Shown here piece by piece: positions 1 through 64,000 of a stretch of DNA of 64,000 nucleotides. The notes below the pieces were generated by a model. The model made no database searches and had not been told where the DNA came from. It worked only from the letters and a program-made list of their open reading frames with translations. Every line of letters begins with the position of its first letter. The first letter of the stretch is position 1. The stretch lies in IMG/VR virus record IMGVR_UViG_3300032287_001394. One strand, written 5' to 3'. The position numbers were made by a program, and so were the translations under genes. Source of the DNA: a virus.

Positions 1-370
1 ATTCATCCAAAACCCTTTCACTATACATGAAAAGATCGAGTATAATGATAAGGACGTAGAGCCAATCGATCTTACAACAATTGAAATAAAGGATAAGTAC
101 ATTAAGTTGGTGGTTATAAATAAAACCGACTTATATAAGTTTGATAGGTTTGTCAATTTATTGTACGAGCAACAACCATATGAAGTCAAAATCATCGAAG
201 ACCTTTCTGAGTTCAATGAAGGCACCATCGACGCTGAGATTAATCTCGAAGATACTATTAGCATTCTTGGTAATTATATTGATTCCGTCCAAACGGAAGG
301 AGATAAAGAAGCTATTAAATCGTTCGTAAAAGGATTATACATTGAAGCAATTAACCAGGAGGTTGTTTGA
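1..370 (+). CDS. 47: Recombination endonuclease subunit gp47 (Mre11/SbcD-like), 5'-truncated
   Basis: Frame open from position 2 (FIQNPFTIHEKIEYND...LYIEA); overlaps the start of gp46 as in T4-like phages. Confidence 0.85.
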   Translation, partial: FIQNPFTIHEKIEYNDKDVEPIDLTTIEIKDKYIKLVVINKTDLYKFDRFVNLLYEQQPYEVKIIEDLSEFNEGTIDAEINLEDTISILGNYIDSVQTEGDKEAIKSFVKGLYIEAINQEVV

Positions 371-2085
371 TAATATTTAAGTCAGTGAGTTGGAAGAACT
401 TCCTTTCGACAGGTAACACCCCGAATAAAGTAGAATTAGATGGTCACTCAACAACCTTAATAGTTGGGAAAAACGGTGAAGGTAAGTCCACTATCCTTGA
501 TGCACTTACCTTCTCACTGTTCAATAAACCATTTCGCGATATCAATAAAAACCAATTAGTAAACTCTATCAATCAAAAGAATTGTGTGGTTGAAATTGAG
601 TTCAGCATTGGTCCTATCCAATATAGAGTAGTACGTGGTATCAAACCTAATATCTTTGAGATATATCAAAACGGCACAATCATCAATCAAGATGCTGCCG
701 TAAAAGATTATCAAAAAGTCCTCGAACAGCAGATCCTAAAATTAAATTATAAAACCTTCACCCAGGTAGTGATATTAGGGTCTGCTTCCTTTGTACCGTT
801 CATGCAGTTACCTGTATGGCAAAGACGTGAAGTCATCGAAGATATCCTTGATATCAAAGTATTCTCTACGATGAATACGATACTAAAAGAAAAGATAGCC
901 GAGAATAAAGAAGAACTATCTGCAGTAGAGACTGAGATTCGAATCATCACTGAACAAGCTAAAGCGCAAAAGAGTTTAATTGATTCTCTACAACATTCTA
1001 AAGATCAAAATGTTAAGGTGTTAAAAGATAAGATCGAGACTAATATCACTGAGATAAACGATAAGACTCAATTAGTGGATCTACTTAATAAAGACGTAGA
1101 GGCACTCAACACACAACTACATGAGAAAGCTGAAGTAGATAAGAATATCGAGATGTGTAAATCAAACATGAATAAGCTATCACAAAAGCTTACACAAGTT
1201 GATGAGCACATTGAATTCTTTACTAGCAATGAGACGTGTCCATCATGTGAGCAAGGTATTCAACACGAACATAAAGATAAAATCATTAGTAAGATATCTA
1301 GTGATAAGAAACAAATCACTGATAATATGGACGTGCTCAACTCTGCTTACAGTAAATTAAGTAAAGACTTACAAGATAAACAAGATGTATTAAATCAAAT
1401 ACAAGATAAGAACATCTCTATATCAACAGAGATCAATGCTATGAACATGCTTATCAAAGCAAACAATGCATTAGAGAAAGAGATCAACGAGTTATCTGTA
1501 CAAGGTGATATCGATGTAGAGAAAGATAAGATCAAGCTATTGGCTAATGATGCACTACAAAAGAATGAAATAAAAGTGGGTCTCATGAAAGAGAAACAGC
1601 TACAAGAGATCGCAGGAGTATTGCTAAAAGATACGGGCATCAAGACCACTATTATTAGAGAATATCTACCAGCAATGAACAAACTAATTAACATGTATCT
1701 GTCTGCAATGGACTTCTTTGTTAAGTTTGAACTAGACGAATCTTTTAACGAAAAGATTAAGTCTAGATTCAGAGACGAGTTCACTTATGCCTCATTCTCT
1801 GAAGGAGAGAAGATGCGTATCGATCTCGCAATCTTATTCACTTGGCGCCAAATCGCTAAGATGAAAAACTCAGTCAACACAAATTTATTATTACTAGATG
1901 AGATCTTTGATTCTAGTCTTGACGTGGCTGGTACCGATTACTTCCTATCCGTAATGGATACATTGGGCGAAAATACCAATGTCTTCGTTATATCCCATAA
2001 AGGTGATGTGCTTCTTGATAAGTTTAAGAATAATATTCGCTTTGAAAAGACTAATGACTTCTCTAGTCTGGTAACTAACTCATAG
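367..2085 (+). CDS. 46: Recombination ATPase gp46 (Rad50/SbcC-like)
   Basis: Walker A GKNGEGKS, CPSC zinc hook, FSEGE signature, LLLDE Walker B; TTG start after GGAGG. Confidence 0.97.
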   Translation: MIIFKSVSWKNFLSTGNTPNKVELDGHSTTLIVGKNGEGKSTILDALTFSLFNKPFRDINKNQLVNSINQKNCVVEIEFSIGPIQYRVVRGIKPNIFEIYQNGTIINQDAAVKDYQKVLEQQILKLNYKTFTQVVILGSASFVPFMQLPVWQRREVIEDILDIKVFSTMNTILKEKIAENKEELSAVETEIRIITEQAKAQKSLIDSLQHSKDQNVKVLKDKIETNITEINDKTQLVDLLNKDVEALNTQLHEKAEVDKNIEMCKSNMNKLSQKLTQVDEHIEFFTSNETCPSCEQGIQHEHKDKIISKISSDKKQITDNMDVLNSAYSKLSKDLQDKQDVLNQIQDKNISISTEINAMNMLIKANNALEKEINELSVQGDIDVEKDKIKLLANDALQKNEIKVGLMKEKQLQEIAGVLLKDTGIKTTIIREYLPAMNKLINMYLSAMDFFVKFELDESFNEKIKSRFRDEFTYASFSEGEKMRIDLAILFTWRQIAKMKNSVNTNLLLLDEIFDSSLDVAGTDYFLSVMDTLGENTNVFVISHKGDVLLDKFKNNIRFEKTNDFSSLVTNS

Positions 2086-2089
2086 GCTA

Positions 2090-2118
2090 TGTACTTTAAA
2101 TAAGATATAGGGTATAAT
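2090..2118 (+). promoter_or_regulatory. Early-type promoter TGTACT-N17-TATAAT
   Basis: Member of a motif recurring at least 13 times with 17-bp spacing. Confidence 0.85.
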
Positions 2119-2137
2119 GTTTCTTTTAGGAGAGACT

Positions 2138-2290
2138 ATGACAATCTATATCTTACATGCAACAATCACACAAACTAACCACCAATTCATTGAATTATTC
2201 ACTTCAATAGAACTATTAAACACATACCTTCAAGCGCATCCAGAGCTCACCATGCGTGAAATAACCCTCCATGAAGTAAACCCTTTATAA
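2138..2290 (+). CDS. Small hypothetical protein (50 aa, MTIYILHATITQ...EVNPL), not in ORF track
   Basis: AGGAGAG SD and own promoter directly upstream. Confidence 0.65.
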   Translation: MTIYILHATITQTNHQFIELFTSIELLNTYLQAHPELTMREITLHEVNPL

Positions 2291-2331
2291 ATCAATAACT
2301 TAGATAATTATCTATATAAATCAATAACTTA
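2288..2331 (+). promoter_or_regulatory. Two direct copies of TAAATCAATAACTTA (IHF-consensus-like) flanking palindrome TAGATAATTATCTA
   Basis: Matches WATCAANNNNTTR; further copies at 4510-4523 and (reverse) 17216-17230. Confidence 0.6.
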
Positions 2332-2338
2332 AGGGCTA

Positions 2339-2367
2339 TGTACTTTAAATAGTCTTTATAGTATAAT
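2339..2367 (+). promoter_or_regulatory. Early-type promoter TGTACT-N17-TATAAT
   Basis: Exact motif match upstream of CobT-like gene. Confidence 0.85.
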
Positions 2368-2390
2368 GGTTATATTAATTGGAGAGATTG

Positions 2391-4502
2391 ATGACAAAAA
2401 CAGACTTAGTAGCAAAATTATTAGCAAACGAAAACCTTACGGTCATCCAGGGCCCTGTTAAGACTGCTTCGTTTGATATAAAGAATCGTGTCCTTAGACT
2501 TCCGCAATGGAAGGACATGACTGACGATCTTATTGATATGTTAGTTGGTCATGAAGTTGGTCATGCACTTTACACTACTCTTGAAGAGTACTCAACAAAA
2601 AATCCCCATAAAGATCTTGCTCATTTCGCAGGTTATATGAATGTGCTTGAAGACGTACGTATCGAAAAATTAATGAAGCGTCGTTATCCTGGCCTTCGTA
2701 AGTCATTCAACGCAGGATATAAAGAATTAAACACGCGCGACTTCTTTGGCATCGCTAACGGCGACTTTAAGAATATGTTATTGATCGACAAGATCAATTT
2801 ATATTTTAAAGCTGGTTATAACTGCGGTGTTATATTTAATGACATCGAAAAAGCATTCGTTAGACGCGCTGAAGAGACTGAAACATGCGATGATGTTATC
2901 ACTTTAGCTAAAGAGATATATGACTATTCTAAGAAAGCTATGGAAGATAAGATCGAAGAGTTAAAAGCTCAATCAGACGATCACGAAGAATTTGACGAAG
3001 AAGAGTCTCAAGAGCAAGGTACATCAAACGAACAAGACTTTGATGCTGACGAAGAAGAGACCGATGAGATGGAAGACGAATCACCAGCACCATCAACTCA
3101 AAACGATCCATTGCAAGACCTCGAAGATTCATTAGAAGATCAGTTAGAATCACAAACTGAAAAGAACCTTAAGAATAAGATCGAAGAGTTAGCTGATACT
3201 TCTATCGAATACAAGTACATCACTATCCCTAAACAAATTAAAGTTAGTCCTTTAGTTACCTATAAAGAAGTATTCGAACAACATGCTGCATATCAAACAG
3301 AATGGGATGGCAACGGCGGTTATAAACTAATCTCTGAAGACGACATCGAACGTGCTGAAAAGTTTAAAGCATCATCTAAGAATATCGTTAGCTATCTTAT
3401 CAAAGAATTTGAGATGCGTAAGTCTGCACAAAATTATAAACGCGCTAAGGTTTCAAAGTCTGGTTCATTAGACGGCAAGAAACTTTATGCGTATAAACTA
3501 AATGATGACATATTCAAACAAGTAATGACTATCCCTAACGGTAAGAATCATGGTATGATATTCTTATTGGATTGGTCAGCGTCAATGGATCATGTGTTAA
3601 GACCTACTATCGAACAGGTTATCTCATTAGCTATGTTTTGTAGAGGCGCACAGATCCCATTCCAAGTATTTGCATTCACAAATGGTTGGTCTGATTCTAA
3701 GTATAGAAACGAAGATGGTTCTCGTTTAATTAATTATAGCGATACTGAGATTGACACATTTGGTCTTACTATGATGGAATTATTCTCATCTAAGATGACT
3801 CAATCAGAGTTTAACAAGATGATCAATATTAGTTTATCACGTTACTTCAACAATCTTGGTAACTTTAAAACATCTGGTACTCCATTGAATTCAGCATTAG
3901 CATGGTTATATAATTACATTCCTGAGTTTAAATCTAAGAACGGTATCGAAAAGACGACACTCATCACATTGACTGATGGCGAAGGCGAGTACTTAAGAAC
4001 TGGTACAGATCAAGTTAGAACGCGTAGAATTTTTGGCGAGTCTATTAAAGACTATGTGACAGTTAAGCCATTCTTATCTGACGTAGTAACTCATAAGAAC
4101 TACCCAATGTCTGAGAACGCTGAGCAAACTAAGTCACTCTTACAGATGATTAAGGATAGACACAATATCACCACTGTAGGTTTCTACATTACTAAAGCAT
4201 CATATAGAAACTTACACAGTGCTTTAGTAGCACACTATGGTTATGGTCAGCATGTATCGACATTCGCTATCGAAGATCTTAAGAGAGATATGAGACGTAA
4301 TGGTTTCGCCTCACTTAAGGATACAGGCCGTGACGAGCTCTTCATAGTGGCTGACTCCAAAGCTAAGATTGAAGATGACAAAGAGCTTACCATAGGTAAA
4401 AAAGAGTCAGCTGCCAGGATCGCCCGGGAGCTCACCAAGATGCTCTCAAATAAGAAGACCAGTCGTATATTACTTAATCAATTCATTGGCTTGGTGGCAT
4501 AG
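2391..4502 (+). CDS. CobT-like protein: HEXXH metallopeptidase domain, acidic linker, vWA domain
   Basis: HEVGH, DWSAS MIDAS-like motif, LTDG; paired with a MoxR/CobS ATPase as in aquatic T4-like phages. Confidence 0.85.
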   Translation: MTKTDLVAKLLANENLTVIQGPVKTASFDIKNRVLRLPQWKDMTDDLIDMLVGHEVGHALYTTLEEYSTKNPHKDLAHFAGYMNVLEDVRIEKLMKRRYPGLRKSFNAGYKELNTRDFFGIANGDFKNMLLIDKINLYFKAGYNCGVIFNDIEKAFVRRAEETETCDDVITLAKEIYDYSKKAMEDKIEELKAQSDDHEEFDEEESQEQGTSNEQDFDADEEETDEMEDESPAPSTQNDPLQDLEDSLEDQLESQTEKNLKNKIEELADTSIEYKYITIPKQIKVSPLVTYKEVFEQHAAYQTEWDGNGGYKLISEDDIERAEKFKASSKNIVSYLIKEFEMRKSAQNYKRAKVSKSGSLDGKKLYAYKLNDDIFKQVMTIPNGKNHGMIFLLDWSASMDHVLRPTIEQVISLAMFCRGAQIPFQVFAFTNGWSDSKYRNEDGSRLINYSDTEIDTFGLTMMELFSSKMTQSEFNKMINISLSRYFNNLGNFKTSGTPLNSALAWLYNYIPEFKSKNGIEKTTLITLTDGEGEYLRTGTDQVRTRRIFGESIKDYVTVKPFLSDVVTHKNYPMSENAEQTKSLLQMIKDRHNITTVGFYITKASYRNLHSALVAHYGYGQHVSTFAIEDLKRDMRRNGFASLKDTGRDELFIVADSKAKIEDDKELTIGKKESAARIARELTKMLSNKKTSRILLNQFIGLVA

Positions 4503-4531
4503 TCCAATCAAATCAATAACTTAAGGGCCTA

Positions 4532-4560
4532 TGTACTTTAAATACAAAACAGGATATAAT
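4532..4560 (+). promoter_or_regulatory. Early-type promoter preceded by IHF-like box (4510-4523)
   Basis: TGTACT-N17-TATAAT. Confidence 0.85.
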
Positions 4561-4591
4561 GGTTTTATATTAATAACGGAGAGACTACATT

Positions 4592-5791
4592 ATGAGATAT
4601 AAAAGTGAACAAAAAACAGAATTGCAAGCTAAGCTGTTTGAGACTTATCCAAGCCTAGCTGCCAGCCCCCAAATTAATAAGGCAGACCTTATGGCCGTTG
4701 TGAATTCATTAGGGTATGATACTATGCCATGGTTCTTGATAGCTGGTCAAGCTTCACGCGGTGTTTACAACGTGAAAGTGCCTGCAGTAATTCCAAAGCC
4801 AGTGCTTTCAGTGGTTCAAACATCAGTGAAAGTTGAAAGTCAAGCTATCGTAAACTTCGATAAGCCTGAAACATTGATCCCTTCCAAGGATCCAAACTAT
4901 GTACCATTTGGTAACTACTCAGATCTCGAGATGATTATTAAAGCTGGTCTTTTCTATCCATCTTATATCTCTGGCCCTACCGGTAACGGTAAGTCAACCA
5001 TGATTGAACAGATCTGTGCTAAGTTTAATAAGCCACTCATTCGTGTTAACCTTAACATGATGTCTGACGAAGAGCAACTAATTGGTGCTAAGACTCTTCA
5101 AGATGGTAACGTAGAGATCGTGGAAGGTCCTGTGCTAATCGCGATGCGTAATGGTTATACATTATTGCTTGACGAAGTCGATGCTGGTAGTGCTAACACA
5201 TTATTGTGTTTACAACCGATCCTCGAAGGCAAGCCTTACTACTTTAAACTTAAGAACGAAGTTATCGTTCCAGCTGCTGGCTTTAACATCATTGCTACAG
5301 CTAACACTAAAGGTAAAGGTTCAGACGATGGTCGATACATCGGTACTAACGTACTTAATGAAGCATTCTTAGAACGTTTCGCAGTGACATTCGAACAAGA
5401 ATATCCTAATGCTGCCACTGAAATGAAGATCGTTAAGAACCTTATGAAGCATTACGAATGCGAAGATCAAGACTTTGCAGACACCCTTATTAAATGGGCT
5501 GATGCTATCCGTCGCACATTCGAAGATGGTGGTGTAGACGAGACTATCACAACACGTCGTATGACTCATATCGTACGAGCTTTCTCGATCTTTAAGAAAA
5601 AAGAAAAAGCTATTGAGTTGTGCTGTAATCGTTTCGATCCACAAACTAAAGCTGCATTCATGGATGTATTTGATAAGATATCAAACCCAGCACCTGAGGT
5701 GGTAGTGGATCCTAATGTAAGTGATGCTGCAGCTTATACTATTACAGATGCTTATAATGCTGCTACAGCAGGACAGACGGTAACACCATGA
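4592..5791 (+). CDS. CobS-like MoxR-family AAA+ ATPase
   Basis: GPTGNGKS, LLLDE, TANTKG, AFLERF. Confidence 0.9.
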   Translation: MRYKSEQKTELQAKLFETYPSLAASPQINKADLMAVVNSLGYDTMPWFLIAGQASRGVYNVKVPAVIPKPVLSVVQTSVKVESQAIVNFDKPETLIPSKDPNYVPFGNYSDLEMIIKAGLFYPSYISGPTGNGKSTMIEQICAKFNKPLIRVNLNMMSDEEQLIGAKTLQDGNVEIVEGPVLIAMRNGYTLLLDEVDAGSANTLLCLQPILEGKPYYFKLKNEVIVPAAGFNIIATANTKGKGSDDGRYIGTNVLNEAFLERFAVTFEQEYPNAATEMKIVKNLMKHYECEDQDFADTLIKWADAIRRTFEDGGVDETITTRRMTHIVRAFSIFKKKEKAIELCCNRFDPQTKAAFMDVFDKISNPAPEVVVDPNVSDAAAYTITDAYNAATAGQTVTP

Positions 5792-6123
5792 GATTTATAG
5801 AATTAAAACCAACACAGAAACAATATGTGGTCGTAGTAATGAATCGCTTCGGTCACAACTATGAAGACATAACATTAGACGATATGAGGTTTTATCATGA
5901 TGAGATGCTTCAAACAAGGAATGCTGGAATGCCTAAGTTAGGTTATCCAAACTGGTTGATTAAACCAGAAAACAAAAAGATTAAAGGCGTTTATGGATTT
6001 CCGAGGCCCACTGACTCGGAATTGGAAGATTTTCACAGTGGAAATGTAGAAGCGGTGATTGACTTAACAAAGTTTTCACCATTATTAAATAACGTGATCA
6101 AGGAATACGGCTTAAAACCGTAA
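5788..6123 (+). CDS. Hypothetical protein
   Basis: ATGA-coupled ORF. Confidence 0.7.
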   Translation: MRFIELKPTQKQYVVVVMNRFGHNYEDITLDDMRFYHDEMLQTRNAGMPKLGYPNWLIKPENKKIKGVYGFPRPTDSELEDFHSGNVEAVIDLTKFSPLLNNVIKEYGLKP

Positions 6124-6160
6124 TATATTATGACTATAACAAAAACTATCAAAAAATTAT

Positions 6161-6189
6161 TTAACTTTAATTCACCATTAGTGTATAAT
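6161..6189 (+). promoter_or_regulatory. Variant early promoter TTAACT-N17-TATAAT
   Basis: Same spacing and TTTAA element as the consensus. Confidence 0.6.
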
Positions 6190-6264
6190 GGTTCAGTATC
6201 AGGTAAGACAAGCGACAATCTTATCCGTGTTTCCCGTAAAGTCGCAATTTCAAGGAGTAATAGT

Positions 6265-6516
6265 ATGTCAGCAACAACATCATTAATCAACTACCTTCAA
6301 TCAGGTAAAACAGTAACTGCTAAACAAATCACTGCACGATTTGGTCTTGCTAACCCGCATGAAGCAGTTCGTCAATTACGTATGAAGGGTTATTCAGTTT
6401 ATGCTAATAACTCAACATTATGGAATGGTGAAACAACTACTCGTTATAGATTAGGTACACCTTCACGTAAAATGATTGCTGCAGCTTACGCAGTATTAGG
6501 TGCTTCAGCATTCTAA
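6265..6516 (+). CDS. Small winged-HTH DNA-binding protein
   Basis: AAGGAG SD before ATG 6265; TAKQITARFGLANPHEAVRQLRMKGY HTH-like pattern. Confidence 0.7.
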   Translation: MSATTSLINYLQSGKTVTAKQITARFGLANPHEAVRQLRMKGYSVYANNSTLWNGETTTRYRLGTPSRKMIAAAYAVLGASAF

Positions 6517-6542
6517 GAGTATCAACTCTAGTAAGTCAGTAC

Positions 6543-6568
6543 GAGGAGGCGCAATGCCTCCTCTCTTT
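6543..6568 (+). terminator. Hairpin GAGGAGGC-GCAAT-GCCTCCTC followed by TCTTT
   Basis: 8-bp GC-rich stem after the stop codon. Confidence 0.65.
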
Positions 6569-6612
6569 AGAGTTCTTAATTGAGAGTTCTAAACAGAGGA
6601 GACAACTATATT

Positions 6613-6975
6613 ATGGCAGTAAATGATAAAAAGTGGAATGCTATTTTAGATAAAGAGTTAAAAGAATCACAAAGTAAAGATCACACAGGTGGTCGTAAAT
6701 TTGATGGTGGTAAACTCCAATATGGGTTATTACCTCCTCTTGCATTACGTGAGACAGTTAAAGTATTGACATTTGGTGCAGAGAAGTATGAACCTGACAA
6801 TTGGCGTAGAGTGCCAGAAGGACCTCGTAGATATTTTGATGCAGCTCAGCGGCACCTATGGGCTTATAAAGAAGGTGAGATGTATGATCCAGAAACTGGG
6901 GTGAACCATTTGGCTCATGCTTTATGTTGTATTATGTTTATGTTAGATCTTGATGAAAGTGAGTATGAAGAATGA
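6613..6975 (+). CDS. dATP/dGTP diphosphohydrolase-like protein (DUF5664)
   Basis: GRKFDGGK, FGAEKY..DNW, RHL, DPETG.NHLAHA pattern. Confidence 0.8.
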   Translation: MAVNDKKWNAILDKELKESQSKDHTGGRKFDGGKLQYGLLPPLALRETVKVLTFGAEKYEPDNWRRVPEGPRRYFDAAQRHLWAYKEGEMYDPETGVNHLAHALCCIMFMLDLDESEYEE

Positions 6976-7208
6976 GTAAAAAAAGCAAAAATAAAATGAA
7001 AGCTTGGCGTCGTATGGCTAAAAAATACTATGATGCAGAAAGGGGTGTATGGGTTCGTGTTGGTAGACAGTTAAAAATGTTTACAGATGGATATAAATCA
7101 CCAAGCAATGCTATAGGTTTATTAGGTAATTTATTAAATAATATGGAAGATTCTAGTAAAATTTTGAAACGTTATGAGAAAAAGGTGAAGACAGATGAAA
7201 CTGAGTAA
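6972..7208 (+). CDS. Hypothetical basic protein
   Basis: Overlapping ORF in operon. Confidence 0.6.
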   Translation: MSKKSKNKMKAWRRMAKKYYDAERGVWVRVGRQLKMFTDGYKSPSNAIGLLGNLLNNMEDSSKILKRYEKKVKTDETE

Positions 7209-7854
7209 AGAAACCCTTAGCTTAATTAAAAATTATGCTTCGATTAATAATAACCTGTTATTTAAACCAGGAAATATCTTATCAACCATTGCAGTAAGTA
7301 ACACCATCATGTCATCATCGACGGTGGCCGAGGCATTCCCTAATGAGTTCGGTATCTATGACGTGAACGAGTTCCTTGCGGTCTTATCATTATTCGAAGA
7401 TCCTGATCTTGAGTTCTCAGAAAAAACTGTAGCAATTAAACAAGGTAATAGCAGCATCAAGTACTTTGCTGCAGCGCCAAACTCTATCGTTGTACCTAAG
7501 AAAGAGATCATATTCCCTGAGGCAGAGATCAACTTCAAGTTAGAAGCAAACGTATTAGCCATGATCCTCAAGACTGCACCAATCCTTAAGTCTACAGATG
7601 TAGCACTGTTGGGTGATGGATCAACCATCAATGTAGTAGTTGGTGATAAGAAGAACGCAACGTCTAATGCTTACACATATACCTTAGGCACTACGACTTC
7701 TGTGTTTAAAGTTAACTTAAAGATCGACAACCTTAAGATGGTACCAGGTGACTATGATGTATCCATCTCGTCTAAAAAGATCTCACGCTTTAAAGGTGCT
7801 GGTGATCTAGTATATTATGTAGCGATTGAAGCAGATTCAACATTTGAAGCTTAA
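7195..7854 (+). CDS. 45: Sliding clamp gp45
   Basis: MKLSKETL..KNYASIN, FGIYDVNEFL, YYVAIE; synteny with gp44/gp62. Confidence 0.95.
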   Translation: MKLSKETLSLIKNYASINNNLLFKPGNILSTIAVSNTIMSSSTVAEAFPNEFGIYDVNEFLAVLSLFEDPDLEFSEKTVAIKQGNSSIKYFAAAPNSIVVPKKEIIFPEAEINFKLEANVLAMILKTAPILKSTDVALLGDGSTINVVVGDKKNATSNAYTYTLGTTTSVFKVNLKIDNLKMVPGDYDVSISSKKISRFKGAGDLVYYVAIEADSTFEA

Positions 7855-7872
7855 TTATATTATGGAGTTATC

Positions 7873-8808
7873 ATGCAAGAATACTTATGGGTGGAGAAGT
7901 ATCGTCCTCAAAAAATTGAAGAGTGTATTTTACCGAAAAACTTAAAAGAAACATTTAAGCAGTTCGTCCAAACAGGTGAACTGCCTAACTTCTTATTTTG
8001 TGGTACAGCAGGTGTGGGTAAGACCACAGTTGCCAAAGCATTATGTAACGAGATCGGAGCCGAATATCTACTCATAAACGGATCTGAAGAATCTGGTATC
8101 GATGTCCTTCGAACCAAGATCAAATCATTCGCCTCAACAGTATCATTGACTGACTCAAAGAAGGTCATCATACTAGACGAAGCAGACTATCTAAATCCAA
8201 ACTCAACACAACCAGCACTTAGAGCCTTCATCGAAGAGTTCTCTAACAACTGTCGTTTTATCTTTACATGTAACTATAAGAACCGTATCATTGAACCACT
8301 CCACTCAAGATGTAGTGTGATTGACTTCAAGATAGAGAACACTGAAAAAGCTGAGATAGCTGGAGCATTCTTTAAGCGTACTATAGGTATACTTAAAGCA
8401 GAGAACATCGATGCAGACCAAAAGGTGGTAGCAGAGTTGGTCACAAAGCACTTTCCAGATTGGAGACGTGTACTAAACGAGCTACAACGATATTCAGTGT
8501 CTGGTAAGATCGATGCTGGTATCCTTGTTAACATGACTGAGGACTCGTTCAAAGACTTACTTAAGAACATGAAGGATAAAAACTTTACTGAAGTTCGTAA
8601 GTGGGTAGCCAAGAATGGAGATTCGGAGACTATAAATATATTTAGACAACTATACGACACAGCTTCTGTACACTTGGAGCCAGCTAGTATACCTCAATTG
8701 GTATTAATCCTTGCTGACTATCAATATAAAGCTGCGTTCGTTGCTGATCATGAGCTAAATCTTATGGCCGCACTTACGGAGGTTATGTCATCATGCAAGA
8801 TGAAGTAA
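7873..8808 (+). CDS. 44: Clamp loader large subunit gp44
   Basis: LWVEKYRP, GTAGVGKT, DEAD, SRC motif. Confidence 0.97.
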   Translation: MQEYLWVEKYRPQKIEECILPKNLKETFKQFVQTGELPNFLFCGTAGVGKTTVAKALCNEIGAEYLLINGSEESGIDVLRTKIKSFASTVSLTDSKKVIILDEADYLNPNSTQPALRAFIEEFSNNCRFIFTCNYKNRIIEPLHSRCSVIDFKIENTEKAEIAGAFFKRTIGILKAENIDADQKVVAELVTKHFPDWRRVLNELQRYSVSGKIDAGILVNMTEDSFKDLLKNMKDKNFTEVRKWVAKNGDSETINIFRQLYDTASVHLEPASIPQLVLILADYQYKAAFVADHELNLMAALTEVMSSCKMK

Positions 8809-9002
8809 AGAACAGAGAATACGACTCTGACGATTGGGATAAAGCATCATATCTAGTAGAACGTGGGTTTGTACAATCGAATCCTGCTGGAGATAAGATG
8901 GATAATATTCGCGAGACTGCAATCAATATTCATACACTTAAGATGCGAACTTATGATGAATATATTAAAAACGGCGGTACACCACCATTCGAAGGGAAAT
9001 AA
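8793..9002 (+). CDS. Hypothetical protein
   Basis: Coupled ORF between 44 and 62. Confidence 0.55.
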   Translation: MQDEVKNREYDSDDWDKASYLVERGFVQSNPAGDKMDNIRETAINIHTLKMRTYDEYIKNGGTPPFEGK

Positions 9003-9325
9003 TGGGACTAATCATATTAGGTATCATCATAGGGTTTGCAAGTGGTTGGTTCATGCTTAGAGTACTAATTAACTATAAGATGAAGATGATGCTTGGAAGT
9101 ATAATTGATAGTCCATTACCAAAACCTGAAATAAAAGTCGTAGACATAGATCTTGTCAGGATCAAAGATAGGGTATATGCATACGATAGAAAAGATAATT
9201 CATTCTTAGGGTATGGTAATACCAAAGATGAGATGGTAGAATATCTAAGTAAGAAGTACCCAAATACATCATTTATGGCAAAACCAACAAATGTGAAAGA
9301 GGTAGATTTTAATGACCCCGTTTGA
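9002..9325 (+). CDS. Hypothetical membrane-anchored protein
   Basis: N-terminal hydrophobic helix. Confidence 0.7.
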   Translation: MGLIILGIIIGFASGWFMLRVLINYKMKMMLGSIIDSPLPKPEIKVVDIDLVRIKDRVYAYDRKDNSFLGYGNTKDEMVEYLSKKYPNTSFMAKPTNVKEVDFNDPV

Positions 9326-9692
9326 TTTCCTAAATGCTATAAACGATAACAAGAAGGATCTATTTCAAGATCCTCAGGCAGCAAAGGACTACAGTCCATT
9401 CATGATTAATCGCGGTCTATCATTCTTCCCCGATACAGTCTTATATGCCAATGAGATGAACAAGCATTCCCAGATCCCTACCCAGTGGCAGTTTGAATTC
9501 CTTAAGAACTCAATCTCTAAAAAGAAAAGGTTTTCCAAGTGGCATAAGAAGGACACGACCACAGAACAGCTCAAACTGATCATGAAACATTATAAGTACT
9601 CTGAGAAGCGAGCACATGAAGTCTTGAGTATCCTTAGCCCCAAACAGGTAATTCAGCTCCAAGAGGCCTATGAAAAAGGCGGTAGAAACTAA
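9312..9692 (+). CDS. 62: Clamp loader small subunit gp62
   Basis: PFDFLNAIN, YSPFMINRGLS, KKRFSKW. Confidence 0.93.
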   Translation: MTPFDFLNAINDNKKDLFQDPQAAKDYSPFMINRGLSFFPDTVLYANEMNKHSQIPTQWQFEFLKNSISKKKRFSKWHKKDTTTEQLKLIMKHYKYSEKRAHEVLSILSPKQVIQLQEAYEKGGRN

Positions 9693-9698
9693 TAGTCT

Positions 9699-9706
9699 TA
9701 TAAATA
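9699..9706 (+). promoter_or_regulatory. T4-type late promoter TATAAATA
   Basis: Intergenic consensus before regA. Confidence 0.6.
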
Positions 9707-9739
9707 TATAATGTAATCAATAAAGAAAGTGATTTTATA

Positions 9740-10174
9740 ATGTCTATAGCAATGGTGTACTATGATTGGACACCAGATGCAATGTTAGAAGTTGACTTGA
9801 TTGAACCAGATAACTTCCTAAAAGTCAGAGAAACTCTAACTCGCATCGGCATCGCTTCACGAAAAGATAAGAAGCTATTCCAGTCATGTCATATTTTACA
9901 CAAACAAGGTAAGTACTTCATAGTACACTTTAAAGAATTGTTTGCCCTTGATGGCAAGGAATCTGATATCTCTATGTCCGATATTGAGCGCCGCAATGTT
10001 ATTGCCGAACTCCTTCAAGACTGGGGTTTACTGAAGATCCTTGATAAATCAAAGGCAGAACCAAAGGCTTCTCTATCTCAGATTAAGGTTGTATCATATA
10101 AAGAAAAATCTGAGTGGGAACTAGTGCCGAAATATAATATCGGTGGGATTAAACGTAACATAATTAAGGAGTAA
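9740..10174 (+). CDS. regA: Translational repressor RegA
   Basis: FLKVRETLTRIGIAS, QSCHILHKQG.YFIVHFKELF. Confidence 0.97.
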   Translation: MSIAMVYYDWTPDAMLEVDLIEPDNFLKVRETLTRIGIASRKDKKLFQSCHILHKQGKYFIVHFKELFALDGKESDISMSDIERRNVIAELLQDWGLLKILDKSKAEPKASLSQIKVVSYKEKSEWELVPKYNIGGIKRNIIKE

Positions 10175-10372
10175 ATGATGGCATTAAAATTAGAATTAGA
10201 ACTACAAGAAGTTAATATGGTGTTAAATTCTTTAAGCAAACACCCGTTCGACGAAGTGGTAAATCTTATCGCTAAGCTTAGATCACAGGCTTCAACTCAA
10301 CTAGCTGAACAGTCTAAGGCAGAAGCACCAGCGGAAGCAGAAGCACCAGCAGAAGCACCAGCTGCAGAATAG
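10175..10372 (+). CDS. Small hypothetical protein with Ala/Glu/Pro-repeat tail
   Basis: AAGGAG SD; AEAPAE repeats. Confidence 0.7.
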   Translation: MMALKLELELQEVNMVLNSLSKHPFDEVVNLIAKLRSQASTQLAEQSKAEAPAEAEAPAEAPAAE

Positions 10373-10439
10373 TCCCTGTACTAGTAAGTTTTAATACTTT
10401 TAACTAGTAGCTTTTGGGCAGCTGGCGCATAAGTACTTA

Positions 10440-10468
10440 TGTACATTAAATCAAAATCATGGTATAAT
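10440..10468 (+). promoter_or_regulatory. Early-type promoter for pqqA
   Basis: TGTACA-N17-TATAAT; overlapped by palindrome CATAAGTACTTATG (10428-10441). Confidence 0.85.
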
Positions 10469-10592
10469 GTATTTGTATGATTGAAAAATTATACATAGTT
10501 GTATAGGCCTCAAGGTAGACCTTTATCTTTAATGATATCTCTACTGACATGAGTTTATAAACGCAATATTTTATAAACAAAGGAGAACTACT

Positions 10593-10664
10593 ATGTGGAC
10601 AAAACCAGCTGCTACTGAAATGCGCTTCGGTTTCGAAGTTACAATGTACGTAATGAATAAGTAA
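10593..10664 (+). CDS. pqqA: PQQ precursor peptide PqqA ([23 protein letters not shown]), not in ORF track
   Basis: 23 aa with W-x-K-P start and the invariant E-x-x-x-Y (EVTMY); AAGGAG SD; own promoter and terminator. Confidence 0.95.
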
Positions 10665-10680
10665 TTATTCAGGTGCATTA

Positions 10681-10705
10681 AAAGGGGCCTCAGGGTCCCT
10701 TTTTT
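10681..10705 (+). terminator. Rho-independent terminator after pqqA
   Basis: AAAGGGGCC-TCA-GGGTCCCTTTTTT. Confidence 0.8.
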
Positions 10706-10720
10706 ATTTGTTGGGGCCTA

Positions 10721-10749
10721 TGTACATTAATTAATTGTTGTGGTATAAT
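10721..10749 (+). promoter_or_regulatory. Early-type promoter for bS21 cluster
   Basis: TGTACA-N17-TATAAT. Confidence 0.85.
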
Positions 10750-10780
10750 GGGTATATAGTAGTATCAAAGGAGATTCAAA

Positions 10781-11041
10781 ATAGCTATACAAAATAAAAA
10801 GTTTAAACCAAAACAGACTGACTCTAAGCAAGGTCTATTCGTAGACGTGCAAGAAGGTCAATTTGAAAAAGCATTCCGTAAGTTCAGAAACAAAGTAGAG
10901 GATTCTGGCTTATTGATTGAATTAAGAGAACGCATGGAATATGAAAAGCCATGCACTGCTCGTAAGAAGGCTAAGAGCCAAGCTAAGAAACGATGGCTCA
11001 AAAAAGTAGCATCAACACAACCACCAAAAAAACTATATTAG
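10781..11041 (+). CDS. rpsU: Ribosomal protein bS21 homologue (probable ATA start at 10781; ORF track starts at GTG 10847)
   Basis: VDV..GQFEKAFRKF...GLLIELRER..YEKP...RK; AAGGAG 7 nt before in-frame ATA. Confidence 0.88.
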   Translation: MAIQNKKFKPKQTDSKQGLFVDVQEGQFEKAFRKFRNKVEDSGLLIELRERMEYEKPCTARKKAKSQAKKRWLKKVASTQPPKKLY

Positions 11042-11050
11042 GAGAAGATT

Positions 11051-11116
11051 ATGGGTAACCGTGATAAGAAAAAAGAGTCGAAAGGCCGTCCAAAAAAAGA
11101 TAAGTTGCCAAAATAA
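11051..11116 (+). CDS. 21-aa basic micropeptide MGNRDKKKESKGRPKKDKLPK
   Basis: AGGAG SD; stop overlaps next ATG (TAATG). Confidence 0.6.
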   Translation: MGNRDKKKESKGRPKKDKLPK

Positions 11117-11316
11117 TGGCAGCAAAGAACGATATTACTGGAGACAGTATCTTATCTAAGTCAAGCTCAAAGGCTTTTGATAAAGGGTTTGATGGCATCG
11201 ATTGGTCAGTTAAGCTTGACACTCCTAAAGACGGTGATCAAAGACTTAACAATGAAGGTAAACTTGAACGTTATTATGGAGGAGAATGGTGTGCAACACA
11301 TCAAAAAGAAGGCTGA
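11116..11316 (+). CDS. Small hypothetical protein (KNDITGD type seen in T4-like phages)
   Basis: Translationally coupled ORF. Confidence 0.7.
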   Translation: MAAKNDITGDSILSKSSSKAFDKGFDGIDWSVKLDTPKDGDQRLNNEGKLERYYGGEWCATHQKEG

Positions 11317-11527
11317 TTTACCAAGAATAGATATAGCTGCAGTACTCACAGCTCATGAAAAGACGCGTGAAGGTAATCGTTATACTATGATTATCGAAGC
11401 TGCTTATAGAGCAAGAGACATCGAAAAGAGACGAGATTTCCTAGACCGTAAATCTGAGAAGCTGCATTATTACGGTTATAAGCCAATCAATCAAGCATTA
11501 CAAGATATCATAGATGACGCAGCCTAA
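11291..11527 (+). CDS. RNA polymerase omega subunit (RpoZ)-like protein
   Basis: GNRYTMIIEAAYRARDI and KPINQALQDI resemble the RpoZ NRF-LV--AA-RA and K----AL-EI blocks; GGAGGAG before GTG 11291. Confidence 0.65.
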   Translation: MQHIKKKADLPRIDIAAVLTAHEKTREGNRYTMIIEAAYRARDIEKRRDFLDRKSEKLHYYGYKPINQALQDIIDDAA

Positions 11528-11623
11528 GTATACTCAAAGAGAATGGGATAGGATAGTGGGTATCGGCAGCCCTCCACCACCATTAACTCGTATGCAAAAA
11601 TTTAAAAAAGTAATCCGTAGGAT

Positions 11624-11708
11624 TATAAATAAGATTAGATAGGTCACTATCTAGCCTGCAGCCTTCGGGGGCAGGATTTTGTTAAACTCGCTTAATTAAG
11701 GAGAAAAA
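11624..11708 (+). promoter_or_regulatory. Late promoter TATAAATA plus three-hairpin 5' UTR with ROSE-like SD-sequestering hairpin
   Basis: AGATAG/CTATCT hairpin, CCTGC..UUCG..GCAGG hairpin, CTCGCTT-AATT-AAGGAG with bulged G. Confidence 0.65.
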
Positions 11709-12188
11709 ATGCGAACAACAAACGTTTCATTTGGCCCTATTTGGCCATCATCAGTTGGTTTTGACAACATCATCAATGAGCTAGACGCTTTAATGCATGC
11801 TCAAACACCAACATCAACATTCCCGCCTCACAACATTATTAAAGTAGACGATTATAACTACATCGTAGAATTGGCAATCGCTGGCTTTAATAAACAAGAG
11901 GTAACTATCACCCTTAAAGATTCAGTGCTTGAGATCAAAGGACAAAAAAATCCTGAAGAAGAAGTACAGTATCTACATAAGGGTATTGGTACAAGATCAT
12001 TCGTTAAATCCATCAAGCTTGCTGATACTGTAGAAGTTGTTGGATCAGCTGAGTTTCAAAATGGTGTGTTACGTATAGCTCTTTGTAATGTTATTCCTGA
12101 TTCTAAGAAACCTCGTAATATAGAGATCATAGATGATTTGGTAGTGGTTAAAAAACAAAAAGAGTTATTAGTAGAAAACGATAGTTAA
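11709..12188 (+). CDS. Small heat shock protein (Hsp20/IbpA family)
   Basis: FPPHNI, ELAIAGF, YLHKGIGTRSF, NGVL. Confidence 0.95.
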   Translation: MRTTNVSFGPIWPSSVGFDNIINELDALMHAQTPTSTFPPHNIIKVDDYNYIVELAIAGFNKQEVTITLKDSVLEIKGQKNPEEEVQYLHKGIGTRSFVKSIKLADTVEVVGSAEFQNGVLRIALCNVIPDSKKPRNIEIIDDLVVVKKQKELLVENDS

Positions 12189-12194
12189 AGGGTA

Positions 12195-12213
12195 GGGGAG
12201 AGCAATCTCCCCT
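12195..12213 (+). terminator. Hairpin GGGGAGA-GCAA-TCTCCCC
   Basis: GC stem with GCAA tetraloop; weak U-tract. Confidence 0.55.
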
Positions 12214-12222
12214 CATAAATAT

Positions 12223-12444
12223 ATGATGAAGGATAAATTGACAAAAGATTTAGTATCTTATCCGTTTCTACGGAGAGGAAACTATCAACTGAAGGTTTCA
12301 GTACTTAAAAACATGAGTGTCGTAGTCGTAGGTAATCATCTTATGGACATTGATAAATTTTTTGTGAAACACTTTGGTAATTTAGAGCAAGCAGCAGATT
12401 TTATTGAATTTACATTATTAAAGGATGAGTATGGCGGACACTAA
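12223..12444 (+). CDS. Hypothetical protein
   Basis: ORF in operon. Confidence 0.6.
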   Translation: MMKDKLTKDLVSYPFLRRGNYQLKVSVLKNMSVVVVGNHLMDIDKFFVKHFGNLEQAADFIEFTLLKDEYGGH

Positions 12445-12742
12445 ACTATTATTAATCAAACTAACAAGCAGCGAAGAGATCCTTTGTACACAGATCTCAT
12501 CAGGCGAAGGCGCTATGGTTATTAAAGACGCAGTCTTATTAATCTATAGACAAGCAAAAGAAGGAGCAATGTCAGTTGGCTTTGCACCATTCATGCCTTA
12601 TGCTGACGGTACAATATCATTAAATCACACAGCGATTGCTGCAAATGGTTACCCAAAACAAGACTTAGCAGACGAATACAATAGGATCTTTGGTTCTGGT
12701 ATCGTTATTGCTGGTGCAAACGACGCAGCATTTAAAGCGTAA
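12425..12742 (+). CDS. Conserved T4-like hypothetical protein (Sm-like)
   Basis: IKL.S.EE, FAPFMPYA, Y.RIFGSGIV pattern typical near hsp20. Confidence 0.7.
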   Translation: MSMADTKLLLIKLTSSEEILCTQISSGEGAMVIKDAVLLIYRQAKEGAMSVGFAPFMPYADGTISLNHTAIAANGYPKQDLADEYNRIFGSGIVIAGANDAAFKA

Positions 12743-12746
12743 TAAT

Positions 12747-12775
12747 TGTACTTTTAATCCCATACGGGATATAAT
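12747..12775 (+). promoter_or_regulatory. Early-type promoter of the putative DNA-modification operon
   Basis: TGTACT-N17-TATAAT, 6 nt before ATG (possibly leaderless). Confidence 0.8.
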
Positions 12776-12781
12776 TATATT

Positions 12782-13186
12782 ATGAAATCAGTTCCAGACT
12801 TCATTGAAGGTCATAAGACTTCCAATGATATATTGATCTTAGGCCAATGTCCCTCCTCTAAAACTAAACCGTTTAAGAATGGGACATTTGCACGTCTAAG
12901 TAAATGGTTAGAAGTCGTAGATGTACATGCATTTGCATTTCACAACGTGATACCAGATAAGATCAACAGTTATGATATAAAAGATGTGCAATATAAAAAG
13001 CTGTATACTGTAACATATGGTAGAAAGAAGATCATAGCGTTAGGTGGGTTTGTAGAACGGGTATGTAAGAAGTACAACATACCACACTATAAGATAGATC
13101 ACCCATCTCCACGCAATAGAAATTTAAATGATCCTAAATATGAAGAACAGATGCTAATTAAATTAAGAGATTATTTGAATGATTGA
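12782..13186 (+). CDS. Uracil-DNA glycosylase-superfamily-like protein
   Basis: ILGQCPS, IIALG and HPSPRN motifs. Confidence 0.65.
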   Translation: MKSVPDFIEGHKTSNDILILGQCPSSKTKPFKNGTFARLSKWLEVVDVHAFAFHNVIPDKINSYDIKDVQYKKLYTVTYGRKKIIALGGFVERVCKKYNIPHYKIDHPSPRNRNLNDPKYEEQMLIKLRDYLND

Positions 13187-14345
13187 AACAACGCAATACT
13201 ATGATGAGTATATAAGATACTTTAATCTTGCAAAGGATCAGCAAGAGAAGTGTAATGTATCTCTTAATCCTCCTTATGGTATGACCCCGCATGCAGAATC
13301 AGACATGAACGATGATCTACTACATCATGTTGAACTATACGATGTGGTCGAACGTAAGTATGCAGGATTTTCTCAGATAGTTAATGATTGCTTTTACGGT
13401 TGGACAGAACAACATCCTTATTGGAAAAAGATGGAAGCTGGTAAGATCACCCATCAACGTGATACGGTAGCTAAGAATTGGACAGGCAAGCATGCAGACT
13501 TTAAACTGCCCGAATGGTTGTACATCTTCATCCTACATCGTGTATGTGGTTCTGCGATCAACTATTCTACAAAACCTAGTGGGTACCATAATACCCTACT
13601 ATTCTCGTTACATAACTGTAAGACCATTGAAGACATGATCGAGATGGTGAATAACTATCCATACTCGTTCTATACTTCTGTAGGTTATCAGTTCCCAGCA
13701 TTTCCAAAACCACCAACAGAATCCAAGTATAAACGAGGTGGAGACTATTACCTATCAGAGTATGCACCTCGATTAGCAAGAGAACTTGCAGAATATTTAG
13801 AATCTGGTGGTGAACGATCATTAAGAGAGATTGGCTCATTCATGTTAGATTGGAATGTTAAGAATAACCTAAGACAGTACCACTTCCAATATGCAGCAGT
13901 AGTTGCAGATATTGCAGATTGGTATCCGAAGTATGTAGATAAATCATCACCATTTTACTATGGTACAAATGCAGTAGAGTGTATCTCTTATCTTGCTAAA
14001 CCATCAACTAAGATGAAGCAAGAAGAATTCTTAGATAAGGTTATGGAGAGAATCTATATGGAGACAGGTGCATATCCTTACAATGCTGAAGATGTATGTT
14101 GTGACTTCATACGATGGGTAGAAAATTATGTTCGACCCGGTGCAGATTATAATCATCTTGACTTTGATTCAGTATGGTCATCATGTCGTATTAAAGATCA
14201 TCCATTTGGTAGACAAGAAGCTATGCTCAAACTTGGTCTCATAGATACATTTAATAACATGACAGCTCATCCATCAGATGACACTATCATTAAAGCAAAT
14301 AACATGACAGTAGAACAGTATAAGGAATTATGCAAAACACTCTAG
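13179..14345 (+). CDS. Putative amino acid:DNA transferase (aGPT-Pplase-like), paralogue 1
   Basis: FQYAAVVADI, YGTNA, AEDVCCDFIRW resemble the F..y....D / GpGa / E..LCE..KY blocks of the family; adjacent PLP enzyme. Confidence 0.55.
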   Translation: MIETTQYYDEYIRYFNLAKDQQEKCNVSLNPPYGMTPHAESDMNDDLLHHVELYDVVERKYAGFSQIVNDCFYGWTEQHPYWKKMEAGKITHQRDTVAKNWTGKHADFKLPEWLYIFILHRVCGSAINYSTKPSGYHNTLLFSLHNCKTIEDMIEMVNNYPYSFYTSVGYQFPAFPKPPTESKYKRGGDYYLSEYAPRLARELAEYLESGGERSLREIGSFMLDWNVKNNLRQYHFQYAAVVADIADWYPKYVDKSSPFYYGTNAVECISYLAKPSTKMKQEEFLDKVMERIYMETGAYPYNAEDVCCDFIRWVENYVRPGADYNHLDFDSVWSSCRIKDHPFGRQEAMLKLGLIDTFNNMTAHPSDDTIIKANNMTVEQYKELCKTL

Positions 14346-15316
14346 CTCGATTCATTGAAAATGTAGAATACAGAAACATTACCTATAAAGGTACAAGTCC
14401 TGTAGTATTAAAAGATGGTAAGCCTACAGAATCTTGGATGAAGGATTGGCCACTCGAAAAAAGATTAGATAAGTTCTTTGAGTTCTGTCAAGAGTTTGAT
14501 CTTAGACGAGATCAATTACTTGCTGAAGACTATCAGATATTCTCACACCGACTCCATTGGCATGAGCATCCGTTCTGTGATATCATGAAGAAGGTCACAG
14601 ATCCTAAGTTAAGATTGTGGTACACACTTACCTTTTCATTTAGTAACGAACACTGGGGAACCCTAACACGGTTGATGTATCAAGGTCCAGAAAACTTGCG
14701 CGAACACTTTAAAGAGAATAGACATGCACGTAATGATCTATTCCAAATCTATTACCCTAAGAACACGTTAGTTAAGGATTGGTTGATAGATGGTCCTAAG
14801 AAAGCTGCTGAGGAAATGTGGGAGTTTCTAGAAAAACACAGACATAGATTAGAACGACCATACACTATGATGGAGTATGCTAAACTATTAGAGAAGTATT
14901 TCAAAGAGAAACAAAACTTTAGGAGTCCATTATACCCATGCAAGAATACTGCACGATACATGGCTATGGCATATCCAGACATCGTAGATCCTGAGTCAGT
15001 ACTGTTTGGTGGTACAGGGCACTTTGATGGTATGCATCAAATATTTGGTGTTAACTTAAACGGTAAAGTACAGTATGAGATCGATCCTAACGGTCAGTTC
15101 ATACCGCGTAATAAGAACGGTGAATTATGGTTGGCACAGATGCATCAGTTAAGAGATGATGTACGTAATCCAATGTTATCGCAAAAGATGTTGAACATTG
15201 AAGATAAGACATGCTTCTTCTATAAACACATAGCTATTAGTCATGGTGTTAAATCACCTACTAAGCGTATCCCTTATTCGTGGATATTCCCTGAAACTTT
15301 TAGCTTAAGGAAATAA
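14330..15316 (+). CDS. Putative amino acid:DNA transferase-like protein, paralogue 2
   Basis: YPDIVDPES..GGTG and IEDKTCFFYKH align with YPKYVDKSS..YGTN and AEDVCCDFIRW of paralogue 1. Confidence 0.5.
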   Translation: MQNTLARFIENVEYRNITYKGTSPVVLKDGKPTESWMKDWPLEKRLDKFFEFCQEFDLRRDQLLAEDYQIFSHRLHWHEHPFCDIMKKVTDPKLRLWYTLTFSFSNEHWGTLTRLMYQGPENLREHFKENRHARNDLFQIYYPKNTLVKDWLIDGPKKAAEEMWEFLEKHRHRLERPYTMMEYAKLLEKYFKEKQNFRSPLYPCKNTARYMAMAYPDIVDPESVLFGGTGHFDGMHQIFGVNLNGKVQYEIDPNGQFIPRNKNGELWLAQMHQLRDDVRNPMLSQKMLNIEDKTCFFYKHIAISHGVKSPTKRIPYSWIFPETFSLRK

Positions 15317-16215
15317 TGAGAACATTCGTTGAAGGTGTAAACAAAGAAGTAGGCATGATGACATGGCCAGAAGCCAAAGATTATTACTTATCTTTGTGTG
15401 AAGGATGGACACCGTATAACCCAGATCCAGTTGTCATCGAGCATGAAGGTGTACGAGTGGTTCGAGATGATCTTATCGTTGGCACAAAGACAAGAGCCGG
15501 CGATTTGCTTGCAGCCAAGATCCCAAACGATACGCTAGTTTATGTACAACCAAGAGTAGGACTTGCTGGTGTATCTCTATGTGATGTAGCAAAGATACAT
15601 GGTAAAAAGATCGTATTGTTTATGCCATCATCTAAACAGATCTCACATCATCAAGCATGTTGTATAGAGCGTGGAGCTGAAGTACACTTTGAACGGATAG
15701 CAGCGATGCCTAACTTAAACTTATATGCTAAGAAGTATGCAGAAGAGAATGGTTATGCATTCATCCCTCTTGGATTAAAGCATGAGTTAGCAACAGCTGG
15801 TATTGTGTATGCTGCATCACGCATCCCCGAACCAGATGAGGTGTATGTAGCTATAAGTACTGGTGTACTATCGCGTGCATTACAGATAGCATGGCCAAAT
15901 GCAAAGTTTCATTCGGTTGCAGTAGCACGTAACTTACAAGAAGGTGAATTAGGTAGAGCAGAGTTCATATCAGAACCGCTTGAGTTTGCAACACCAGAAA
16001 AGCTTGAGAACTTGCCACCGTTCCCAACAGTACGTTCATACGATGCTAAAGTTTGGAAATATATACCTAAGAACACAGGAAGAAACATCCTCATGTGGAA
16101 TGTAGGCACAGACCCAGTATTAAACGATTATAGTATTATTGATAAAACAGATTCATATCGCAAATGGAAAAAAGATGAAAGTATTACTCACACAGCCACT
16201 CTCGCCGGTTTCTAA
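15316..16215 (+). CDS. PLP-dependent enzyme (fold type II, TrpB-like)
   Basis: RDDLIVGTK with candidate Schiff-base Lys, VAISTGVL loop. Confidence 0.75.
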   Translation: MRTFVEGVNKEVGMMTWPEAKDYYLSLCEGWTPYNPDPVVIEHEGVRVVRDDLIVGTKTRAGDLLAAKIPNDTLVYVQPRVGLAGVSLCDVAKIHGKKIVLFMPSSKQISHHQACCIERGAEVHFERIAAMPNLNLYAKKYAEENGYAFIPLGLKHELATAGIVYAASRIPEPDEVYVAISTGVLSRALQIAWPNAKFHSVAVARNLQEGELGRAEFISEPLEFATPEKLENLPPFPTVRSYDAKVWKYIPKNTGRNILMWNVGTDPVLNDYSIIDKTDSYRKWKKDESITHTATLAGF

Positions 16216-17218
16216 TAAGATCCACTCACACAAAGCCTCACAAGGCATTATCTATGCAGACCAATTAAGGAACGCTGGATATGATGTGACGGTGCACATG
16301 ACCGGTAAACAACTATACGATTATAATGAATATGATATAGTTGCTCTCTATCATGGTAACGACTGGGGTGGATCACTCAACCTATTCGGTGGATTAGAGA
16401 ACTATGCAAATATCGAATACATCATAGCACTATCAAACTTTAATGGTGAAGTATGGTCACTCGCTATAGACATGCCAGATTATCATAGTATGTTATATCC
16501 TCGTGTAGACAAAGCACGTAAGGAAGGTAAGAAGTTAAATCGCGATTGGTTACAAATTAATTGGGGTAACCTTGAACTAATACAAAAACAAGCTAAGACG
16601 CTTGATCCCAACCTCGCTAAGAAGTATCCTAAGATTGCTATAGGCGATTCACATGCCATTTGTATGTATCGCCCAGGATGGATGAACGTATCTACACCAT
16701 TTAAGACATTACATGGCGCATTAAAGATGGGGTTCGAGTCATTCATACCTGTCGGAGAATACAACGCGATCGAGACATACTTCGGTAACATCGATGTACG
16801 TCATCATCTCATGAGATTTCCTGAAGAACATACACTAGACCTCGCTAAGAGGTATGTAGAAGAGTGTGTAAGGATTAGCACGGTATATGGAGCACACGTT
16901 ACGATATGGGAACTATTACCTATTGAGAATGAATCACGTGTATTACCAAAGACGGGTTATTATAAAGGACTTCCATTCTATGGTACATGGGATGAACGTG
17001 AAGGTCGTCGTAAACTATTCAACCAATACATCAAAGACCATCATGAGGTATATGAATGGACTTCAGGTCTATTGAACTCTAAGGGCGAACTAGACTTTGA
17101 ATACATGGAGAAACCAAAGTCTGTCCACTTGTCCCGGGCGTCATACCCCTATTGGACTGGAGCTGATTGGAATGCTCCCAAGCCAATCCCCGGCGGACTA
17201 GAATCATTCTTTTCATAA
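16175..17218 (+). CDS. Fusion of T4 beta-glucosyltransferase-like N-terminal domain and SGNH/GDSL-like domain
   Basis: DYNEYD...LNLFGG resembles BGT DVNDYD...INFFGG (recalled); IGDSH, GNID, SVHL SGNH-like blocks. Confidence 0.5.
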   Translation: MKVLLTQPLSPVSNKIHSHKASQGIIYADQLRNAGYDVTVHMTGKQLYDYNEYDIVALYHGNDWGGSLNLFGGLENYANIEYIIALSNFNGEVWSLAIDMPDYHSMLYPRVDKARKEGKKLNRDWLQINWGNLELIQKQAKTLDPNLAKKYPKIAIGDSHAICMYRPGWMNVSTPFKTLHGALKMGFESFIPVGEYNAIETYFGNIDVRHHLMRFPEEHTLDLAKRYVEECVRISTVYGAHVTIWELLPIENESRVLPKTGYYKGLPFYGTWDEREGRRKLFNQYIKDHHEVYEWTSGLLNSKGELDFEYMEKPKSVHLSRASYPYWTGADWNAPKPIPGGLESFFS

Positions 17219-17246
17219 GTTATTGATTTATATAGCTATTTAACTA

Positions 17247-17275
17247 TGTACATTAAATAGCTTATTTGGTATAAT
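17247..17275 (+). promoter_or_regulatory. Early-type promoter with inverted IHF-like box at 17216-17230
   Basis: TGTACA-N17-TATAAT. Confidence 0.85.
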
Positions 17276-17307
17276 GGTTATATAAATTGATAACGGAGAG
17301 ATTAATT

Positions 17308-17616
17308 ATGTATAACTTATTAAATAAATTTGATCGTGACTTTGAGATTATGCTCAATGGTTCTGATTATACTAAAGCTGAACCAGAAGCTTTTGGTTTA
17401 GATCGCAGATCTTTTGGCTATGCTTACACAGATGGCTTTGATTATATCATCATAAACAAAGTTGACGACCGTAGTGTTAAGTATTATGGTGGCTTTGAAT
17501 ATGTTAACGATTCAGATCGCCAAGAGTATGGCAATTGGATTATCTACTCAAGTGCAGCTACTCGAGTGTTTGACGCTCTTGAAACATTTCGCGAGACTCA
17601 AAACGAGTTAGCATAA
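17308..17616 (+). CDS. Hypothetical early protein
   Basis: GGAGAG SD and own promoter. Confidence 0.75.
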   Translation: MYNLLNKFDRDFEIMLNGSDYTKAEPEAFGLDRRSFGYAYTDGFDYIIINKVDDRSVKYYGGFEYVNDSDRQEYGNWIIYSSAATRVFDALETFRETQNELA

Positions 17617-17620
17617 CCGG

Positions 17621-17649
17621 TGTACTTTAATTAATTTATTTGATATAAT
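17621..17649 (+). promoter_or_regulatory. Early-type promoter
   Basis: TGTACT-N17-TATAAT. Confidence 0.85.
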
Positions 17650-17657
17650 GGGCCTAT

Positions 17658-18017
17658 ATGATAATTCATCCTTATATACCTAAGCGCAAGCCTAAAAAGC
17701 CAAACGCCAAGCAACGGGCACAACAGGCTTCATGGCAAGCATTATTGAAAAAATATGATATTACACCATCTAGAAAAGTTGTACAAAAATCTTCCTGGGT
17801 GGGGCCAGCTGATCATCCACGTACTGTGGTTGATCCTAGCCGCCGCACCGACCATATTCCTAGCGTGGATACTGGGCAAGGCATAGCTGCTAAAAAACCA
17901 GTTCAACAATACACTGGCGATGCCATGATCGGCATCGGTCAGTTACACAAATCTAACGCCGTACCTATTTTTTCGGCAGAAGATGCAATAAACATTTCAA
18001 AAATGAGGAGAAACTAA
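17658..18017 (+). CDS. Conserved T4-like basic hypothetical protein
   Basis: YTG...GIGQLHKSNAVP...MRR C-terminal motif. Confidence 0.75.
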   Translation: MIIHPYIPKRKPKKPNAKQRAQQASWQALLKKYDITPSRKVVQKSSWVGPADHPRTVVDPSRRTDHIPSVDTGQGIAAKKPVQQYTGDAMIGIGQLHKSNAVPIFSAEDAINISKMRRN

Positions 18018-18686
18018 ATGAAAGCTAAAAAAATATCAGTTATTTTAGCGTCATTATTATTAGTTGTGGGATGTAGTTCTAATCCTAAAATTGCAACTAT
18101 TACTAATCCGTTAGAAGCTAAACCTGACATTAAAAAACAAGAAGTTAAATTCTTGGAGATGTACGGTCATGTGAAACTTGAATTCGACGAAAACGGCGAA
18201 GAATGGTTAACACTTGAATCTACAGGTACTGCTCCATTAAACTTTAACCATGCAAATTCTCGTGAAGAGGCATTCATGGTTGCAAACATGAGAGCACAAC
18301 GAAACCTTACAGAGTTCTTAAGCTCATCAGTTAAGTCTGACAAGTTTACTGACTCAATATCTAAAGTTGTGTTAGATGATACTATCAGCGGTAATACTAA
18401 CGATGTTAAAAAACCTACACAGGGTTTAGATGCATTAGGTGAAATGGTAGGTATAGATAAGACTGAAACTGCTTCTGAAAACTCAGAAAAACGTAATCGT
18501 GCAAATAAAGTAGCACAAACAGTTAAAGAGACTATTAGCCAATCTGCTAGTGGTATCTTAAAAGGTACTATGATAGTTGATCGTAAAATAGACTCAGATG
18601 TAAACATGGTTGCTGTAACGATTAGGGTTTCTAAAAAGTCTATCAATGCTTCACGTAAGATCAGAAACCAAATGGACGGTGTATAA
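18018..18686 (+). CDS. Lipoprotein, LPP20-like
   Basis: Lipobox VVGC; A...A.MRAQRNLTEF helix. Confidence 0.7.
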   Translation: MKAKKISVILASLLLVVGCSSNPKIATITNPLEAKPDIKKQEVKFLEMYGHVKLEFDENGEEWLTLESTGTAPLNFNHANSREEAFMVANMRAQRNLTEFLSSSVKSDKFTDSISKVVLDDTISGNTNDVKKPTQGLDALGEMVGIDKTETASENSEKRNRANKVAQTVKETISQSASGILKGTMIVDRKIDSDVNMVAVTIRVSKKSINASRKIRNQMDGV

Positions 18687-18823
18687 TGATTCAATTTATA
18701 GCAGGTATTGTATTAGGTTGGTACGTTGCCACCATAGGCATTAGCGGAGCAGTAACAAAAGTTAATGCTGGTGTAGATTACGTACAAGAGGCTGCTGCCA
18801 ATGCGTCTCAAGATAAAAAATAA
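18686..18823 (+). CDS. Small membrane protein (45 aa, MIQFIAGIVLGWYVATIG...), not in ORF track
   Basis: TAATG coupling; hydrophobic N-terminus. Confidence 0.6.
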   Translation: MIQFIAGIVLGWYVATIGISGAVTKVNAGVDYVQEAAANASQDKK

Positions 18824-19841
18824 AGCGCTTCTAGTCGCATTAGCTATAGCTTTTCAAGTCAATGCCGAAGTCGTTACTGTGACTGGGTATGGTGATAGCT
18901 ATGAGGGTGCACTTAAGAATGCAAAGATAGCTGCATTGGAAAAAGTCGCAGGTACTTTTATTATATCGGATACTGTATGGAGATCTAACGAATCAGTATT
19001 TGAACAGATTAAACAGTATAATGGTGGAGTCATTAAGTCTTATAAAGTACTTGATCAAAGACAAGGTCAAGTCACAATAGAAGCTGACGTCGATGTTATC
19101 AAAAATAATAAGATATTTGTAGATAACTCGTCTGCTATAGATCAAGATAAGCTTAACGCCAATATTAATAACTTTAATAGTAAATTAAACATAATAAAAT
19201 ACTTAGATGATCCTAAGAAAGCTTTTTACGTAAAGCCAACACAAGTACAAGCTATCCCTAAAGGGTCTCATGTATCTTTTAAGATCAATACTCATGTGCA
19301 GTGGCAACCAAAATGGATATCAGACATTAAATCTTTTCATAGTTTAATAGATGATAAAGGTAATACTCATACTGACACTAGAGATAAGATGGCAGCGGGT
19401 TTACTAAATAAGGCTATAACTACTAATCAGTATTTAGGAATACTGGGATCTTTAATATATACGAGTACTCAAGAAAATCATCAAAGGTCTCAAGACCCCA
19501 TGATATGTTTATCTGATCGTAGGACTAGTAGTGATGTAACATGTTATAATATCGCAGGTGGTTTTAATAATATGCCTTATAATCAAATGAAAGTGGAAGT
19601 AGCAGCTTACGACCTAAATGGAAAACAAATATATAAAACTAGTGTTGATGTACAAAACAATATTATGTATGAATGGGTTCAAGCTGGAGAACAAAAAAGA
19701 TCTATATGGGGCGTAACACGAACCTTTGATCAACCAGCTATCATAGTTTATGAAAATGAAGCCATGAGATTTAATATAGATTTAACGATGCCGACTGATA
19801 TCGGTAAAAATGTCAATAATATAATAGTAAGGAGCATATGA
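18801..19841 (+). CDS. Exported protein with LPP20/FlgT-N-like N-terminal domain
   Basis: Signal peptide (VNA-E); V.V.GYG....ALKNAK.AALEKVAG. Confidence 0.65.
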   Translation: MRLKIKNKALLVALAIAFQVNAEVVTVTGYGDSYEGALKNAKIAALEKVAGTFIISDTVWRSNESVFEQIKQYNGGVIKSYKVLDQRQGQVTIEADVDVIKNNKIFVDNSSAIDQDKLNANINNFNSKLNIIKYLDDPKKAFYVKPTQVQAIPKGSHVSFKINTHVQWQPKWISDIKSFHSLIDDKGNTHTDTRDKMAAGLLNKAITTNQYLGILGSLIYTSTQENHQRSQDPMICLSDRRTSSDVTCYNIAGGFNNMPYNQMKVEVAAYDLNGKQIYKTSVDVQNNIMYEWVQAGEQKRSIWGVTRTFDQPAIIVYENEAMRFNIDLTMPTDIGKNVNNIIVRSI

Positions 19842-20062
19842 TGCCAGAAAAAGACAGACGTACAGATAATTGGGGTGGATATCATGACTACAATCGAGAT
19901 CCAAGACAATATCATTTTCCAAACAGTACTAGAGACATTGGATGGGGCGAATACCAACCTCAGTTCATCGAACATAAAAAACCTGCTGAAGGTATCAACT
20001 GGTGGATCGTAGGTTTCTTCGTAGTACTATTCTTATTACTACATAACTTAGGGATCCTATGA
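19838..20062 (+). CDS. Small protein with C-terminal TM helix
   Basis: AAGGAG SD. Confidence 0.65.
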   Translation: MMPEKDRRTDNWGGYHDYNRDPRQYHFPNSTRDIGWGEYQPQFIEHKKPAEGINWWIVGFFVVLFLLLHNLGIL

Positions 20063-20223
20063 TAATTAAACTAGACATCTCAGAGATACCTGATGAGGTA
20101 TACAACGCTCTATTAATGGAGTTCGTAAAGAAAGCTATCATCGAAGGTGTAGATGTACCACGTGGAGCCAAGGTAGAAGATTGGCAATTGACAGCTGAGT
20201 TACACCTACCTGTAATACATTGA
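20059..20223 (+). CDS. Small hypothetical protein (54 aa, MIIKLDISEIP...), not in ORF track
   Basis: ATGA coupling upstream; overlaps next ORF start. Confidence 0.55.
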   Translation: MIIKLDISEIPDEVYNALLMEFVKKAIIEGVDVPRGAKVEDWQLTAELHLPVIH

Positions 20224-20417
20224 TTGAATACATACTCATTATAAGTATACTGCAATCTGGAGTATCTACAGAGATCGGCAGAGAGATGTATCAGACATTC
20301 GAAGAGTGCACTACAGCATCTCATAAAAAACAGATTGACTTTGGAAAACAAGGTCTGTATAATATAACTACACAGTGTAGGAAAGAAGTGCATGATAGTA
20401 TACAAATGCAACTCTAA
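20220..20417 (+). CDS. Hypothetical protein
   Basis: Coupled ORF. Confidence 0.5.
   Translation: MIEYILIISILQSGVSTEIGREMYQTFEECTTASHKKQIDFGKQGLYNITTQCRKEVHDSIQMQL
20335..20363 (+). promoter_or_regulatory. Canonical sigma70-like promoter TTGACT-N17-TATAAT (intragenic)
   Basis: Near-consensus hexamers, 17-bp spacer. Confidence 0.55.
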
Positions 20418-20522
20418 ATTGCCAAGAGCTAGAAGGTTTAGACGCTATGTAAAGATGCGGGTGTCTGATAAGAATAAAAGAGTTTATGATAATTTTTATA
20501 AGCGTAGAGGACAAGCATATTG

Positions 20523-20684
20523 GTGGAAGAACGTAGATTAGAAGAGATGTGGAGTCAACTCTATGAATTTTATGGAGAACGCTTAGCTCATCCTGAAGTT
20601 GAGCCACGTAGATTTGAATGGCAGCTTAAAATTTTTAAACACGTAAAAGATATAAATAGTAATGGACAAAATCCAACTCAATAA
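20523..20684 (+). CDS. Small hypothetical protein (LAHPEVEPRRF motif), not in ORF track
   Basis: Open frame; motif resembles small T4-like phage proteins. Confidence 0.45.
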   Translation: MEERRLEEMWSQLYEFYGERLAHPEVEPRRFEWQLKIFKHVKDINSNGQNPTQ

Positions 20685-20703
20685 AATCCCAAAAGGAAAA
20701 GCT

Positions 20704-20868
20704 ATGGAATTCAAACAAAAAGACGAAGTGATCATCGTCGATGAAAAGGTCACAACAGTATTTGAAGCAAAACAAATTAAGACAGAAATAGTTGATGACT
20801 ATCCATGCGGTCCTAAAGACACAGTATGCAGCAAACGCTGGATGGAATCACTTTCAGACTGCGCTTAA
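20704..20868 (+). CDS. Small hypothetical protein with three Cys near C-terminus
   Basis: Follows late promoter TATAAATA at 20651-20658. Confidence 0.55.
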   Translation: MEFKQKDEVIIVDEKVTTVFEAKQIKTEIVDDYPCGPKDTVCSKRWMESLSDCA

Positions 20869-20888
20869 TACTTTATAAGGAAGTTATT

Positions 20889-21065
20889 ATGGATGTAATT
20901 TTGATGTTATTTGGAATGAGTTATTTTGATAATTTGCAAAATAATCCACCAGAACAGCCTCAGGCTATTGTGTATAAAGTCATGAGTACTGAAATCACAC
21001 CTCAAGATCCAAATGCTAGCATGTGGGACACTGACTGGATCAATAAAAAAGAAACCCATATATAG
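20889..21065 (+). CDS. Small hypothetical protein
   Basis: AAGGAAG SD. Confidence 0.5.
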   Translation: MDVILMLFGMSYFDNLQNNPPEQPQAIVYKVMSTEITPQDPNASMWDTDWINKKETHI

Positions 21066-21196
21066 ACCTATCCTTGGGATAGAATGTGACTCCGGGCGCT
21101 GCCTGGATATGCCCAAATGAAAGTCCAATGTAATCAAAGACTTATATATTATGCAAGTTATTGATCTGTATAGACTAATTAGTTTTAACACCCCTA

Positions 21197-21225
21197 TGTA
21201 CATTAATTCATATTCAGGATATAAT
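21197..21225 (+). promoter_or_regulatory. Early-type promoter
   Basis: TGTACA-N17-TATAAT. Confidence 0.85.
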
Positions 21226-21253
21226 GGTCTTATATTATTAAGGAGAGAGAATA

Positions 21254-21484
21254 ATGCAAAAAGTAATCATTAATCAGTTTGGCGAAAAGTACTTAGTCCC
21301 AGCAGAACATGCTGCTAAATTCAACCGTAGATCTGAACTTGTAATCTTCGCAATGGATGTAGAAAAAGCCATCGCAGTAGTTCCAGATCCTACAAATCTT
21401 GAAAAAGTTCTTCATGAAACCATGGAGAAAATCCGTAAGATCAACCGTAGAATCCCTTCTGGTTGTGCGGAGGTATTAAGATGA
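21254..21484 (+). CDS. Hypothetical early protein
   Basis: AAGGAG SD. Confidence 0.7.
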   Translation: MQKVIINQFGEKYLVPAEHAAKFNRRSELVIFAMDVEKAIAVVPDPTNLEKVLHETMEKIRKINRRIPSGCAEVLR

Positions 21485-21762
21485 GAACATCAAAAAGTTA
21501 CATAATGACAGTCGACGTAAACTCAGCTGCTGATATGGAAAAATTAAGCATCATCAAGCAAGCTGTGTCTATCACTAATAAAAATCGTACTAACAAAAAA
21601 CGTGTTGTGCTTCGTGGTCGTAAACCACTAGTTAAGATGCCAACGCCAAGTGGATACTTCCATCGAGGTTCATTCCGTCCAGTCTCATATGATTGGGCAG
21701 GTAACATCGTTGGCGGTATTAAGAATGCAACTAAGCTTGATGTTTATATCTACAGGAGATAA
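21481..21762 (+). CDS. Hypothetical basic protein
   Basis: GGAGG SD, ATGA coupling. Confidence 0.7.
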   Translation: MRTSKSYIMTVDVNSAADMEKLSIIKQAVSITNKNRTNKKRVVLRGRKPLVKMPTPSGYFHRGSFRPVSYDWAGNIVGGIKNATKLDVYIYRR

Positions 21763-21763
21763 T

Positions 21764-21985
21764 ATGTCAAACACACAAGTTAACAATACACAAGTAATTA
21801 AAAACTTCGTTGATAGACATTCAGGTAACTTCACGGATGATGTTATAGATATGATAAATGAACGACTAACAGAAGTATTCAATGACGAAGGCATCTCTGA
21901 TTATGATATTCAAGCAGATATAGCTGACGAATTAATGAAGAGTATCGGTAAAAATCTACAAATTAATCCAGAAGAATGGATTTAA
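21764..21985 (+). CDS. Hypothetical acidic protein
   Basis: AGGAG SD. Confidence 0.65.
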   Translation: MSNTQVNNTQVIKNFVDRHSGNFTDDVIDMINERLTEVFNDEGISDYDIQADIADELMKSIGKNLQINPEEWI

Positions 21986-23256
21986 TGGAAGTATTTGATA
22001 TCTTAGAAGACCTCGCGGCAAACCCGTCGAGGAACTATAAAATTGATAAGCTCACTGAGCATAAAGATAATCAAGTCTTACGCGAAGTCGTAAGATTAGC
22101 ACTAGATCCATTTACGCAATTTTATATTCGCAAGATTCCAAAGTATGAGGCAACTGGGAGTGATAGCCTTGTACAAGCAATGGATAAACTGTTTGAGTTA
22201 TCCAGTAGGACCTTAACTGGTCATGCTGGTATAGAACACCTCACTCAGGTCCTTACTTCACTCTCTCCGAAAAATGCTAAGGTGCTTGAACGCATCATAG
22301 CAAAGGACCTGAAATGTGGTGTATCTACTGCGACAGCCAATGATGTATGGCTTGGCTTGGTCGTAGACTATCCATGTATGTTAGCATCACAATATGAACA
22401 GAAGTTAGTAGATAAGATCCAATGGCCTGCAATGGTCCAATTAAAAATGGATGGTATGAGATTCAATGCTATCGTTCGCGATGGTCAATGTGAATTCAAG
22501 TCTCGCAACGGTAAGACGATCGACTTGTTAGGTAACCTTGAAAAAGAATTCGTAGAGCTTGCTAATGGCATAGACACTGTATTTGACGGTGAACTATTAG
22601 TTAAAGACGACAGCGGCACATTGAATAGACAAACTGGTAATGGCATCCTAAATAAAGCAGGTAAAGGCACTATAACAGACACTGAAGCAGCAATGGTTTA
22701 TGCTACAATATGGGACATCATTCCATATATGTATTTCATCGATAGCTATTGTCCTACACCATATAAAGATAGGTTTGCAAGACTTAAAGAAGCAGATAAG
22801 ATTAGTATTGTGCCTAACTTCATCGTAGAAAATATCGATGAAGCACAAGCAAAGTTTAAAGAGTACTATGATCAAGGTGAGGAAGGTATCATACTCAAAG
22901 ATGTGAACGCACCTTGGGAAAATAAAAGATCTAAGGCACTGATTAAGTTTAAAGGTGAATTAGAATGTGATTTAAAGATCGTCGATATTGAAGACGGCAC
23001 AGGTAAGTATGAAGGCATGCTAGGGGCCCTCGTCTGTGAATCAGAGGATGGTATTATTAAAGTTAAAGTCGGGAGTGGATTTAACGATGAAGATCGCAAA
23101 AAGATTAAGAAGCAAGATGTCCTCGGTAAAGTGGTGGCTGTCAAGTACAACGCTCGTATTAGGAGCAAACACGAAGATGAGAGTTTATTCCTCCCAATCT
23201 TTGTGGAGATCCGTGAAGACAAAGATCAAGCAGATTCGTCTAGGATTATAAAATGA
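21976..23256 (+). CDS. 30: ATP-dependent DNA ligase gp30
   Basis: KMDGMR adenylation motif, FDGEL, EGIILK, VGSG, LFLPIF. Confidence 0.96.
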   Translation: MDLMEVFDILEDLAANPSRNYKIDKLTEHKDNQVLREVVRLALDPFTQFYIRKIPKYEATGSDSLVQAMDKLFELSSRTLTGHAGIEHLTQVLTSLSPKNAKVLERIIAKDLKCGVSTATANDVWLGLVVDYPCMLASQYEQKLVDKIQWPAMVQLKMDGMRFNAIVRDGQCEFKSRNGKTIDLLGNLEKEFVELANGIDTVFDGELLVKDDSGTLNRQTGNGILNKAGKGTITDTEAAMVYATIWDIIPYMYFIDSYCPTPYKDRFARLKEADKISIVPNFIVENIDEAQAKFKEYYDQGEEGIILKDVNAPWENKRSKALIKFKGELECDLKIVDIEDGTGKYEGMLGALVCESEDGIIKVKVGSGFNDEDRKKIKKQDVLGKVVAVKYNARIRSKHEDESLFLPIFVEIREDKDQADSSRIIK

Positions 23257-23483
23257 CATCACAAGACGAATATAATAAAGCATTAGATATGAGGATAGAG
23301 GAGTCTATCCGTGCACGCAAAAAGAAACATAGCTTATGGAGATTATGGGCTAAAGCATTAGGCGAGAAAGCCGCTGACTGTGATAGAGAGTCTGACAAAG
23401 TTGCAGTAGTTAGGACTATCATAGCTGGCATTAACTTAGTTACATGTATATTCATCGTAGCTGGTATATTGAGGCACTGGTAA
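23253..23483 (+). CDS. Conserved small membrane protein
   Basis: WRLWAKALGEK motif plus C-terminal TM. Confidence 0.7.
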   Translation: MTSQDEYNKALDMRIEESIRARKKKHSLWRLWAKALGEKAADCDRESDKVAVVRTIIAGINLVTCIFIVAGILRHW

Positions 23484-23518
23484 CATAAATATAAGACCTA
23501 TCTTAACAAGGAGCGATC

Positions 23519-23806
23519 ATGAAATATTTGACGCTTTTACTATTGCCTTTAGCTGTATATGCAGCTGAGGCGCCTGATGAATATTTGGTCTATCAATATA
23601 ATGAGAATGTGCGTATCGTCTTATCAAATGCTGAGTGTCCTAAACAGTATGGTGGTAAGAGAGCTGCAGCACAAAGGATTGACAGTCAATTCCTTAAAGG
23701 TTGCTGGACAAACGATTCAGACATCAAAGGCAACATCAAGATCCAATGGATTGGCGGAGATACATCCACATTCCCAGCTACAAACTTCTATCCCGTTAAG
23801 GAATAA
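23519..23806 (+). CDS. Small exported protein
   Basis: Signal peptide; two Cys; AAGGAG SD. Confidence 0.7.
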   Translation: MKYLTLLLLPLAVYAAEAPDEYLVYQYNENVRIVLSNAECPKQYGGKRAAAQRIDSQFLKGCWTNDSDIKGNIKIQWIGGDTSTFPATNFYPVKE

Positions 23807-23807
23807 G

Positions 23808-23836
23808 TGTACTTTAAATAGCTTTAGTGGTATAAT
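23808..23836 (+). promoter_or_regulatory. Early-type promoter of gene 43
   Basis: TGTACT-N17-TATAAT. Confidence 0.85.
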
Positions 23837-23842
23837 TATATT

Positions 23843-26323
23843 ATGAGTAGATTCTATACGAACGTAGTCAAGTACGGCAATTCTCTATTGCTCCGTTATG
23901 TCAATAACGGTCAAGCCTTCAAGAGTAAGGTGCCATATCGTCCTACATTATTTGTCCCAGCTAAAGATGATTCTGATTGGCATACATTAGAAGGCACACC
24001 AGTATCTCCTACTAAATTTGAATCAATCAAAGAAGGTATGGAATATGTCGATCGTTATAAAGACGTAGAAGGCTTTACATTCTATGGTCAAACACAATTC
24101 CAATATCAATACATCACTGAGACTTATCCTAAGACTATTCAGTGGGATAAAGATCTCATCAAGATGTTTTCAATTGACATCGAGACTGCAACTGAGAATG
24201 GATTCCCAAATATAAGTGAAGCAAACGAAGAAGTATTGCTCATCACTATCAAAGATAACCATCATAAACAAATCGTAACGTTCGGCTCTCGTCCATATAT
24301 GACTGATCGTAAAGATGTCAAGTACATGTTTTGCAAAGACGAAGCAGACTTACTCAAGACGTTCGTTGTATTTTGGTCTAACAACTATCCTGATGTGGTC
24401 ACTGGTTGGAACATCAACGGCTTTGATATCCCATATCTGGTCAATCGTATTCGCCTTGTACTAGGCGACGAGTATGTCAAACGTATGTCACCATGGGGTA
24501 TCGTAAACGACAAGAAAGCCTATGTAGGTGGTGGTACATCTATCCAATCATATACCTTCGTCGGCATATCTGTATTAGATTACATGGATCTATATAAGAA
24601 GTTTACATATCAGAATCAAGAATCATATGCATTAAACTATATCGCAAGCGTCGAACTTGGTAAGAAGAAGCTTGAGAATCCTGAAGATAACTTCAAAGAC
24701 TTCTACACAAATCATTGGAAGACATTCGTAGATTATAACATCCATGATACCGAACTCGTTGATATGTTAGAAGATAAGATGAAGCTCATTGAACTTGTCT
24801 ACACTCTAGCTTATAGCTCTAAGATTAACTATGAAGATGTATTCTCACCTGTTCGCATGTGGGATGCCATCATCTTCAATTACTTGTATGAACGTAAGAT
24901 CGCCATCCCTCTAAAAGAAGAGAATGGTAAGTCTGAAGTATTCGAAGGTGCTTATGTTAAAGATCCTATAGTTGGTCCTCACAAATGGGTTGCATCGTTC
25001 GACTTAAACTCACTGTACCCGCACCTTATCATGCAGTATAACATGTCACCTGAAACATTGACTGATACTCGCATCGATACAAACGTAGATAAACTATTAA
25101 CTAAAACACCTATGAATGTGCCAGTCGGTCTATCAACATCTGGTAATGGTTGGTGTTACACAAAGGATAAGAAAGGTTTCCTTCCAGCATTGATGGAAGA
25201 GATGTACAATAATCGTTCTAAGTTTAAGAAGCAGATGTTAAAGGCTGAACAAGAATACGAGCACAACAAAGATCCTCAGCTAGTCAAAGACATCTCACGC
25301 CTCAAGAACCTACAGATGGCTATGAAGATCGCACTAAACTCAGCTTACGGCGCGATCGGTAATAAGTACTTTAGATATTATGATCTACGCATCGCAGAAG
25401 GTATCACATTATCTGGTCAACTAAGTATTCGATGGATGGCTAACAAGCTTAATGACTTCATGAACAAGACATTGAAGTCTGATGGTAAAGACTATGTCAT
25501 CGCTATCGATACCGACTCAATCTACCTATCACTTGAAGATCTAGTTGAGAAGGTATGTGCAGGTAAAAACACTGAAGAGAAGATCGTATTCATGGACAAG
25601 ACATGTGAGAAGGTCATTCAACCATTCATCGATGGTGGATACCAAGAACTCTCAGAATACATGAATGCTTATGGTCAAAAGATGCAGATGAAACGCGAAG
25701 TACTGGCAGACAAAGCAATATGGGTTGCCAAGAAACGATACGTGCTAAACGTACATAATTCCGAAGGAGTACAATATGCGAAACCTAAGATTAAAGTTAT
25801 GGGCCTTGAAATGGTCAAATCGTCGACACCTGCAGTCGTCCGCACGAAACTCAAGGATGCATTGGAGGTCATCTTGCACCAGGATCAAGCATCGCTTCAG
25901 GCATTTGTCCGCGAGTTCAAGACGAAATTCGCGTCGCTCTCTGTTGCTGATGTCGCATTTCCTAGATCGGTTTCTTCCTTAAAAGAATACAGCGGTACAC
26001 CGATCTATAAGAAAGGTACACCGATTCAAGTAAGAGGTGCATTACTCTTTAATCATTACCTTAAGATGAAAGGTCTCACACGTAAGTATGAACCTATCAC
26101 TAATGGCAATAAGATTAAGTTCGTATATCTCAAGACACCAAACCCGATCAACGAGAATGTTATCGCATTCAACAATGTGTTACCTAAAGAATTTGGATTG
26201 GATGAATACATAAACTATGATCTACAGTTCGAGAAGGTATTCCTTGATGCATTACAAATCGTTATTGAACCGTTAGGATGGCATGCTGAAGAGAAAGCTT
26301 CTCTTGAGTCTTTCTTTGGTTAG
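23843..26323 (+). CDS. 43: Family B DNA polymerase gp43
   Basis: DIET exonuclease, DLNSLYP, KIALNSAYG, DTDS, KKRY. Confidence 0.98.
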   Translation: MSRFYTNVVKYGNSLLLRYVNNGQAFKSKVPYRPTLFVPAKDDSDWHTLEGTPVSPTKFESIKEGMEYVDRYKDVEGFTFYGQTQFQYQYITETYPKTIQWDKDLIKMFSIDIETATENGFPNISEANEEVLLITIKDNHHKQIVTFGSRPYMTDRKDVKYMFCKDEADLLKTFVVFWSNNYPDVVTGWNINGFDIPYLVNRIRLVLGDEYVKRMSPWGIVNDKKAYVGGGTSIQSYTFVGISVLDYMDLYKKFTYQNQESYALNYIASVELGKKKLENPEDNFKDFYTNHWKTFVDYNIHDTELVDMLEDKMKLIELVYTLAYSSKINYEDVFSPVRMWDAIIFNYLYERKIAIPLKEENGKSEVFEGAYVKDPIVGPHKWVASFDLNSLYPHLIMQYNMSPETLTDTRIDTNVDKLLTKTPMNVPVGLSTSGNGWCYTKDKKGFLPALMEEMYNNRSKFKKQMLKAEQEYEHNKDPQLVKDISRLKNLQMAMKIALNSAYGAIGNKYFRYYDLRIAEGITLSGQLSIRWMANKLNDFMNKTLKSDGKDYVIAIDTDSIYLSLEDLVEKVCAGKNTEEKIVFMDKTCEKVIQPFIDGGYQELSEYMNAYGQKMQMKREVLADKAIWVAKKRYVLNVHNSEGVQYAKPKIKVMGLEMVKSSTPAVVRTKLKDALEVILHQDQASLQAFVREFKTKFASLSVADVAFPRSVSSLKEYSGTPIYKKGTPIQVRGALLFNHYLKMKGLTRKYEPITNGNKIKFVYLKTPNPINENVIAFNNVLPKEFGLDEYINYDLQFEKVFLDALQIVIEPLGWHAEEKASLESFFG

Positions 26324-26714
26324 CATACAGGGATGTGCAATACTTGGTATTGGCGGTGCATATCAAACTGTAGATACTGTGACCACAGGTGCAACAGCAA
26401 TTTCGTATGGAACTACTGGTAAAGGCATCAGTGATCATGCCATCAGTTATGCAGTAGGTAAAGATTGTAGGATTTTTAATATATTTAAAAACACTAAAGT
26501 ATGTAGAATTCATGTAACTTATAAGGCGCCTAAATATGAAATGTCAGATTTGCAAGAAGGAAATAGACAAGAACTGCAAGTGGAAACCTTGCCAATTATT
26601 AATTCACCTAATAAAAAGGAAAAACTAAATGTCACAAAATTGGGTAAAAGACATGAACGACATGCACGCAAAGTTCGGTGTGCGAGAAGTCGTGTCAAAA
26701 ATGGATGCAAATAA
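26283..26714 (+). CDS. Putative lipoprotein
   Basis: Lipobox-like IQGC; overlaps both neighbours. Confidence 0.5.
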   Translation: MLKRKLLLSLSLVSIQGCAILGIGGAYQTVDTVTTGATAISYGTTGKGISDHAISYAVGKDCRIFNIFKNTKVCRIHVTYKAPKYEMSDLQEGNRQELQVETLPIINSPNKKEKLNVTKLGKRHERHARKVRCARSRVKNGCK

Positions 26715-27030
26715 ACTTACAGAGTTCTTAGAATTCCGTATTGGTTGTTTGCAAGAAGAACTAGACGAACTTAAGGCAGCAAAAAATGGTGATGATGCAG
26801 TTGATGCGCTGATCGACTTATCTGTATTTGCTATCGGTACATTGGATCTATTTGGTATCGATGCTGAGATGGCATGGAACAGAGTATACGCTGCAAATAT
26901 CTCCAAAGAAGTGGGTATCAAAGAAGCTCGCCCTAATCCATTAGGATTACCAGATCTTATTAAGCCAGAAGGATGGACTGCACCAACACATAAAGATAAT
27001 ATCGGTGCATTTGAAAAGATCTATGACTGA
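26629..27030 (+). CDS. MazG-like (PRA-PH family) dNTP pyrophosphohydrolase
   Basis: EELDE, DALID, ANISK, KPEGW..P. Confidence 0.85.
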   Translation: MSQNWVKDMNDMHAKFGVREVVSKMDANKLTEFLEFRIGCLQEELDELKAAKNGDDAVDALIDLSVFAIGTLDLFGIDAEMAWNRVYAANISKEVGIKEARPNPLGLPDLIKPEGWTAPTHKDNIGAFEKIYD

Positions 27031-27499
27031 TTTTCAATTTCCAATATGGTGTGATACAGACAAGCTTCGCCAAGGTTGGTATGGTGAGATGCTTGTCAAG
27101 CAATACTTTGAATCAATAGGATTCTTAGTACTCATGAACCCCAATAGGTTTGGTTCATGGGATATGCTCATCGTAGATCCACAGACTGGTGATGCTAAGA
27201 AGGTACAAGTAAAGACTGTATCTCGTTACGTTACTAAGAATCAATTTGGTCTTACATTAGGTAAGCGCGGTGATACTGAAGCAGCATTAAAAGCTTGTGA
27301 TTGGTTGATACTAGTTGTTAGGACTCCGCCATCATTTCATGATAAGGAATATGAAGGTAAGATGTTACTAGTAAAGAATCACAAATCATATAATGTGGAC
27401 AATAATCAATACATCATACCATCAGAGGAAAATAACTTTGTACTTATTACTAAGTTAAAGGCTAAACAGCTAAAGGAATTAAACACATTCAATCCGTAA
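27023..27499 (+). CDS. PD-(D/E)XK-like endonuclease
   Basis: G..GE..V...F, WDML, VQVK. Confidence 0.6.
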   Translation: MTDFQFPIWCDTDKLRQGWYGEMLVKQYFESIGFLVLMNPNRFGSWDMLIVDPQTGDAKKVQVKTVSRYVTKNQFGLTLGKRGDTEAALKACDWLILVVRTPPSFHDKEYEGKMLLVKNHKSYNVDNNQYIIPSEENNFVLITKLKAKQLKELNTFNP

Positions 27500-27506
27500 A
27501 AATAAT

Positions 27507-27535
27507 TTTACTTTATATATTAATTGTGGTATTAT
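27507..27535 (+). promoter_or_regulatory. Variant early promoter TTTACT-N17-TATTAT
   Basis: Intergenic, same spacing. Confidence 0.55.
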
Positions 27536-27560
27536 GTATCTATAACATGGGAGTTATATT

Positions 27561-27911
27561 ATGACAAAGCAATATTCAAGACCTTCGGCAAACATCTTAT
27601 TAGAAGCTGCCGATATCCAAGAAAAGAAAGGCAATGACTATAACAATGCTGCAAGTCGGGTACAACAAGCCGACTACTATGAGCATGGTGTATGGACAAT
27701 CCTTGACATCATCAAAGCAAAATACCTTAGAATGGTATCTGTATTAGAAGCACAAGAAGCTGGTGGTCAACCAAACTATGAATCAGTTGAAGACTCTGCA
27801 CTTGACATGATTAACTATGCATCATTCGTGGTAGCATATTGTCGTGGTCAAATTCCTGGTCAAGATCCAGATAAAGACATCTTTAATAAGCCAAAGAAGG
27901 ATGTAGAATGA
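27561..27911 (+). CDS. Nucleotide-modification-associated domain 1 (DUF1599-like) protein
   Basis: KKGNDY, K..R, ESVEDS.LD.INYA. Confidence 0.75.
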   Translation: MTKQYSRPSANILLEAADIQEKKGNDYNNAASRVQQADYYEHGVWTILDIIKAKYLRMVSVLEAQEAGGQPNYESVEDSALDMINYASFVVAYCRGQIPGQDPDKDIFNKPKKDVE

Positions 27912-28597
27912 GTACAGTCTATGGTGTAAGTAATATTAGAAACATCTTTAAAGAAAAGTTAAAGATGGAAGAGTTCGTTTATGATAAGACTAGTGTTAAA
28001 ACAATTGAGATTATAAATGCGGCATTCTTTGCTAATCAACCAACAATCTTTGGTACAGTCAATGAAGACTATGTTAAAAGAGAATTAGATTGGTATAAGT
28101 CTATGTCATTAAATGTTAATGATATTCCAGGTGGTCCACCAGAGATTTGGAAGATGGTATCATCAAAAGATGGTATGATTAACTCAAACTATGGTTGGTG
28201 TATATATTCTAAAGAGAATGGTTCACAGTTTATAAAAGTTGTAGATGAATTAGTTCGTAATCCAGGTTCTCGTAGAGCTACTATGATCTATACGCGACCA
28301 ACCATGCATGATGATTATAATATTGATGGAATGTCTGACTTCATGTGCACTAACACAGTCCAATATTTAATTAGAGACTGTAAACTGCATGCTATAGTTA
28401 ACATGAGATCAAACGATGCAGTGTTTGGTTATAAGAATGATTATGCATGGCAAAAGCATGTATTACTTGAAGTATGGGAATACTTAAGAAACGGCTATAA
28501 ACACTTATTAGATCTTAAGATAGGCGATATCTATTGGAACGTAGCATCTCTTCATGTATACGAAAGGCATTTTAAGTTCATCGATGGCAGCGATTAA
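27908..28597 (+). CDS. 42: dCMP hydroxymethylase (T4 gp42-like, thymidylate synthase fold)
   Basis: INSNYGW, DFMCTNTVQYLIRD, MRSNDAVFGYKNDYAWQ; Asp at the base-specificity position as in T4 gp42. Confidence 0.88.
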   Translation: MSTVYGVSNIRNIFKEKLKMEEFVYDKTSVKTIEIINAAFFANQPTIFGTVNEDYVKRELDWYKSMSLNVNDIPGGPPEIWKMVSSKDGMINSNYGWCIYSKENGSQFIKVVDELVRNPGSRRATMIYTRPTMHDDYNIDGMSDFMCTNTVQYLIRDCKLHAIVNMRSNDAVFGYKNDYAWQKHVLLEVWEYLRNGYKHLLDLKIGDIYWNVASLHVYERHFKFIDGSD

Positions 28598-29042
28598 TAA
28601 ATGGTACAAGCGATACCTTAAACTCGCAAAAGAAGTTGCAACGTGGTCAAAAGATCCTAACACTCAAGTTGGTGCAATCGTGGTTGGATCTAAGGGTCAA
28701 ATCTTATCTCAGGGATATAATGGATTCCCACGTGGTATATCTGATTTAAGTAAAAGATTAAATGATAGAGATACAAAGCTATCGCTAATTGTACACGCTG
28801 AGATGAATGCAATATATAATGCTACATATTCAGGTGTATCATTAGACGGTTCAACCATATTCATTCATGGTTTACCAGCATGCTCTGAGTGTGCAAAAGG
28901 AATCATTCAAGTGGGTATAAAGAAAGTAGTAGTATCAAAAGAATGTATTGAAGCTAGACCACATTGGAACGAGTCATGGAAAAAATCCATCGCGATGTTC
29001 GCTGAGGCTGGCATAACAGTTTATGTAATCAATGAGGAGTAA
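28584..29042 (+). CDS. cd: dCMP deaminase
   Basis: SKDPNTQVGA, GYNG, HAE, PACSEC. Confidence 0.93.
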   Translation: MAAINKWYKRYLKLAKEVATWSKDPNTQVGAIVVGSKGQILSQGYNGFPRGISDLSKRLNDRDTKLSLIVHAEMNAIYNATYSGVSLDGSTIFIHGLPACSECAKGIIQVGIKKVVVSKECIEARPHWNESWKKSIAMFAEAGITVYVINEE

Positions 29043-29044
29043 TC

Positions 29045-29230
29045 ATGGCACAACCAGGAAATAAACAAGTTCATAAGTCAAAACGTCATAATAATCCTAT
29101 GACATATAAGAGTGGTAAGCCAAGACTTAGGACTCTTAATGTAACACAGCTTACTGCACTAGTTGAGAAGACACAAGTAAAGAAAGAAAAAAGTAAGATC
29201 ACACGTGAAATCGCAAGGAGATCTAAGTGA
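29045..29230 (+). CDS. Small basic hypothetical protein
   Basis: GAGGAG SD. Confidence 0.65.
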   Translation: MAQPGNKQVHKSKRHNNPMTYKSGKPRLRTLNVTQLTALVEKTQVKKEKSKITREIARRSK

Positions 29231-29475
29231 AAGCATTAAAATTTTATGCAACATGGTGTGAACCATGTAAAGCGTTATCAAAGATCATCGAAGGGGCTCG
29301 AGACAAGATCACTATGCCTATCGAAGACATTGATATCGAACAAAACATGGAATTGGCACAGAAGTATGGTATCCGTGGGGTACCAGCACTCGTCATCGTA
29401 GACGATGAAGGAAAAGAAGTAAAACGTCAAAGTGGTATGGTGATGGAAGATAAGTTATTAGAATTTTTAAAATAA
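29227..29475 (+). CDS. Thioredoxin
   Basis: WCEPC, cis-Pro GVP. Confidence 0.9.
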   Translation: MKALKFYATWCEPCKALSKIIEGARDKITMPIEDIDIEQNMELAQKYGIRGVPALVIVDDEGKEVKRQSGMVMEDKLLEFLK

Positions 29476-29484
29476 GGAAACAAC

Positions 29485-30561
29485 ATGGGACTATTAGATA
29501 AGATTAGAAGTAACTCAACGATCAAAGACTCGGAAGTATTATCCAAGTCTAAGTTCTTTACAAAGAAGGACATGATACCTACATCTATTCCAGCAATTAA
29601 TATTGCATTGAGTGGTAAACTTGATGGTGGTTTAACACCAGGTTTAACGATGTGGGCAGGTCCATCTAAACACTTTAAGACAGCGTTCTCATTATTGATG
29701 GCTAAGTCTTATATGGATAAGTATGCAGACTCTGTGCTATTGTTTTACGATTCAGAGTTTGGTACACCTCAATCATACTTTGAATCATTTGGTATCGACC
29801 AAACAAGAGTGCTACATACTCCAGTAACTGATGTAGAACAACTTAAGTTTGATATCATGAAGCAGATCCAAGGTATCGAGCGTGATGACAAGATCATGAT
29901 CATCATCGATTCTATTGGTAACTTAGCTTCGAAGAAAGAAGTTGAAGATACACTTGACGGTAAGTCTGTCGCAGATATGTCAAGAGCAAAACAAATCAAG
30001 TCATTGTTTAGAATGGTTACACCACACCTTACATTAAAAGATATCCCAATGGTAGTGGTCAATCATACTTACATGACTATGGAGATGTACTCTAAGCCAG
30101 TAGTTGGTGGTGGTACAGGCTCATACTATTCAGCAGATAACATCTACATCCTTGGTAGACAACAAGATAAGGATGGTACAGAGTTAACTGGTTGGAACTT
30201 TATTATTAACGTGGAGAAATCAAGATATGTCCGTGAAAAGTCAAAGATACCTATTACTGTTTCTTTTGATGGTGGTATTAGCAAGTGGAGTGGGTTGCTT
30301 GATATTGCTTTGGAAACTGGTCATGTGGCTAAGCCATCTGTTGGTTGGTTTGCTCGTGTAAACAAAGAGACTGGTGAGATTGGTGATAAGTTTAGAATCA
30401 AAGATACAGACACTAAAGAGTTTTGGATGCCTATCCTTATGGATAAATCATTCCAAGATGCAGTCAAAGACAAGTATCAAGTCGCTCATGGTGCCATCAT
30501 CAAAGATGAAGACATCGATGTTGAACTAGCTTCTATCGAGGACGACGAAATTGTTGCATAA
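29485..30561 (+). CDS. uvsX: RecA-like recombinase UvsX
   Basis: GPSKHFKT, YDSEFG, DSIGNLASKKE, VVGGGTG. Confidence 0.96.
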   Translation: MGLLDKIRSNSTIKDSEVLSKSKFFTKKDMIPTSIPAINIALSGKLDGGLTPGLTMWAGPSKHFKTAFSLLMAKSYMDKYADSVLLFYDSEFGTPQSYFESFGIDQTRVLHTPVTDVEQLKFDIMKQIQGIERDDKIMIIIDSIGNLASKKEVEDTLDGKSVADMSRAKQIKSLFRMVTPHLTLKDIPMVVVNHTYMTMEMYSKPVVGGGTGSYYSADNIYILGRQQDKDGTELTGWNFIINVEKSRYVREKSKIPITVSFDGGISKWSGLLDIALETGHVAKPSVGWFARVNKETGEIGDKFRIKDTDTKEFWMPILMDKSFQDAVKDKYQVAHGAIIKDEDIDVELASIEDDEIVA

Positions 30562-30847
30562 GATCCAATATGAGACTGAACCTTACGGTACTAACCAGTA
30601 TTCAATAGAATATACAAATGGTAAGTATACTGGTATCAAGATCGTATTAGGTGCAGTTAAACTTGAAGAGAACCAAAAACAAGATAACTGTACATTAAAA
30701 TACAACTATGATATAATTGAAGGTATAGTTGAGGATTCTGATAAGAAAGAATTCGATAATTATATTGGCGACACCCTCATGCAGATGTTGAGTGATGGTG
30801 TCAAGAACAATGATTTAATTTATTCTGGCGGTGTTGATGAGAATTGA
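30551..30847 (+). CDS. Hypothetical protein in the gp40 position
   Basis: Synteny between uvsX and 41 only. Confidence 0.55.
   Translation: MLHKIQYETEPYGTNQYSIEYTNGKYTGIKIVLGAVKLEENQKQDNCTLKYNYDIIEGIVEDSDKKEFDNYIGDTLMQMLSDGVKNNDLIYSGGVDEN
30689..30717 (+). promoter_or_regulatory. Intragenic early-type promoter upstream of gene 41
   Basis: TGTACA-N17-TATAAT. Confidence 0.7.
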
Positions 30848-32225
30848 AAATACAATCTTAAGTAACTTAGTACACAATGAACAGTACTGTCGTAAAGTAT
30901 TGCCATTCTTAAAGAAGAGATACTTCTCTGAACGTAAAGAAGCAGTCGTCTTCGAAGAGATCAATAAGTTCTTCGAGACTTATAATAAACCAGTAACACA
31001 AGAGATCCTTGCCATCGAAGTAAACAATCGTAAGGATATCTCTGATACAGACCTTAAAGACCAACAACAGTTGATCGGTGGTCTAACAAAACAAGACACT
31101 AATGAGGAGTGGTTACTAAATGAAACAGAAACCTTTTGTAAGAAGAAAGCAGTCTATAACGCAATCCTCGATTCCATCGGTATTATCGAAGGAAAAGACA
31201 AAGAACGACAAGATGATGCAATTCCAGCTCTACTTTCAGATGCTCTTGGCGTTAGTTTCGATAATCATGTTGGTCACAATTATCTCGACGATTCTGATTC
31301 ACGGTATGAGTTCTATCATCGCGTAGAAGAAAAGATCCCGTTCGATCTTGATATGTTGAACAAGATCACTAAAGGTGGTTTGAGTAATAAGACACTTAAT
31401 GTTATCCTCGCAGGTACAGGTGTGGGTAAATCATTGTTCATGTGTCATTGTGCTGCAGCAAATTTACTTAATAACAAGAACGTGTTGTATATTACCATGG
31501 AGATGGCAGAAGAACGCATCGCAGAACGTATCGATGCAAACCTATTGAACCTCTCTATGGATGAATTAAAGGTGGTCGATAAACCCATCTTTGATAGTCG
31601 TTTAGATAAAGTCAGGAAGAAGTCTCAAGGTAAGTTGACTATTAAAGAATACCCTACGGCCGGTGCCCATGCTGGTCACTTTAGGGCATTACTTGAAGAG
31701 TTAAAACTTAAGCAAGAGTTTTCTCCTGACATCATCTATATCGACTATCTAAATATATGTAGTTCACAACGACTTCGATATGGGGCTAACGTAAACAGTT
31801 ATACCTATGTCAAGACGATTGCTGAGGAACTAAGGGGTTTGGCAGTTGAGTATAATGTACCTATCGTGAGTGCCACACAGACTACTCGGTCCGGTTTTAC
31901 GAATTCCGACCCAGGTCTTGAGGACACATCCGAATCCTTTGGTTTGCCAGCAACAGTTGATCTTATGTTGGCTTTGATCTCCACTGAGGAGCTTGAAGGA
32001 CTTAACCAACTTATGGTTAAACAACTTAAGAACCGTTATAATGATCCAAGTTATTATAAACGCTTTGTGATTGGTGTTGATAGGTCTAAGATGAAACTAT
32101 ATGATGTAGAAGTATCTGCGCAAAATAACATCTCAGATTCTGGTCAAGATGATAAACCTGTATTCGATAAGTCAGACTTTGGTAAGCGGGTCACGGCTGA
32201 AGAGTTTACGGGATTTAAGTTTTAA
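30837..32225 (+). CDS. 41: Replicative DnaB-like helicase gp41
   Basis: AGTGVGKS, TMEMAEE, IDYL, SATQ, SESFGLP, KNRY. Confidence 0.97.
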   Translation: MRIENTILSNLVHNEQYCRKVLPFLKKRYFSERKEAVVFEEINKFFETYNKPVTQEILAIEVNNRKDISDTDLKDQQQLIGGLTKQDTNEEWLLNETETFCKKKAVYNAILDSIGIIEGKDKERQDDAIPALLSDALGVSFDNHVGHNYLDDSDSRYEFYHRVEEKIPFDLDMLNKITKGGLSNKTLNVILAGTGVGKSLFMCHCAAANLLNNKNVLYITMEMAEERIAERIDANLLNLSMDELKVVDKPIFDSRLDKVRKKSQGKLTIKEYPTAGAHAGHFRALLEELKLKQEFSPDIIYIDYLNICSSQRLRYGANVNSYTYVKTIAEELRGLAVEYNVPIVSATQTTRSGFTNSDPGLEDTSESFGLPATVDLMLALISTEELEGLNQLMVKQLKNRYNDPSYYKRFVIGVDRSKMKLYDVEVSAQNNISDSGQDDKPVFDKSDFGKRVTAEEFTGFKF

Positions 32226-32226
32226 C

Positions 32227-32257
32227 AAAGGGGCTTCGGCTCCTTTTTTTATAAATA
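32227..32257 (+). terminator. Terminator (GGGGC-TTCG-GCTCC-T7) fused to late promoter TATAAATA (32250-32257)
   Basis: UUCG hairpin with U-tract; marks replication-to-late boundary. Confidence 0.85.
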
Positions 32258-32261
32258 GACT

Positions 32262-33653
32262 ATGGCTAAAATATACTATCAAAGCGAAGCAGGATTTTCT
32301 AAAATAAATGAAAAAAATGCTGCATTTAAAAAGACTTTCCCTAAATTAAAAGGTTATAATAATCTATATTTAGAGACTGATGATGGTAAATTTAATGGTA
32401 CTCCAACACTAAAACTTGTCTCAAAAGAAAAGACAGTTTTTCAAGAAATATATAAGATCTTAGCTAGTAATGCAAATACTAAAGCTGTTGAAAAAGAAAA
32501 GTTTAACGTAGCAACATTTACCTCTGCAGCATTTACTATAAAATTATATAAGTCTGGTGGAGGTTTTGCAAATATCATAGATTTTGATGGTAATGCAGTA
32601 AACTCTAAGACTCCTACTACAGCACAACAAGAAGATGCTATAAAGTTTATATTAGAAACTGGTTCAAAATATCCTACTAAAGAAACTATTAATAAAGCTA
32701 TTAAGTTTGAATTTGATAAGTCATGGCACGAATCTTTTATAAAATCATATAATGCTATTATAACAGTCATACCTAAAACATCACTATCACAATACAACTA
32801 TTATAGAGATAGTAATAAAGACAAGATAGAATTTTTAAATAATATTACTGATGCCAAGATCCTTCCAGATAAGAAGGACAATTGGAATCCATCTGATATA
32901 TGGTGTGTTAAAAAAACTAAAGAAGTTGCATTAAATAAAGAAGCTAATACGCTATATAAATCTATCATATCTAATAAGTCGACAGTAGAAGATCTAAATG
33001 GATTCATATCAACTAAGTTTAAAGATAAGTCTTTAATAGGTATATCTTTAAAAAAGGTTGATGGTAAAACGGCTACTATCACTAAGATAGAAACTGATAC
33101 CAAAATGTCAGATAATTTAACTTATACTGGAATCACAGATAAGTTTGAGTACTTAACTATAAACAGTTACTTTGACTTTCTTTTAGATTTTACTTTCTAT
33201 AAAGAAGTCATAAACTATAGGTTTAGATTTAGACCGAGAGCAAAGTCTGGACAATTAAAAACATATGGAGAAGGACAACCCCAGACTGCAAAAGTATTTG
33301 ATGGTGCTATATCAGCAAACTTAATCAATGAATTATTTCCGAATATAACTGGTTGGATATCATATTGTGAAACTACTATTCCTATAAAAAGTACTGTTAG
33401 GAACACAATTCAAGGTCAGCCATATGATAAGAACTTTGCAGCATTTATTAAATCTCCAAAGTTTAGCTTTGTAAATGTAAGCGGATTAGATGATAAAGAA
33501 CCTGATCCATATAAGATACGTAGAGCGTGTGTATTACTTTACTACATATGGCATCTTGAAACAGTAGCTAATAAGAAGGATGTATTTAAAAAGATGTTTT
33601 TGGCAGCTAAAAAGCTTAATTCTTTCTCATCCATTCATTATAAAGTATATTAA
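32262..33653 (+). CDS. Late protein with PD-(D/E)XK-like nuclease motif
   Basis: TAQQE, WNPSDIW, GISLK; AT-rich. Confidence 0.55.
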   Translation: MAKIYYQSEAGFSKINEKNAAFKKTFPKLKGYNNLYLETDDGKFNGTPTLKLVSKEKTVFQEIYKILASNANTKAVEKEKFNVATFTSAAFTIKLYKSGGGFANIIDFDGNAVNSKTPTTAQQEDAIKFILETGSKYPTKETINKAIKFEFDKSWHESFIKSYNAIITVIPKTSLSQYNYYRDSNKDKIEFLNNITDAKILPDKKDNWNPSDIWCVKKTKEVALNKEANTLYKSIISNKSTVEDLNGFISTKFKDKSLIGISLKKVDGKTATITKIETDTKMSDNLTYTGITDKFEYLTINSYFDFLLDFTFYKEVINYRFRFRPRAKSGQLKTYGEGQPQTAKVFDGAISANLINELFPNITGWISYCETTIPIKSTVRNTIQGQPYDKNFAAFIKSPKFSFVNVSGLDDKEPDPYKIRRACVLLYYIWHLETVANKKDVFKKMFLAAKKLNSFSSIHYKVY

Positions 33654-33678
33654 CAATCCATTACAATCCATTACAATC
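33652..33678. repeat. Short tandem repeat (ACAATCCATT) about 2.6 copies
   Basis: aACAATCCATTACAATCCATTACAATC. Confidence 0.7.
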
Positions 33679-33729
33679 TCGTAACACCTTTAATTAGATA
33701 GTATGGTATAATAAGAATATAGAGAATTT

Positions 33730-34338
33730 ATGCTCAAATTTAAAGAATACATAACAGAACAAAAAGAAGGCTACCTAAGCATATTTGACATAGATGACAC
33801 CTTATTCCATACGACTGCCCAAATCATAATCCGTAAGTCTGGTAAGGTTTTAAAGAAGCTGTCTTCAGCTGACTTTAACCATTATAAATTAGATCCTGGA
33901 GAGTCTGCAGACTTCTCAGAGTTTGAGGATGCAGAGAAGTTCAATAAAGAATCAACACCTATCACAAAGATGTTTAATAAGGCTAAGGCACTCCTTGCTG
34001 ATACCCACAAGCATCCAAACAATAAAGTCATCATAGTCACAGCAAGACCTGACTCAGATGATAAGAACAAATTCCTAGCCACCTTCCGTAAGTACGGCTT
34101 CCCAATCGATAATGTAAGGGTAGAAAGGGCTGGCAAGATATCAGCACTATCTGCTCCGCAATCAAAAGCAATCATCATCCACAACTATCTACAAACCAAA
34201 CAATTTAATAAAGTAAGGCTGTTCGATGATAGTATAAATAACCTAAAGGAGTTTCTCAAGTTAGAGAAACATTTTCCAGATGTTAAGTTTACAGCTTGGC
34301 ATGCACATATAGATGGGTCAGTGAGACAAGTAAAATGA
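33730..34338 (+). CDS. HAD-superfamily phosphatase with capsid-targeting-like N-terminus
   Basis: FDIDDT, VTAR, FDDS; MLKFKEYITE. Confidence 0.8.
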   Translation: MLKFKEYITEQKEGYLSIFDIDDTLFHTTAQIIIRKSGKVLKKLSSADFNHYKLDPGESADFSEFEDAEKFNKESTPITKMFNKAKALLADTHKHPNNKVIIVTARPDSDDKNKFLATFRKYGFPIDNVRVERAGKISALSAPQSKAIIIHNYLQTKQFNKVRLFDDSINNLKEFLKLEKHFPDVKFTAWHAHIDGSVRQVK

Positions 34339-35522
34339 TAGAATTTAAGCAATTCATAACAGAAGCCAAAGATGATGGCAAAGTAAAGCATATCCACCAT
34401 CCAGAGGATAGACCATTAATCGATGGTAAGAAGGGTTTTGAACATGCTATGGGTGTCTTACATCAAGCTTCTGAACATGTAGCTAAAGGTAAGAACGATT
34501 CAAGCATGACGATGAAGTACGACGGCTCTCCAGCTATTGTATTCGGTCATGACCCAAAGACAAAGAAGTTCTTTGTAGCTTCTAAGTCTGCATTCAATAA
34601 GAACCCAAAGATCAACTATACTCCTGAAGACATCGAACGAAACCATGGCCATGCGCCAGGTCTTGTAGAGAAGCTTAAGGATGCATTAGCACACTTACCT
34701 AAGATAGCACCTAAAGAAGGTGTATTCCAAGGCGACCTAATGTTTAGTGGTAAAGATGTAAGGCATAACCCAAACGGATCAGCATCATTCACACCTAATA
34801 CCATCACATACTCTGCACATGGTACAGAAGCACATGCGGTCAAGAAAGCTAAACTTGGCGTGGTAGTCCATACTCAATATAATGGTAGAAACCTGGCAGA
34901 CATGAAAGCTTCACCACAATTAACACATAAGTTTAAGACACATACTGATGTATGGAATAAACCTGCAACACATAATTCTAGTATAACAAACTATTCACCA
35001 GCTGACCAACTTAAGTTTAAAAAACATATGGAAGCTGCACAAAAGATCCATACAGAAGGTGGTAAACAGATGTATACTGCTACTGAACAGCATCATGGCG
35101 AAGGTGGTCATCTAGCTACTTACATCAATCAAACTGTTCGTAACGTAGCAAAGCCTACGGCCCAAGGATTACAACAACACATCATGGATAAGTCTCAGAT
35201 CGTTCAATCAAGACTTAAGACTGCAGCAAAAGCACAAGAGAAACAACAGTCAGCACAAGCAGAAGTCAACTATATCCAAAAGAACCGAGAACACTATGAC
35301 AACCTATTAAAGATGCATCAACACCTTGCTGCAGCAAAGAACGTATTAGTCAGTACACTTAACCAACATCCTGGTACCCTTAGTCATCATATCGATGGTA
35401 AAGAGACACATCCAGAAGGTTACGTGGTGACACATAAGAATGAACCTACAAAGTTAGTAAACAGAGCAGAGTTCAGCAGAGCAAACCTAATGAAAGTGAG
35501 GAAACCAAATGTTAACGTTTAA
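34335..35522 (+). CDS. DUF6267-like protein (RNA-ligase-like nucleotidyltransferase motifs)
   Basis: KYDGSP, QGDLMF, PEGYVV, KLVNR; MIEFKQFITE. Confidence 0.7.
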   Translation: MIEFKQFITEAKDDGKVKHIHHPEDRPLIDGKKGFEHAMGVLHQASEHVAKGKNDSSMTMKYDGSPAIVFGHDPKTKKFFVASKSAFNKNPKINYTPEDIERNHGHAPGLVEKLKDALAHLPKIAPKEGVFQGDLMFSGKDVRHNPNGSASFTPNTITYSAHGTEAHAVKKAKLGVVVHTQYNGRNLADMKASPQLTHKFKTHTDVWNKPATHNSSITNYSPADQLKFKKHMEAAQKIHTEGGKQMYTATEQHHGEGGHLATYINQTVRNVAKPTAQGLQQHIMDKSQIVQSRLKTAAKAQEKQQSAQAEVNYIQKNREHYDNLLKMHQHLAAAKNVLVSTLNQHPGTLSHHIDGKETHPEGYVVTHKNEPTKLVNRAEFSRANLMKVRKPNVNV

Positions 35523-35784
35523 AGAATACTTAGAAGAAGACAAATATAAATCAGAGACTGGTGGATTGACTCGTGCTGGTGTAGATAAGTATAATAGAGA
35601 AAATCCAGGAAGTAACTTGAAGATGGCTGTGACGACTCCTCCATCAAAGTTAGACCCTAAAGGTAAAGCCGCAGGAAGACGTAAATCGTTCTGTGCTCGT
35701 ATGGGCGGAGTTAAAGGTCCTATGAAAGACGAAAACGGTAAACCAACAAGGAAAGCATTAGCATTAAGGAAATGGAATTGTTAA
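35509..35784 (+). CDS. Small basic protein (DUF6321-like)
   Basis: GGLT..G...Y.RENPGS.L, RRKSFCARM, LRKWNC; MLTFKEYLEE. Confidence 0.7.
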   Translation: MLTFKEYLEEDKYKSETGGLTRAGVDKYNRENPGSNLKMAVTTPPSKLDPKGKAAGRRKSFCARMGGVKGPMKDENGKPTRKALALRKWNC

Positions 35785-36386
35785 ACTTTAAAGACTTCAT
35801 TACAGAGGACAAAGACCCACAACACCACCACGTGTTGGCTTTTGGTCGTATGAACCCTCCAACTTCTGGCCATATGGCAGTAATTAACAAAGTTCATGAT
35901 GTGGCTAAGAAGCAAGGCGCAGAACACACTGTCGTGACTTCACACAGCCATGATCCTAAGAAAAACCCATTGTCTCCTCAACAAAAGAAGAAACACCTTA
36001 AACGATTTGCACCAGGTACAAACTTTGAGTCATCATCTGCAGAACATCCAACTATCCTACATCACGCAGCAGAACTACATAAGAAAGGTGTCACACACCT
36101 ACATGTAGTAGTAGGATCAGATCGTAAGAAAGAGATGACATCCTTATTAAATAGGTATAATAATAAGAAGTCTAGTCATGGTCACTATAACTTTAAGAAG
36201 ATAACTGTACACTCTGCAGGTCAAAGAGATCCTGATTCAGAGGGTGCAAGTGGAGTATCAGGTACTAAACAAAGAGAGCATGCCCGTACTGGTAACTATG
36301 CGGCGTTCCGCAAGGGCGTACCAGAACATGTATCGCATGCACACGCTAAAGAATTGATGCACGACGTACAACATGGAAGCAAATAG
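35772..36386 (+). CDS. HIGH-superfamily nucleotidyltransferase (cytidyltransferase-like)
   Basis: FGRMNPPTSGH, KNPL, VVGSDR, SAG.RDPD, SGTK.R. Confidence 0.85.
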   Translation: MELLNFKDFITEDKDPQHHHVLAFGRMNPPTSGHMAVINKVHDVAKKQGAEHTVVTSHSHDPKKNPLSPQQKKKHLKRFAPGTNFESSSAEHPTILHHAAELHKKGVTHLHVVVGSDRKKEMTSLLNRYNNKKSSHGHYNFKKITVHSAGQRDPDSEGASGVSGTKQREHARTGNYAAFRKGVPEHVSHAHAKELMHDVQHGSK

Positions 36387-39300
36387 TGACAGACTTAAAT
36401 GAATTATTCAAGGTCATAGCAGAAGGTAAAAAACAGTACGAAGAGACTGATCCTATAGGCCAACAAATCAAGCAAGCTAAAGAGCATGTTAAGGAAGACT
36501 TAAGCTCACTATTTGCACAGTTATCAACCCTCAAAGAAGACCTAGAAAAAGAATTAGTAGTAGAAGAAGCCAAGTTAGTAAGCCTTATCGATTCAGATTC
36601 AATCAAGCGTGATGCTAAAAACATCGTTAATGAAGTATTTGGTCAGATTCAAAAACCAATTATCACTGAAGAAATCCCTGCTCAGCCAGTTATCCATACA
36701 CCAGAAGTCAGAGCAAAACAAGTCGATGCAGATGTTGACAAGTATCTGACAGACAAATCATTCCAACAACCAAATCCCGATCTAGTAACTAAAAACATTG
36801 ATGACATCCGTAATAAGATTAAGTTCTTAGAGCAAGCCATTGGTCGTGTTGCTGCTGCCGGTCCAGGTGGCGGTGAAGTTAACCTCAGATATTTAGATGA
36901 CGTAGATCGTTCAACTATTACAGATGGTTGGTACTTAAGATACAATGCAACTAAGAAAAAATTCGAATTTGCAGAAGTAATATCAAGCGGTGGTAACGGA
37001 GCTACTGGTCCTGCTGGTGCAACTGGTCCAGGTGGAGGAGATACTGGAGCTACTGGCATTACAGGTTCAAGTGGAGCACAAGGAGCTTCAGGATTAAATG
37101 GTTCTACAGGTCCCACAGGAGCTAATGGAGTAAGTGGAGCATCCGGTACTAACGGTGCAACTGGTATTCAAGGAGCTTCAGGTACACAAGGATCTACAGG
37201 AGTTCAAGGTGCAAGTGGAAGTACTGGTTTAACTGGTGCCACAGGATTGACTGGTGCATCTGGCCCATCAGGAGCAAGCGGAGTTAATGGCTCCACAGGA
37301 ATTCAAGGAACTAGCGGTGTTCAAGGTGCTTCAGGTTCAACAGGTATAGACGGAGCTAGTGGAGCAACAGGTTTACAAGGAGCATCTGGTATTAATGGTG
37401 CTACAGGAACAAGTGGAGCTTCAGGAGTTAATGGTTCAACCGGTATTAGTGGTGCAACTGGAATCGACGGAGCATCTGGCATTCAAGGAGCTTCAGGTTC
37501 TACTGGTATTAGTGGAGCATCTGGTGTTGGAGTTCAAGGGGCAAGTGGAAGTACAGGATTAACTGGAGCCACGGGAATACCGGGTGCTTCTGGAATTGGT
37601 GGTGCAACGGGGGCATTGCCAGACTTGCCAACAGGCGAACCAATGGGTCATACTGATAGAACACAATCAATTATATCTTTTGATGATGCATCCCGAACAT
37701 TTAGTATATCACCAGTTGCCGCTTCATTTGAAATATGGACAAGAGGTGTTAAAAGAACTATCACTGATACTCGACAAGTAACTATTCCAGACACTACTGG
37801 ATTATATTATATCTATTTTGATCCAGATGGAATTTTGCAATATAGAACAACATTCTTTGATTGGCCAAATGATTGCGTAACAGCATATGTTTATTGGAAT
37901 GATGTAACAAATGATGCTCCATTTGTAGCAGATGAAAGACATGGTATTGTTTTAGATTGGCAAACACATGAGTATCTACATAGAACTCGTGGAGCAGCAA
38001 TTGCAAATGGATTTGATGCTACAAACTATATTGTAAATGGGGATGGATCTTTAGATTCACATATGCAAATTGATATTGCATCTGGTACTTTCTTTGATGA
38101 AGATCTACAAGTAGATATTGTTAATACAAATACTCCAGTAGCTAATACGTGGGATCAAGATCTAGCGGGTCCAGCTAGGATACCTATGTTCTATATTAAT
38201 AGTGCTGGCGGTTGGGTTATAGATACTCCAACTAACTTTCCTGTTAAAATGGGTACTTTACCAAAATATAATCTATATTCTGGTGGTGTTTGGACTACTC
38301 CAGATATTGATAACAATAAATTTGGTATTACATTTATTATTGCAACAAATAATATTAACTATCCAGTTATAGGAATCATAGGCCAAAATTCACATGCAAA
38401 TCAAGGAGATGCTGAAGCAGTTGACTTTTCAGAACTAAATCTTGCCGGATTTCCAGTTGTTGAGATGAGACCTCTTTATAAATTAGTATATGAATGTAAA
38501 GCTAGTTACACAAATTCTGTTAATGCACGTTTAAAATCTATATGGGATCAAAGAAGTTTTGAAAGTACAGTTTCAGCTATAGCAACATATACTGATCATG
38601 GAGCTTTAGGTGGTTTATCTGATGACGATCACCCACAATATCTACTAAGAACTGATGCTGTTTCATTTGTAGGTGCGACAGGTGCTACTGGTATTCAAGG
38701 CGCATCAGGTTCTACAGGATTAACTGGGGCTACAGGAATAAGTGGTGCTTCAGGAATAAGTGGTGCTTCAGGAATAAGTGGCTCGGCTTCTACTTTAACA
38801 GGAACATCTCTTGCGACTGGAATTGTATCATCAAGTTTAACATCAGTTGGTACATTAACTAATTTGTCAGTCACAAACACTATTACTGGATCAGTGAGTG
38901 GCAATGCTGGTACTGTAACCAACGGAGTTTACACAAATAGTATAGGTGCTGTCACGGACATAATGTTAGCCGGGTCGATTGCTAACAACAAACTAACCAA
39001 TAGTTCAATAACTGTAAATGGAACAGATATTAGTTTAGGATCAAGTGCTACTATCCTAGCCGCTAATCCAAACGCCTTAACTATTGGCACTGGATTAAGT
39101 GGTACAAATTATACCGGCGCTTCAGCAGTCACAATCGCATTGGCTTCGGGTTATGGTGATACACAGAACCCTTATGCCAGTAAGACAGCCAACTATTTCC
39201 TAGCCGCACCAAACGGATCTAATGGGGTTCCAACATTCCGTGCTATTGTAGCCGCTGACATACTGGGTACACTAAATCAAAATACCACAGGCTCAGCGGC

Positions 39301-40696
39301 AACACTGACCACAGCACGAAACATCAATGGTGTCGGCTTTAATGGCAGTGCAGACATTAACATACCTACATTAACAGATGGTACCAACTCAATAAAGATC
39401 ACAGCAGTGCCAGCAGCACTAACTGGTGCTACCGGTGATGTTGTGGGTAGTGTGGCATTTGACAGCACCTACATTTATTATTGTTTCCAAGCATTCACAG
39501 GTACAAGCTATTCCTTGACAGTAATATCAGGCCTCGGTGAATTCTCAGAGCGTGTTAATGCCGGTTCTTCCGAACTTCGGACTGCAATAGTTGCAGCCTT
39601 TGCCGCTACACCTGCAGGATGGTCATATGGCGGATATCCTGTAAACAATATCACGGCCGCTTCCGGTTCCTCTATCAATATCTTTAGGGATTATGGTTCG
39701 CCAATCTCCAACGGCAACTCTTACACATTAATACAACCGCCAGCAACCGCCAACTGGAAAGCAACTCCTTGGGGGGCTATAACAAGTGCGGCAGCAGGAT
39801 CTTTGACTGGAAATACATTAGCCAGCGGTGTAACAGCAAGCAGTCTAACCAGTTTTGGTGCTACGCCAGCAATGACCAGTCCAGCAATTACCACAAGTCT
39901 AACAACACCAAGCACAAGTTTTGATTTAATCAATACTACTGCTACAACTGTAAACTTTGCTGGTGCCGCTACCACTTTAGGTGTTGGAGCAGGTACAGGC
40001 ACAACTACTATCAACAATAACCTGTCAATGGCCAGTGGCAGGACCATAGGCACAACTGCCACTGTCACAAGTAATCACGCAACGGCATTCAGTGCAGGCG
40101 ACAGTGCTATCAGCAATGTGGCATTGTCTGTGCCCAGAAATGCTGCCATTCGTGATCGTACCAACGGAGCCAGTGTAATATACTTTGATGTTAGCAATGG
40201 TGGAACCACTAACGGAGAATTCCAGTTCCGTAGTAGCAGTGCGTTTACCAATGTATTGACCATGAACACCACTGCGTTTAATGTTAATACCAATGCCGTT
40301 GTTACAGCAAGAACACCTAGCCTAGCAAGAACAGCATTCAATGCCGCAATGGGCACTGAACTTACTGTGGATAATATGCGTTTCCGCATAACAAATTCTG
40401 GGCTTGCTGGCATATTTCCCCAGGTTATTGGCAACGGTTCAGCGAGGAATCTTGCCTGGACAGTGGTGGCTGCAAGATCAGGCAGTGCAGTAACACAAGC
40501 AGGCAGCACTGGAACAATCGTAGCGGATAATGCCTGGACTACTTTATACAGTCTTGGCGGTATGGATAGTGCTGGCGACACTTTTACAGCTACCTTACAG
40601 GATAAAGCAGAAAGTCGTATCTATCGTGTTACATTTATGCGCAGTGATGATGGCAACACAACAGGTTATAATATTATAGCCGAAAGATTGTTGTAA
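36386..40696 (+). CDS. Long tail fibre-like protein with collagen-like Gly-X-Y repeats
   Basis: About 200 aa of GAT/GAS/GST triplets, DDHPQY, TARNINGV fibre motif. Confidence 0.8.
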   Translation: MTDLNELFKVIAEGKKQYEETDPIGQQIKQAKEHVKEDLSSLFAQLSTLKEDLEKELVVEEAKLVSLIDSDSIKRDAKNIVNEVFGQIQKPIITEEIPAQPVIHTPEVRAKQVDADVDKYLTDKSFQQPNPDLVTKNIDDIRNKIKFLEQAIGRVAAAGPGGGEVNLRYLDDVDRSTITDGWYLRYNATKKKFEFAEVISSGGNGATGPAGATGPGGGDTGATGITGSSGAQGASGLNGSTGPTGANGVSGASGTNGATGIQGASGTQGSTGVQGASGSTGLTGATGLTGASGPSGASGVNGSTGIQGTSGVQGASGSTGIDGASGATGLQGASGINGATGTSGASGVNGSTGISGATGIDGASGIQGASGSTGISGASGVGVQGASGSTGLTGATGIPGASGIGGATGALPDLPTGEPMGHTDRTQSIISFDDASRTFSISPVAASFEIWTRGVKRTITDTRQVTIPDTTGLYYIYFDPDGILQYRTTFFDWPNDCVTAYVYWNDVTNDAPFVADERHGIVLDWQTHEYLHRTRGAAIANGFDATNYIVNGDGSLDSHMQIDIASGTFFDEDLQVDIVNTNTPVANTWDQDLAGPARIPMFYINSAGGWVIDTPTNFPVKMGTLPKYNLYSGGVWTTPDIDNNKFGITFIIATNNINYPVIGIIGQNSHANQGDAEAVDFSELNLAGFPVVEMRPLYKLVYECKASYTNSVNARLKSIWDQRSFESTVSAIATYTDHGALGGLSDDDHPQYLLRTDAVSFVGATGATGIQGASGSTGLTGATGISGASGISGASGISGSASTLTGTSLATGIVSSSLTSVGTLTNLSVTNTITGSVSGNAGTVTNGVYTNSIGAVTDIMLAGSIANNKLTNSSITVNGTDISLGSSATILAANPNALTIGTGLSGTNYTGASAVTIALASGYGDTQNPYASKTANYFLAAPNGSNGVPTFRAIVAADILGTLNQNTTGSAATLTTARNINGVGFNGSADINIPTLTDGTNSIKITAVPAALTGATGDVVGSVAFDSTYIYYCFQAFTGTSYSLTVISGLGEFSERVNAGSSELRTAIVAAFAATPAGWSYGGYPVNNITAASGSSINIFRDYGSPISNGNSYTLIQPPATANWKATPWGAITSAAAGSLTGNTLASGVTASSLTSFGATPAMTSPAITTSLTTPSTSFDLINTTATTVNFAGAATTLGVGAGTGTTTINNNLSMASGRTIGTTATVTSNHATAFSAGDSAISNVALSVPRNAAIRDRTNGASVIYFDVSNGGTTNGEFQFRSSSAFTNVLTMNTTAFNVNTNAVVTARTPSLARTAFNAAMGTELTVDNMRFRITNSGLAGIFPQVIGNGSARNLAWTVVAARSGSAVTQAGSTGTIVADNAWTTLYSLGGMDSAGDTFTATLQDKAESRIYRVTFMRSDDGNTTGYNIIAERLL
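38733..38781. repeat. 18-bp tandem repeat CAGGAATAAGTGGTGCTT (about 2.7 copies)
   Basis: Exact DNA repeat encoding GISGAS. Confidence 0.8.
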
Positions 40697-40731
40697 ATAG
40701 AATTATCAATAACTAAATTTTGTGAGAAAAT

Positions 40732-41082
40732 ATGAAAAAACTAACATTTATAGCAGTATTACTTTTAACTAGTTGTAGCTTCATCATGCCAGTACCGCAT
40801 GATCCAGCAGAAGCGTCAAAGCTTATAGATATTAAACAGAAAATGGAAACTCTAACCTGTGGAGCAACAAAAGACTTCCCAAGGTGGCAGTCCACAGTCG
40901 ACGACCTTAGATGGTTGAACATGTATACAGAGTTTAGAGCAGACCCACAAGCAAAGACAATTGAAGAACTATACATCGCGACTCAAAAGGCGAGGGACGG
41001 ATCAGAAGCATACTGTGAAGCTACCCTTAAACTACAAAAGACTAGAATCCTAGTTATAGAAAAAGCATGGAAAGGACGTTAA
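40732..41082 (+). CDS. Lipoprotein
   Basis: Lipobox LTSC; two further Cys. Confidence 0.75.
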   Translation: MKKLTFIAVLLLTSCSFIMPVPHDPAEASKLIDIKQKMETLTCGATKDFPRWQSTVDDLRWLNMYTEFRADPQAKTIEELYIATQKARDGSEAYCEATLKLQKTRILVIEKAWKGR

Positions 41083-41083
41083 A

Positions 41084-41320
41084 ATGTCAGTATTAAACGA
41101 ACTAAGAGCAGCAATGACAGAGCCAGGTATCAAAGGTGCATTGGCCCAACAGTTACATGATATCACAGAACAATACAATGATGGCATCCTAAATGGTGAT
41201 GAGTTCAAAGACTTGGTTACCCAGATAGGTGACGTACAAGCTAACGATGATCTTGCAGGAGATGAGATAACTTCAAGATGGGTCGCAAATATTACGAAAG
41301 TGATACTCTCCGCTGTATAA
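41084..41320 (+). CDS. Hypothetical protein
   Basis: AAGGA SD. Confidence 0.65.
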   Translation: MSVLNELRAAMTEPGIKGALAQQLHDITEQYNDGILNGDEFKDLVTQIGDVQANDDLAGDEITSRWVANITKVILSAV

Positions 41321-41323
41321 ATA
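41316..41323 (+). promoter_or_regulatory. Late promoter TATAAATA
   Basis: Consensus upstream of 41358. Confidence 0.65.
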
Positions 41324-41357
41324 ATAGTAACAGTAATACTTTTATAGATGGATAACA

Positions 41358-42935
41358 ATGAAGAACTATAGACAACTCATAAAGGGTTTGCCTTCCAAGA
41401 CCGTCATCATGACAGTCGGAAGCTTTAACCCTCCTACCTCGGTCAACGAGATGGCATTCAAACTAGTAGATAAGCTAGTTGAATCCCATAATGCTGACCA
41501 CATAATCTACGTTACAGAAGACAAGGACAACTTACCTATTGATCGTAAGCTGCACTTCCTTGAGCTCATGTTTGGTGCTATGAACTTTAAGCCATTGAAC
41601 GAGTCAAACCTAACTTCTGAACTAATCAGATTAAAGAGTAAGTATAAAGATGTTATCGTAGTATCTTCAGAAGATAAAGCCAAGCTATATGAGTCATTAC
41701 AAGTGGTTACTACAAGCAACGACTTAGACCATTCTAAGATCAAGTCATATGTAACAAAAGGCGACTTTGCCTCATTTAAGAAACAGATGCCTTCTACACT
41801 AAGAGAGCTGGATGCTCGTAGGCTAATGAACGAGATGAGACAAGTTACTGGCCTCGAGTTACTCAAAGAAGAAGTCAAGTTCACAGTCGATGCACTCAGA
41901 GAGAAGTATTTTAAAGGTCAGATCTACCACATAGGTGATATCGTTGAGTCTGCTGGACAACAGTACGAGATCATGGATCGTGGTTCAAACTACCTTGTGG
42001 TAGTTAATAATACTGGTGACCTATCACGCAAATGGATAAAAGACGTAAAGTTAGTAGAAGCATGCTGGTCTGGATATAAACAAGTTGGCACTAAGAAAAA
42101 AGGCAGCAGAACGGTCCCTAACTGTGTACCAGAATCTGTATTAAACCCTGCAGATCCACATAAAGACTATGCTGAGAAGAGCAAGACTCTACAAGACTTG
42201 TCACGTAACAAAGACGTAGATCAAAAATCTGTACAACAAAGACGCTTAGATCTAGACAAAGAATACGGTAAACTTAAAGAAGAAGTATTTAGCTATAAAG
42301 GCTATGTACCTAAGAACCTTAACAGTGAGTTAGTAGAAGCATTCAAGCTTGTCGCTGTAGACTCTAAAGATCCTGTAGCAATGCTTAATGCTATCAAAAC
42401 AACTGATACATACTTACAACTACATGGTAAGATTGGTGACAATCCAGATATCAATCAGCTTAAGACATATAAAGATGCTCACATTAAAGCTACTGAAGCC
42501 TTACAAAAGATTGGTGTATACAATGCTGAAGAAGAGAAGCCAGATACTAAGTTAGCAAGAAACGTATTAACATATCAAGACTTCATGAAAGCTGGCAAAG
42601 AACCTGTGCCTGAAAATACAGAGAAATATGTAGGTGAACCTCATACGACTCCAGGTCATACACTTGCTACACGTCAACATCTACGTAGACAAAAGGTTGC
42701 ATATGTAAATGAAGCTGCATCAGTTACAGATGGAGAAGTAGAAGGACAAGTGGTTACTAAGATTAAACCGTTACCACCTGAACTAACTCCACCGCCTGAT
42801 GAACCAGGTAAACAAAGAGGTAAAGGCAATAGTGCTTTCTTTGAGAAGAAGAATAAGAAAGTAGAGAAAGAAGCTCTAGACTACCTTGACTTAGATTCAT
42901 GGTTAAGACAACAATCACAACAGGCACACGGATAA
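41358..42935 (+). CDS. Degenerate cytidyltransferase-like domain, LRE.Y..G.I...GD SH3-like domain and modular tail
   Basis: GSFNPPTSVN (catalytic GH lost); CWSGY...VPNCV module. Confidence 0.65.
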   Translation: MKNYRQLIKGLPSKTVIMTVGSFNPPTSVNEMAFKLVDKLVESHNADHIIYVTEDKDNLPIDRKLHFLELMFGAMNFKPLNESNLTSELIRLKSKYKDVIVVSSEDKAKLYESLQVVTTSNDLDHSKIKSYVTKGDFASFKKQMPSTLRELDARRLMNEMRQVTGLELLKEEVKFTVDALREKYFKGQIYHIGDIVESAGQQYEIMDRGSNYLVVVNNTGDLSRKWIKDVKLVEACWSGYKQVGTKKKGSRTVPNCVPESVLNPADPHKDYAEKSKTLQDLSRNKDVDQKSVQQRRLDLDKEYGKLKEEVFSYKGYVPKNLNSELVEAFKLVAVDSKDPVAMLNAIKTTDTYLQLHGKIGDNPDINQLKTYKDAHIKATEALQKIGVYNAEEEKPDTKLARNVLTYQDFMKAGKEPVPENTEKYVGEPHTTPGHTLATRQHLRRQKVAYVNEAASVTDGEVEGQVVTKIKPLPPELTPPPDEPGKQRGKGNSAFFEKKNKKVEKEALDYLDLDSWLRQQSQQAHG

Positions 42936-42937
42936 AT

Positions 42938-43387
42938 ATGGATAAATTAATAGCATCTCTTAAAGTAGCATTAGGTAATACATTTACGATGTATTTCAAA
43001 GCACACTCATATCATTGGAATGTGGAAGGCCTACATTTTTCTATGTTTCATGACTTCTTCGGCGAAATCTATGAAGACGTATATGGTGCAGTAGATCCTC
43101 TTTCAGAAGAACTACGTAAGCTTGATGCATACGCGCCTATTAGTTTGATGGAGATCTATGGTTATAAGACTATCATGGAAGATAGTTCAAAACCAGATAC
43201 AGCTATAGAGATGGTAATGAACTTATTAACAGCTAATACAGAAGTATTAAATTGTCTATCACCATTATTTGATGAAGCGACAACACAAAAACAACAAGGT
43301 CTTGCAAACTTTATTGCAGATCGTATGGATAGACATAAATTTTTCGAATGGCAACTACAAGCAACACTTAAGAACCTCGGAGCGTAA
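42938..43387 (+). CDS. dps: Dps/ferritin-like protein
   Basis: HSYHWNVEG..F...H..F.E.Y, D..SEELR. Confidence 0.9.
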   Translation: MDKLIASLKVALGNTFTMYFKAHSYHWNVEGLHFSMFHDFFGEIYEDVYGAVDPLSEELRKLDAYAPISLMEIYGYKTIMEDSSKPDTAIEMVMNLLTANTEVLNCLSPLFDEATTQKQQGLANFIADRMDRHKFFEWQLQATLKNLGA

Positions 43388-43389
43388 GA

Positions 43390-46101
43390 ATGAAATCATA
43401 CAAAGACATGGTAAACGAAGTATTAACTAAGATGACTCCATTAGAGACATGGATCGACGACTTCGTACACTCTAAGAATGCTAAGTTTGCTGGTAAGTCT
43501 ACAGCAGAACGTATATCTATGGCTAAGGGTGCATACTATGCTAAACAAAGACGTGAATCAGTAGAAGAAGCTGCAGCAGTATCGCAAAATAGTACAGCTA
43601 TCACTGACATGAACGAAGATCATTTAGTACACGTTAATGACGGTTCTAAATACGATGAACAACCACATGAAAAAGATGTGGAACATGTCAAATCGCACAT
43701 AGCACTTTTTGGTGGTAAGTTTGATAGTCATTCAGACAAAGGCGCATTCTTTAAATTTCCTGACAAAGATAAAGCTGAACGATTTGTCAATCATGCTAAT
43801 AAATGCCCACACAAGACATGCTCTGCAGAACATGTTACAGAAGCTGTAGAGTATAAAGGTATCGGTACAGACGTGGTTGACAAGAAAAAGAAACTAAACC
43901 CACAACCAAATTTTACAACTGATAAAAAACAAGTTAAAGACTTTAAAGAAGAAGTTAAAAAATCTACTGGCGATCTTAAGAAAGCATGCTGGAAAGGTTA
44001 CACTGCAGTTGGTCTTAAGATGAAAGATGGTAGAAAAGTGCCTAACTGTGTGCCTGAAGAAGTACAAGTACAAGTAGAAGCTAAAGTATATGATCCATTT
44101 ACAAAGAAGATGGTTCCTACTAAACCAATCAAAGTTCAAGCTGGTGGCGGCGCAACTAAGAACGGAGTTCCTGTTGAGACAGGTCCATCTAAGTATAAGA
44201 GTAAATTGCCTATGAGCAAAGCTGCAGGGGTATTAGCTGCAGAAGAAGTAGAACTAATCGCTAAGCATGAAGTTAAAGCTAATGCACCTCATAAATCAGG
44301 TGGTCATGTCATCTTAACTAAGTCATCTAATAAATGGCATGTATTACACAATAAGAAGAGCTCACCTGAAGCTAAAGATCTACATCGTTCAAAACTATTA
44401 CACTCATACGCTGATGAAAAAGAAGCAAGAGCTAAGTTTAAAGAATTACATGAAGAACAGATCGATGAGTTATCTAAAGGATTAGTTGCTAGATACGCAA
44501 ATAAAGTAGCAAAAACTACACAAGCTAATTATGATAAATCTAAAGATAAATTTCAATTCTCGTCAGGTAGACAAGATGGAATGAAAAATGCAGTTAAGAG
44601 ATTAACTAAAGAAGAAGTAGATTTGCACACAGATTTGTGGTCTATTAAAAATACAAAAACTGGTCAAGTATATCATAGTTCTGGTAAATATCCGATCACT
44701 AAAAATAGTCCTACATTCAAAAAAATTAAAGCTGCTGGTGGAGATCATGTACACGCTGCATTGTATAAAAACGGTAAATTAGTTGAAGAAACAGAACAGA
44801 TCGATGAAGTCTCTAAGTCAACATTAATGAGATACATCCCTAAAGCATCGAGAGATGTAGGTTCACACACTTATGCAGGTAAAGAAGCCGGTGAATGGGC
44901 AAGCCATTACACAAGAGCCGGTGACTGGTCTGCAGCAGAGAAACACTCTAAGAAATCTTATGCAGACTTTATGAAAGCAAACAAACGTATTGCTGGTATC
45001 GACACAGCTACTAAGAAGCTTGGTACACAAAAAGAAGAAGTAGAGTTAGATGAAGCTAAATACGGTATTGACGTTCATCGCAACAAGTTATCTAAACTAT
45101 TAACTCACGCTGGTAATGCTGGTATTAAAGCTAAAGTTGTTTCTCATAATCCAAATTGGGAAAAACAAAACGCTGGTGGCGAACATACAGTTTCTTTACA
45201 CGGTAAAGATGAACATATTCGTAAATTTATTCAAAAACATCATGACAGTGATCCACAGGGAACTGATGATTATAAAGAATATGGCAAATCACTTAAAGAA
45301 TCAGAACATATAGATGAAGCTATCGCTAAGAAGTTACCAGTACAACATGCAGTTGATGCAGTACATGCTACATTAGGTCCTAAATCAGCTACACGCTTCT
45401 TATCACACTTAAGCCCAGGTTCTGATAAGCATACTACATGGGATAAAGTAAACGATGCATTAGTGAAACAAGGTGTACAGACACATCACATTGCTTCTAT
45501 TGCACAAAAGACATCTCATATGAACGAAGAAGTTGTTGACGAATCAAGAGGTCATAAAGTATTAGCTACATTCTTTAAGAACCGAGAAGTTGCACAAAGA
45601 TCTTATCAAGGTAATCCTGCTAAGGATGCTGAAGTAGCTCAAGGTGGTGGTAGTCCAGCAGATCAAGGTATCGCTGCAGCTAAGAGAGACGCAGAAGAAC
45701 TTAAAAAAAAAGTAAGTGAGGCAAAGGCACCTGCAGTACACGCGGCTGAGCCTAAGAAGACAAAGTCTACGCCTAAGGAATATGCTAGCGCTACTATACC
45801 AGGTACAAAACGTGTAGCACATGCAAAGCCTGATGATAACGAAGTAGGTGGTGGTACTGCTACAAGGATTGCTGAAGATCAATATACGTCAGAGTATAAG
45901 ATCAAGTCTTATGTAGATCCGGTTACTGGTGAGAATAAGACTAGAAAGATTAGACCTCATCGTATTAATTTTAAATCATCTAAGATGAATGCTGCACCAG
46001 CACAAATGACAGAGCCAACAAAAGTTACAGAAGATGATAAAGTATACGATGAAAAATGGAAAAAAGTTAAATTTACAGATTTTATAAAGGGAGCTAAGTA
46101 A
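43390..46101 (+). CDS. Large modular putative internal head protein
   Basis: Basic/His-rich modules separated by EEVELDE / EQIDE linkers. Confidence 0.65.
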   Translation: MKSYKDMVNEVLTKMTPLETWIDDFVHSKNAKFAGKSTAERISMAKGAYYAKQRRESVEEAAAVSQNSTAITDMNEDHLVHVNDGSKYDEQPHEKDVEHVKSHIALFGGKFDSHSDKGAFFKFPDKDKAERFVNHANKCPHKTCSAEHVTEAVEYKGIGTDVVDKKKKLNPQPNFTTDKKQVKDFKEEVKKSTGDLKKACWKGYTAVGLKMKDGRKVPNCVPEEVQVQVEAKVYDPFTKKMVPTKPIKVQAGGGATKNGVPVETGPSKYKSKLPMSKAAGVLAAEEVELIAKHEVKANAPHKSGGHVILTKSSNKWHVLHNKKSSPEAKDLHRSKLLHSYADEKEARAKFKELHEEQIDELSKGLVARYANKVAKTTQANYDKSKDKFQFSSGRQDGMKNAVKRLTKEEVDLHTDLWSIKNTKTGQVYHSSGKYPITKNSPTFKKIKAAGGDHVHAALYKNGKLVEETEQIDEVSKSTLMRYIPKASRDVGSHTYAGKEAGEWASHYTRAGDWSAAEKHSKKSYADFMKANKRIAGIDTATKKLGTQKEEVELDEAKYGIDVHRNKLSKLLTHAGNAGIKAKVVSHNPNWEKQNAGGEHTVSLHGKDEHIRKFIQKHHDSDPQGTDDYKEYGKSLKESEHIDEAIAKKLPVQHAVDAVHATLGPKSATRFLSHLSPGSDKHTTWDKVNDALVKQGVQTHHIASIAQKTSHMNEEVVDESRGHKVLATFFKNREVAQRSYQGNPAKDAEVAQGGGSPADQGIAAAKRDAEELKKKVSEAKAPAVHAAEPKKTKSTPKEYASATIPGTKRVAHAKPDDNEVGGGTATRIAEDQYTSEYKIKSYVDPVTGENKTRKIRPHRINFKSSKMNAAPAQMTEPTKVTEDDKVYDEKWKKVKFTDFIKGAK

Positions 46102-47882
46102 TGTTAAAGTTTAATGACTACTTAAAAGAGGCTGCATTGTCAGCTAAACAAAAGAAGATCGCAGCGGTCGCTGGCGACAAGGACAAGATTGATGCTGCAG
46201 ACTTAGCTGCTTTAAGAAACGGTAAGAAACCAGTTGAAGAAGCTAGTTGCTCTGGCAATATGAAGAAGGAAGAGCTCGTTGGCAATCAACATAAGCTTGA
46301 CAAGAATAAGAACGGCAAGTTAGATGCTCATGATTTTAAGTTACTTCGTAAAGAAGATAAAGATACCCATAGCCTGGATCATGAAATGGAAAAACATGGG
46401 GATACTTTTGGTCATCATCATGACTCATATGATCATGATAATAGTGATGTTGATAGATATTATGTTAAAAAACAAAAACAACATGTAAATGCTGCAGAAG
46501 AAGCTCTTAAAAAGGGTGATAAAAAAACTATGCATGCACATTTAACACATTTTTACCACCTTGCAGGAGAAGCACATGATTATGCAGGTAGAGATGAAGA
46601 ATCAGCTGAAGCTAGTGATTTAAAACATCATCATAAAAAATTAGCTGGTAAAGTCCATGTTAATGAAGAAGTAGAGTTAGACGAAGGTCGTGTTAAAGAA
46701 CTTGCAATGGATCTTAAAGATATGAGTCATGACGAGTTCCATAAACAATATGGTAAACCTAAGTCTCATTTCGATCCTACTAACTTTAAAAAACCAGTAG
46801 AACCTGGTAAAGGTATGGATCGTGCAAGAGCTTTAGCTCAACGCGGTATGCAATCATTATCTAAAGAAGAAGTAGAACGCATTGAAGAGAAGTTAACACA
46901 AATCGATGAGTTATCTAAGAAGACTTTAGGTTCATATGCTAAGAAAGCAACTAAAGATCTTAAATCACAAAAGACTAATTATGATTACCTACACTCAGAT
47001 GATGATGCAGAACATGAAGATGATGGTTCAGAAACTATGAAAGGCTTTGATGCTAGACGCATCCGTAATAAAGAAAAGGGTATCGATAGAGCTGTTAGTA
47101 AATTAGCTAAAGAAGAGACAGAACAAATCGATGAGTTATCAAAGAAGACTTTAGGTTCATATGTAAATAAAGCAGCTAAAGATTCACGTATCCATGGCCA
47201 AATAGCCACTGATTTTGAAAACACTGCTGATAAAGCTAGAAAGCAATCAAAGAAAGATTCTTTTGAAAGATTAAACAGAAAATATTTAGAAAAATCATGG
47301 AAGCGTGAAGATGGTATTGCTAAAGCTGTAGGTAAATTAACTAAAGAAGAAGTAGAGTTAGAAGAAGCTACTACTCGTAAAGACTTCCAAATGGTTGCTG
47401 ATCTTATCAAAGGTCATGAGTCTGCTGATAAACGTAAAGAGTTAGCTACACATCATGCTGGTATATTTGCTAAACAAAACCCTCGCTTCGATCATGCTAA
47501 GTTCATGAAAGCAGCTGGAGTTAATGAAGAAGTACAACAAGAAGTGTCACCATATCTTAAAGCAACACTTAAAGTTATGGATGAAGGTAAGATCGATAAC
47601 CTTAGAGATGCACAGAAGTTAAGACAAGATACACAATCTGCTTACGATAAGAACTACAAACCAGACACAAGTCATCCGCATATCCAAGTAGTTAAAGGTA
47701 ACGCGTATGGTGGTGCGAACCAAAAAGATGATGAAGGTGATGAGAAGCCTGATGAAACAAAAGAGAAAAAAGGTCGTGGCAGACCTACTGGATCTAAATC
47801 AGGTGCTAGACAAAAAGGTGGTGGACATGAAGACGGCGGTATTCCTGTGCATAACTTAAACTTGCCAAAATCATATAAATAG
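46101..47882 (+). CDS. Modular putative internal head protein with EF-hand-like motif
   Basis: MLKFNDYLKE; DKNKNGKLDAHDF; IDELSKKTLGSY repeats. Confidence 0.65.
   Translation: MLKFNDYLKEAALSAKQKKIAAVAGDKDKIDAADLAALRNGKKPVEEASCSGNMKKEELVGNQHKLDKNKNGKLDAHDFKLLRKEDKDTHSLDHEMEKHGDTFGHHHDSYDHDNSDVDRYYVKKQKQHVNAAEEALKKGDKKTMHAHLTHFYHLAGEAHDYAGRDEESAEASDLKHHHKKLAGKVHVNEEVELDEGRVKELAMDLKDMSHDEFHKQYGKPKSHFDPTNFKKPVEPGKGMDRARALAQRGMQSLSKEEVERIEEKLTQIDELSKKTLGSYAKKATKDLKSQKTNYDYLHSDDDAEHEDDGSETMKGFDARRIRNKEKGIDRAVSKLAKEETEQIDELSKKTLGSYVNKAAKDSRIHGQIATDFENTADKARKQSKKDSFERLNRKYLEKSWKREDGIAKAVGKLTKEEVELEEATTRKDFQMVADLIKGHESADKRKELATHHAGIFAKQNPRFDHAKFMKAAGVNEEVQQEVSPYLKATLKVMDEGKIDNLRDAQKLRQDTQSAYDKNYKPDTSHPHIQVVKGNAYGGANQKDDEGDEKPDETKEKKGRGRPTGSKSGARQKGGGHEDGGIPVHNLNLPKSYK
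46898..47163. repeat. 41-bp direct repeat with 1 mismatch (46898-46938 and 47123-47163)
   Basis: ACAAATCGATGAGTTATC(T/A)AAGAAGACTTTAGGTTCATATG. Confidence 0.85.
47874..47881 (+). promoter_or_regulatory. Late promoter TATAAATA
   Basis: Consensus upstream of structural gene. Confidence 0.65.
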
Positions 47883-47904
47883 ATAAAAATTAAGGAGTAA
47901 TAAA

Positions 47905-48885
47905 ATGGCTTTATGGGGAAAAACAGATACTTTAGCTTCGGCTCCAAAGTATGTAGCAAGAAAGGCGGTATTCGATGCGCAAGCTAAAGTTAGCTCAGCG
48001 AACGATACTATCGACCTAACAGATGCAAATACAAACTTTTCAACTGGTGACGGTGTTGTTTACACTGGTGCTAGTGGTATTGGTTTAACACAAGGTACAG
48101 CATACTATGCGATGAGACAAACAGATAACACTATCAAGCTTGCTACTACAGAAGCTGGTGCTAAAGCTGGTGCTACAGGTATTAACCTAACAGCTGGCGC
48201 TACTGGTGCTATCGGTTACCTACAACGTAATGCTGAAGGTAATGAAGCAACTGGAGCATCAGGTGCTACTGGCTCTTCACTACAATTCTCACCTGCAGGT
48301 GATCATGTATACAATGGTCGTGACTTATACTTCATCGATGCTGATGAAGCACAACAAGCTGAAAACATTGCACGTGGTCTTAACACACCAGGTTGGACAA
48401 ACTATCGTTCATATACTGATGCTAATGGCAACGTTAGAAATAAATCAGAAGTATTAATTGCTATGGGTGCATATACTGGCGCTACTGGTTCTGGTACATT
48501 CCAAGCTCAAACTGGTGATGCTTCAGATGACACAGTATTAGTTGATGGTACAATCACTATCGGTACACAACCTGCAAGTCAATCTAAAGTTGCTGGTTCT
48601 GGCGCTGGTAACAAGGGTGTATTCACTGTTGTTGCTACATTAGCTGGTGCTGGTTCATTGACATATCAATGGCAAGTTCAAGAGTCATCAGAATCTGGTG
48701 CAACATGGACTAACGTATCACGTGGTTCTGGCGGTACAACAGCTACTTACACAACAGGTAATACAGCTGTAACAGCGTCACCAACTGGTGATACTAATGG
48801 AGACAAATATCGTGTTATCGTTTCTTCAACTGGTTCTACAAGCGTAACATCATCAACAGCAGTATTAACAGTAACAGCAAGCTAA
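47905..48885 (+). CDS. Virion structural protein with C-terminal Ig-like domain
   Basis: MALWG start, PGW..Y..Y.D..G..R.K.EVL; QPAS...YQWQ...YRVIV...S..AVLTV. Confidence 0.75.
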   Translation: MALWGKTDTLASAPKYVARKAVFDAQAKVSSANDTIDLTDANTNFSTGDGVVYTGASGIGLTQGTAYYAMRQTDNTIKLATTEAGAKAGATGINLTAGATGAIGYLQRNAEGNEATGASGATGSSLQFSPAGDHVYNGRDLYFIDADEAQQAENIARGLNTPGWTNYRSYTDANGNVRNKSEVLIAMGAYTGATGSGTFQAQTGDASDDTVLVDGTITIGTQPASQSKVAGSGAGNKGVFTVVATLAGAGSLTYQWQVQESSESGATWTNVSRGSGGTTATYTTGNTAVTASPTGDTNGDKYRVIVSSTGSTSVTSSTAVLTVTAS

Positions 48886-48919
48886 CTAAGTGGGGGAGGT
48901 TAACTCCCCTTCTTTTAAT

Positions 48920-49297
48920 ATGAATCAAATGTTGACAGAAGATAATTTTTTGACCTATGCGATGCATCATTACGACAATAGCCAATGCTATTCGTTGGAA
49001 GAGTTTAATGATGACTTGAAAAGGTTTCTTTACTTGAAGAAGTTATTCAATAGGTATAAGAGCGAGGCTGACTTAAAACAAAACCTCATCTTAAACCATT
49101 TAATAGTCATATATAATATATTCGGCGAACACGCCACTAATATGTTATTCTTTAAGATAGAAGAAGAGTATTGGGACACACTAATAACTTTCTTAGTATT
49201 CCTTAACAGGATGCCAGAAGAAGTGACTCAATATAATATAAAGTTATCAGAAGTTGAATTAGACAATCATATAATACAAACACTTAGGAAAATATAA
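48920..49297 (+). CDS. Conserved T4-like hypothetical protein
   Basis: YA..HYDN..C....EF..DLKRF.Y.K.LF, LILNHLI. Confidence 0.8.
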   Translation: MNQMLTEDNFLTYAMHHYDNSQCYSLEEFNDDLKRFLYLKKLFNRYKSEADLKQNLILNHLIVIYNIFGEHATNMLFFKIEEEYWDTLITFLVFLNRMPEEVTQYNIKLSEVELDNHIIQTLRKI

Positions 49298-49842
49298 TGT
49301 CGCAAATAGTAGACAATTTAATAGCTTACAGAGTACTCACTATGTTGGTTAAGCCCTTCAGCGAGACTGATGCCTATAGACTTGGCATCATCGATAATAA
49401 AGGAAAAAATCTCATAAAGCCTTCTTCGCTCTCTACAACAGAGCAGAAGAGTGCATACACGTTCCTACATCGACTAGTCTTTAATATGAAGAAGATAATC
49501 AACAAACTGCCGGGTGGAGAAAGCAAGTTAAAGAGTGTCATATCTGCATACTTCTTGATAAGAGAGTATTACGAAAAGAATGATAGATCAACTTCAATGA
49601 TGGAACAAAAGTTTCATAAACTAATGGAGACTGATGCTATCTTAGCAGAAGAATCTATATTAGTAGAGAAGTTTATTAAGAAGATCGAAGAAGAGGGTGA
49701 AGGCGGAGCTCCAGCAAACGTAACCGGTGCAGGAGTTTCAACAGACATCCCATTACCTAAGAAGAAAGATCTTGATAAGTATAAACAGACGAACCAAGCT
49801 GGTGTAGTGTCGATGGCTCGTCGTAATAATAAGGTGATGTAA
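49297..49842 (+). CDS. Conserved T4-like hypothetical protein
   Basis: YR.L..LV.PF....AY.LGIID..G, AYT.LHRLVFN.K. Confidence 0.8.
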   Translation: MSQIVDNLIAYRVLTMLVKPFSETDAYRLGIIDNKGKNLIKPSSLSTTEQKSAYTFLHRLVFNMKKIINKLPGGESKLKSVISAYFLIREYYEKNDRSTSMMEQKFHKLMETDAILAEESILVEKFIKKIEEEGEGGAPANVTGAGVSTDIPLPKKKDLDKYKQTNQAGVVSMARRNNKVM

Positions 49843-49843
49843 T

Positions 49844-50443
49844 ATGTGGTTATTGAATATTATACCCGATAGTATACTGTACGGGTTTATCTTATCTGTA
49901 ATGGGTATTGGTGCAGCGCTATTTGTATTTGGTACATTTACTGTATTCCTTCCATTAGTTAAAACGTATGGATTATTAATGAGGACAGTTGGTATCATCT
50001 TACTCATTGGAAGCGTATATCTATATGGTGGATATGGTACTGAAATGAAGTGGAGAGCTGAAGCTGCCAAACTTAAGGCAGACATGGACCGTAAGGTAGC
50101 ATTGTCAGAAAAGAAGTCAAAACAAATAGTAACTAAGTATGTAGTACAAACAAAAGTAATCAAGGAGAAGGGTGATGCAATTAAGAAGTTATCTCAACAT
50201 GTTAAAGAAGCTGATGCTAAGTGCATTGTGCCTAAGTCTTTTGTCTTGCTCCACGATTCTGCCGCAAAAAATGAAGTTCCCGACACCTCCGCAGGAGTTA
50301 ATGGTTCCGCCTCCAGAACTAATCTCTCTACCATCGGAGAAACAGTAACAATTAACTATAACAACTATCATCAGTTAAGTGAGCAATTAAAAGCGTTACA
50401 AGACTGGGTAAGTTCACAAGAGAAGATCTATAATGGCAAATAG
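49844..50443 (+). CDS. Inner-membrane spanin (Rz-like)
   Basis: N-terminal TM segments, coiled coil, C.VP..FV.LHD.AA; contains an embedded lipoprotein gene. Confidence 0.75.
   Translation: MWLLNIIPDSILYGFILSVMGIGAALFVFGTFTVFLPLVKTYGLLMRTVGIILLIGSVYLYGGYGTEMKWRAEAAKLKADMDRKVALSEKKSKQIVTKYVVQTKVIKEKGDAIKKLSQHVKEADAKCIVPKSFVLLHDSAAKNEVPDTSAGVNGSASRTNLSTIGETVTINYNNYHQLSEQLKALQDWVSSQEKIYNGK
50175..50348 (+). CDS. Embedded outer-membrane spanin (Rz1-like lipoprotein, 57 aa), not in ORF track
   Basis: +1 frame: MQLRSYLNMLKKLMLSALCLSLLSC-STILPQKMKFPTPPQELMVPPPELISLPSEKQ; lipobox LLSC; Pro-rich; AAGGAG SD. Confidence 0.8.
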   Translation: MQLRSYLNMLKKLMLSALCLSLLSCSTILPQKMKFPTPPQELMVPPPELISLPSEKQ

Positions 50444-50822
50444 TAACGAATTAGAACAATTAGAGCGAATAGTTCTTAAGTTAGATGATTCAATTGATAA
50501 GTTAACAGAGGTTTCTGCTAACATCAGTAAATTACTAGCCGTACAGGAACAGCGTATGAATACAATAGAAAAAGATACAGATAGGAATCAAGATGATATC
50601 CGTCATTTGTATAGCAAACTTGATTCAGTATCTAAAGCTTTAACAGATAAGATGGATGAATCAATGAAGAATTCATCTGCTGGTCATGATCGCATTGAGA
50701 AAGCTTTCGAACTTAAAGTAGAAGAAGTTAATAAAAGATTAAATGCATTAGAAGCATGGCGCTGGTTGGTTATTGGAGGCGCGATTGTAATCGGTTGGTT
50801 TGTTAATAGATTCTTTAAATGA
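50433..50822 (+). CDS. Coiled-coil protein with C-terminal TM (holin/XhlA-like topology)
   Basis: Heptads then WRWLVIGGAIVIGWF. Confidence 0.65.
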   Translation: MANSNELEQLERIVLKLDDSIDKLTEVSANISKLLAVQEQRMNTIEKDTDRNQDDIRHLYSKLDSVSKALTDKMDESMKNSSAGHDRIEKAFELKVEEVNKRLNALEAWRWLVIGGAIVIGWFVNRFFK

Positions 50823-51535
50823 ACTATACGCAATATATCACCGAATTAAAACTTCAATTACAGTATCATTCTGAATTGAATCCCAAACTATGGGATGATT
50901 TCCAATTAAAATCTCAAGTAAGAGACAAACTACTTCAGTTTGCAGAAGTGTGGAGAGAATTTGCTAAAATACCTAAAAACGCTGTCAAAGAAGTTATCCT
51001 TCTCGGGGGAAACGCTAATTACAATTATACTGATATGTCTGACCTTGACGTACATTTGGTCGTTGACAAGTCTTTAATCGCTAAAGATAATCCATTATTA
51101 GATGACTACCTACAAGACAAGAAACAAATGTGGACTATGGCCCACAAGATTACTATCCTTGGTTATGGATTAGAACCATACGCACAAGATGAGTCTGTAC
51201 AATACCCAAAGAATCAAGGCGTGTATTCATTAACAAACGATGAATGGATATGTAAACCAGTATTCATTGGCGATGAGATGATTAAGGACCCATACCTTAA
51301 GAAAAAGGTTAAGTTCTATATGCATATGATAGATGACATGATTAAAAACCATGTAGACCTTGACTCAGTAAAACACTTCAAAGAAAAACTTAGAGACATG
51401 AGAGGTGCTGCCATTAAACGCGGTGGAGAATTTTCCTTTGAAAACCTAGTCTTTAAAGAACTACGCAACCAAGGATACTTAGATAAACTATCCGCCTATC
51501 AAAGAACTAATCAAGATCAAGAATTGAGTTTATAA
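50819..51535 (+). CDS. Pol-beta-family nucleotidyltransferase
   Basis: GGNANYNY...SDLDVH, EPYAQ, GEFSFENLVFK; MNYTQYITE. Confidence 0.75.
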   Translation: MNYTQYITELKLQLQYHSELNPKLWDDFQLKSQVRDKLLQFAEVWREFAKIPKNAVKEVILLGGNANYNYTDMSDLDVHLVVDKSLIAKDNPLLDDYLQDKKQMWTMAHKITILGYGLEPYAQDESVQYPKNQGVYSLTNDEWICKPVFIGDEMIKDPYLKKKVKFYMHMIDDMIKNHVDLDSVKHFKEKLRDMRGAAIKRGGEFSFENLVFKELRNQGYLDKLSAYQRTNQDQELSL

Positions 51536-51903
51536 TGCAAAATGAATTTTGGGGTTATCATTTAATATTAGATTGTCACGCGTGTGATGTACCTAGTATT
51601 CAAAGTAAAGAAAATGTTTATAATTGGATTAAAAAACTAGTTAAAGATATTGACATGGAACCAATCGGTGAACCTCGTATTGAATATACTGCAGCAGAGT
51701 TTCCAGATAAAGCTGGATTTACAGCGGTACAGATCATAGTAACATCAAGTATAGTTGCACACTTTATTGATTCTACAGGCGATGTTTATATAGATGTATT
51801 CTCATGTAAGCCATTTGATAATGACACTGTCATCAAATCTATAGAAGAAGCTTTCCAACCTAAAAAGATCCGCCCTAACTATTTAACCCGTCAAGCTGGC
51901 TAA
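51535..51903 (+). CDS. S-adenosylmethionine decarboxylase-family proenzyme
   Basis: GYHLILD, GFTA....TSSI..H, DVFSCK. Confidence 0.8.
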   Translation: MQNEFWGYHLILDCHACDVPSIQSKENVYNWIKKLVKDIDMEPIGEPRIEYTAAEFPDKAGFTAVQIIVTSSIVAHFIDSTGDVYIDVFSCKPFDNDTVIKSIEEAFQPKKIRPNYLTRQAG

Positions 51904-51907
51904 TAAT

Positions 51908-51936
51908 TGTACTTTAATTAGCGCTTGAGGTATAAT
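51908..51936 (+). promoter_or_regulatory. Early-type promoter
   Basis: TGTACT-N17-TATAAT. Confidence 0.85.
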
Positions 51937-51941
51937 ACATT

Positions 51942-52175
51942 ATGAAGTATTTTGATATCAAGTGGATCTCCACTGCCCTTTTTATATTCTGCGGAACATT
52001 AGTAGCTTTGAAGCTACCATATATGCAATATGCCTTTCCAGGCTTTATCATAGCCCATGGTATATTGGCACACCACTTCTATAGAGTACATCCAAATAAA
52101 CCATTATTGATTCAAAACATCTATTTCTTTTTCTTAAACACTGCAGCCAGTTACATTTGGCTATTCAAAGGATAA
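51942..52175 (+). CDS. Small multi-pass membrane protein
   Basis: Three hydrophobic segments. Confidence 0.65.
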   Translation: MKYFDIKWISTALFIFCGTLVALKLPYMQYAFPGFIIAHGILAHHFYRVHPNKPLLIQNIYFFFLNTAASYIWLFKG

Positions 52176-52177
52176 TC

Positions 52178-52444
52178 ATGACATTTAAACCATTAGGCAA
52201 AAAAGTATTAGTAGCAGAAAACAAGCGCGAGAGTCAAACAGCTTCAGGTATTATACTTGAAGGGACCCAGGGCCTAGGAGAGTCAAAGACAGGTACAGTA
52301 ATGGCAATCGGCCCAGAGGTGACCCAAGTGCAGGTGGGAGACAAGATCCTATTGGAATGGAATAAAGCGGCAGTAACTACTGTAGATGGTGCGCAACGTG
52401 TAATCATCTTAGAAGAAAACATCGTAGCAGTATTAGATAATTAA
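52178..52444 (+). CDS. groES: Co-chaperonin GroES
   Basis: FKPLG.KVLV, TASGII, V.AIGP, VGDK, E.NI.AVL. Confidence 0.9.
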   Translation: MTFKPLGKKVLVAENKRESQTASGIILEGTQGLGESKTGTVMAIGPEVTQVQVGDKILLEWNKAAVTTVDGAQRVIILEENIVAVLDN

Positions 52445-52473
52445 TGTACTTTAATTGAGTTGTATTATATAAT
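52445..52473 (+). promoter_or_regulatory. Early-type promoter of primase
   Basis: TGTACT-N17-TATAAT. Confidence 0.85.
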
Positions 52474-52479
52474 GGGTCT

Positions 52480-53487
52480 ATGTTATACATTGATGCAAAA
52501 TACGTAGGTCAAATCTCCTACAAACTCCGCAACTTTAAAAAGAAGAATGACTACTATTGGAACTTTAGTTGTCCGATATGTGGTGACTCCAAGAAGAACG
52601 AACTCAAGGCTCGAGGCTTTGTCTATAAGAACCAAGACAGACTAGTCTATAAGTGTCATAACTGTGGTGTATCCACATCTATCGGCGGGTTATTAAAGCA
52701 ACTTGATCCGTTAGTCTATAATGAATATGTGTTAGAACGCTATAAAGAAAATACTTCTAAACACATGCCTCATGCTAATGTCAAAGAAGTGGTACCAGAG
52801 ATTGCACCTGAAATAAGCACTGATCTTATCAAAGCTGGTGCACAGTCTATACAATCTAATCAAGAAGCATTACAATACGTGATGTCTCGTAAGATCCCAG
52901 CTGAACGCTGGAAAGATCTATATTATGTGCCTAAGTTTAAAGAGTTTGTTAATAACCTTAAGTATACATTTCCCGATACAACATACGATGCACCAAGATT
53001 AATCATCCCATTCTTTGATGAAGACGGTAAGTGTATAGCGTTTCAAGGCAGAGCATTCGGCAAAGAGATGCCTAAGTATGTGACCATCAAGCTTAATGAG
53101 AAGAAAGAAAAGATCTATGGTCTCGATCGTATGGATCATAACAAACGAATCTATGTGACAGAAGGTCCTATCGATTCTATGTTTATCCCTAATGCTATCG
53201 CTGTCGCTGGTGCAGGGTTCGATACTAAGTTCATCGATGCTATCAAAGATAATGCTACATTGATAATGGATAACGAACCAAGGTCTAAAGAGATTACCAA
53301 GTTTATTGAAAAGCTTATAGATAATAATTACACAGTATGTCTATGGCCAGATACCATACAAGAGAAAGATATCAATGAGATGGTGTTAGCAGGAAAACCT
53401 ATAGAGTCAATCATGGATACTATAAATACAAATACCTTCCAAGGCATGGAAGCTAAATTGCAATTTACTCAATGGAGAAAGTGTTGA
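52480..53487 (+). CDS. 61: DNA primase gp61
   Basis: CPICGDS...CHNC zinc finger, QGRA, TEGPIDS, DNEPR, KDINEM. Confidence 0.96.
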   Translation: MLYIDAKYVGQISYKLRNFKKKNDYYWNFSCPICGDSKKNELKARGFVYKNQDRLVYKCHNCGVSTSIGGLLKQLDPLVYNEYVLERYKENTSKHMPHANVKEVVPEIAPEISTDLIKAGAQSIQSNQEALQYVMSRKIPAERWKDLYYVPKFKEFVNNLKYTFPDTTYDAPRLIIPFFDEDGKCIAFQGRAFGKEMPKYVTIKLNEKKEKIYGLDRMDHNKRIYVTEGPIDSMFIPNAIAVAGAGFDTKFIDAIKDNATLIMDNEPRSKEITKFIEKLIDNNYTVCLWPDTIQEKDINEMVLAGKPIESIMDTINTNTFQGMEAKLQFTQWRKC

Positions 53488-54353
53488 AAGTATTAATCAC
53501 AGGAGTTACTGGTTATATTGGCTCTCACCTAGCAAAGGTGTTATATGAAGCAGGTCACCACATCGTAGGTCTAGATTTAGAATGGAAGAAGCATAATGAT
53601 GTAAGTAGATACTGTCATCGCATCCTTATCAAAGACGTTACAAAGCACATATGTGATGAAGACTACGATGTCATCGTCCATCTTGCTGGATTAATTCAAG
53701 TAGAAGAAAGCGTTGCGCACCCAACAAAGTATTACTCAACAAATCTTGGTGGTACTGTTAACATGTTAAGGCAGAACATTAATGGTGAACCACACTTTAT
53801 ATTTGCATCTACCGCTGGTGCATTCGATGCACAGTCACCGTATGCAAGGTCTAAGCTAGCAGCAGAAGACGTTATCAAAGAAAAATCAAAGAACTATACT
53901 ATATTTAGATTCTTTAACGTAGCAGGTTCTGATGGTATGCATAGACAAGTTGGTAGAGCATCACACTTAATTCGCATCGCTGCTGAAGCTGCAGCTGGTA
54001 AACGAGACTATATGTCAATTTATGGAGAAGACTATGATACACCAGATGGTAGTTGTGTTAGGGATTATATCCACGTTGTGGATCTTGTTAACGCTATTCG
54101 TGATACGATTAAGCATGGTGCCTTTAACACGCCATATGAATGTATTGGTTCGGGCCAAGGATACTCGGTCAAAGAAGTAGTTAAGGCCATGAAAGACGTT
54201 ACAAATCAAGACTTTACTGTAAAGATGGCCGGTCGTAGAGATGGAGATCCGGCTTCTTTAGCAATTGATAATCAATTCAATCTGTTGCATCCACAATATC
54301 AACTAAAAGATATGTGTCTGTCGGCATATAATATTGAGAACAGAAAGGTATAA
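53472..54353 (+). CDS. galE: UDP-glucose 4-epimerase-like SDR
   Basis: GVTGYIGSH, YARSK, RFFNVAG, TPDG..VRDYIHV.DL. Confidence 0.85.
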   Translation: MEKVLKVLITGVTGYIGSHLAKVLYEAGHHIVGLDLEWKKHNDVSRYCHRILIKDVTKHICDEDYDVIVHLAGLIQVEESVAHPTKYYSTNLGGTVNMLRQNINGEPHFIFASTAGAFDAQSPYARSKLAAEDVIKEKSKNYTIFRFFNVAGSDGMHRQVGRASHLIRIAAEAAAGKRDYMSIYGEDYDTPDGSCVRDYIHVVDLVNAIRDTIKHGAFNTPYECIGSGQGYSVKEVVKAMKDVTNQDFTVKMAGRRDGDPASLAIDNQFNLLHPQYQLKDMCLSAYNIENRKV

Positions 54354-54355
54354 AT

Positions 54356-54772
54356 ATGAAAATAGGTTTCACTGCTTCTACCTTTGATTTATTACATGCT
54401 GGTCATATAAGTATGTTAAGGGAAGCAAAAGAGAATTGTGAATACCTGATATGTGGTCTTCAGATCGACCCTTCTGTTGATAGACCAACTAAGAACTCAC
54501 CTATCCAAACAATAGTAGAGAGACAAGTACAGCTATCAGCAGTTAAATATGTTGATGAGATCATAGTATATAGGACTGAGCAAGATCTAGAGGATATACT
54601 TGAGATGTATCATATAGATATAAGAATACTTGGTGATGAATACAGAGATAAAGATTTTACAGGTAAGGACATCTGCAAGAAACGTGGTATCCAACTCTAC
54701 TTCAATAAGAGAGACCATCGCTTCTCATCATCTGAGTTAAGAAAACAAGTAATAGATAAATCTAAAATTTAA
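54356..54772 (+). CDS. Glycerol-3-phosphate cytidylyltransferase-like (TagD family)
   Basis: STFDLLHAGH, R.H.FSSS. Confidence 0.85.
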   Translation: MKIGFTASTFDLLHAGHISMLREAKENCEYLICGLQIDPSVDRPTKNSPIQTIVERQVQLSAVKYVDEIIVYRTEQDLEDILEMYHIDIRILGDEYRDKDFTGKDICKKRGIQLYFNKRDHRFSSSELRKQVIDKSKI

Positions 54773-54783
54773 TTGGAGTAATA

Positions 54784-56568
54784 ATGACTGACGAAGTCCA
54801 CGGTATTAAGGTAGACTATTTACGCGACTCATTGTTCGATGAGTTAGGAATGATTAGGTTAAAAGAGTCATACATGGCAGACGGTGAAGTAAGTCCTCAA
54901 GAAAGATTTGCATTCGTATCAAGCAAATTCGCAACAGACAAATTTCATGCACAAAGATTGTACGAGTATAGCAGTAAGCATTGGTTGTCATATGCTACGC
55001 CTATCCTTTCATTTGGCAGATCCAAGCGAGGATTACCTATATCATGTTTTTTAAACTTTATTGAAGATACGGCCGAAGGCCTAGTGGAGAATTTGAGTGA
55101 GACTAATTGGTTATCTATGCTTGGGGGTGGTGTTGGTATTGGCTTTGGAATCAGGTCTGCTGATGATAAGTCTACTGGCGTTATGCCTCATCTTAAAATG
55201 TATGATGCTAGCTCTCTTGCTTATCGTCAAGGCCGTACTCGTCGCGGTAGTTATGCTGCTTACTTGGATATTTCACACCCTGACATTCTAATGTTCCTTG
55301 AGATGCGTAAGCCTACAGGTGACCAAAACATGCGTTGCTTGAACTTACATCATGGTGTAAACATTCCTGATGCATTCATGGAGATCATTGAGAACTGTAT
55401 GAAAGATCCTGAAGCTAATGATGATTGGGAATTAAGAGATCCACATTCAGGTGAATTAAGAGAAACTGTATCTGCAAAAGAACTATGGCAAAAGCTATTA
55501 GAACTACGCATGACTACAGGAGAACCATATCTGCACTTCATTGATGAGTCTAATAGAAAGATGCCTCAATGGTTAAAAGACAAAGGTTTGAAGATACATC
55601 AATCTAACCTATGTTCAGAGATTATTCTACCTACTAATGAGAAGAGGACGGCTGTATGTTGTCTATCTAGTTTAAACTTGGAGTATTATGATGATTGGAA
55701 AAATGATAAACTTTTTCTTAAAGACGTTGCAGAAATGTTGGATAATGTGTTACAATATTTTATTGACACTGCTCCTTCTAGTATTAAGCGTGCTCGTTAT
55801 TCTGCTACTCGTGAGCGGAGCATTGGGATTGGTGCTCTTGGCTGGCATGCTTTGCTTCAGCGAAAAAATACTCCCTGGGAGAGTGCAATGGCAACCGGAC
55901 TTAATAAACAAATCTTCGCGCATATTAGATCAAGCCTTGATAAAGCAAATCAACAGTTGGGTAAAGAACGAGGAGAAGCTCCAGATGCCGAAGGTACTGG
56001 AAACCGTTTTTCTCATCTTATGGCTATTGCTCCCAATGCTAGCTCTTCTATTCTTATGGGAAATACATCTCCATCTATTGAGCCATTCAGAGCTAATGCC
56101 TACCGCCAAGATACTCTATCAGGATCTCACTTACACAAGAACCAGTATTTAGATAAAATTATTAAGGAAAAAGCTAATGATAAATATGATGAGATTTGGT
56201 CTTCGATTATTGCAAATGATGGTTCAGTTCAACATCTGGATATACTTGACGATTGGACCAAAGATGTGTTCAAGACTTCTATGGAGATTGACCAACGATG
56301 GGTGGTACAACACGCAGCAGATCGTCAAGAGTACATCGACCAAGCACAAAGCTTAAATGTATTCTTTAGACCTGATAGCAATATCAAGTATGTTCATGCA
56401 GTACATTTCCAAGCATGGAAACAAAAACTAAAAACAATGTATTATTGCAGATCTGACAAGATCGCTAAGGCCGACAAAGTATCTAAACGTATTGAACGTG
56501 AAGTCATCGCTGAGATTGATTTAAAAGCAATGACCGAAGGTGAAACATGTTTAGCTTGCGAAGGTTAA
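54784..56568 (+). CDS. nrdA: Ribonucleotide reductase class Ia alpha subunit
   Basis: PISCF, SNLCSEI, AVCCL, APNASS, YY, C-terminal CLACEG. Confidence 0.96.
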   Translation: MTDEVHGIKVDYLRDSLFDELGMIRLKESYMADGEVSPQERFAFVSSKFATDKFHAQRLYEYSSKHWLSYATPILSFGRSKRGLPISCFLNFIEDTAEGLVENLSETNWLSMLGGGVGIGFGIRSADDKSTGVMPHLKMYDASSLAYRQGRTRRGSYAAYLDISHPDILMFLEMRKPTGDQNMRCLNLHHGVNIPDAFMEIIENCMKDPEANDDWELRDPHSGELRETVSAKELWQKLLELRMTTGEPYLHFIDESNRKMPQWLKDKGLKIHQSNLCSEIILPTNEKRTAVCCLSSLNLEYYDDWKNDKLFLKDVAEMLDNVLQYFIDTAPSSIKRARYSATRERSIGIGALGWHALLQRKNTPWESAMATGLNKQIFAHIRSSLDKANQQLGKERGEAPDAEGTGNRFSHLMAIAPNASSSILMGNTSPSIEPFRANAYRQDTLSGSHLHKNQYLDKIIKEKANDKYDEIWSSIIANDGSVQHLDILDDWTKDVFKTSMEIDQRWVVQHAADRQEYIDQAQSLNVFFRPDSNIKYVHAVHFQAWKQKLKTMYYCRSDKIAKADKVSKRIEREVIAEIDLKAMTEGETCLACEG

Positions 56569-56582
56569 TTAAAAGGGGAAAT

Positions 56583-57329
56583 ATGAAGAAGTTATTAGTA
56601 CTAGCATTATTAGCATTTGCGTCAGTAGTATCAGCAAATGATATCGATACAAAGTGTAAGCAGCATGTAATCTATGGTGCACCAGTTAAAGTTGAAGGTA
56701 ATAACCAATACCTATGTCGTACAGCTTATGCAGTGAATTATAATTATAGTACAAAAGTTGCATTCTATGCAGTAGAACATATTACTGTACAAAACCTTAC
56801 TAAAACTGCTGCACGTAAAGATGACTTTAGAGAAGATCCAGAAGTACCTGTGCAACACAGAGCAACATTAGCAGACTATACCGGTATGGGTTTTGATCGT
56901 GGTCATGTTGCTCCTGCTGCGGATATGACGTTTGATGCTAAAGCAATGTCTGAATCATTCTATTTAACTAATATGATGCCTCAAGTTCCTGGTAATAATC
57001 GTGGAATTTGGAAATACCTTGAAGAAAATGTTAGGTATTGGGTACAAGTTAAAGGTGAAGTGTATGTGATTACTGGTACTTTATTTGAAGGTCAACCAAA
57101 GATGATGAATAAGGTAGCTATCCCATCTCATGTATATAAGATAGCGATTGATCCTAAATCTGGTAAACAAATCGCGTATCTATTCCCTAATGAAAAACTA
57201 GATCCTAAGTTAATTGATAACTATGCAGTATCTGTTGCATCTATAGAACAAAAGACAGGTATTAACTTTTCGCCGCTACTATCAAACAACACTGCAGAAA
57301 AAGCAGTATTAAAACTGAAAGACTTCTAA
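56583..57329 (+). CDS. Exported DNA/RNA non-specific endonuclease (NucA/EndoG family)
   Basis: Signal peptide; DRGH, NMMPQ, N.GIW..LE. Confidence 0.9.
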   Translation: MKKLLVLALLAFASVVSANDIDTKCKQHVIYGAPVKVEGNNQYLCRTAYAVNYNYSTKVAFYAVEHITVQNLTKTAARKDDFREDPEVPVQHRATLADYTGMGFDRGHVAPAADMTFDAKAMSESFYLTNMMPQVPGNNRGIWKYLEENVRYWVQVKGEVYVITGTLFEGQPKMMNKVAIPSHVYKIAIDPKSGKQIAYLFPNEKLDPKLIDNYAVSVASIEQKTGINFSPLLSNNTAEKAVLKLKDF

Positions 57330-57330
57330 G

Positions 57331-58311
57331 ATGGCAAGTAAACTAACTGACACAAGAGAATATTTTAAACCATTCAATTATGCATGGGCTTATGATGCAT
57401 GGCTAAAACATGAACAAGCACATTGGCTTCATACAGAAGTTCCTATGGCAGAAGATGTAAAAGATTGGAAGAAGAAATTAACTAAGGAAGAAAAACTATT
57501 CCTTACTAATATCTTTAGGTTCTTTACACAAGGCGACATAGACGTGGCCGGTGGATATGTTAAGAACTATCTACCATATTTCCCACAACCCGAAATACGA
57601 ATGATGTTGATGGGTTTTGCAGCGCGCGAAGCATTACATATTGCAGCTTACTCTCATCTTATTGAAACATTAGGTATGCCTGAATCAACTTATAACGAAT
57701 TCTTGGAATACCAAGAGATGAGGGATAAACATGATTATGTCACCGAGCTTAGTTCTAAAAACGGAGATCTTTCTAGTACTGCTACTCATATTGCTGTGTT
57801 TTCAGCATTTACCGAGGGGATGCAGTTATTCAGTTCTTTTATTATGTTGCTTAATTTTCCTCGTCATGGCTTGATGAAGGGTATGGGTCAGATCGTTACA
57901 TGGTCAATCGTAGACGAAACCATGCATGCTGAGAACATGATTAAATTATTTAAGACGTTCATCAAAGAGAACAATGAAATCTGGAATGATGACTTAAAAG
58001 GTCGCATATATACTATAGCAGAAAAGATGGTGCAACTTGAAGATAAGTTTATTGACTTATGTTATCAAGGTGCTAATATGAGAGCGTTAGAGCCAGAAGA
58101 TGTTAAACAATATATTCGCTACATCGCTGATAGACGACTCATCTCATTAGGATTAAAAGGTATTTTTAAAGTTAAAAAGAACCCACTACCATGGGTGGAG
58201 GAGATGATTAATGCTCCTGTACATGGTAACTTCTTTGAGAACCGTGTGACCGACTATGCAAAAGGTGCACTCAAAGGTTCATGGGAAGACGTATGGGGAG
58301 GAGCCCAATAA
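57331..58311 (+). CDS. nrdB: Ribonucleotide reductase class Ia beta subunit
   Basis: REALH..AY, EG..LFSSF, DETMH, NFFENR..DY. Confidence 0.96.
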   Translation: MASKLTDTREYFKPFNYAWAYDAWLKHEQAHWLHTEVPMAEDVKDWKKKLTKEEKLFLTNIFRFFTQGDIDVAGGYVKNYLPYFPQPEIRMMLMGFAAREALHIAAYSHLIETLGMPESTYNEFLEYQEMRDKHDYVTELSSKNGDLSSTATHIAVFSAFTEGMQLFSSFIMLLNFPRHGLMKGMGQIVTWSIVDETMHAENMIKLFKTFIKENNEIWNDDLKGRIYTIAEKMVQLEDKFIDLCYQGANMRALEPEDVKQYIRYIADRRLISLGLKGIFKVKKNPLPWVEEMINAPVHGNFFENRVTDYAKGALKGSWEDVWGGAQ

Positions 58312-58454
58312 TGGCAACAAAATATTTTCACTGTGAGAACTGTGAATCAACAGGTAAGGTGACCGTTAAGACTAACGACGTCACTATAGAAGATATTGTG
58401 TTTTGTCCAGTATGTGGAGCAGATATCTTTGAAGAAGACGAAGACGAAGAATGA
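58311..58454 (+). CDS. Small zinc-ribbon protein (47 aa, CENC...CPVCG, acidic tail), not in ORF track
   Basis: GGAGGAG SD; coupled to both neighbours. Confidence 0.75.
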   Translation: MATKYFHCENCESTGKVTVKTNDVTIEDIVFCPVCGADIFEEDEDEE

Positions 58455-58882
58455 CATGGTATTATAAAGGTGAGCCAGTTGAAGAGATTGATGAGAAATA
58501 TACAGGATTTGTATATATCATTACTAATCTGGTTACTGACAAGAAGTATATCGGAAAAAAACTTTCAAAGTTCTCTAAAACGAATGTTCGAACTATTAAG
58601 CTTAAGAATGGGACAAAGAAGAAAAAGAAGATCAGAAGTAAGGTCGAGTCGGACTGGAAGACATATTGGTCTTCATCAAAAGAAGTTATTGATGATGTCA
58701 AAATATTGGGAGAGGATAAGTTTAAACGGGAAATCCTAATGTTTTGTTTATCTAAAGGGACAGCCTCATACTTTGAGGCTAAGTTCCAAATGCAGAATGA
58801 AGTGCTTGAACATCCTGATAAGTGGTATAATGGGATAGTTAATTGTCGTGTACATAGGAGTCATATAAAATATGAAGATTAG
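58451..58882 (+). CDS. GIY-YIG-family endonuclease (Seg-like)
   Basis: GFVYIITN...YIGKK, F.REIL, YN. Confidence 0.8.
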   Translation: MTWYYKGEPVEEIDEKYTGFVYIITNLVTDKKYIGKKLSKFSKTNVRTIKLKNGTKKKKKIRSKVESDWKTYWSSSKEVIDDVKILGEDKFKREILMFCLSKGTASYFEAKFQMQNEVLEHPDKWYNGIVNCRVHRSHIKYED

Positions 58883-59156
58883 ATTAGCGTTTTTAACAAT
58901 AACTTTAATAGCTGTAGTTGCTGCATATTTCGCTTATGCATCATATATCCAAACAAAGCATTATGAAAATATATTAGTTGAGTTTGATAAGCGATTAACA
59001 TATAATGCTAGTAGATTAGATAACATACAAGAAGAAGATCGTAAATTAAATGCTGACATAGATAGTCTTAATAATAAGATCAATGCACTTAATGAAAAAA
59101 TAAGAATTCAAGAAGCATTAATTAATGAAACAAGAGCTAGAACAAAAAGGAAGTAA
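58872..59156 (+). CDS. Membrane-anchored coiled-coil protein
   Basis: N-terminal TM plus heptads. Confidence 0.65.
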   Translation: MKIRLAFLTITLIAVVAAYFAYASYIQTKHYENILVEFDKRLTYNASRLDNIQEEDRKLNADIDSLNNKINALNEKIRIQEALINETRARTKRK

Positions 59157-59158
59157 TT

Positions 59159-60139
59159 ATGAAAAGAGTATTGATCACTGGAGGTGCTGGATTCATAGCG
59201 CACCATGTAATAACATATATCTTAAACAAAACTGACTGGAACATAGTCACCTTAGATAGGTTAGATTTTTCAGGTAATTTAAACCGATTAGCTGAAGTAG
59301 TACCTAATGATGGCAGAGTAACAACTGTTTTTCATGATCTTAAAGCAGAATTAAATCCACAAATCATAAATGCAATTGGTGATATTGATATCATTTTACA
59401 TCTTGCAGCAGGTTCTCATGTAGACCGGTCTATTCAATTCCCAATGGAGTTTGTAATGGATAATGTTGTTGGTACATGTAATATTTTAAATTATGCAAGG
59501 TCATTGCCAAACTTAGAACGATTTATCTACTTTTCAACAGATGAAGTATTCGGTCCAGCTCCACAAGGTATTAACTATGGAGAATATGATCGATATAATT
59601 CATCTAACCCATACTCAGCTACCAAAGCTGGTGGAGAAGAACTCGCTGTAGCATTTGCTAATACATATGATTTACCATTATACATCACTCACACCATGAA
59701 TGTGTTTGGTGAAAGACAACATCCTGAAAAATATATTCCAGTTTGTATTAAACGCGTAAGAGATGGTGAAAAGATTACTATTCATTCAGATCCTACTAAA
59801 ACAATCCCAGGTAGTAGATATTATATTCATGCTTCTGAAGTAGCATCAGCATTATTATTCATACTTAACTTAAAAGATCAATCTAATGGATCTAAGTTTA
59901 ATGTAGTAGGTAAAGAAGAAATAAATAATCTACAGTTGGCTCAAATAATTGCTGATGTTCAAGGTAAACAACTCATCTATGAATTATCAGATTTCCATTC
60001 TGCTAGACCTGGGCACGACTTAAGGTATGCATTATCTGGAGAATATATGAGAAATCTTGGATGGGAACCACAAATATCACTAAAAGATCGAATATCTCAA
60101 GTTGTTTCTTGGACATTAGAAAACCATAGGTGGTTATGA
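59159..60139 (+). CDS. rmlB: dTDP-glucose 4,6-dehydratase-like SDR
   Basis: GGAGFI, HLAA.SHVDRSI, STDEV, YSATK, RPGHDLRY. Confidence 0.88.
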   Translation: MKRVLITGGAGFIAHHVITYILNKTDWNIVTLDRLDFSGNLNRLAEVVPNDGRVTTVFHDLKAELNPQIINAIGDIDIILHLAAGSHVDRSIQFPMEFVMDNVVGTCNILNYARSLPNLERFIYFSTDEVFGPAPQGINYGEYDRYNSSNPYSATKAGGEELAVAFANTYDLPLYITHTMNVFGERQHPEKYIPVCIKRVRDGEKITIHSDPTKTIPGSRYYIHASEVASALLFILNLKDQSNGSKFNVVGKEEINNLQLAQIIADVQGKQLIYELSDFHSARPGHDLRYALSGEYMRNLGWEPQISLKDRISQVVSWTLENHRWL

Positions 60140-61155
60140 ACGATAAAGTAATGACAGGTGTAATGTTCGGCGCAGCTATATCGCTGTCTGCTATCGCAGC
60201 GTGGTATTCAATCGCAGGACTAACAGCAATATTTGCTGCTGCAGTAGTGCCTATCATTATCATGGGTGGAATCTTAGAAGTATCTAAGTTAGTCGTAGCC
60301 TCATGGTTATATCGCAATTGGACAGAAGTCCCTAATACATTTAAAGTATACTTCACTGTAGCCGTTGTTATTTTAATGATGCTTACTTCTATGGGTATCT
60401 TTGGCTTCTTGTCTAAGGCACACTTAGATCAAGCAGTGCCAGCTGGTGACGTAACAGCGCAAGTTACTATATACGATGATAAGATCATGACAGAACGAGA
60501 TAATATAGCTGCTGCTCGTAAAGCTATATCCCAAATGGATGCACAAGTCGATCAGAAGCTATCAAGATCTACTGATGAGAAGGGTGCAGATAAAGCAGTA
60601 CAGATCAGACGTTCACAATCATCAGAACGTAAGAAGTTACAGAATGAGATATCAGAATCACAAAAGGCTATCGTTAAGCTACAAACAGAGCGTGCACCTA
60701 TAGCATCTCAAGCCCGTAAGATCGAGGCTGAGGTAGGTCCTATTAAGTATATCGCAGCATTAATCTATGGTGATACTCTTGATGCTAATGTACTTGAAAA
60801 GGCTGTCCGTTGGGTCATCATCATGATCGTACTGGTATTTGATCCATTGGCAGTACTCATGCTTGTGGCTGTCAACTGGTCTCTAAAAAAAAGACAACCT
60901 GAAGTAGAACTAGAAAATATAGAGCCTTGGCTTAATTATCCTATTGATCTACCAAAAAGGAAAGCAAAGCCTAAGAAGCGTAAATGGCTTGAACCAGAAC
61001 CAGAGTCTACACCTCTACCAGAACCAGAGGATCGTTATGATCCTGATGAGTATGTATCCCCAGCCAAGACCATAGAGCAAGAAGTAGACGAGCTCAATAA
61101 GCCTTTGAATTCATTGGAAAGATTGAAGCAGAAATACGGCGAACCTAACATCTAA
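60136..61155 (+). CDS. Conserved multi-TM coiled-coil protein
   Basis: YSIAGL..IF, TSMGIFGFLSKAH, EVGPIKY, VFDPLA. Confidence 0.75.
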   Translation: MNDKVMTGVMFGAAISLSAIAAWYSIAGLTAIFAAAVVPIIIMGGILEVSKLVVASWLYRNWTEVPNTFKVYFTVAVVILMMLTSMGIFGFLSKAHLDQAVPAGDVTAQVTIYDDKIMTERDNIAAARKAISQMDAQVDQKLSRSTDEKGADKAVQIRRSQSSERKKLQNEISESQKAIVKLQTERAPIASQARKIEAEVGPIKYIAALIYGDTLDANVLEKAVRWVIIMIVLVFDPLAVLMLVAVNWSLKKRQPEVELENIEPWLNYPIDLPKRKAKPKKRKWLEPEPESTPLPEPEDRYDPDEYVSPAKTIEQEVDELNKPLNSLERLKQKYGEPNI

Positions 61156-61159
61156 TCAT

Positions 61160-61167
61160 TATAAATA
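61160..61167 (+). promoter_or_regulatory. Late promoter TATAAATA heading the csg-like operon
   Basis: Intergenic consensus 4 nt before ATG. Confidence 0.7.
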
Positions 61168-61171
61168 GAAT

Positions 61172-61450
61172 ATGGGAGAGATATTCAAACTTATAGCAGA
61201 CGTAGGATTTCCAATAGCCGGAGCATGTGCGGCAGGTTACTTTGTATTCCTTACAGTTAGGTTTATCCTTGAAGGTGTTACTGGATCCGTAAAAGGTATG
61301 TCTGGTATCATCAAAGCTTTGGATAGAAGAGTAGCAGCTATGAATCATGATGTTATTCGCATCGACACTAAAGTATCTCATGCATTAGGTATCCCACCAG
61401 ATTTAGATAGAATTGCAAGAGCTGAGCAATCGGACGCTAGGAGAGACTAG
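61172..61450 (+). CDS. Small single-TM protein (GFPI type), paralogue 1
   Basis: LI..VGFPI...GYFV; coiled C-terminus. Confidence 0.75.
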   Translation: MGEIFKLIADVGFPIAGACAAGYFVFLTVRFILEGVTGSVKGMSGIIKALDRRVAAMNHDVIRIDTKVSHALGIPPDLDRIARAEQSDARRD

Positions 61451-61719
61451 TGGAAGACTTAGCAGATTTAATTAATAAGTATGGGTTTCCCATTATTGCG
61501 GCAGGCGGGTTAGGGTACTTCGTCTACTATGTTTGGAAATGGGTAACTGAAGAAATTGACCCTGTTATAGGTGAATCTAATAAAGTTTTAATTGAACTAA
61601 TCGATCGTATCAGGATGTTAGATAACGACTTGATTAGACTCAATCAAAAAGTGAACGTCATTTTATCTTTAAGAGAGAAGGAACAAAATGAAGCTCACGA
61701 CAAGGATACTAAGTCTTAG
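61450..61719 (+). CDS. Small single-TM protein (GFPI type), paralogue 2
   Basis: LI..YGFPI...GYFV; RIR..DND.IR. Confidence 0.75.
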   Translation: MEDLADLINKYGFPIIAAGGLGYFVYYVWKWVTEEIDPVIGESNKVLIELIDRIRMLDNDLIRLNQKVNVILSLREKEQNEAHDKDTKS

Positions 61720-62140
61720 TATTTTATTGACAGGTTTTGCTGTTCAAGCACAACCGCTCCCTGATTATACATTCAAGAGCCCATCATTTAACGGTAATGG
61801 GTACTCTGCACACGTCTTGACTATTGAGAACCAAGAACACAATCGCAGAGATGCTATTGAAAAAGAAATCCAAGCAGCTCTTGATAAAGAAAAGAACGAA
61901 GCAAAGAATACGAATATATCTAAGTTCCTTAACAACCTAGAATCCCGTATCTATGCACAGATTTCTCAAAACGTGGCGACTGCCATGTTTGCAGATGGTG
62001 GTAGTAATGCCGGCACATTAAACTTTGAAGGCAACATCATCAATTGGACAAAGAGCTCTACTGAGATAACTCTTAACGTGACTGATTATGTAGGTAGCAG
62101 CACGTCTATATCAATACCATTAGGATCATTTCAGTTCTAA
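61688..62140 (+). CDS. csgF: Curli assembly protein CsgF-like
   Basis: Signal peptide; Y.FKSPSF.GNG N-terminal motif; directly before csgG. Confidence 0.75.
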   Translation: MKLTTRILSLSILLTGFAVQAQPLPDYTFKSPSFNGNGYSAHVLTIENQEHNRRDAIEKEIQAALDKEKNEAKNTNISKFLNNLESRIYAQISQNVATAMFADGGSNAGTLNFEGNIINWTKSSTEITLNVTDYVGSSTSISIPLGSFQF

Positions 62141-62961
62141 TGAAACATTTTTTAATAATACTATCGCTTCTAGTTTTATCTGGTTGCGCGACTTCTACAG
62201 TTATTAAAGATGTAGAGAAACCTCTCATCTCTAAAAACTTAATGCAAAAGGAATTCGACATGCTTCCTGGCCCACATGGCAAGAAGCTATCTATTGCTGT
62301 ATATAGTTTTGCTGATAAGACTGGTCAGAGAAAACCAAGTGCTAACGTAGCTCAACTATCGACGGCAGTTACACAAGGTGCTGATGCATTCCTCATCAAG
62401 GCATTACAAGATGTGGGTAAAGGTCAGTGGTTTGATGTTGTCGAACGAGTTGGCTTGGATAGTCTAACTAAAGAGCGTCAGCTGATTCGCCAAATGCGCG
62501 AAGCTTACGAGGGTGACAAAGCCAAGCCTCTATCTCCCATGATGTTTGCGGGAATTATATTAGAAGGTGGTATCGTAGGATATGATTCATCGACAAGGTC
62601 TGGTGGATCTGCGATGAGGATGTTGGGCATTGGCCCACAAACACAATATTCTGAGGATATAGTAACTATCAGCTTAAGAGCTGTTAGTGTGAATTCAGGA
62701 AAAGTTTTAGTATCAGTGACAGTGCAGAAGACGGTTTATTCTGCTGCTGACAGCTTAGCGATGTTGAAGTTCGTTAAGAATGGAACACAAGCATTTGAAT
62801 TGGAGACAGGATTAACTATCAACGAGCCAGGTACATTAGCTGTTAAAGCTGCTGTTGAGGCTGCAGTTGTTGAGCTTATTAAAGAAGGAGAGAAGAAAGG
62901 TGTATGGGAGTTCTCATATCCTTATGTCGCTCCAGAAAATAAAATAGAGGAGACAAAATAG
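62140..62961 (+). CDS. csgG: Curli secretion channel CsgG-like lipoprotein
   Basis: Lipobox LSGC; AVY.F.DKTGQRK, STAVTQG, WF.VVER.GL..L.KERQLIR, EGGIVGYD. Confidence 0.93.
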   Translation: MKHFLIILSLLVLSGCATSTVIKDVEKPLISKNLMQKEFDMLPGPHGKKLSIAVYSFADKTGQRKPSANVAQLSTAVTQGADAFLIKALQDVGKGQWFDVVERVGLDSLTKERQLIRQMREAYEGDKAKPLSPMMFAGIILEGGIVGYDSSTRSGGSAMRMLGIGPQTQYSEDIVTISLRAVSVNSGKVLVSVTVQKTVYSAADSLAMLKFVKNGTQAFELETGLTINEPGTLAVKAAVEAAVVELIKEGEKKGVWEFSYPYVAPENKIEETK

Positions 62962-63744
62962 ATGAACAACTATTTAAAGATAATGGTTGCGATGATATTT
63001 TCGGCGTCTGCATTCGCAGCAGACAATAGTATCTACATTGACCAATCAGGTGATAATTCTACTATTGATATCACTCAAACGGGTGCTGGTAACGTTATTC
63101 GTGGGATTCAAGGAGTTGGTACTGGTAATACAACGCCAGCTAAGATCTATGGTAATAATACTGCTATAGATATCCAACAAGTTGGTTCTACTAACACGTT
63201 AAACTTAGGTGTGAATACATCTACTGCAACTGGTAGAGCATACGGTATTGACTTAACATACTACGTGACTGGTAATTCTGGTACTGCTACTATTAACAGT
63301 AATAACTCTGGTACAGGTACTTCTGGATCTAACTTTATTGACGTAAGACAAACAGGCAACTCTGCAGGTATTAACTTAAATATCTTAGGTTCTAAGAATG
63401 ACTTTACTGCTGTAACATCAGGTGGTTCTGGTAATAGTATCACAGCATCAATTACTGCTGACGAGACTGTTAATAATATATCAATGACTGGTGGTGGTAG
63501 CAATACATTAACACAGACTACTACAAGTAATAAAGCAACAAACAATATTACTACACTTGGTGCAAGTAATGGTATAGTGTTAACACAGTCTGGTACAGCT
63601 GGAACTAATGGTCATGCATTTACATTAAATCTAACTGGTTCAAGTAATACATTAAACGTAACACAATCAGGTACTATTGATACCACAGTGAACTTACTTA
63701 GCAATGGTAGTGGTAATGCATGGAACATCACAACTGGAAATTAA
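62962..63744 (+). CDS. Exported curlin-like repeat protein (CsgA/CsgB-like)
   Basis: Signal peptide; repeats NSIYIDQSG, STIDITQTG, AIDIQQVG, FIDVRQTG, GIVLTQSG, TLNVTQSG. Confidence 0.75.
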   Translation: MNNYLKIMVAMIFSASAFAADNSIYIDQSGDNSTIDITQTGAGNVIRGIQGVGTGNTTPAKIYGNNTAIDIQQVGSTNTLNLGVNTSTATGRAYGIDLTYYVTGNSGTATINSNNSGTGTSGSNFIDVRQTGNSAGINLNILGSKNDFTAVTSGGSGNSITASITADETVNNISMTGGGSNTLTQTTTSNKATNNITTLGASNGIVLTQSGTAGTNGHAFTLNLTGSSNTLNVTQSGTIDTTVNLLSNGSGNAWNITTGN

Positions 63745-64000
63745 TAGTTCTACTCTTATTCGCTGTTAATTCATACGCAGCGATAGGAACTATTACTGAA
63801 CAAAGTAATACCGCTCCTAGCATATCGCGAAAGAGCGGTACACTTTCAGGCACAAAAGGTACAGGCGTTGAGATGTCTGATACCATCAAAACAACTCAAG
63901 GTAAAGTAGGTATTACCTTTGAAGATAAAACAAAAGTAGACATCACAGAAAACTCGAAGTTAGTTATCGATGAGTTCGTCTATGATCCAAATTCTAAGAA
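63720..64000 (+). CDS. FecR-domain exported protein, 3'-truncated; not in ORF track
   Basis: MEHHNWKLIVLLLFAVNSYA-AIG...DTIKT..G.V.ITFED.T.V.ITENS.LVIDEFVYDP. Confidence 0.8.
   Translation, partial: MEHHNWKLIVLLLFAVNSYAAIGTITEQSNTAPSISRKSGTLSGTKGTGVEMSDTIKTTQGKVGITFEDKTKVDITENSKLVIDEFVYDPNSK

Follow-up and report, generated by a model that had tools for sequence, protein, structure and literature searches.

Stand-alone pqqA unit of a T4-like phage

A small pqqA transcription unit was found in a T4-like phage genome, within a stretch of 64,000 nucleotides (IMG/VR virus record IMGVR_UViG_3300032287_001394; this whole stretch is called the window below), and we consider it likely that the unit is a phage-borne auxiliary metabolic gene, captured as a whole mini-unit from a Methylophilaceae host and feeding the PQQ synthesis of the host for methanol oxidation. 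This reading draws on the identity of the gene, the anatomy of the unit, the promoter family to which it belongs, its host-type leader, purifying selection on the peptide, wide occurrence among phages and the lack of other pqq genes nearby.

Identification of the pqqA gene

The open reading frame (ORF), as read from the sequence, has 23 codons followed by a TAA stop. Its translation exceeded the cut-offs of both curated profiles, Pfam PF08042 (PqqA) and the NCBIfam equivalog TIGR02107 (Table 1), which confirmed the PqqA identity proposed in the initial annotation. PqqE cross-links the Glu-x3-Tyr pair of PqqA, and a peptide was counted as PqqA if it had such a pair and a length of about 20-40 residues; the 23-residue phage peptide has Glu15 and Tyr19 in an E-V-T-M-Y core. 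This core was invariant in all 23 host copies examined (five genomes; copies located with the TIGR02107 profile), and its invariance in 120 viral copies is by design of the search pattern. In PHROGs, a family for the PqqA peptide was not found. By these profile and residue matches the ORF is a genuine PqqA gene and no chance match.

Table 1 Features of the pqqA unit and of the region just upstream of it in the window
Feature	Position	Strand	Basis
Conserved AT-rich box upstream of promoter	10391..10406	+	Exact 16-mer occurs once in window
Phage-type sigma-70-like promoter	10440..10468	+	Consensus scan, 10/12 matches with TG; one of 13 motif copies
Predicted 5'-terminal hairpin of transcript	10475..10494	+	MFE and centroid fold of 10475-10712; single-sequence prediction
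Leader hairpin HP1	10509..10547	+	Alignments A1 and A2; covariance model R1; no Rfam match
Leader hairpin HP2 (9 bp)	10553..10578	+	MFE and centroid folds; ends 1 nt before Shine-Dalgarno site
Shine-Dalgarno site	10580..10585	+	Seen in sequence, 7 nt before ATG
pqqA	10593..10664	+	PF08042 42.4 bits (cut-off 21.1, E 6e-11); TIGR02107 40.4 bits (cut-off 20); peptide identical in Methylophilus, Methylotenera and other Methylophilaceae
Intrinsic terminator	10680..10709	+	10-bp stem (10680-10703) with 5 G-C pairs, 4-nt loop, then T run

Promoter, leader and terminator

The five parts of the unit described in the initial annotation, namely promoter, leader, Shine-Dalgarno (SD) site, ORF and terminator, were each recovered where it had placed them. 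The promoter consists of a -35-like hexamer (10440-10445), a 17-nt spacer and a TG-extended -10 element (10460-10468). Its composite motif (a ten-base box in the -35 region, ten variable bases and a TATAAT -10) was found 13 times on the plus strand of the window, compared with 1.6 copies expected from shuffles, and the copies are spread over 2090-52473 (e.g., at 2090, 4532, 10440, 10721, 17247, 23808, and 30689). The other copies lie upstream of replication and nucleotide-metabolism genes, including those for DNA polymerase and bS21. This recurrence identifies the pqqA promoter as a member of a phage-wide promoter family and no chance match, and pqqA would be expressed alongside the early/middle replication genes, from a phage promoter set before a foreign leader. 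The conserved -35-region box extends to about -26, beyond the plain sigma-70 -35 element, and could be the site of a phage activator.

The distance from promoter to start codon is mostly 10-35 nt at the other copies, and pqqA is exceptional, with 124 nt between the -10 element and the ATG. The leader measures approximately 118 nt from a predicted start near 10475 to the ATG at 10593. At the other end of the unit, the next promoter copy (10721-10749), which belongs to the bS21 gene, begins 12 nt past the pqqA terminator. An SD-like site was present in 114 of 120 viral pqqA loci and in all 23 host copies examined, and a strict terminator test was passed by 61 of the 120 viral loci.

Genome context of pqqA

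All genes in the window are on the plus strand, and its G+C content is 37.6%. Pfam scans placed genes for a gp46/Rad50-like protein, the sliding clamp gp45, the clamp loader proteins gp44 and gp62, and RegA upstream of pqqA. Directly downstream are bS21 behind the second promoter copy, an omega-like ORF and Hsp20, and these are followed by DNA ligase, DNA polymerase, thymidylate-synthase-like and dCMP deaminase enzymes, UvsX, a DnaB-like helicase, and ribonucleotide reductase. pqqA is located inside a bona fide phage gene block with the same strand throughout, and the same arrangement was found on a 160,679-bp contig (ENA ERZ28594391, scaffold_8), whose pqqA unit is 100% identical to that of the window. 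The exact RegA protein was present on at least 21 metagenome contigs, and exact 41-mers from the pqqA unit gave no match in IMG/VR or among JGI metagenome contigs. The DNA polymerase of the window is at most 53% identical to that of any GenBank phage, the nearest being cyanophage-type T4-like phages, and megablast of the first 25 kb against GenBank phages gave no match. Core genes so distantly related to the cyanophage type say little about the host. No tRNA genes were found in the window.

The statement in the initial annotation that no other pqq gene is present in the window also held. tblastn with PqqB, PqqC, PqqD, PqqE, XoxF, and the second PQQ dehydrogenase of Ca. Methylopumilus universalis found nothing in the 64 kb, and Pfam scans of the 40 larger ORFs of the window showed no pqq gene. 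A methanol dehydrogenase was looked for in the same 64 kb and was not found. The stand-alone status of pqqA covers these 64 kb of a genome of approximately 160 kb. An integration-site (attP-like) remnant was also considered as an origin of the element and was dropped, because the phage is T4-like, nothing is missing from the ORF or its signals, and the 40 larger ORFs scanned include no integrase.

Several neighbouring ORFs had features of their own. The 65-residue ORF right after regA (10175-10372) has a C-terminal Ala/Glu/Pro-rich repeat and gave no Pfam or PHROG match; its position and its N-terminal part are conserved in the T4-like relatives L062, L029, L061, and L088. In the bS21 region (10721-11041), the first in-frame ATG/GTG/TTG codon (GTG at 10847) lacks a clear SD and its use would truncate the domain, and a strong SD precedes an in-frame ATA at 10781; the bS21 call has 86 residues in the relatives L282 and L283, compared with 64 in the window. 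The ORF at 11177-11527 gave a sub-threshold match to RNA polymerase omega/Rpb6 (23.5 bits; cut-off 26), and it is followed by the Hsp20 gene (11709-12188).

The peptide points to a Methylophilaceae host

The C-terminal core pattern was scanned against one genome per prokaryotic species, which gave at least 120 stretches that were sorted by peptide identity. Among the matches listed, those with 23/23 and 22/23 identical residues came from Methylophilaceae only, and all named matches of at least 20/23 were from this family (Methylophilus, Methylotenera, Methylobacillus, Pseudomethylobacillus, and Ca. Methylopumilus). Chromosomal PqqA in Methylophilus, Methylotenera, and further Methylophilaceae is 23/23 identical to the phage peptide; for Ca. 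Methylopumilus the value is 22/23. Lower values among the matches listed were obtained for Methylovorus, which is also a member of the Methylophilaceae (18), and for Burkholderiales MAGs (17-19), and the lowest groups among them were Methylophaga (15-16) and Methylococcales (12-14). The closest matches of the sorted peptides were therefore not outside the methylotrophs, and Methylophilaceae are supported as the host family, in agreement with what had been proposed from the peptide at the outset.

Methylophilaceae have 3-12 pqqA copies versus one set of the remaining pqq genes (Beck et al. 2014, PMC4109929). In five genomes of the family, we counted 3, 5, 7, 8, and 3 pqqA matches and one or two pqqE matches each, and in Ca. 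Methylopumilus universalis (1.27 Mb) all three pqqA copies were far from pqqBCDE. The 23 host copies examined all had 23 codons and a strong SD 5-7 nt upstream, and most of them had an intrinsic terminator approximately 15-45 nt downstream; in its sequence layout, the phage unit is a copy of the anatomy of these dispersed orphan pqqA units of the host. PqqB, C, D, and E were present once in each candidate host genome examined, xoxF was also present in candidate hosts, and Ca. Methylopumilus universalis encodes one further PQQ-dependent dehydrogenase in addition to XoxF. Uptake of PQQ from outside may occur in some hosts, since the media for isolating OM43 strains routinely contain added PQQ (PMC9004378).

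Occurrence of pqqA in other phages and selection on the peptide

tblastn against 50,697 GenBank phage records found PqqA with 77-100% identity in ten genuine phage records (Venkman, P19250A, MEP301, MEP401, MEP402, four Melnitz, and one uncultured Caudoviricetes), nine of which are Methylophilales or Methylophilaceae phage isolates. The only other matches were on two contigs of one assembly named "Acinetobacter phage MD-2021a". We rejected this assembly as a case of a non-methylotroph phage with pqqA, as the one contig examined (L278; CAKLQF020000010.1, 106710-109763) is a misfiled bacterial contig with ppk-pqqA-pqqB-pqqC. The initial annotation had expected that gene callers miss pqqA, and this was borne out: six of the ten genuine records have no feature at all at the gene, the Melnitz feature is on the wrong strand, and of the at least 21 metagenome contigs with the same phage as the window, six were read and none of the six has a call for pqqA. 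In one Melnitz record (L277; MZ577097.1, 2961-3066), pqqA lies between hypothetical genes and a tRNA-Leu gene. The hypothetical protein on the opposite strand over Melnitz pqqA is probably a miscall.

With a degenerate seven-residue pattern, at least 120 IMG/VR contigs with pqqA were found, and every match listed was a genuine ORF of 23-25 amino acids. In 1.02 Mb of flanks of the IMG/VR pqqA matches listed, there was no PqqB-E or XoxF.

[quoted passage not shown] Within IMG/VR, contig L035 is related to the window at 94%, and six further T4-like contigs have pqqA just downstream of regA with a DNA identity of 66-73%, which means that pqqA is old in the T4-like lineage. The peptide is identical on six population variants, including ones with differing leaders.

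Two of the variants, L282 (CAYYHW010000002.1, 3633-5016) and L283, have an identical RegA and extra genes between pqqA and bS21. The extra gene is a 128-residue ORF in L282 and a 136-residue ORF with glycine-zipper matches in L283, and in L282 a NUMOD3 homing-endonuclease-like ORF comes after bS21. The pqqA leader of L282 is shorter and different, and has neither the phage promoter nor HP1.

Recently transferred host DNA could also be carried as a neutral passenger with no role in the phage, since the peptide is identical to host copies and a unit so small and self-contained is easily acquired. But pqqA occurs in several unrelated phage lineages and on the at least 120 viral contigs, it still follows regA at approximately 30% DNA divergence, synonymous changes exceed nonsynonymous ones, the gene is driven by a consensus phage promoter, and the spread in DNA identity among viral copies is wide (64-100%). 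We disfavour a neutral origin of this kind and regard it as extremely improbable.

A structured leader shared with small-genome hosts

Hairpin HP1 in the leader consists of an invariant 5' hexamer and 3' trimer around a covarying helix of 5-6 bp, a conserved internal loop, and a variable inner stem; the sequence of the helix varies among lineages, and its complementarity is kept. With the covariance model R1, which was built from ten HP1 examples, HP1 was detected in 13 of 121 viral pqqA loci, three of them outside the training set. Of 151 Methylophilaceae genomes sampled, 10 had HP1, always as a single copy, and all ten are 1.2-1.4 Mb in size. In these ten small genomes HP1 was always 90-101 nt before a pqqA start codon, and in all five genomes checked for copy number the pqqA with HP1 heads a tandem pqqA pair. 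Beyond the window, HP1 was found in these 121 loci and 151 genomes only upstream of pqqA, in phages and in small-genome Methylophilaceae. A -10-like hexamer lies 6-8 nt before HP1 in the small-genome hosts, so HP1 is probably the 5' end of their pqqA message. In the window, the phage promoter adds approximately 35 nt ahead of HP1, with a further predicted hairpin (Table 1).

Analysis of 21 distinct leaders showed that 99.4% of HP1 cells were paired, compared with 19-46% in slid-partner controls, and that four pairs were changed on both sides, in 28 cells, counts which lean towards structure because the first examples were chosen by the conserved hexamer and the later ones by the structure-aware model. 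The observed covariation score was reached by no shuffle. Rfam 15 had no match to the leader; the best overlap, Hatchet, scored 15.1 bits (gathering score 51; E 4.3), no more than expected by chance. A hairpin at the place of HP2 was present in 17 of the 21 related leaders with unrelated sequences. RNAalifold on a MAFFT alignment of the leaders recovered HP1 alone, and HP2 is a prediction from single-sequence folds since its sequence is too variable to align. Many single-sequence folds also paired the invariant bases just 5' of HP1 with the SD site, a pairing beyond the reach of a covariation test because both sides are invariant. The whole predicted transcript folded better than 200 of 200 shuffles (z = -3.2).

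From these features we tentatively raise the idea, which we hold to be rather unlikely, that the pqqA leader (HP1, HP2, and SD) is an undescribed cis-regulatory RNA of OM43-type Methylophilaceae that was captured with the gene by several unrelated phages and gates translation or stability of the message for the PQQ precursor, so that the phage copy would still be plugged into the control circuit of the host. Gating could work, for instance, through two competing pairings of the invariant bases 5' of HP1, one with the 3' side of HP1 and the other with the SD site, and the signal might be a small molecule or a protein connected with methanol or PQQ metabolism.

The AT-rich box upstream of the promoter

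Among 278 loci, the exact 16-mer of the AT-rich box in the window (Table 1) was confined to the region upstream of pqqA in two phage relatives, L035 and L117, the latter with two copies, and a near copy is kept in L282 despite its different leader. The host loci (L243-L276) showed an AT-rich, partly palindromic box approximately 110-130 nt upstream of the pqqA ATG, followed by half-site-like repeats. This host box is placed some 40-80 nt upstream of the -10 element and is present upstream of most Methylophilaceae pqqA copies; the host-type box was also seen upstream of pqqA in several phage loci (e.g., L029, L088, L070, and L084). It looks like the operator of a regulator of precursor supply. 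The box in the window stands at the equivalent position and is similar to this operator-like box but distinct in sequence; it may be a diverged form of it, a guess drawn from their resemblance only.

The RNA and DNA signals might even outweigh the peptide, in that box and leader titrate or exploit a host regulator of pqqA, or the leader acts as a regulatory RNA, and the ORF is kept mainly as a part of the cassette. HP1 is strongly conserved with compensatory changes and is common to hosts and unrelated phages, the box is kept in L282 where the leader was replaced, and the folds allow the invariant bases 5' of HP1 to pair with the SD site, all of which would fit. However, only 13 of 121 viral pqqA loci have HP1, whereas the ORF is intact in all of them and an SD is present in 114 of 120; selection is purifying at the amino-acid level, and the peptide stays identical across relatives with differing leaders. 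We consider a role mainly for the signals to be quite improbable.

Proposed role in PQQ supply during infection

In the reading that we prefer, an auxiliary gene feeding the PQQ synthesis of the host, a phage promoter of the early/middle type would drive a short RNA of approximately 230 nt that ends at its own terminator, and translation would give a peptide identical to host PqqA. Host PqqD/PqqE, PqqB, and PqqC and peptidases would then convert this peptide, one molecule per PQQ, and the product would be the PQQ cofactor of the XoxF/MxaF methanol dehydrogenases. With PQQ supplied from the phage peptide, methanol oxidation, which is the energy source of the cell, would continue while the T4-like infection shuts down host gene expression. 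In this scheme, the timing of expression, the action of host enzymes on the peptide, and a higher PQQ level or phage yield are predictions, and it is assumed that PqqA, rather than PqqB-E or XoxF, limits the PQQ supply during infection. Two observations strengthen the inferred role in PQQ supply: the host family keeps 3-12 pqqA copies versus one pqqBCDE set, and the viral copies are under purifying selection.

PQQ could also be made for something other than methanol dehydrogenase, such as other quinoproteins of the host or an antioxidant function in infection. The second PQQ-dependent dehydrogenase of Ca. Methylopumilus universalis would leave room for this, and the window has no specific link to methanol. 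On the other hand, within the phage collection methylotroph phages were the only ones with pqqA, a mislabelled bacterial contig being the lone apparent exception, and a published relative has a methanol dehydrogenase together with PqqA (PMC7678222), so we judge another use of PQQ to be unlikely. It was further considered that the peptide is a substrate of phage radical-SAM enzymes encoded elsewhere in the genome, which would make a product other than PQQ; viral radical-SAM genes have also been tied to PQQ by Coutinho et al. (PMC7678222). The phages with pqqA are mostly small (35-45 kb), however, and showed no relative of PqqE or PqqD in their flanks, which makes such a product very unlikely.

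Relation to known systems

Viral pqqA had been supposed in the initial annotation to be already noted in metagenomes, rightly so: PqqA was reported in a T4-like virus from Lake Baikal (population VP_266) with a predicted Methylophilaceae host, and was proposed as an auxiliary gene boosting PQQ for methanol oxidation (Coutinho et al. 2020, Microbiome 8:163, PMC7678222). The window phage resembles VP_266 in being T4-like, in its low G+C, in the Methylophilaceae host signal and in the PqqA gene, but the Baikal representative encodes methanol dehydrogenase and peptide deformylase, neither of which is in the 64-kb window. That paper has no description of a transcription unit, a leader RNA, or pqqA in cultured phages (PMC7678222).

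Compared with the orphan pqqA of hosts, the phage unit has the same or a nearly identical peptide and the same mini-unit of SD, 23 codons, and terminator, and it shares the HP1/HP2 leader with the small genomes of the OM43 type. The two differ at the front end: in the phage, a promoter of the phage family lies approximately 35 nt upstream of HP1, whereas in hosts HP1 appears to be the start of the leader, which stands at the head of a tandem pqqA pair, and the sequences of their upstream boxes are different. The cultured Methylophilales phages (Venkman, P19250A, MEP301, MEP401/402, and Melnitz) have the same 23-codon gene, with a peptide 77-96% identical and without pqqB-E. These phages are unrelated (podo-, sipho-, and myovirus types), and the gene is unannotated in them or called on the wrong strand; the isolate papers on MEP301, MEP401/402, Venkman, and Melnitz do not mention pqqA.

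Photosynthesis genes of cyanophages, such as psbA, are the textbook auxiliary metabolic genes. As with psbA, the phage replenishes a component of the host that is lost by turnover or by use, and so sustains energy generation during infection. The difference is that the pqqA product is no enzyme subunit but a RiPP precursor peptide that is consumed, with the processing machinery left to the host.

As viral pqqA and the role proposed for it have been in print since 2020 (PMC7678222), the picture of the field is unchanged, and the leader RNA and the promoter swap alone go beyond published work. The finding helps to assign the host: in a phage with core genes that are only distantly cyanophage-like, no host marker is better than this 72-nt gene. 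Because standard gene callers do not see pqqA, it is undercounted in host prediction and in surveys of auxiliary genes in methylotroph viruses. The structured leader shared by phages and hosts is a small testable RNA element for the control of cofactor supply in abundant methanol oxidisers. For the Methylophilaceae and their phages, the gene points to the precursor peptide, and not the enzymes, as the part of PQQ synthesis that would be worth resupplying in infection, an idea that fits the many pqqA copies kept even by host genomes of 1.3 Mb.

What the first reader, a model, noticed from the sequence alone, without database searches (positions are those of the whole stretch)
12747..17218. Candidate new DNA hypermodification operon: amino-acid/amine decoration of hydroxymethylcytosine
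Seen: one early promoter drives five overlapping genes: UDG-like, two paralogues with shared C-terminal blocks (AEDVCCDFIRW / IEDKTCFFYKH), a fold-II PLP enzyme and a BGT-N/SGNH fusion. Established: amino acid:DNA transferases plus PLP decarboxylases build hypermodified THYMIDINES from 5-hmU (ViI, M6, phiW-14 types), using a dUMP hydroxymethylase and a 5-hmU DNA kinase. Here the only hydroxymethylase in the window (27908) is the dCMP-specific T4 gp42 type, and no P-loop kinase is visible. Inference: the phage makes 5-hmC DNA, activates the hydroxyl without a kinase, transfers an amino acid, and trims it with the PLP enzyme. This would give an aminoalkyl-modified cytosine I do not know to be described.
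Basis: partly seen in the sequence, partly recalled or inferred. Interest (0 to 1): 0.9.

Follow-up and report, generated by a model that had tools for sequence, protein, structure and literature searches.

The report
Kinase-less hydroxymethylcytosine DNA hypermodification operon
An uncultured T4-like phage that makes 5-hydroxymethylcytosine carries a five-gene operon related to the enzymes that decorate thymine with amino acids in other phages; an esterase-fold protein stands where the DNA kinase would be, so its DNA probably carries a cytosine modification that has not been described.

Summary
A phage promoter (12747-12775), one of 13 copies of a motif in the window, heads five overlapping + strand genes up to the next promoter at 17247.

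- **P1:** a small UDG-superfamily protein with SMUG-like motifs. The sequence matches are weak.
- **P2 and P3:** distant paralogues (hhalign 91%, E 1e-6). The P2 model's best solved match is PaMx11 gp46, an amino acid:DNA transferase (Z 9.4). Both keep that enzyme's E-x3-C motif.
- **P4:** belongs to the same PHROG as M6 gp52, the PLP decarboxylase that acts on amino-acid-modified DNA. Its Lys58 aligns with gp52 Lys36.
- **P5:** an N-terminal Rossmann-like domain plus an SGNH domain with the motifs intact (Z 13.4). The likeness to T4 beta-glucosyltransferase is weak.

Context:
- The window's only ThyA-fold enzyme is a T4 gp42-type dCMP hydroxymethylase.
- In 43 of 54 related viral contigs, gp42 lies 3-1766 bp upstream of P2.
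- P5 always accompanies P2, and the two occur fused in nature.
- Five near-complete relatives have no 5-hmU DNA kinase and no second ThyA-fold enzyme. Four have ThyX.

Best reading (about 0.6): post-replicative, amino-acid-derived hypermodification of 5-hmC without a kinase. The chemistry is inferred and the product is unknown. It is a new variant of a known kind. The scan has noted the same cassette on other DNA.

The parts
12747..12775 (+). Phage promoter (TGTACTTTTAAT...GATATAAT) heading the operon
   Evidence: The pattern has 16 matches in the window against 0.65 expected; 13 share the full motif on the + strand. It lies 6 nt before the P1 start region.
12782..13186 (+). P1 (P0001, 134 aa): small UDG-superfamily protein with SMUG-like motifs GQCPS and HPSPRNRN
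   Evidence: PF03167 E 0.0018, below cut-off. Family alignment: invariant P24, F53, N55, H107-P108-S109, N112-R113. Weak profile hits to SMUG1 and to 3ikb. Present in only part of the related loci.
13179..14345 (+). P2 (P0002, 388 aa): AADT-like helical (HhH-glycosylase-like) protein with an E304-x3-C308 motif
   Evidence: AF2 pLDDT 95.9. Best solved match is 8z2m_A, PaMx11 gp46 (Z 9.4, rmsd 4.1, 209 aa), followed by HhH-GPD glycosylases. E304, C308 and D309 are at least 90% conserved in 68 sequences. Occurs naturally fused behind P5-like domains.
14330..15316 (+). P3 (P0003, 328 aa): distant paralogue of P2 with an invariant N-x-E291-D-K-x-C295 motif
   Evidence: hhalign of the P2 family against the P3 family: 91%, E 1.1e-6. 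Motif invariant in 29 sequences down to 45% identity. ESM Atlas neighbours are labelled AADT / PF18723 / PF18724. Absent from 17 of 54 related loci.
15316..16215 (+). P4 (P0004, 299 aa): fold-type II PLP enzyme, homologue of the M6 gp52 / ViI gp226 DNA-acting decarboxylases
   Evidence: phrog_7093 E 6e-38. M6 gp52 hits the same PHROG at 2e-159. hhalign to M6 gp52: 95.9%, E 5e-9, Lys58 aligned with Lys36. Atlas neighbours are Trp-synthase-beta-like / PALP.
16175..17218 (+). P5 (P0005, 347 aa from ATG 16175; alternative TTG at 16139): N-terminal Rossmann-like domain plus SGNH hydrolase/acyltransferase-fold domain
   Evidence: AF2 pLDDT 91.9. Foldseek 9e-7 and VIA Z 13.4 to SGNH esterases and O-acetyltransferases over residues about 150-328. 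Invariant GDSH, GNID and H318. Weak PF09198 BGT hit, E 0.0079. phrog_13881 and phrog_17781.
17247..17275 (+). Next copy of the promoter motif; downstream boundary of the operon
27561..27911 (+). Conserved small ORF (116 aa) that precedes gp42 in relatives
   Evidence: phrog_1485 E 3e-17. Syntenic with gp42 in most related loci.
27908..28597 (+). gp42-type dCMP hydroxymethylase, which supplies the 5-hmC substrate
   Evidence: E 7.6e-83 to T4 dCH (1B49). The NDYAWQ Asp and the FMCTN Cys are kept. PF00303.
28554..29042 (+). dCMP deaminase
   Evidence: PF00383 E 2.9e-21. Lies between gp42 and the operon in many relatives.
26629..27030 (+). MazG/PRA-PH-like NTP pyrophosphohydrolase; possible dCTPase counterpart (inferred)
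   Evidence: PF01503 E 3.4e-6. The function is inferred by analogy with T4 gp56 (own knowledge).

Best explanation
The operon is a post-replicative DNA hypermodification cassette that acts on 5-hydroxymethylcytosine.

Supported by homology: gp42 makes hm-dCMP, and the phage polymerase puts 5-hmC into DNA as in T4.

Inferred steps:
1. P5 is an SGNH-fold enzyme with an apparently intact Ser-His site. It works with, and is often fused to, the base-flipping helical protein P2. It takes the place of the 5-hmU DNA kinase and converts the 5-CH2OH into a better leaving group, most simply an O-acyl ester.
2. P2 and/or its paralogue P3 are AADT-like. Their conserved Cys attacks C6, as in amino acid:DNA transferases, and an amino acid replaces the leaving group.
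3. P4, a homologue of the M6 gp52 / ViI gp226 decarboxylases, removes CO2. This leaves an amine-bearing side chain on C5 of cytosine.
4. P1, a SMUG-like UDG-fold protein, is an optional accessory. It probably polices uracil or 5-hmU that arises beside the pathway.

The product is not known. An aminoalkyl or aminoalkoxy-methyl cytosine is the most likely class.
For: gp42:
- It is of the dCMP type.
- It is the only ThyA-fold gene in five relatives that CheckV rates 89-99% complete.
- It lies 3-1766 bp (median 644) upstream of P2 in 43 of 54 related viral contigs that have enough flank.

P2 and P3:
- The P2 model (pLDDT 95.9) has the AADT PaMx11 gp46 as its best solved match: Z 9.4, 209 residues.
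- P2, P3 and eight cultured-phage AADTs share an E-x3-C motif. The C6-attacking thiolate mechanism and PaMx11 residues E243 and C247 are described in PMC8989533 and PMC11472151.
- P2 and P3 are paralogues.
- P3's language-model neighbours are AADT / PF18723 clusters.

P4:
- It falls in phrog_7093 with M6 gp52 and aligns to it at 95.9%, E 5e-9, with the Schiff-base Lys matched.
- M6 gp52 and ViI gp226 are shown decarboxylases of amino-acid-modified DNA (PMC8989533).

P5:
- It has the SGNH fold with invariant GDSH and GNID.
- All 54 related loci with enough downstream flank carry P5.
- Seven natural P5-P2 fusions exist.
- Aeromonas phage 44RR2.8t has a P5-like N-half joined to a C-half with a weak PF18723 hit, and also carries gp42. 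This mirrors the kinase-plus-helical-domain layout of 5-hmU DNA kinases.

Kinase: five near-complete relatives give no PF18723 hit and no relative of the M6 kinase.
Against: - No chemistry has been measured; the modified base is unknown.
- P2 and P3 do not match Pfam PF18724 or PF18723: no hit for either protein, and 1 of 68 family members at E 1e-3.
- hhalign of either family against an 8-sequence AADT alignment is not significant: E 0.055 and 0.037.
- For helical proteins, Z about 9 can arise from a common arrangement, as the tool's own note says.
- HhH glycosylases and a queuine-salvage hydrolase score nearly as high, so a hydrolytic role for P2/P3 is not excluded.
- All characterised AADTs and gp52-type decarboxylases act on 5-hmU derivatives, not on cytosine.
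- No acyl donor can be named for P5. O-acylation of DNA by an SGNH enzyme has no precedent that I know of.
- P3, P4 and P1 are each missing in some lineages, so the pathway is not uniform.
Confidence: 0.6

Rival explanations
1. The same enzymes act on 5-hydroxymethyluracil, not on cytosine. The neighbouring dCMP deaminase converts hm-dCMP to hm-dUMP. 5-hmU then enters DNA, and the AADT-like and PLP enzymes build a thymidine-type hypermodification as in ViI or M6.
For: Every characterised AADT and gp52-type decarboxylase works on 5-hmU derivatives (PMC8989533, PMC11472151). A dCMP deaminase lies between gp42 and the operon in many relatives. P1 keeps the F-x-N pair typical of uracil-recognising UDGs (own knowledge of UDG motifs).
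Against: All four relatives that are at least 90% complete encode ThyX. The deaminase therefore has its ordinary role of feeding dTMP synthesis, as cd does in T4 (own knowledge of T4). Several loci show gp42 directly before P2 with no deaminase in the flank. No dUMP hydroxymethylase and no 5-hmU kinase was found. A SMUG-like glycosylase would be expected to attack 5-hmU DNA (own knowledge).
Confidence: 0.1
2. P5 is not an activator. It installs the final group itself, for example an O-acyl or O-aminoacyl ester on 5-hmC, with P2 serving only as its DNA-binding, base-flipping module. P3 and P4 are lineage-specific tailoring or unrelated functions.
For: P2 plus P5 is the invariant core (54 of 54 loci), and three loci have only these two. 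The two are fused in nature. SGNH O-acetyltransferases such as PatB, OatA and OafA are among the structural matches. The 44RR2.8t fusion's C-half weakly hits the kinase helical domain PF18723, not the transferase family.
Against: The Cys of the E-x3-C motif is at least 90% conserved in the P2 family, fusions included. A pure binding module would not need it. A gp52-type decarboxylase accompanies the core in 51 of 54 loci, and it needs a free alpha-amino acid moiety on the DNA (PMC8989533).
Confidence: 0.17
3. The genes are a DNA repair or anti-defence set, not a modification pathway. P1, P2 and P3 are DNA glycosylases (UDG fold and HhH fold) that remove damaged or host-type bases. P4 and P5 have unrelated metabolic roles.
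For: The P2 model matches HhH-GPD glycosylases (AGOG, Ogg, AlkA, EndoIII) at Z 5-8 and the queuine-salvage hydrolase at Z 8.5. P1 is UDG-like. UDGs and base-excision repair accompany pyrimidine-modified phage genomes (PMC13697223).
Against: Tight operon structure and conserved synteny with gp42. The best fold match is the transferase, not a glycosylase. P4 is homologous to a DNA-acting decarboxylase. The P5-P2 fusions have no rationale in repair.
Confidence: 0.06

Closest known systems
Thymidine hypermodification pathways of phages M6, ViI, PaMx11 and PhiW-14 (5-HMUDK kinase, AADT / aGPT-Pplase clade 2, PLP decarboxylase; PMC8989533, PMC11472151)
   Same: An AADT-like helical enzyme with an E-x3-C motif. 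A PLP enzyme of the same PHROG as M6 gp52. Operon linkage to the enzyme that makes the 5-hydroxymethyl pyrimidine. Combinatorial gain and loss of tailoring genes, and fusions between pathway enzymes.
   Different: The linked hydroxymethylase is dCMP-specific (gp42 type), not a dUMP hydroxymethylase. There is no P-loop 5-hmU DNA kinase and no PF18723 domain. A Rossmann-like/SGNH protein stands in its place. The AADT-like proteins fall outside the Pfam models and come as two paralogues. There is no radical SAM, FAD or GNAT partner.
T4-type 5-hmC glucosylation (gp42 plus alpha/beta-glucosyltransferase)
   Same: T4-like replication module and a gp42 dCMP hydroxymethylase with 58-62% identity to those of cultured T4-like phages. 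Post-replicative decoration of 5-hmC is the expected role. The P5 N-terminal domain gives a weak hit to the BGT N-terminal domain.
   Different: There is no glucosyltransferase catalytic (UDP-glucose-binding) domain. The BGT hit is below threshold (16.4 against 27 bits). The partner enzymes are AADT-like and PLP-dependent, which points to amino-acid rather than sugar chemistry.
SGNH O-acetyltransferases and esterases (PatB, OatA, sialate O-acetylesterase, PAF acetylhydrolase)
   Same: Fold (Z 10-13.4) and conserved block I (GDS) and block III (GxND) motifs in the P5 C-terminal domain.
   Different: The known members act on sugars, lipids or peptidoglycan, none on DNA. P5 has an extra N-terminal Rossmann-like domain and is fused or coupled to a DNA base-flipping module.
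SMUG1 / family-3 uracil-DNA glycosylases
   Same: The HPSPRN motif and a GxxP first motif in P1.
   Different: P1 is only 134 aa. The water-activating Asn of SMUG1 is Cys in the window's protein (Ser or Asn in some relatives). The statistical support is weak.

Membership tests
Amino acid:DNA transferase (AADT, Pfam PF18724 ADDT, aGPT-Pplase clade 2) | Match to the family HMM above the curated cut-off | tested here: not met
   No Pfam hit for P0002 or P0003 at E <= 0.1. 1 of 68 P2-family members hits PF18724, at E 1e-3. hhalign against 8 cultured-phage AADTs gives E 0.055 and 0.037.
Amino acid:DNA transferase (AADT) | Fold of the solved member PaMx11 gp46 (8Z2M) | tested here: met
   For P2: 8z2m_A is the top match of 48,161 chains, Z 9.4, rmsd 4.1, 209 aligned residues. 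Caveat: middling Z for a helical protein, and HhH glycosylases follow closely. P3 was not folded.
Amino acid:DNA transferase (AADT) | Conserved Glu-x3-Cys (PaMx11 E243/C247) with the thiolate that attacks C6 | tested here: inconclusive
   The motif is invariant in 8 AADTs. It is present as E304-x3-C308 in P2 (at least 90% conserved) and E291-x3-C295 in P3 (invariant in 29 sequences). The best local hhalign alignment falls on this motif but is not significant.
Amino acid:DNA transferase (AADT) | N-terminal DxDPxY and ERRxxR motifs | tested here: not met
   Invariant in the AADT alignment. No equivalent is evident among the conserved columns of the P2 or P3 families.
Amino acid:DNA transferase (AADT) | Transfer of an amino acid or amine to an activated 5-hydroxymethyl pyrimidine in DNA | not testable with these tools
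   Needs enzymology or LC-MS.
5-hmU DNA kinase (P-loop kinase with or without the PF18723 helical domain) | Presence of such a kinase in the cassette or genome | tested here: not met
   No PF18723 hit and no relative of M6 gp54 in five relatives that are 89-99% complete. None in the operon or in the neighbouring ORFs scanned.
M6 gp52 / ViI gp226 DNA-acting PLP decarboxylases (phrog_7093) | Family HMM match and aligned Schiff-base lysine | tested here: met
   P0004 hits phrog_7093 at 6e-38 over 246 residues. M6 gp52 hits the same PHROG at 2e-159. hhalign 95.9%, E 5e-9, with K58 aligned to K36. K58 is invariant in 28 sequences.
M6 gp52 / ViI gp226 DNA-acting PLP decarboxylases | Decarboxylation of an amino acid appended to a DNA base | not testable with these tools
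   Activity is shown only for M6 gp52 and ViI gp226 (PMC8989533).
SGNH hydrolase / acyltransferase superfamily | Fold, plus block I GDS and block III GxND, plus a catalytic His | tested here: met
   Foldseek E 9e-7, probability 1.00. VIA Z 13.4. Invariant G157-D-S-H160, G204-N-I-D207 and H318 in 40 sequences. Assigning H318 as the block V His is inferred.
T4 beta-glucosyltransferase (PF09198) | Family HMM above cut-off and a UDP-glucose-binding C-terminal domain | tested here: not met
   16.4 bits against a cut-off of 27, N-terminal part only. No BGT hit with the family profile against PDB sequences. The C-terminal half is SGNH instead.
Uracil-DNA glycosylase superfamily (PF03167) | Family HMM above cut-off; motif A (GxxP with a catalytic Asp/Asn) and motif B (HPS) | tested here: inconclusive
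   18.8 bits against 24.3. Profile hits to SMUG1 and 3ikb at E about 0.2. Motif B, HPSPRN, is invariant. The polar position of motif A is Cys in the window and Ser or Asn in relatives.
T4 gp42 dCMP hydroxymethylase | Homology to the solved enzyme, with the catalytic Cys148 and the cytosine-specifying Asp179 | tested here: met
   E 7.6e-83 to 1B49. The FMCTN and NDYAWQ motifs are kept, and the 6L18 sequence differs from wild type at that Asp (N for D), which marks the position.

The most novel reading that the evidence does not exclude
These widespread, uncultured T4-like phages replace cytosine with a positively charged, amino-acid-derived 5-substituted cytosine, for example 5-(2-aminoethoxy)methylcytosine, the cytosine counterpart of ViI's base. 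The pathway would make it by a new activation chemistry: an SGNH-fold enzyme O-acylates 5-hmC in DNA in place of the kinase. That would be a new DNA base and the first SGNH enzyme known to act on a nucleobase in DNA.
Probability: 0.3. Interest if true: 0.9.

Novelty: new variant of a known kind. Interest (0 to 1): 0.78.

Why it matters
Amino-acid-derived hypermodification is so far known only for thymine. A cytosine version would add a new natural DNA base. It would also widen the substrate range of AADT-type and gp52-type enzymes. It may reveal a kinase-independent way to activate a hydroxymethyl pyrimidine in DNA.

The cassette is common. About 930, 410 and 1150 protein clusters were found for P2, P3 and P5 in public metagenomes, and there are at least 571 confirmed IMG/VR stretches. 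Such a base would therefore be abundant in nature. It would bear on restriction and CRISPR evasion, on sequencing bias against these phages, and on enzyme tools for labelling 5-hmC.

Cultured Aeromonas phages (44RR2.8t, 31, 25) carry a fused relative together with gp42, which makes the question directly testable.

Tried and rejected
- **DNA and protein searches in cultured phages.** Megablast of the operon and tblastn of P2 against 50,697 phage records found nothing. No cultured phage carries the P2 family at that sensitivity.
- **Direct P2/P3 comparison.** BLASTP of P2 against P3 was not significant. Only profile comparison shows the paralogy.
- **44RR2.8t ORF233c C-half.** BLASTP and hhalign against P2 and P3 showed no significant similarity. 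The link rests on the metagenomic fusions and a weak PF18723 hit.
- **Profile searches against PDB sequences.** The P2-family profile found nothing. The P4 profile found only cysteine synthase at E 0.23. The P5 profile found no BGT.
- **Foldseek of the P2 model against PDB.** Only weak Ogg hits, E 0.1. The exhaustive aligner was needed.
- **hhalign of single M6 gp51 and of an 8-sequence AADT alignment against the P2 and P3 families.** Not significant.
- **Complex prediction of P5 with P2.** No verdict, score 0.00. This is no evidence either way.
- **Whole genome.** None is held for the window. Absence of a kinase was therefore tested in near-complete relatives, not in this phage itself.
- **Literature.** Searches found no description of this cassette, nor of an AADT-type pathway on 5-hmC. 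The library is not complete.

Full report
**What the window is.** All long ORFs lie on the + strand. They include T4-type replication and recombination genes: a Rad50-like gp46, the gp45 clamp, the gp44 and gp62 clamp-loader subunits, RegA, an ATP-dependent ligase, a family-B polymerase, UvsX and a DnaB-like helicase. G+C content is about 37%. No whole genome is held for the window. The operon DNA and P2 have no match among 50,697 cultured-phage records. The proteins are abundant in metagenomes, on contigs up to about 190 kb. This is an uncultured, distant T4-like phage.

**The observation.** Five + strand ORFs run from 12782 to 17218 and overlap by 8, 16, 1 and 41-77 nt. The sequence at 12747-12775 was not picked up by the generic sigma-70 scan. 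It does belong to a phage-specific promoter family, TGTACWTTAAWT-N9-GRTATAAT. The pattern has 16 matches in the window against 0.65 expected by chance. Thirteen of them share the full motif on the + strand. The next copy is at 17247, directly after the fifth gene, and no + strand terminator lies between them. The five genes therefore form one transcription unit. Whether the promoter is 'early' is not shown. PHROG alignments and database homologues begin at Met13 of the TTG-started frame, so P5 most likely starts at ATG 16175.

**The hydroxymethylase.** The ORF at 27908-28597 matches T4 deoxycytidylate hydroxymethylase (1B49) at E 7.6e-83. It keeps the catalytic Cys (FMCTN) and the Asp of NDYAWQ. 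The 6L18 sequence differs from the wild type at that Asp (N for D), which marks the position. From my own knowledge of thymidylate-synthase-family enzymes, this Asp specifies cytosine rather than uracil. A dCMP deaminase follows it. Five related IMG/VR genomes, 89-99% complete by CheckV, each hold exactly one ThyA-fold gene, the gp42 homologue. The four that are at least 90% complete also encode ThyX. Thymidylate is therefore made in the ordinary way, and the deaminase has its usual role. None of the five gives a PF18723 hit or a relative of the M6 5-hmU DNA kinase.

**P2 and P3.** Neither protein has a Pfam or PHROG match.
- P2 has 142 relatives among representatives clustered at 50% identity. 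Its AlphaFold model, built on 68 sequences, is very confident (pLDDT 95.9).
- Foldseek found only weak Ogg-type matches.
- The exhaustive aligner ranks PaMx11 gp46, the 5-PmdU glycinyltransferase and a solved AADT, first among 48,161 chains: Z 9.4, rmsd 4.1 A, 209 residues. The queuine-salvage hydrolase DUF2419 follows at Z 8.5, then about a dozen HhH-GPD glycosylases at Z 5-8.
- The authors of the gp46 structure likewise found glycosylase or lyase folds nearest, at Z about 6 (PMC11472151).
- I aligned eight AADTs from cultured phages: M6 gp51, PaMx11 gp46, PhiW-14 gp109 and five others. They share an invariant E243-T-x-x-C247. PMC8989533 proposes an active-site thiolate that attacks C6.
- The P2 family has E304-x3-C308, at least 90% conserved, fusion proteins included. 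The P3 family has an invariant N-x-E291-D-K-x-C295 in 29 sequences down to 45% identity.
- The profile comparison of P2 with P3 is significant (91%, E 1.1e-6).
- Against the AADT alignment, hhalign is not significant (E 0.055 and 0.037), although its best local alignment for P2 falls on the E-x3-C motif.
- One P2-family member hits PF18724 at E 1e-3 and one hits PF18723 at 0.01. P3's nearest language-model clusters in the ESM Atlas are labelled AADT, with PF18723 or PF18724 on 12-36% of members.

I conclude that P2 and P3 form a new, very divergent branch of the AADT / HMUDK-helical / HhH-like superfamily. They are not members of the Pfam AADT family.

**P4.** It matches phrog_7093 at E 6e-38. 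M6 gp52, shown experimentally to decarboxylate C-alpha-glycinylthymine in DNA (PMC8989533), belongs to the same PHROG at 2e-159. A 28-sequence P4 profile aligns to M6 gp52 at 95.9% probability, E 5e-9, over 220 columns. The invariant Lys58 sits on gp52 Lys36, the proposed Schiff-base lysine. Atlas neighbours are Trp-synthase-beta-like / PALP proteins. In two cultured phages a P4-like domain lies inside a gene annotated as a DNA methylase, which again points to DNA as the substrate.

**P5.** The model (pLDDT 91.9) has two parts.
- *C-terminal domain, about residues 150-328.* It matches SGNH esterases and O-acetyltransferases: Foldseek E 9e-7, VIA Z up to 13.4, with PatB, OatA and OafA among the matches. 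GDSH, GNID and a C-terminal His are invariant in 40 sequences down to 27% identity. An acyl-enzyme type active site is likely to be intact.
- *N-terminal domain.* It is Rossmann-like. Its only link to T4 beta-glucosyltransferase is a sub-threshold Pfam hit (16.4 against 27 bits), and a profile search of PDB sequences did not recover BGT.

**Genomic linkage.** I compared eighty IMG/VR loci that encode P2 relatives.
- gp42 lies upstream of P2, 3-1766 bp away (median 644), in 43 of the 54 loci with at least 2.5 kb of upstream flank.
- Nine of the eleven exceptions are the window's own close clade. There the operon has moved behind the Hsp20 gene, and gp42 sits about 10 kb downstream of the operon.
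- The usual gene order is small ORF, gp42, (dCMP deaminase), (P1), P2, (P3), P4, P5.
- All 54 loci with at least 4.5 kb of downstream flank carry P5. Of these, 37 have P3+P4+P5, 14 have P4+P5, and 3 have P5 alone.
- One sub-lineage has the order P2-P3-P5-P4, with P5 and P4 only 30-40% identical to the window's.
- Seven representatives are natural fusions of a P5-like N-half with a P2-like C-half.
- Aeromonas phage 44RR2.8t ORF233c (795 aa) has a P5-like N-half (32% identity) and a C-half with a weak PF18723 hit. That phage also has a gp42 homologue, 58% identical to the window's.

P2 plus P5 is thus the core. Its layout, a catalytic domain plus a helical base-handling domain, mirrors that of 5-hmU DNA kinases.

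**P1.** The Pfam UDG hit is below threshold, and the profile hits to SMUG1 and to 3ikb are weak (E about 0.2). The family does keep HPSPRN, as SMUG1 does, a GxxPS first motif and an F-x-N pair. The usual catalytic polar residue is Cys here and Ser or Asn in relatives. P1 is missing from many loci. UDG activities accompany pyrimidine-hypermodified phage genomes elsewhere (PMC13697223). I read P1 as an optional accessory that polices U or 5-hmU. This is the weakest assignment.

**Mechanism.**
- *Supported by homology:* synthesis of hm-dCMP, and a gp52-type PLP enzyme with an AADT-like Cys enzyme encoded beside it.
- *Inferred:* 5-hmC in DNA is the substrate. P5 modifies or activates the hydroxymethyl group in place of the missing kinase, most simply by O-acylation. 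P2 and/or P3 substitute an amino acid at the activated position. P4 decarboxylates it.
- *Which amino acid:* there is no radical SAM isomerase. A ViI-like route is therefore more likely than the M6 route, that is, attachment through the side chain followed by decarboxylation.
- *Confidence:* about 0.6 that the cassette hypermodifies 5-hmC. My confidence in each chemical step is lower.

**Rivals.**
- The target is 5-hmU, made by deamination of hm-dCMP (0.1).
- P5 installs the final group and P2 is only its DNA module (0.17).
- The genes are a repair or glycosylase set (0.06).

**Comparison with what is known, and novelty.** The closest systems are the thymidine hypermodification pathways (PMC8989533, PMC11472151). 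The differences are the cytosine-specific precursor enzyme, the absence of the kinase, the SGNH protein, and the divergent paralogous transferases. Literature searches found no description of such a pathway on 5-hmC. Known 5-hmC derivatives in the papers retrieved are glycosyl forms and, in PMC8670742, a different cytosine-modification mechanism. Earlier notes of this scan describe the same cassette on other DNA and reach the same reading. I consulted them after forming mine, and they are not independent evidence. I class the finding as a new variant of a known kind. Interest is high because the cassette is abundant and directly testable in cultured Aeromonas phages.

Noticed in passing
window 2090, 2339, 4532, 10440, 10721, 12747, 17247, 17621, 21197, 23808, 30689, 51908, 52445 (+ strand): A phage-specific promoter-like motif, TGTACWTTAAWT-N9-GRTATAAT, recurs 13 times in intergenic positions on the coding strand. 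The looser pattern gives 16 matches against 0.65 expected by chance. It resembles T4 early promoters.
   Followed up: partly
window 6580-6975 (+): A 131-aa protein with a strong match (E 3e-35) to PF18909, the N-terminal domain of dATP/dGTP diphosphohydrolase. That family is known from phages that alter purine pools. Its role here is unknown.
   Followed up: no
window 26629-27030 (+): A MazG/PRA-PH-like NTP pyrophosphohydrolase (PF01503, E 3e-6) a few genes upstream of gp42. It could be the dCTPase that excludes dCTP, as gp56 does in T4.
   Followed up: no
L001 (Aeromonas phage 44RR2.8t, NC_005135.1) 4408-8388: ORF233c (795 aa) joins a P5-like N-half to a helical C-half with a weak PF18723 hit. 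It lies next to a phage-encoded SSF sodium:solute symporter. The phage also has gp42. No modification beyond 5-hmC is reported for it in the papers searched.
   Followed up: partly
L084 (Erythrobacter phage vB_EliS_R6L, KY006853.1) 6001-6687; also Microcystis phage Mae-JY30: A P4-like PLP domain (33-35% identity) lies inside a large gene annotated as a DNA modification methylase. This suggests a fusion of a PLP enzyme with a DNA methyltransferase.
   Followed up: no
L017, L018, L020-L025, L030, L036, L037, L042: A sub-lineage has the gene order P2-P3-P5-P4. Its P5 and P4 are only 29-41% identical to the window's, while P2 and P3 stay 68-83% identical. The tailoring chemistry may differ there. 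L044, L045 and L048 have only P2 and a divergent P5.
   Followed up: partly
window 11709-12188 (+): A phage-encoded Hsp20/alpha-crystallin small heat-shock protein (PF00011, E 5e-16) lies just upstream of the operon in this clade.
   Followed up: no
window 2379-5791 (+): A 707-aa protein of phrog_459 ('peptidase', E 3e-180) is followed by an AAA_5/CbbQ-like ATPase. Neither is part of the T4 core.
   Followed up: no

Follow-up and report, generated by a model that had tools for sequence, protein, structure and literature searches.

The DNA stretch analysed here (the window; 64,000 nt of IMG/VR record IMGVR_UViG_3300032287_001394, from a T4-like phage) encodes a 347-aa protein, P0001 (16175..17218, + strand), in which a domain homologous to the acceptor domain of T4 beta-glucosyltransferase (BGT) is joined to an SGNH-fold domain. 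The signals for both domains are far stronger than would be expected by chance. The gene of this hybrid protein is always found beside genes for relatives of the enzymes by which amino acids are joined to thymine, and the hybrid therefore probably prepares cytosine for a so far undescribed DNA decoration. As to its specific role, we propose, at slightly less than an even chance, a DNA-directed SGNH acyl-enzyme built on a BGT acceptor half, acting as the activating enzyme of a kinase-less 5-hmC hypermodification. No published description of the cassette was found in the literature, and a Megablast search of the region against phage records returned no match.

The open reading frame starts with ATG; a TTG codon located upstream at position 16139 is unsupported as a start, because the homologues begin at MK. 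All motifs quoted from the protein in the initial annotation (MKVLL, DYNEYDIV, SLNLFGGLEN, VWSLAID, IGDSH, FGNID, and KSVHL) are present in the translation. The AF2 model (pLDDT 96.3, pTM 0.92) comprises two domains, an N-domain (aa 1–147; 16175..16615, + strand) and an SGNH-fold domain (aa 148–328; 16616..17158, + strand).

The same annotation had likened the N-terminal half to the N-domain of BGT, and this likeness holds for both sequence profiles and structure. An hhalign comparison aligned residues 1–97 of the family N-domain profile with residues 1–98 of T4 BGT with an E-value of 2.1e-6 and a score of 42.5, as compared to 11.3 ± 2.0 (maximum 17.1) for 40 shuffles and 16.9 or less for nine other T4 proteins, while the BGT C-domain scored 10.0, level with the shuffled controls. 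A fold search with the N-domain model alone (pLDDT 96) ranked BGT (1c3j) first among 48,161 chains, with a Z-score of 7.8 and an rmsd of 2.7 Å over 110 residues; the runner-up had a Z-score of 6.1. The Pfam family PF09198 matched P0001 with an E-value of 0.0074 and 16.5 bits, under the gathering cut-off of 27, with residues 21–113 aligned in register to profile positions 20–115. The same weak match was detected in 6 of the 89 homologues, and the N-domain of the hybrid is the sole PF09198 match in each of five related near-complete genomes. P0001 does not reach the Pfam threshold for membership of PF09198 (GT63), and the second half of the GT-B fold is absent. These data confirm that residues 1–147 are homologous to the T4 BGT acceptor domain.

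The YD motif is common to both proteins, and INFFGG of BGT corresponds to LNLFGG of the hybrid. Residues S18-H19, D54, G61, N69, and G72-G73 are conserved in the N-domain. Asp99 of P0001, to be compared with the catalytic base of BGT, Asp100, located where strand 4 ends, lies one residue beyond the hhalign alignment; only 65 of the 89 members have an acidic residue at position 97 or 99, so this position is not invariant. In BGT, a GT-B fold enzyme (PDB 1c3j, 1qkj, and 1j39), the homologous Rossmann-like N-terminal domain is combined with a UDP-glucose-binding C-domain, whereas the hybrid lacks the latter and carries the SGNH domain in its place.

This replacement of the UDP-sugar domain by an SGNH module had also been anticipated, and it is borne out by the fold of the C-terminal half and by the conservation of its GDSH, GNID, and His318 motifs. 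The best fold matches were 2hsj and 9kqz (Z 13.4; Foldseek E-value 1.7e-6), and the closest folds are those of esterases, namely PAF-AH and sialate O-acetylesterase. Over the SGNH/GDSL enzymes sharing the fold (PAF-AH 1bwq, 2hsj, sialate O-acetylesterase 6xpg, PatB 7tjb, and OatA 6vjp), Z-scores ranged from 9.7 to 13.4; the values for PatB (10.3) and OatA (9.7) reflect fold similarity alone. The OSK domain of Oskar was also among the matches (Z 11.2). Unlike members of the SGNH/GDSL families, the hybrid has no sequence-profile membership: the Pfam GDSL/SGNH models gave no match on P0001 and weak matches in 11 of the 89 homologues, and searches of PDB chain sequences with P0001 and its profiles returned nothing meaningful. 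The possibility that the C-terminal half is a diverged GT-B donor domain was ruled out, since the fold matches were uniformly SGNH and the BGT C-domain scored at shuffle level.

As in the SGNH/GDSL enzymes, the Ser of GDS(H) is located at the start of helix 1, the Asn corresponds to that of GxND, and a His is found near the C-terminus. In block I, Gly157 is present in 88 of the 89 sequences, and Asp158, Ser159 (codon 16649–16651, within GDSH), and His160 in all of them. Position 176, the site of the oxyanion-hole Gly of block II, is Gly in 52 of the 89 sequences and Phe in P0001 and 22 others, Phe being the residue of the P0001 clade; the neighbouring Thr178 is invariant. Block III (GNID) retains Gly204 in 86, Asn205 in 77, and Asp207 in all 89 sequences. 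The block V His318 (codon 17126–17128) is likewise invariant; the position three residues before it is not the Asp usual in SGNH/GDSL families but Lys, Arg, or Gln (Lys315 in P0001), and Glu312, conserved in 89 of 89 sequences, may stand in for the missing Asp, although this is a guess. Further invariant residues of the C-terminal half are R209-H210-H211, R214, E251, R255, and R275. The Arg/His cluster formed by R209-H210-H211-R214, R255, and R275 is an extra feature relative to SGNH/GDSL enzymes, and its composition would be suited to phosphate or DNA binding. The SGNH O-acyltransferases PatB and OatA are extracytoplasmic and receive acetyl from a membrane partner, whereas the hybrid is cytoplasmic, joined to a DNA-enzyme domain, and equipped with a clamp-type tail.

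This C-terminal tail, LESFFS (17198..17215, + strand), matches the end of the phage's own gp43 DNA polymerase (23843..26323, + strand), KASLESFFG, for which the T4 counterpart is KASLDFLFG, and it co-varies with the gp43 tail across genomes. It is a putative binding peptide for the gp45 sliding clamp, the presumed dock, which is encoded at 7195..7854 (+ strand; PHROG 223, Pfam PF09116). A complex prediction for gp45 and the last 52 residues of P0001 gave a score of 0.11, which is below the mark and counts neither way.

The hybrid gene is the last in an operon of overlapping genes, all on the + strand. It is preceded by genes for a small UDG-superfamily protein of 134 aa (12782..13186; GQCPS and HPSPRN motifs), two aGPT-Pplase/AADT-like paralogues of 388 aa (13179..14345) and 328 aa (14330..15316), and a fold-II PLP enzyme of 299 aa (15316..16215; PHROG 7093, E-value 6e-38), which overlaps the start of the hybrid gene. 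The assignment of the UDG-fold protein is based on PF03167, matched by 15 of 15 homologues with a best E-value of 6.8e-6; its alignment to SMUG1 is weak. The PLP enzyme weakly matches the M6 gp52 decarboxylase.

The two paralogues are provisionally considered AADT-like on the basis of language-model similarity and a short motif. Atlas scores were 0.94–0.97 for the 388-aa protein and 0.96–0.98, to AADT/PF18723 clusters, for the 328-aa protein, and the latter aligns to the family of the former with an E-value of 8.6e-4 in hhalign. The motif AEDVCCDF of the 388-aa protein is present in 51 of 51 homologues and corresponds to IEDKTCFF in the 328-aa protein; a pattern E-x-x-x-C-x-[F/W] is common to both, to M6 gp51 and gp55, and to the fused partners described below. 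The assignment is provisional because profile comparisons and family searches were blank: no Pfam (even at an E-value of 10), PHROG, or NCBIfam match and no tblastn match in phage records was obtained for either protein, and hhalign gave no signal against M6 gp51, gp55, and the PF18723-bearing fusion partners.

Linkage was assessed on 80 related viral contigs. Directly upstream of the hybrid gene, the PLP gene is present in 68 of 68 related loci; the 388-aa partner gene is adjacent in 39 of 39, the 328-aa paralogue occurs in 27 of 39, and the UDG-fold gene in 19 of 39. Fusion of the hybrid was observed in 18 forms; the partner belongs to the 388-aa family in 13 of them, and PF18723, the helical domain that accompanies the P-loop 5-hmdU DNA kinase, is present in 7. 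Since PF18723 partners the kinase (in M6, gp55 adjoins gp54), the arrangement of the hybrid with this helical domain mirrors that of the kinase. In alternative cassettes, the hybrid and the helical protein are kept while accessory enzymes are exchanged, including an Inos-1-P-synthase-like protein and an FkbM methyltransferase; this constancy is more in keeping with a core reaction than with tailoring. None of the cassette genes is an obvious acyl-donor gene.

The hybrid family is represented at no fewer than 593 IMG/VR loci and falls into 404 clusters at 50% identity; its clusters in the Atlas are 98–100% viral, and wherever a taxon is recorded the family is confined to viruses. The same two-domain hybrid forms the N-terminal 340 aa of ORF233c, an uncharacterised 795-aa protein of Aeromonas phages 31 and 44RR2.8t; this part is 32% identical to P0001 (BFVD TM 0.82). 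Unlike P0001, ORF233c continues into a C-terminal helical domain resembling PF18723. Both Aeromonas phages possess gp42, as does the window phage, and no PLP enzyme is annotated within 13 kb around the hybrid gene in 44RR2.8t.

That 5-hmC is the target of the hybrid is supported indirectly, by the gp42 orthologue, the position between gp42 and uvsX in relatives, and the polymerase-type clamp tail. The gp42-type dCMP hydroxymethylase (27908..28597, + strand) is 59% identical to T4 gp42 and retains Cys148 and Asp179; in two related genomes, G001 and G004, gp42 is the only ThyA-family gene. It is followed in the window by a dCMP deaminase gene (28554..29042, + strand), which in relatives is directly upstream of the cassette. 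The gene order in relatives is gp42, cd, cassette, hybrid, and uvsX, so that the hybrid occupies the slot held in T4 by beta-gt, and the two enzymes presumably share a substrate, 5-hmC in phage DNA. A full-length BGT gene was found in none of the 80 related loci, and neither AGT nor the canonical AADT family PF18724 was matched in the five genomes searched with each. The kinase family PF18748 had no match at an E-value of up to 1 in four related genomes and 44RR2.8t, and P0001 itself matches no P-loop kinase family. The M6 kinase gp54 used as a query, which is a weak test, found nothing in the window (tblastn) or in five related genomes (protein search); a very divergent DNA kinase in the relatives is possible.

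To our knowledge, all characterised amino-acid-type DNA hypermodifications begin at 5-hmU and require a DNA kinase. The hybrid would take the pathway position of 5-HMUDK (PF18748), which acts with PF18723 in phages M6, ViI, PhiW-14, and SP10: like this kinase, it adjoins or is fused to a PF18723-type helical protein, and it would supply the leaving group ahead of aGPT-Pplase-type transferases and a PLP enzyme. However, it lacks a P-loop and is unrelated to the kinase in both sequence and fold, its target would be 5-hmC instead of 5-hmU, and a carboxylate would leave in place of a phosphate. The cassette resembles the thymidine hypermodification clusters (Lee et al. 2021, PMC8989533) in several respects: a hydroxymethylase is encoded in the genome (next to the cassette in the case of the relatives), the aGPT-Pplase-like proteins form a paralogous pair that carries a Glu...Cys motif, and the fold-II PLP enzyme is related to M6 gp52. 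It differs in that the hydroxymethylase is cytosine-specific, the hybrid and the UDG-fold protein are added, and the kinase and canonical PF18724 are undetected. The metagenome search of that study was kinase-seeded, so clusters with the hybrid could not surface in it.

The gene content suggests a pathway in which 5-hmC would enter DNA via gp42 and the replisome. The LESFFS tail would hold the hybrid on the gp45 clamp, so that it acts on newly made DNA, and its BGT-like N-domain would offer a flipped 5-hmC to the cleft, where Ser159 and His318, with an oxyanion hole at Asn205, could move an acyl group to the 5-CH2OH and yield an ester. By analogy with M6 gp51 acting on 5-phosphomethyl-dU, the aGPT-Pplase-like pair with its Glu...Cys motif would then add at C6, release the carboxylate, and introduce an amino acid or amine as the nucleophile, after which the PLP enzyme might trim the appended amino acid. 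The full form of this proposal, in which a clamp-riding DNA 5-hmC O-acyltransferase replaces the nucleobase kinase and is the first known enzyme to esterify a DNA base, giving rise to a new family of decorated cytosines, is put forward slightly more tentatively than the activating role itself. Several points weigh against that role: the lack of an obvious donor gene in the cassette, the Lys at position 315 and the Phe at position 176 of P0001, the extracytoplasmic setting of PatB and OatA, the provisional character of the AADT-like assignment, the gene content of 44RR2.8t considered below, and the possibility of a very divergent kinase.

Two other catalytic roles on phage DNA have to be considered. 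The hybrid could be a late tailoring or editing hydrolase, an SGNH esterase or amidase acting on attached or misplaced groups, with the leaving group supplied by another, unrecognised enzyme. Most SGNH proteins are hydrolases, the closest folds of the C-terminal half are esterases, and the hybrid gene stands last in its operon; nevertheless, we regard this role as unlikely, given that the hybrid is the constant component while accessory enzymes vary between cassette types, that it is fused to the helical or aGPT-Pplase-type partner where the kinase sits elsewhere, that the BGT N-domain it has kept is what handles unmodified 5-hmC, and that the relatives searched yielded no other activating enzyme. 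Somewhat less likely again is a writer of terminal marks, for which an O-acyl or O-aminoacyl ester of 5-hmC would stay as the mature mark, at least in phages like 44RR2.8t, with the neighbouring proteins serving as DNA-binding or base-flipping helpers. The slot of the hybrid is that of beta-gt, the terminal-mark writer of T4, and in 44RR2.8t the pathway could stop at the ester, since that phage combines the 795-aa fusion of hybrid and helical domain with a genome that matches neither PF18724 nor PF18748 and, as noted, has no PLP enzyme annotated nearby. However, esters of 5-hydroxymethylpyrimidines are labile, and the window and all 68 related loci include the PLP enzyme. The partners also keep the Glu...Cys motif; AADTs require a leaving group, and their Cys and Glu are essential in catalysis (PMC8989533). 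The use of the ester as a leaving group fits the context better than a final mark because the aGPT-Pplase-type pairing or fusion is constant and the relatives lack a detectable DNA kinase.

Readings that dispense with chemistry on DNA are harder to reconcile with the data. The SGNH fold might serve as a non-catalytic binder of DNA or 5-hmC, a scaffold recruiting enzymes to the clamp in the manner of the Oskar OSK domain, and the OSK fold match, the clamp-type tail, and the many invariant Arg and His residues agree with this. The OSK domain, however, has lost the SGNH catalytic residues, whereas Ser159, His318, and Asp207 are kept in 89 of 89 diverse sequences and Asn205 in most of them, making a scaffold improbable. 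An ordinary phage esterase directed at host envelope, lipid, or polysaccharide, with no role on DNA, is very improbable: many phage SGNH proteins are indeed tail-associated esterases (BFVD list), but the hybrid gene lies in the early/replication block away from the tail genes, and its BGT-type N-domain, polymerase-like clamp tail, fusions to DNA-base-modifying domains, and strict linkage to gp42 all argue against it.

The cassette points to a 5-hmC pathway parallel to that of 5-hmU with a different activation chemistry, and the hybrid indicates that a glycosyltransferase acceptor domain could be put to new use beside an unrelated catalytic module. If the acyl-activation proposal is correct, cytosines decorated with amino acids or amines, and in other cassettes possibly with cyclitol-derived or methylated groups, would be expected in T4-like phages that are abundant but uncultured, as well as in cultured Aeromonas phages. 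Such a modified cytosine would be predicted to have consequences for defences based on restriction, CRISPR, and glycosylases and for the chemistry of sequencing. The cultured Aeromonas phages 44RR2.8t, 31, and 25 allow a direct test of this prediction.

The gene at positions 16175–17218 (+ strand) encodes the 347-aa hybrid protein P0001. The window, a segment of a T4-like phage, includes genes for gp46, gp45, gp44, RegA, a DNA ligase, gp43, UvsX, and gp41; every gene lies on the + strand and the GC content is about 37%. The ORF overlaps the 3' end of the preceding gene by 41 nt, and the ATG at 16175 was accepted as the start codon since homologues begin at the same MK. All motifs quoted for this ORF in the initial annotation were found in its translation. 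An AlphaFold2 model based on an alignment of 89 diverse homologues (27–51% identical) had a pLDDT of 96.3 and a pTM of 0.92. The proposal that an acceptor-type domain of T4 beta-glucosyltransferase (BGT) and an SGNH module are combined in one protein was borne out by fold search for both halves and, for the N-terminal half, also by profile comparison.

The N-terminal domain (residues 1–147), modelled alone with a pLDDT of 96.0, was compared with 48,161 PDB representatives. As the initial annotation had anticipated, the best match was BGT (1c3j; Z 7.8, rmsd 2.7 Å over 110 residues), with model residues 1–147 superposed on BGT residues 1–164, followed by TIR domains with a Z of 6.1. In the Foldseek search BGT had the top TM-scores (0.48–0.50), while flavodoxin-like proteins were slightly better by E-value. 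Since a Z of 7.8 is not decisive by itself, a sequence-level test was made: the family N-domain profile matched residues 1–98 of T4 BGT in register (E 2.1e-6, score 42.5), compared to 11.3 ± 2.0 for 40 shuffles of the BGT N-domain, 10.0 for the BGT C-domain, and at most 16.9 for nine other T4 proteins. The Pfam BGT model (PF09198) gave weak in-register matches in P0001 and five other homologues, and five related near-complete genomes have a single match each, in every case inside the hybrid homologue.

The C-terminal part, approximately residues 148–328, has the SGNH fold. Foldseek against PDB placed PAF-acetylhydrolase-like proteins and sialate O-acetylesterases on top (E 1.7e-6 and weaker), and an exhaustive structural search yielded a Z of 13.4 for 2hsj and 9kqz, with lower values for the Oskar OSK domain (11.2), the peptidoglycan O-acetyltransferase PatB (10.3), and OatA (9.7). 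The canonical sites are retained in the 89-sequence alignment (G157-D158-S159-H160, Thr178, G204-N205-I206-D207, and His318), being invariant or nearly so except for N205 (77 of 89). Unlike textbook SGNH proteins, the hybrid lacks the Asp three residues ahead of the His, and its clade has Phe in place of the Gly of block II. Block II (residues 173–176) occurs in two covarying forms, R-x-D-G (about 60 of 89) and the S-T-P-F of the hybrid's clade, with Thr178 invariant across both. Residues R209-H210-H211, R214, E251, R255, R275, and E312, outside the SGNH consensus, are also invariant in the 89 homologues.

The hybrid gene closes a run of five overlapping genes and is preceded by those for a uracil-DNA glycosylase (UDG) superfamily protein, 388-aa (13179–14345) and 328-aa (14330–15316) proteins, and a fold-type II PLP enzyme (15316–16215), all on the + strand. 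A protein-atlas search placed the 388- and 328-aa proteins near amino acid:DNA transferase (AADT) or PF18723/PF18724 clusters (scores 0.94–0.98), a placement that profile methods did not confirm. The two are weak paralogues (hhalign E 8.6e-4), and aGPT-Pplases usually occur as a paralogous pair (PMC8989533). Near the C-terminus, a Glu...Cys motif reads AEDVCCDF in all 51 homologues of the 388-aa protein and is of the IEDKTCFF type in 26 of 37 homologues of the 328-aa protein; the pattern E-x-x-x-C-x-[F/W] recurs in gp51 (ETVLCKW) and gp55 (EHTLCEF) of phage M6 and in PF18723-bearing fusion partners. Both M6 gp51 and ViI gp247 require a conserved Cys and a Glu close to it; in the mechanism proposed for them, the Cys adds to C6 and the leaving group on the 5-CH2 is lost (PMC8989533). 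Paralogy and the shared motif add support to a putative AADT-like placement. The PLP enzyme belongs to PHROG 7093 (E 6e-38) and weakly resembles the M6 gp52 decarboxylase. It also shares 33–36% identity with part of some large proteins that carry the annotation DNA modification methylase (Erythrobacter phage vB_EliS_R6L gp1 and a Microcystis phage Mae-JY30 protein), so unrelated phages have this PLP family in fusion with DNA methyltransferase domains.

At least 593 IMG/VR loci encode relatives of the hybrid. Among the best 80, counting loci with enough flank, the PLP gene lies directly upstream in 68 of 68, the 388-aa partner is present in 39 of 39, the 328-aa paralogue in 27 of 39, and the UDG-fold gene in 19 of 39, while gp42 occurs within 10 kb in 26 of 31. 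Neither an M6-type kinase nor a full-length BGT was found near the hybrid relatives at any of the 80 loci. Eighteen long proteins contain the hybrid, 13 of them joined to a homologue of the 388-aa protein, and PF18723 is present in seven, sometimes with an FkbM methyltransferase. Pfam assigns M6 gp51 (glycine:DNA transferase) to PF18724, gp54 (DNA kinase) to PF18748, and gp55, adjoining the kinase, to PF18723, the "helical domain of 5-hmdU DNA kinase"; by these labels, the hybrid–PF18723 fusion is laid out like P-loop kinase–PF18723. In near-complete relatives (140–167 kb), no match at E ≤ 1 was obtained for PF18723 and alpha-glucosyltransferase in five genomes or for PF18748 and PF18724 in four. 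In one metagenomic protein (P0391, 733 aa), the hybrid (44% identical) forms the C-terminal part and follows an N-terminal region of 388 aa that has no Pfam match and no likeness to the cassette proteins of the window.

The ThyA-family gene at 27908–28597 (+) encodes a protein 59% identical to T4 gp42. It retains both Cys148, the catalytic residue, and Asp179, which specifies cytosine; Asn takes the place of this Asp in the M6 dUMP hydroxymethylase and in a thymidylate synthase. Two complete or near-complete related genomes each contain one ThyA-family gene, for a gp42-like hydroxymethylase, and a dCMP deaminase, with no thymidylate synthase recognisable by PF00303. These data indirectly support cytosine as the probable target base. 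The gene order in a 119-kb relative (gp42-like, dCMP deaminase, cassette, hybrid, UvsX, gp41) compared to T4 (42, beta-gt, (segA), uvsX, 40, 41) indicates that the hybrid occupies the beta-gt slot in relatives; in the window, the same block is relocated as a unit.

P0001 ends in GGLESFFS and the window DNA polymerase in KASLESFFG, resembling KASLDFLFG, the clamp-binding peptide at the end of T4 gp43. No other frame among the 222 of at least 60 aa in the window has such an end, and in related contigs with both genes the two tails are similar genome by genome (e.g., SLDEFFM/TLDEFFG). The motif is present in 64 of 78 hybrid homologues and missing from a subclade with a single aGPT-Pplase-like gene. 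This putative clamp tail argues for action of the hybrid on DNA at the replication fork or behind it. In the two-paralogue clade, the PLP enzymes (16186–16212 in the window) have ATLAGF or NLEQNTFA-type ends, which might be degenerate clamp-binding motifs.

Altogether, P0001 is probably an enzyme that acts on 5-hmC in DNA as part of a hypermodification pathway. The reading with the most support, at somewhat below even chances, is that it provides the leaving group for which thymidine pathways use the kinase: the BGT-like domain would handle 5-hmC in DNA, the SGNH Ser-His site would move an acyl group onto the hydroxymethyl oxygen, the Cys-containing partners would replace the carboxylate by an amino acid or amine, and the PLP enzyme would trim the product. 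The data show homologies, motifs, linkage, fusions, and absences; the acyl donor, the ester, and the mature modified base are inferences. With esterases among the closest SGNH structures, a late esterase or amidase is conceivable but unlikely. Somewhat less likely still, the hybrid could write a terminal O-acyl mark, most plausibly in the fused Aeromonas form; in Aeromonas phage 44RR2.8t, PF18748 and PF18724 were not found, and the sole PF18723-like signal lies inside the fused hybrid homologue. A non-catalytic scaffold is very improbable, given the retained SGNH sites, and an esterase unrelated to DNA hardly credible, given the BGT-like domain. In distant members, the cassette comprises the hybrid, a PF18723 protein, an FkbM methyltransferase, and a myo-inositol-1-phosphate-synthase-like enzyme, which suggests a different base decoration, possibly cyclitol- or sugar-derived. 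The constancy of the hybrid and its helical partner, with accessory enzymes swapped, is more in keeping with a core activating step than with product-specific tailoring.

We assign the cluster to DNA hypermodification, with a putative new activating enzyme and a putative new target base; should the acyl chemistry be confirmed, the hybrid would represent a new enzyme activity. The literature searched contained no report joining SGNH proteins with hydroxymethylcytosine and, for cytosine hypermodification, only glycosylation, TET-dependent routes, and carboxymethylcytosine. A metagenome survey of thymidine hypermodification used the kinase as seed (PMC8989533) and was therefore unable to recover kinase-less clusters.

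Several minor features accompany the cassettes. In distant-type cassettes (L099, 1078–5538; L100, 6308–10891), the hybrid occurs either as a separate protein or in fusion with PF18723. In 44RR2.8t, the gene for the fused 795-aa homologue is immediately preceded by a sodium:solute symporter-like gene (ORF234c; 4408–5931 of locus L001), whose product could import a donor or precursor. The gene of the 134-aa UDG-superfamily protein of the window (12782–13186, +) runs into the beginning of the gene for the 388-aa protein. The UDG-superfamily protein has two motifs, GQCPS and HPSPRN, and shares HPSPRN with SMUG1, an enzyme that excises 5-hmU; its role could be to eliminate deaminated 5-hmC or to help base flipping. 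After the hybrid stop codon, a good sigma-70-like promoter match (17247–17275, +; TGTACA, 17 nt, TATAAT, with an upstream TG) agrees with a predicted transcription unit that ends with the hybrid gene.
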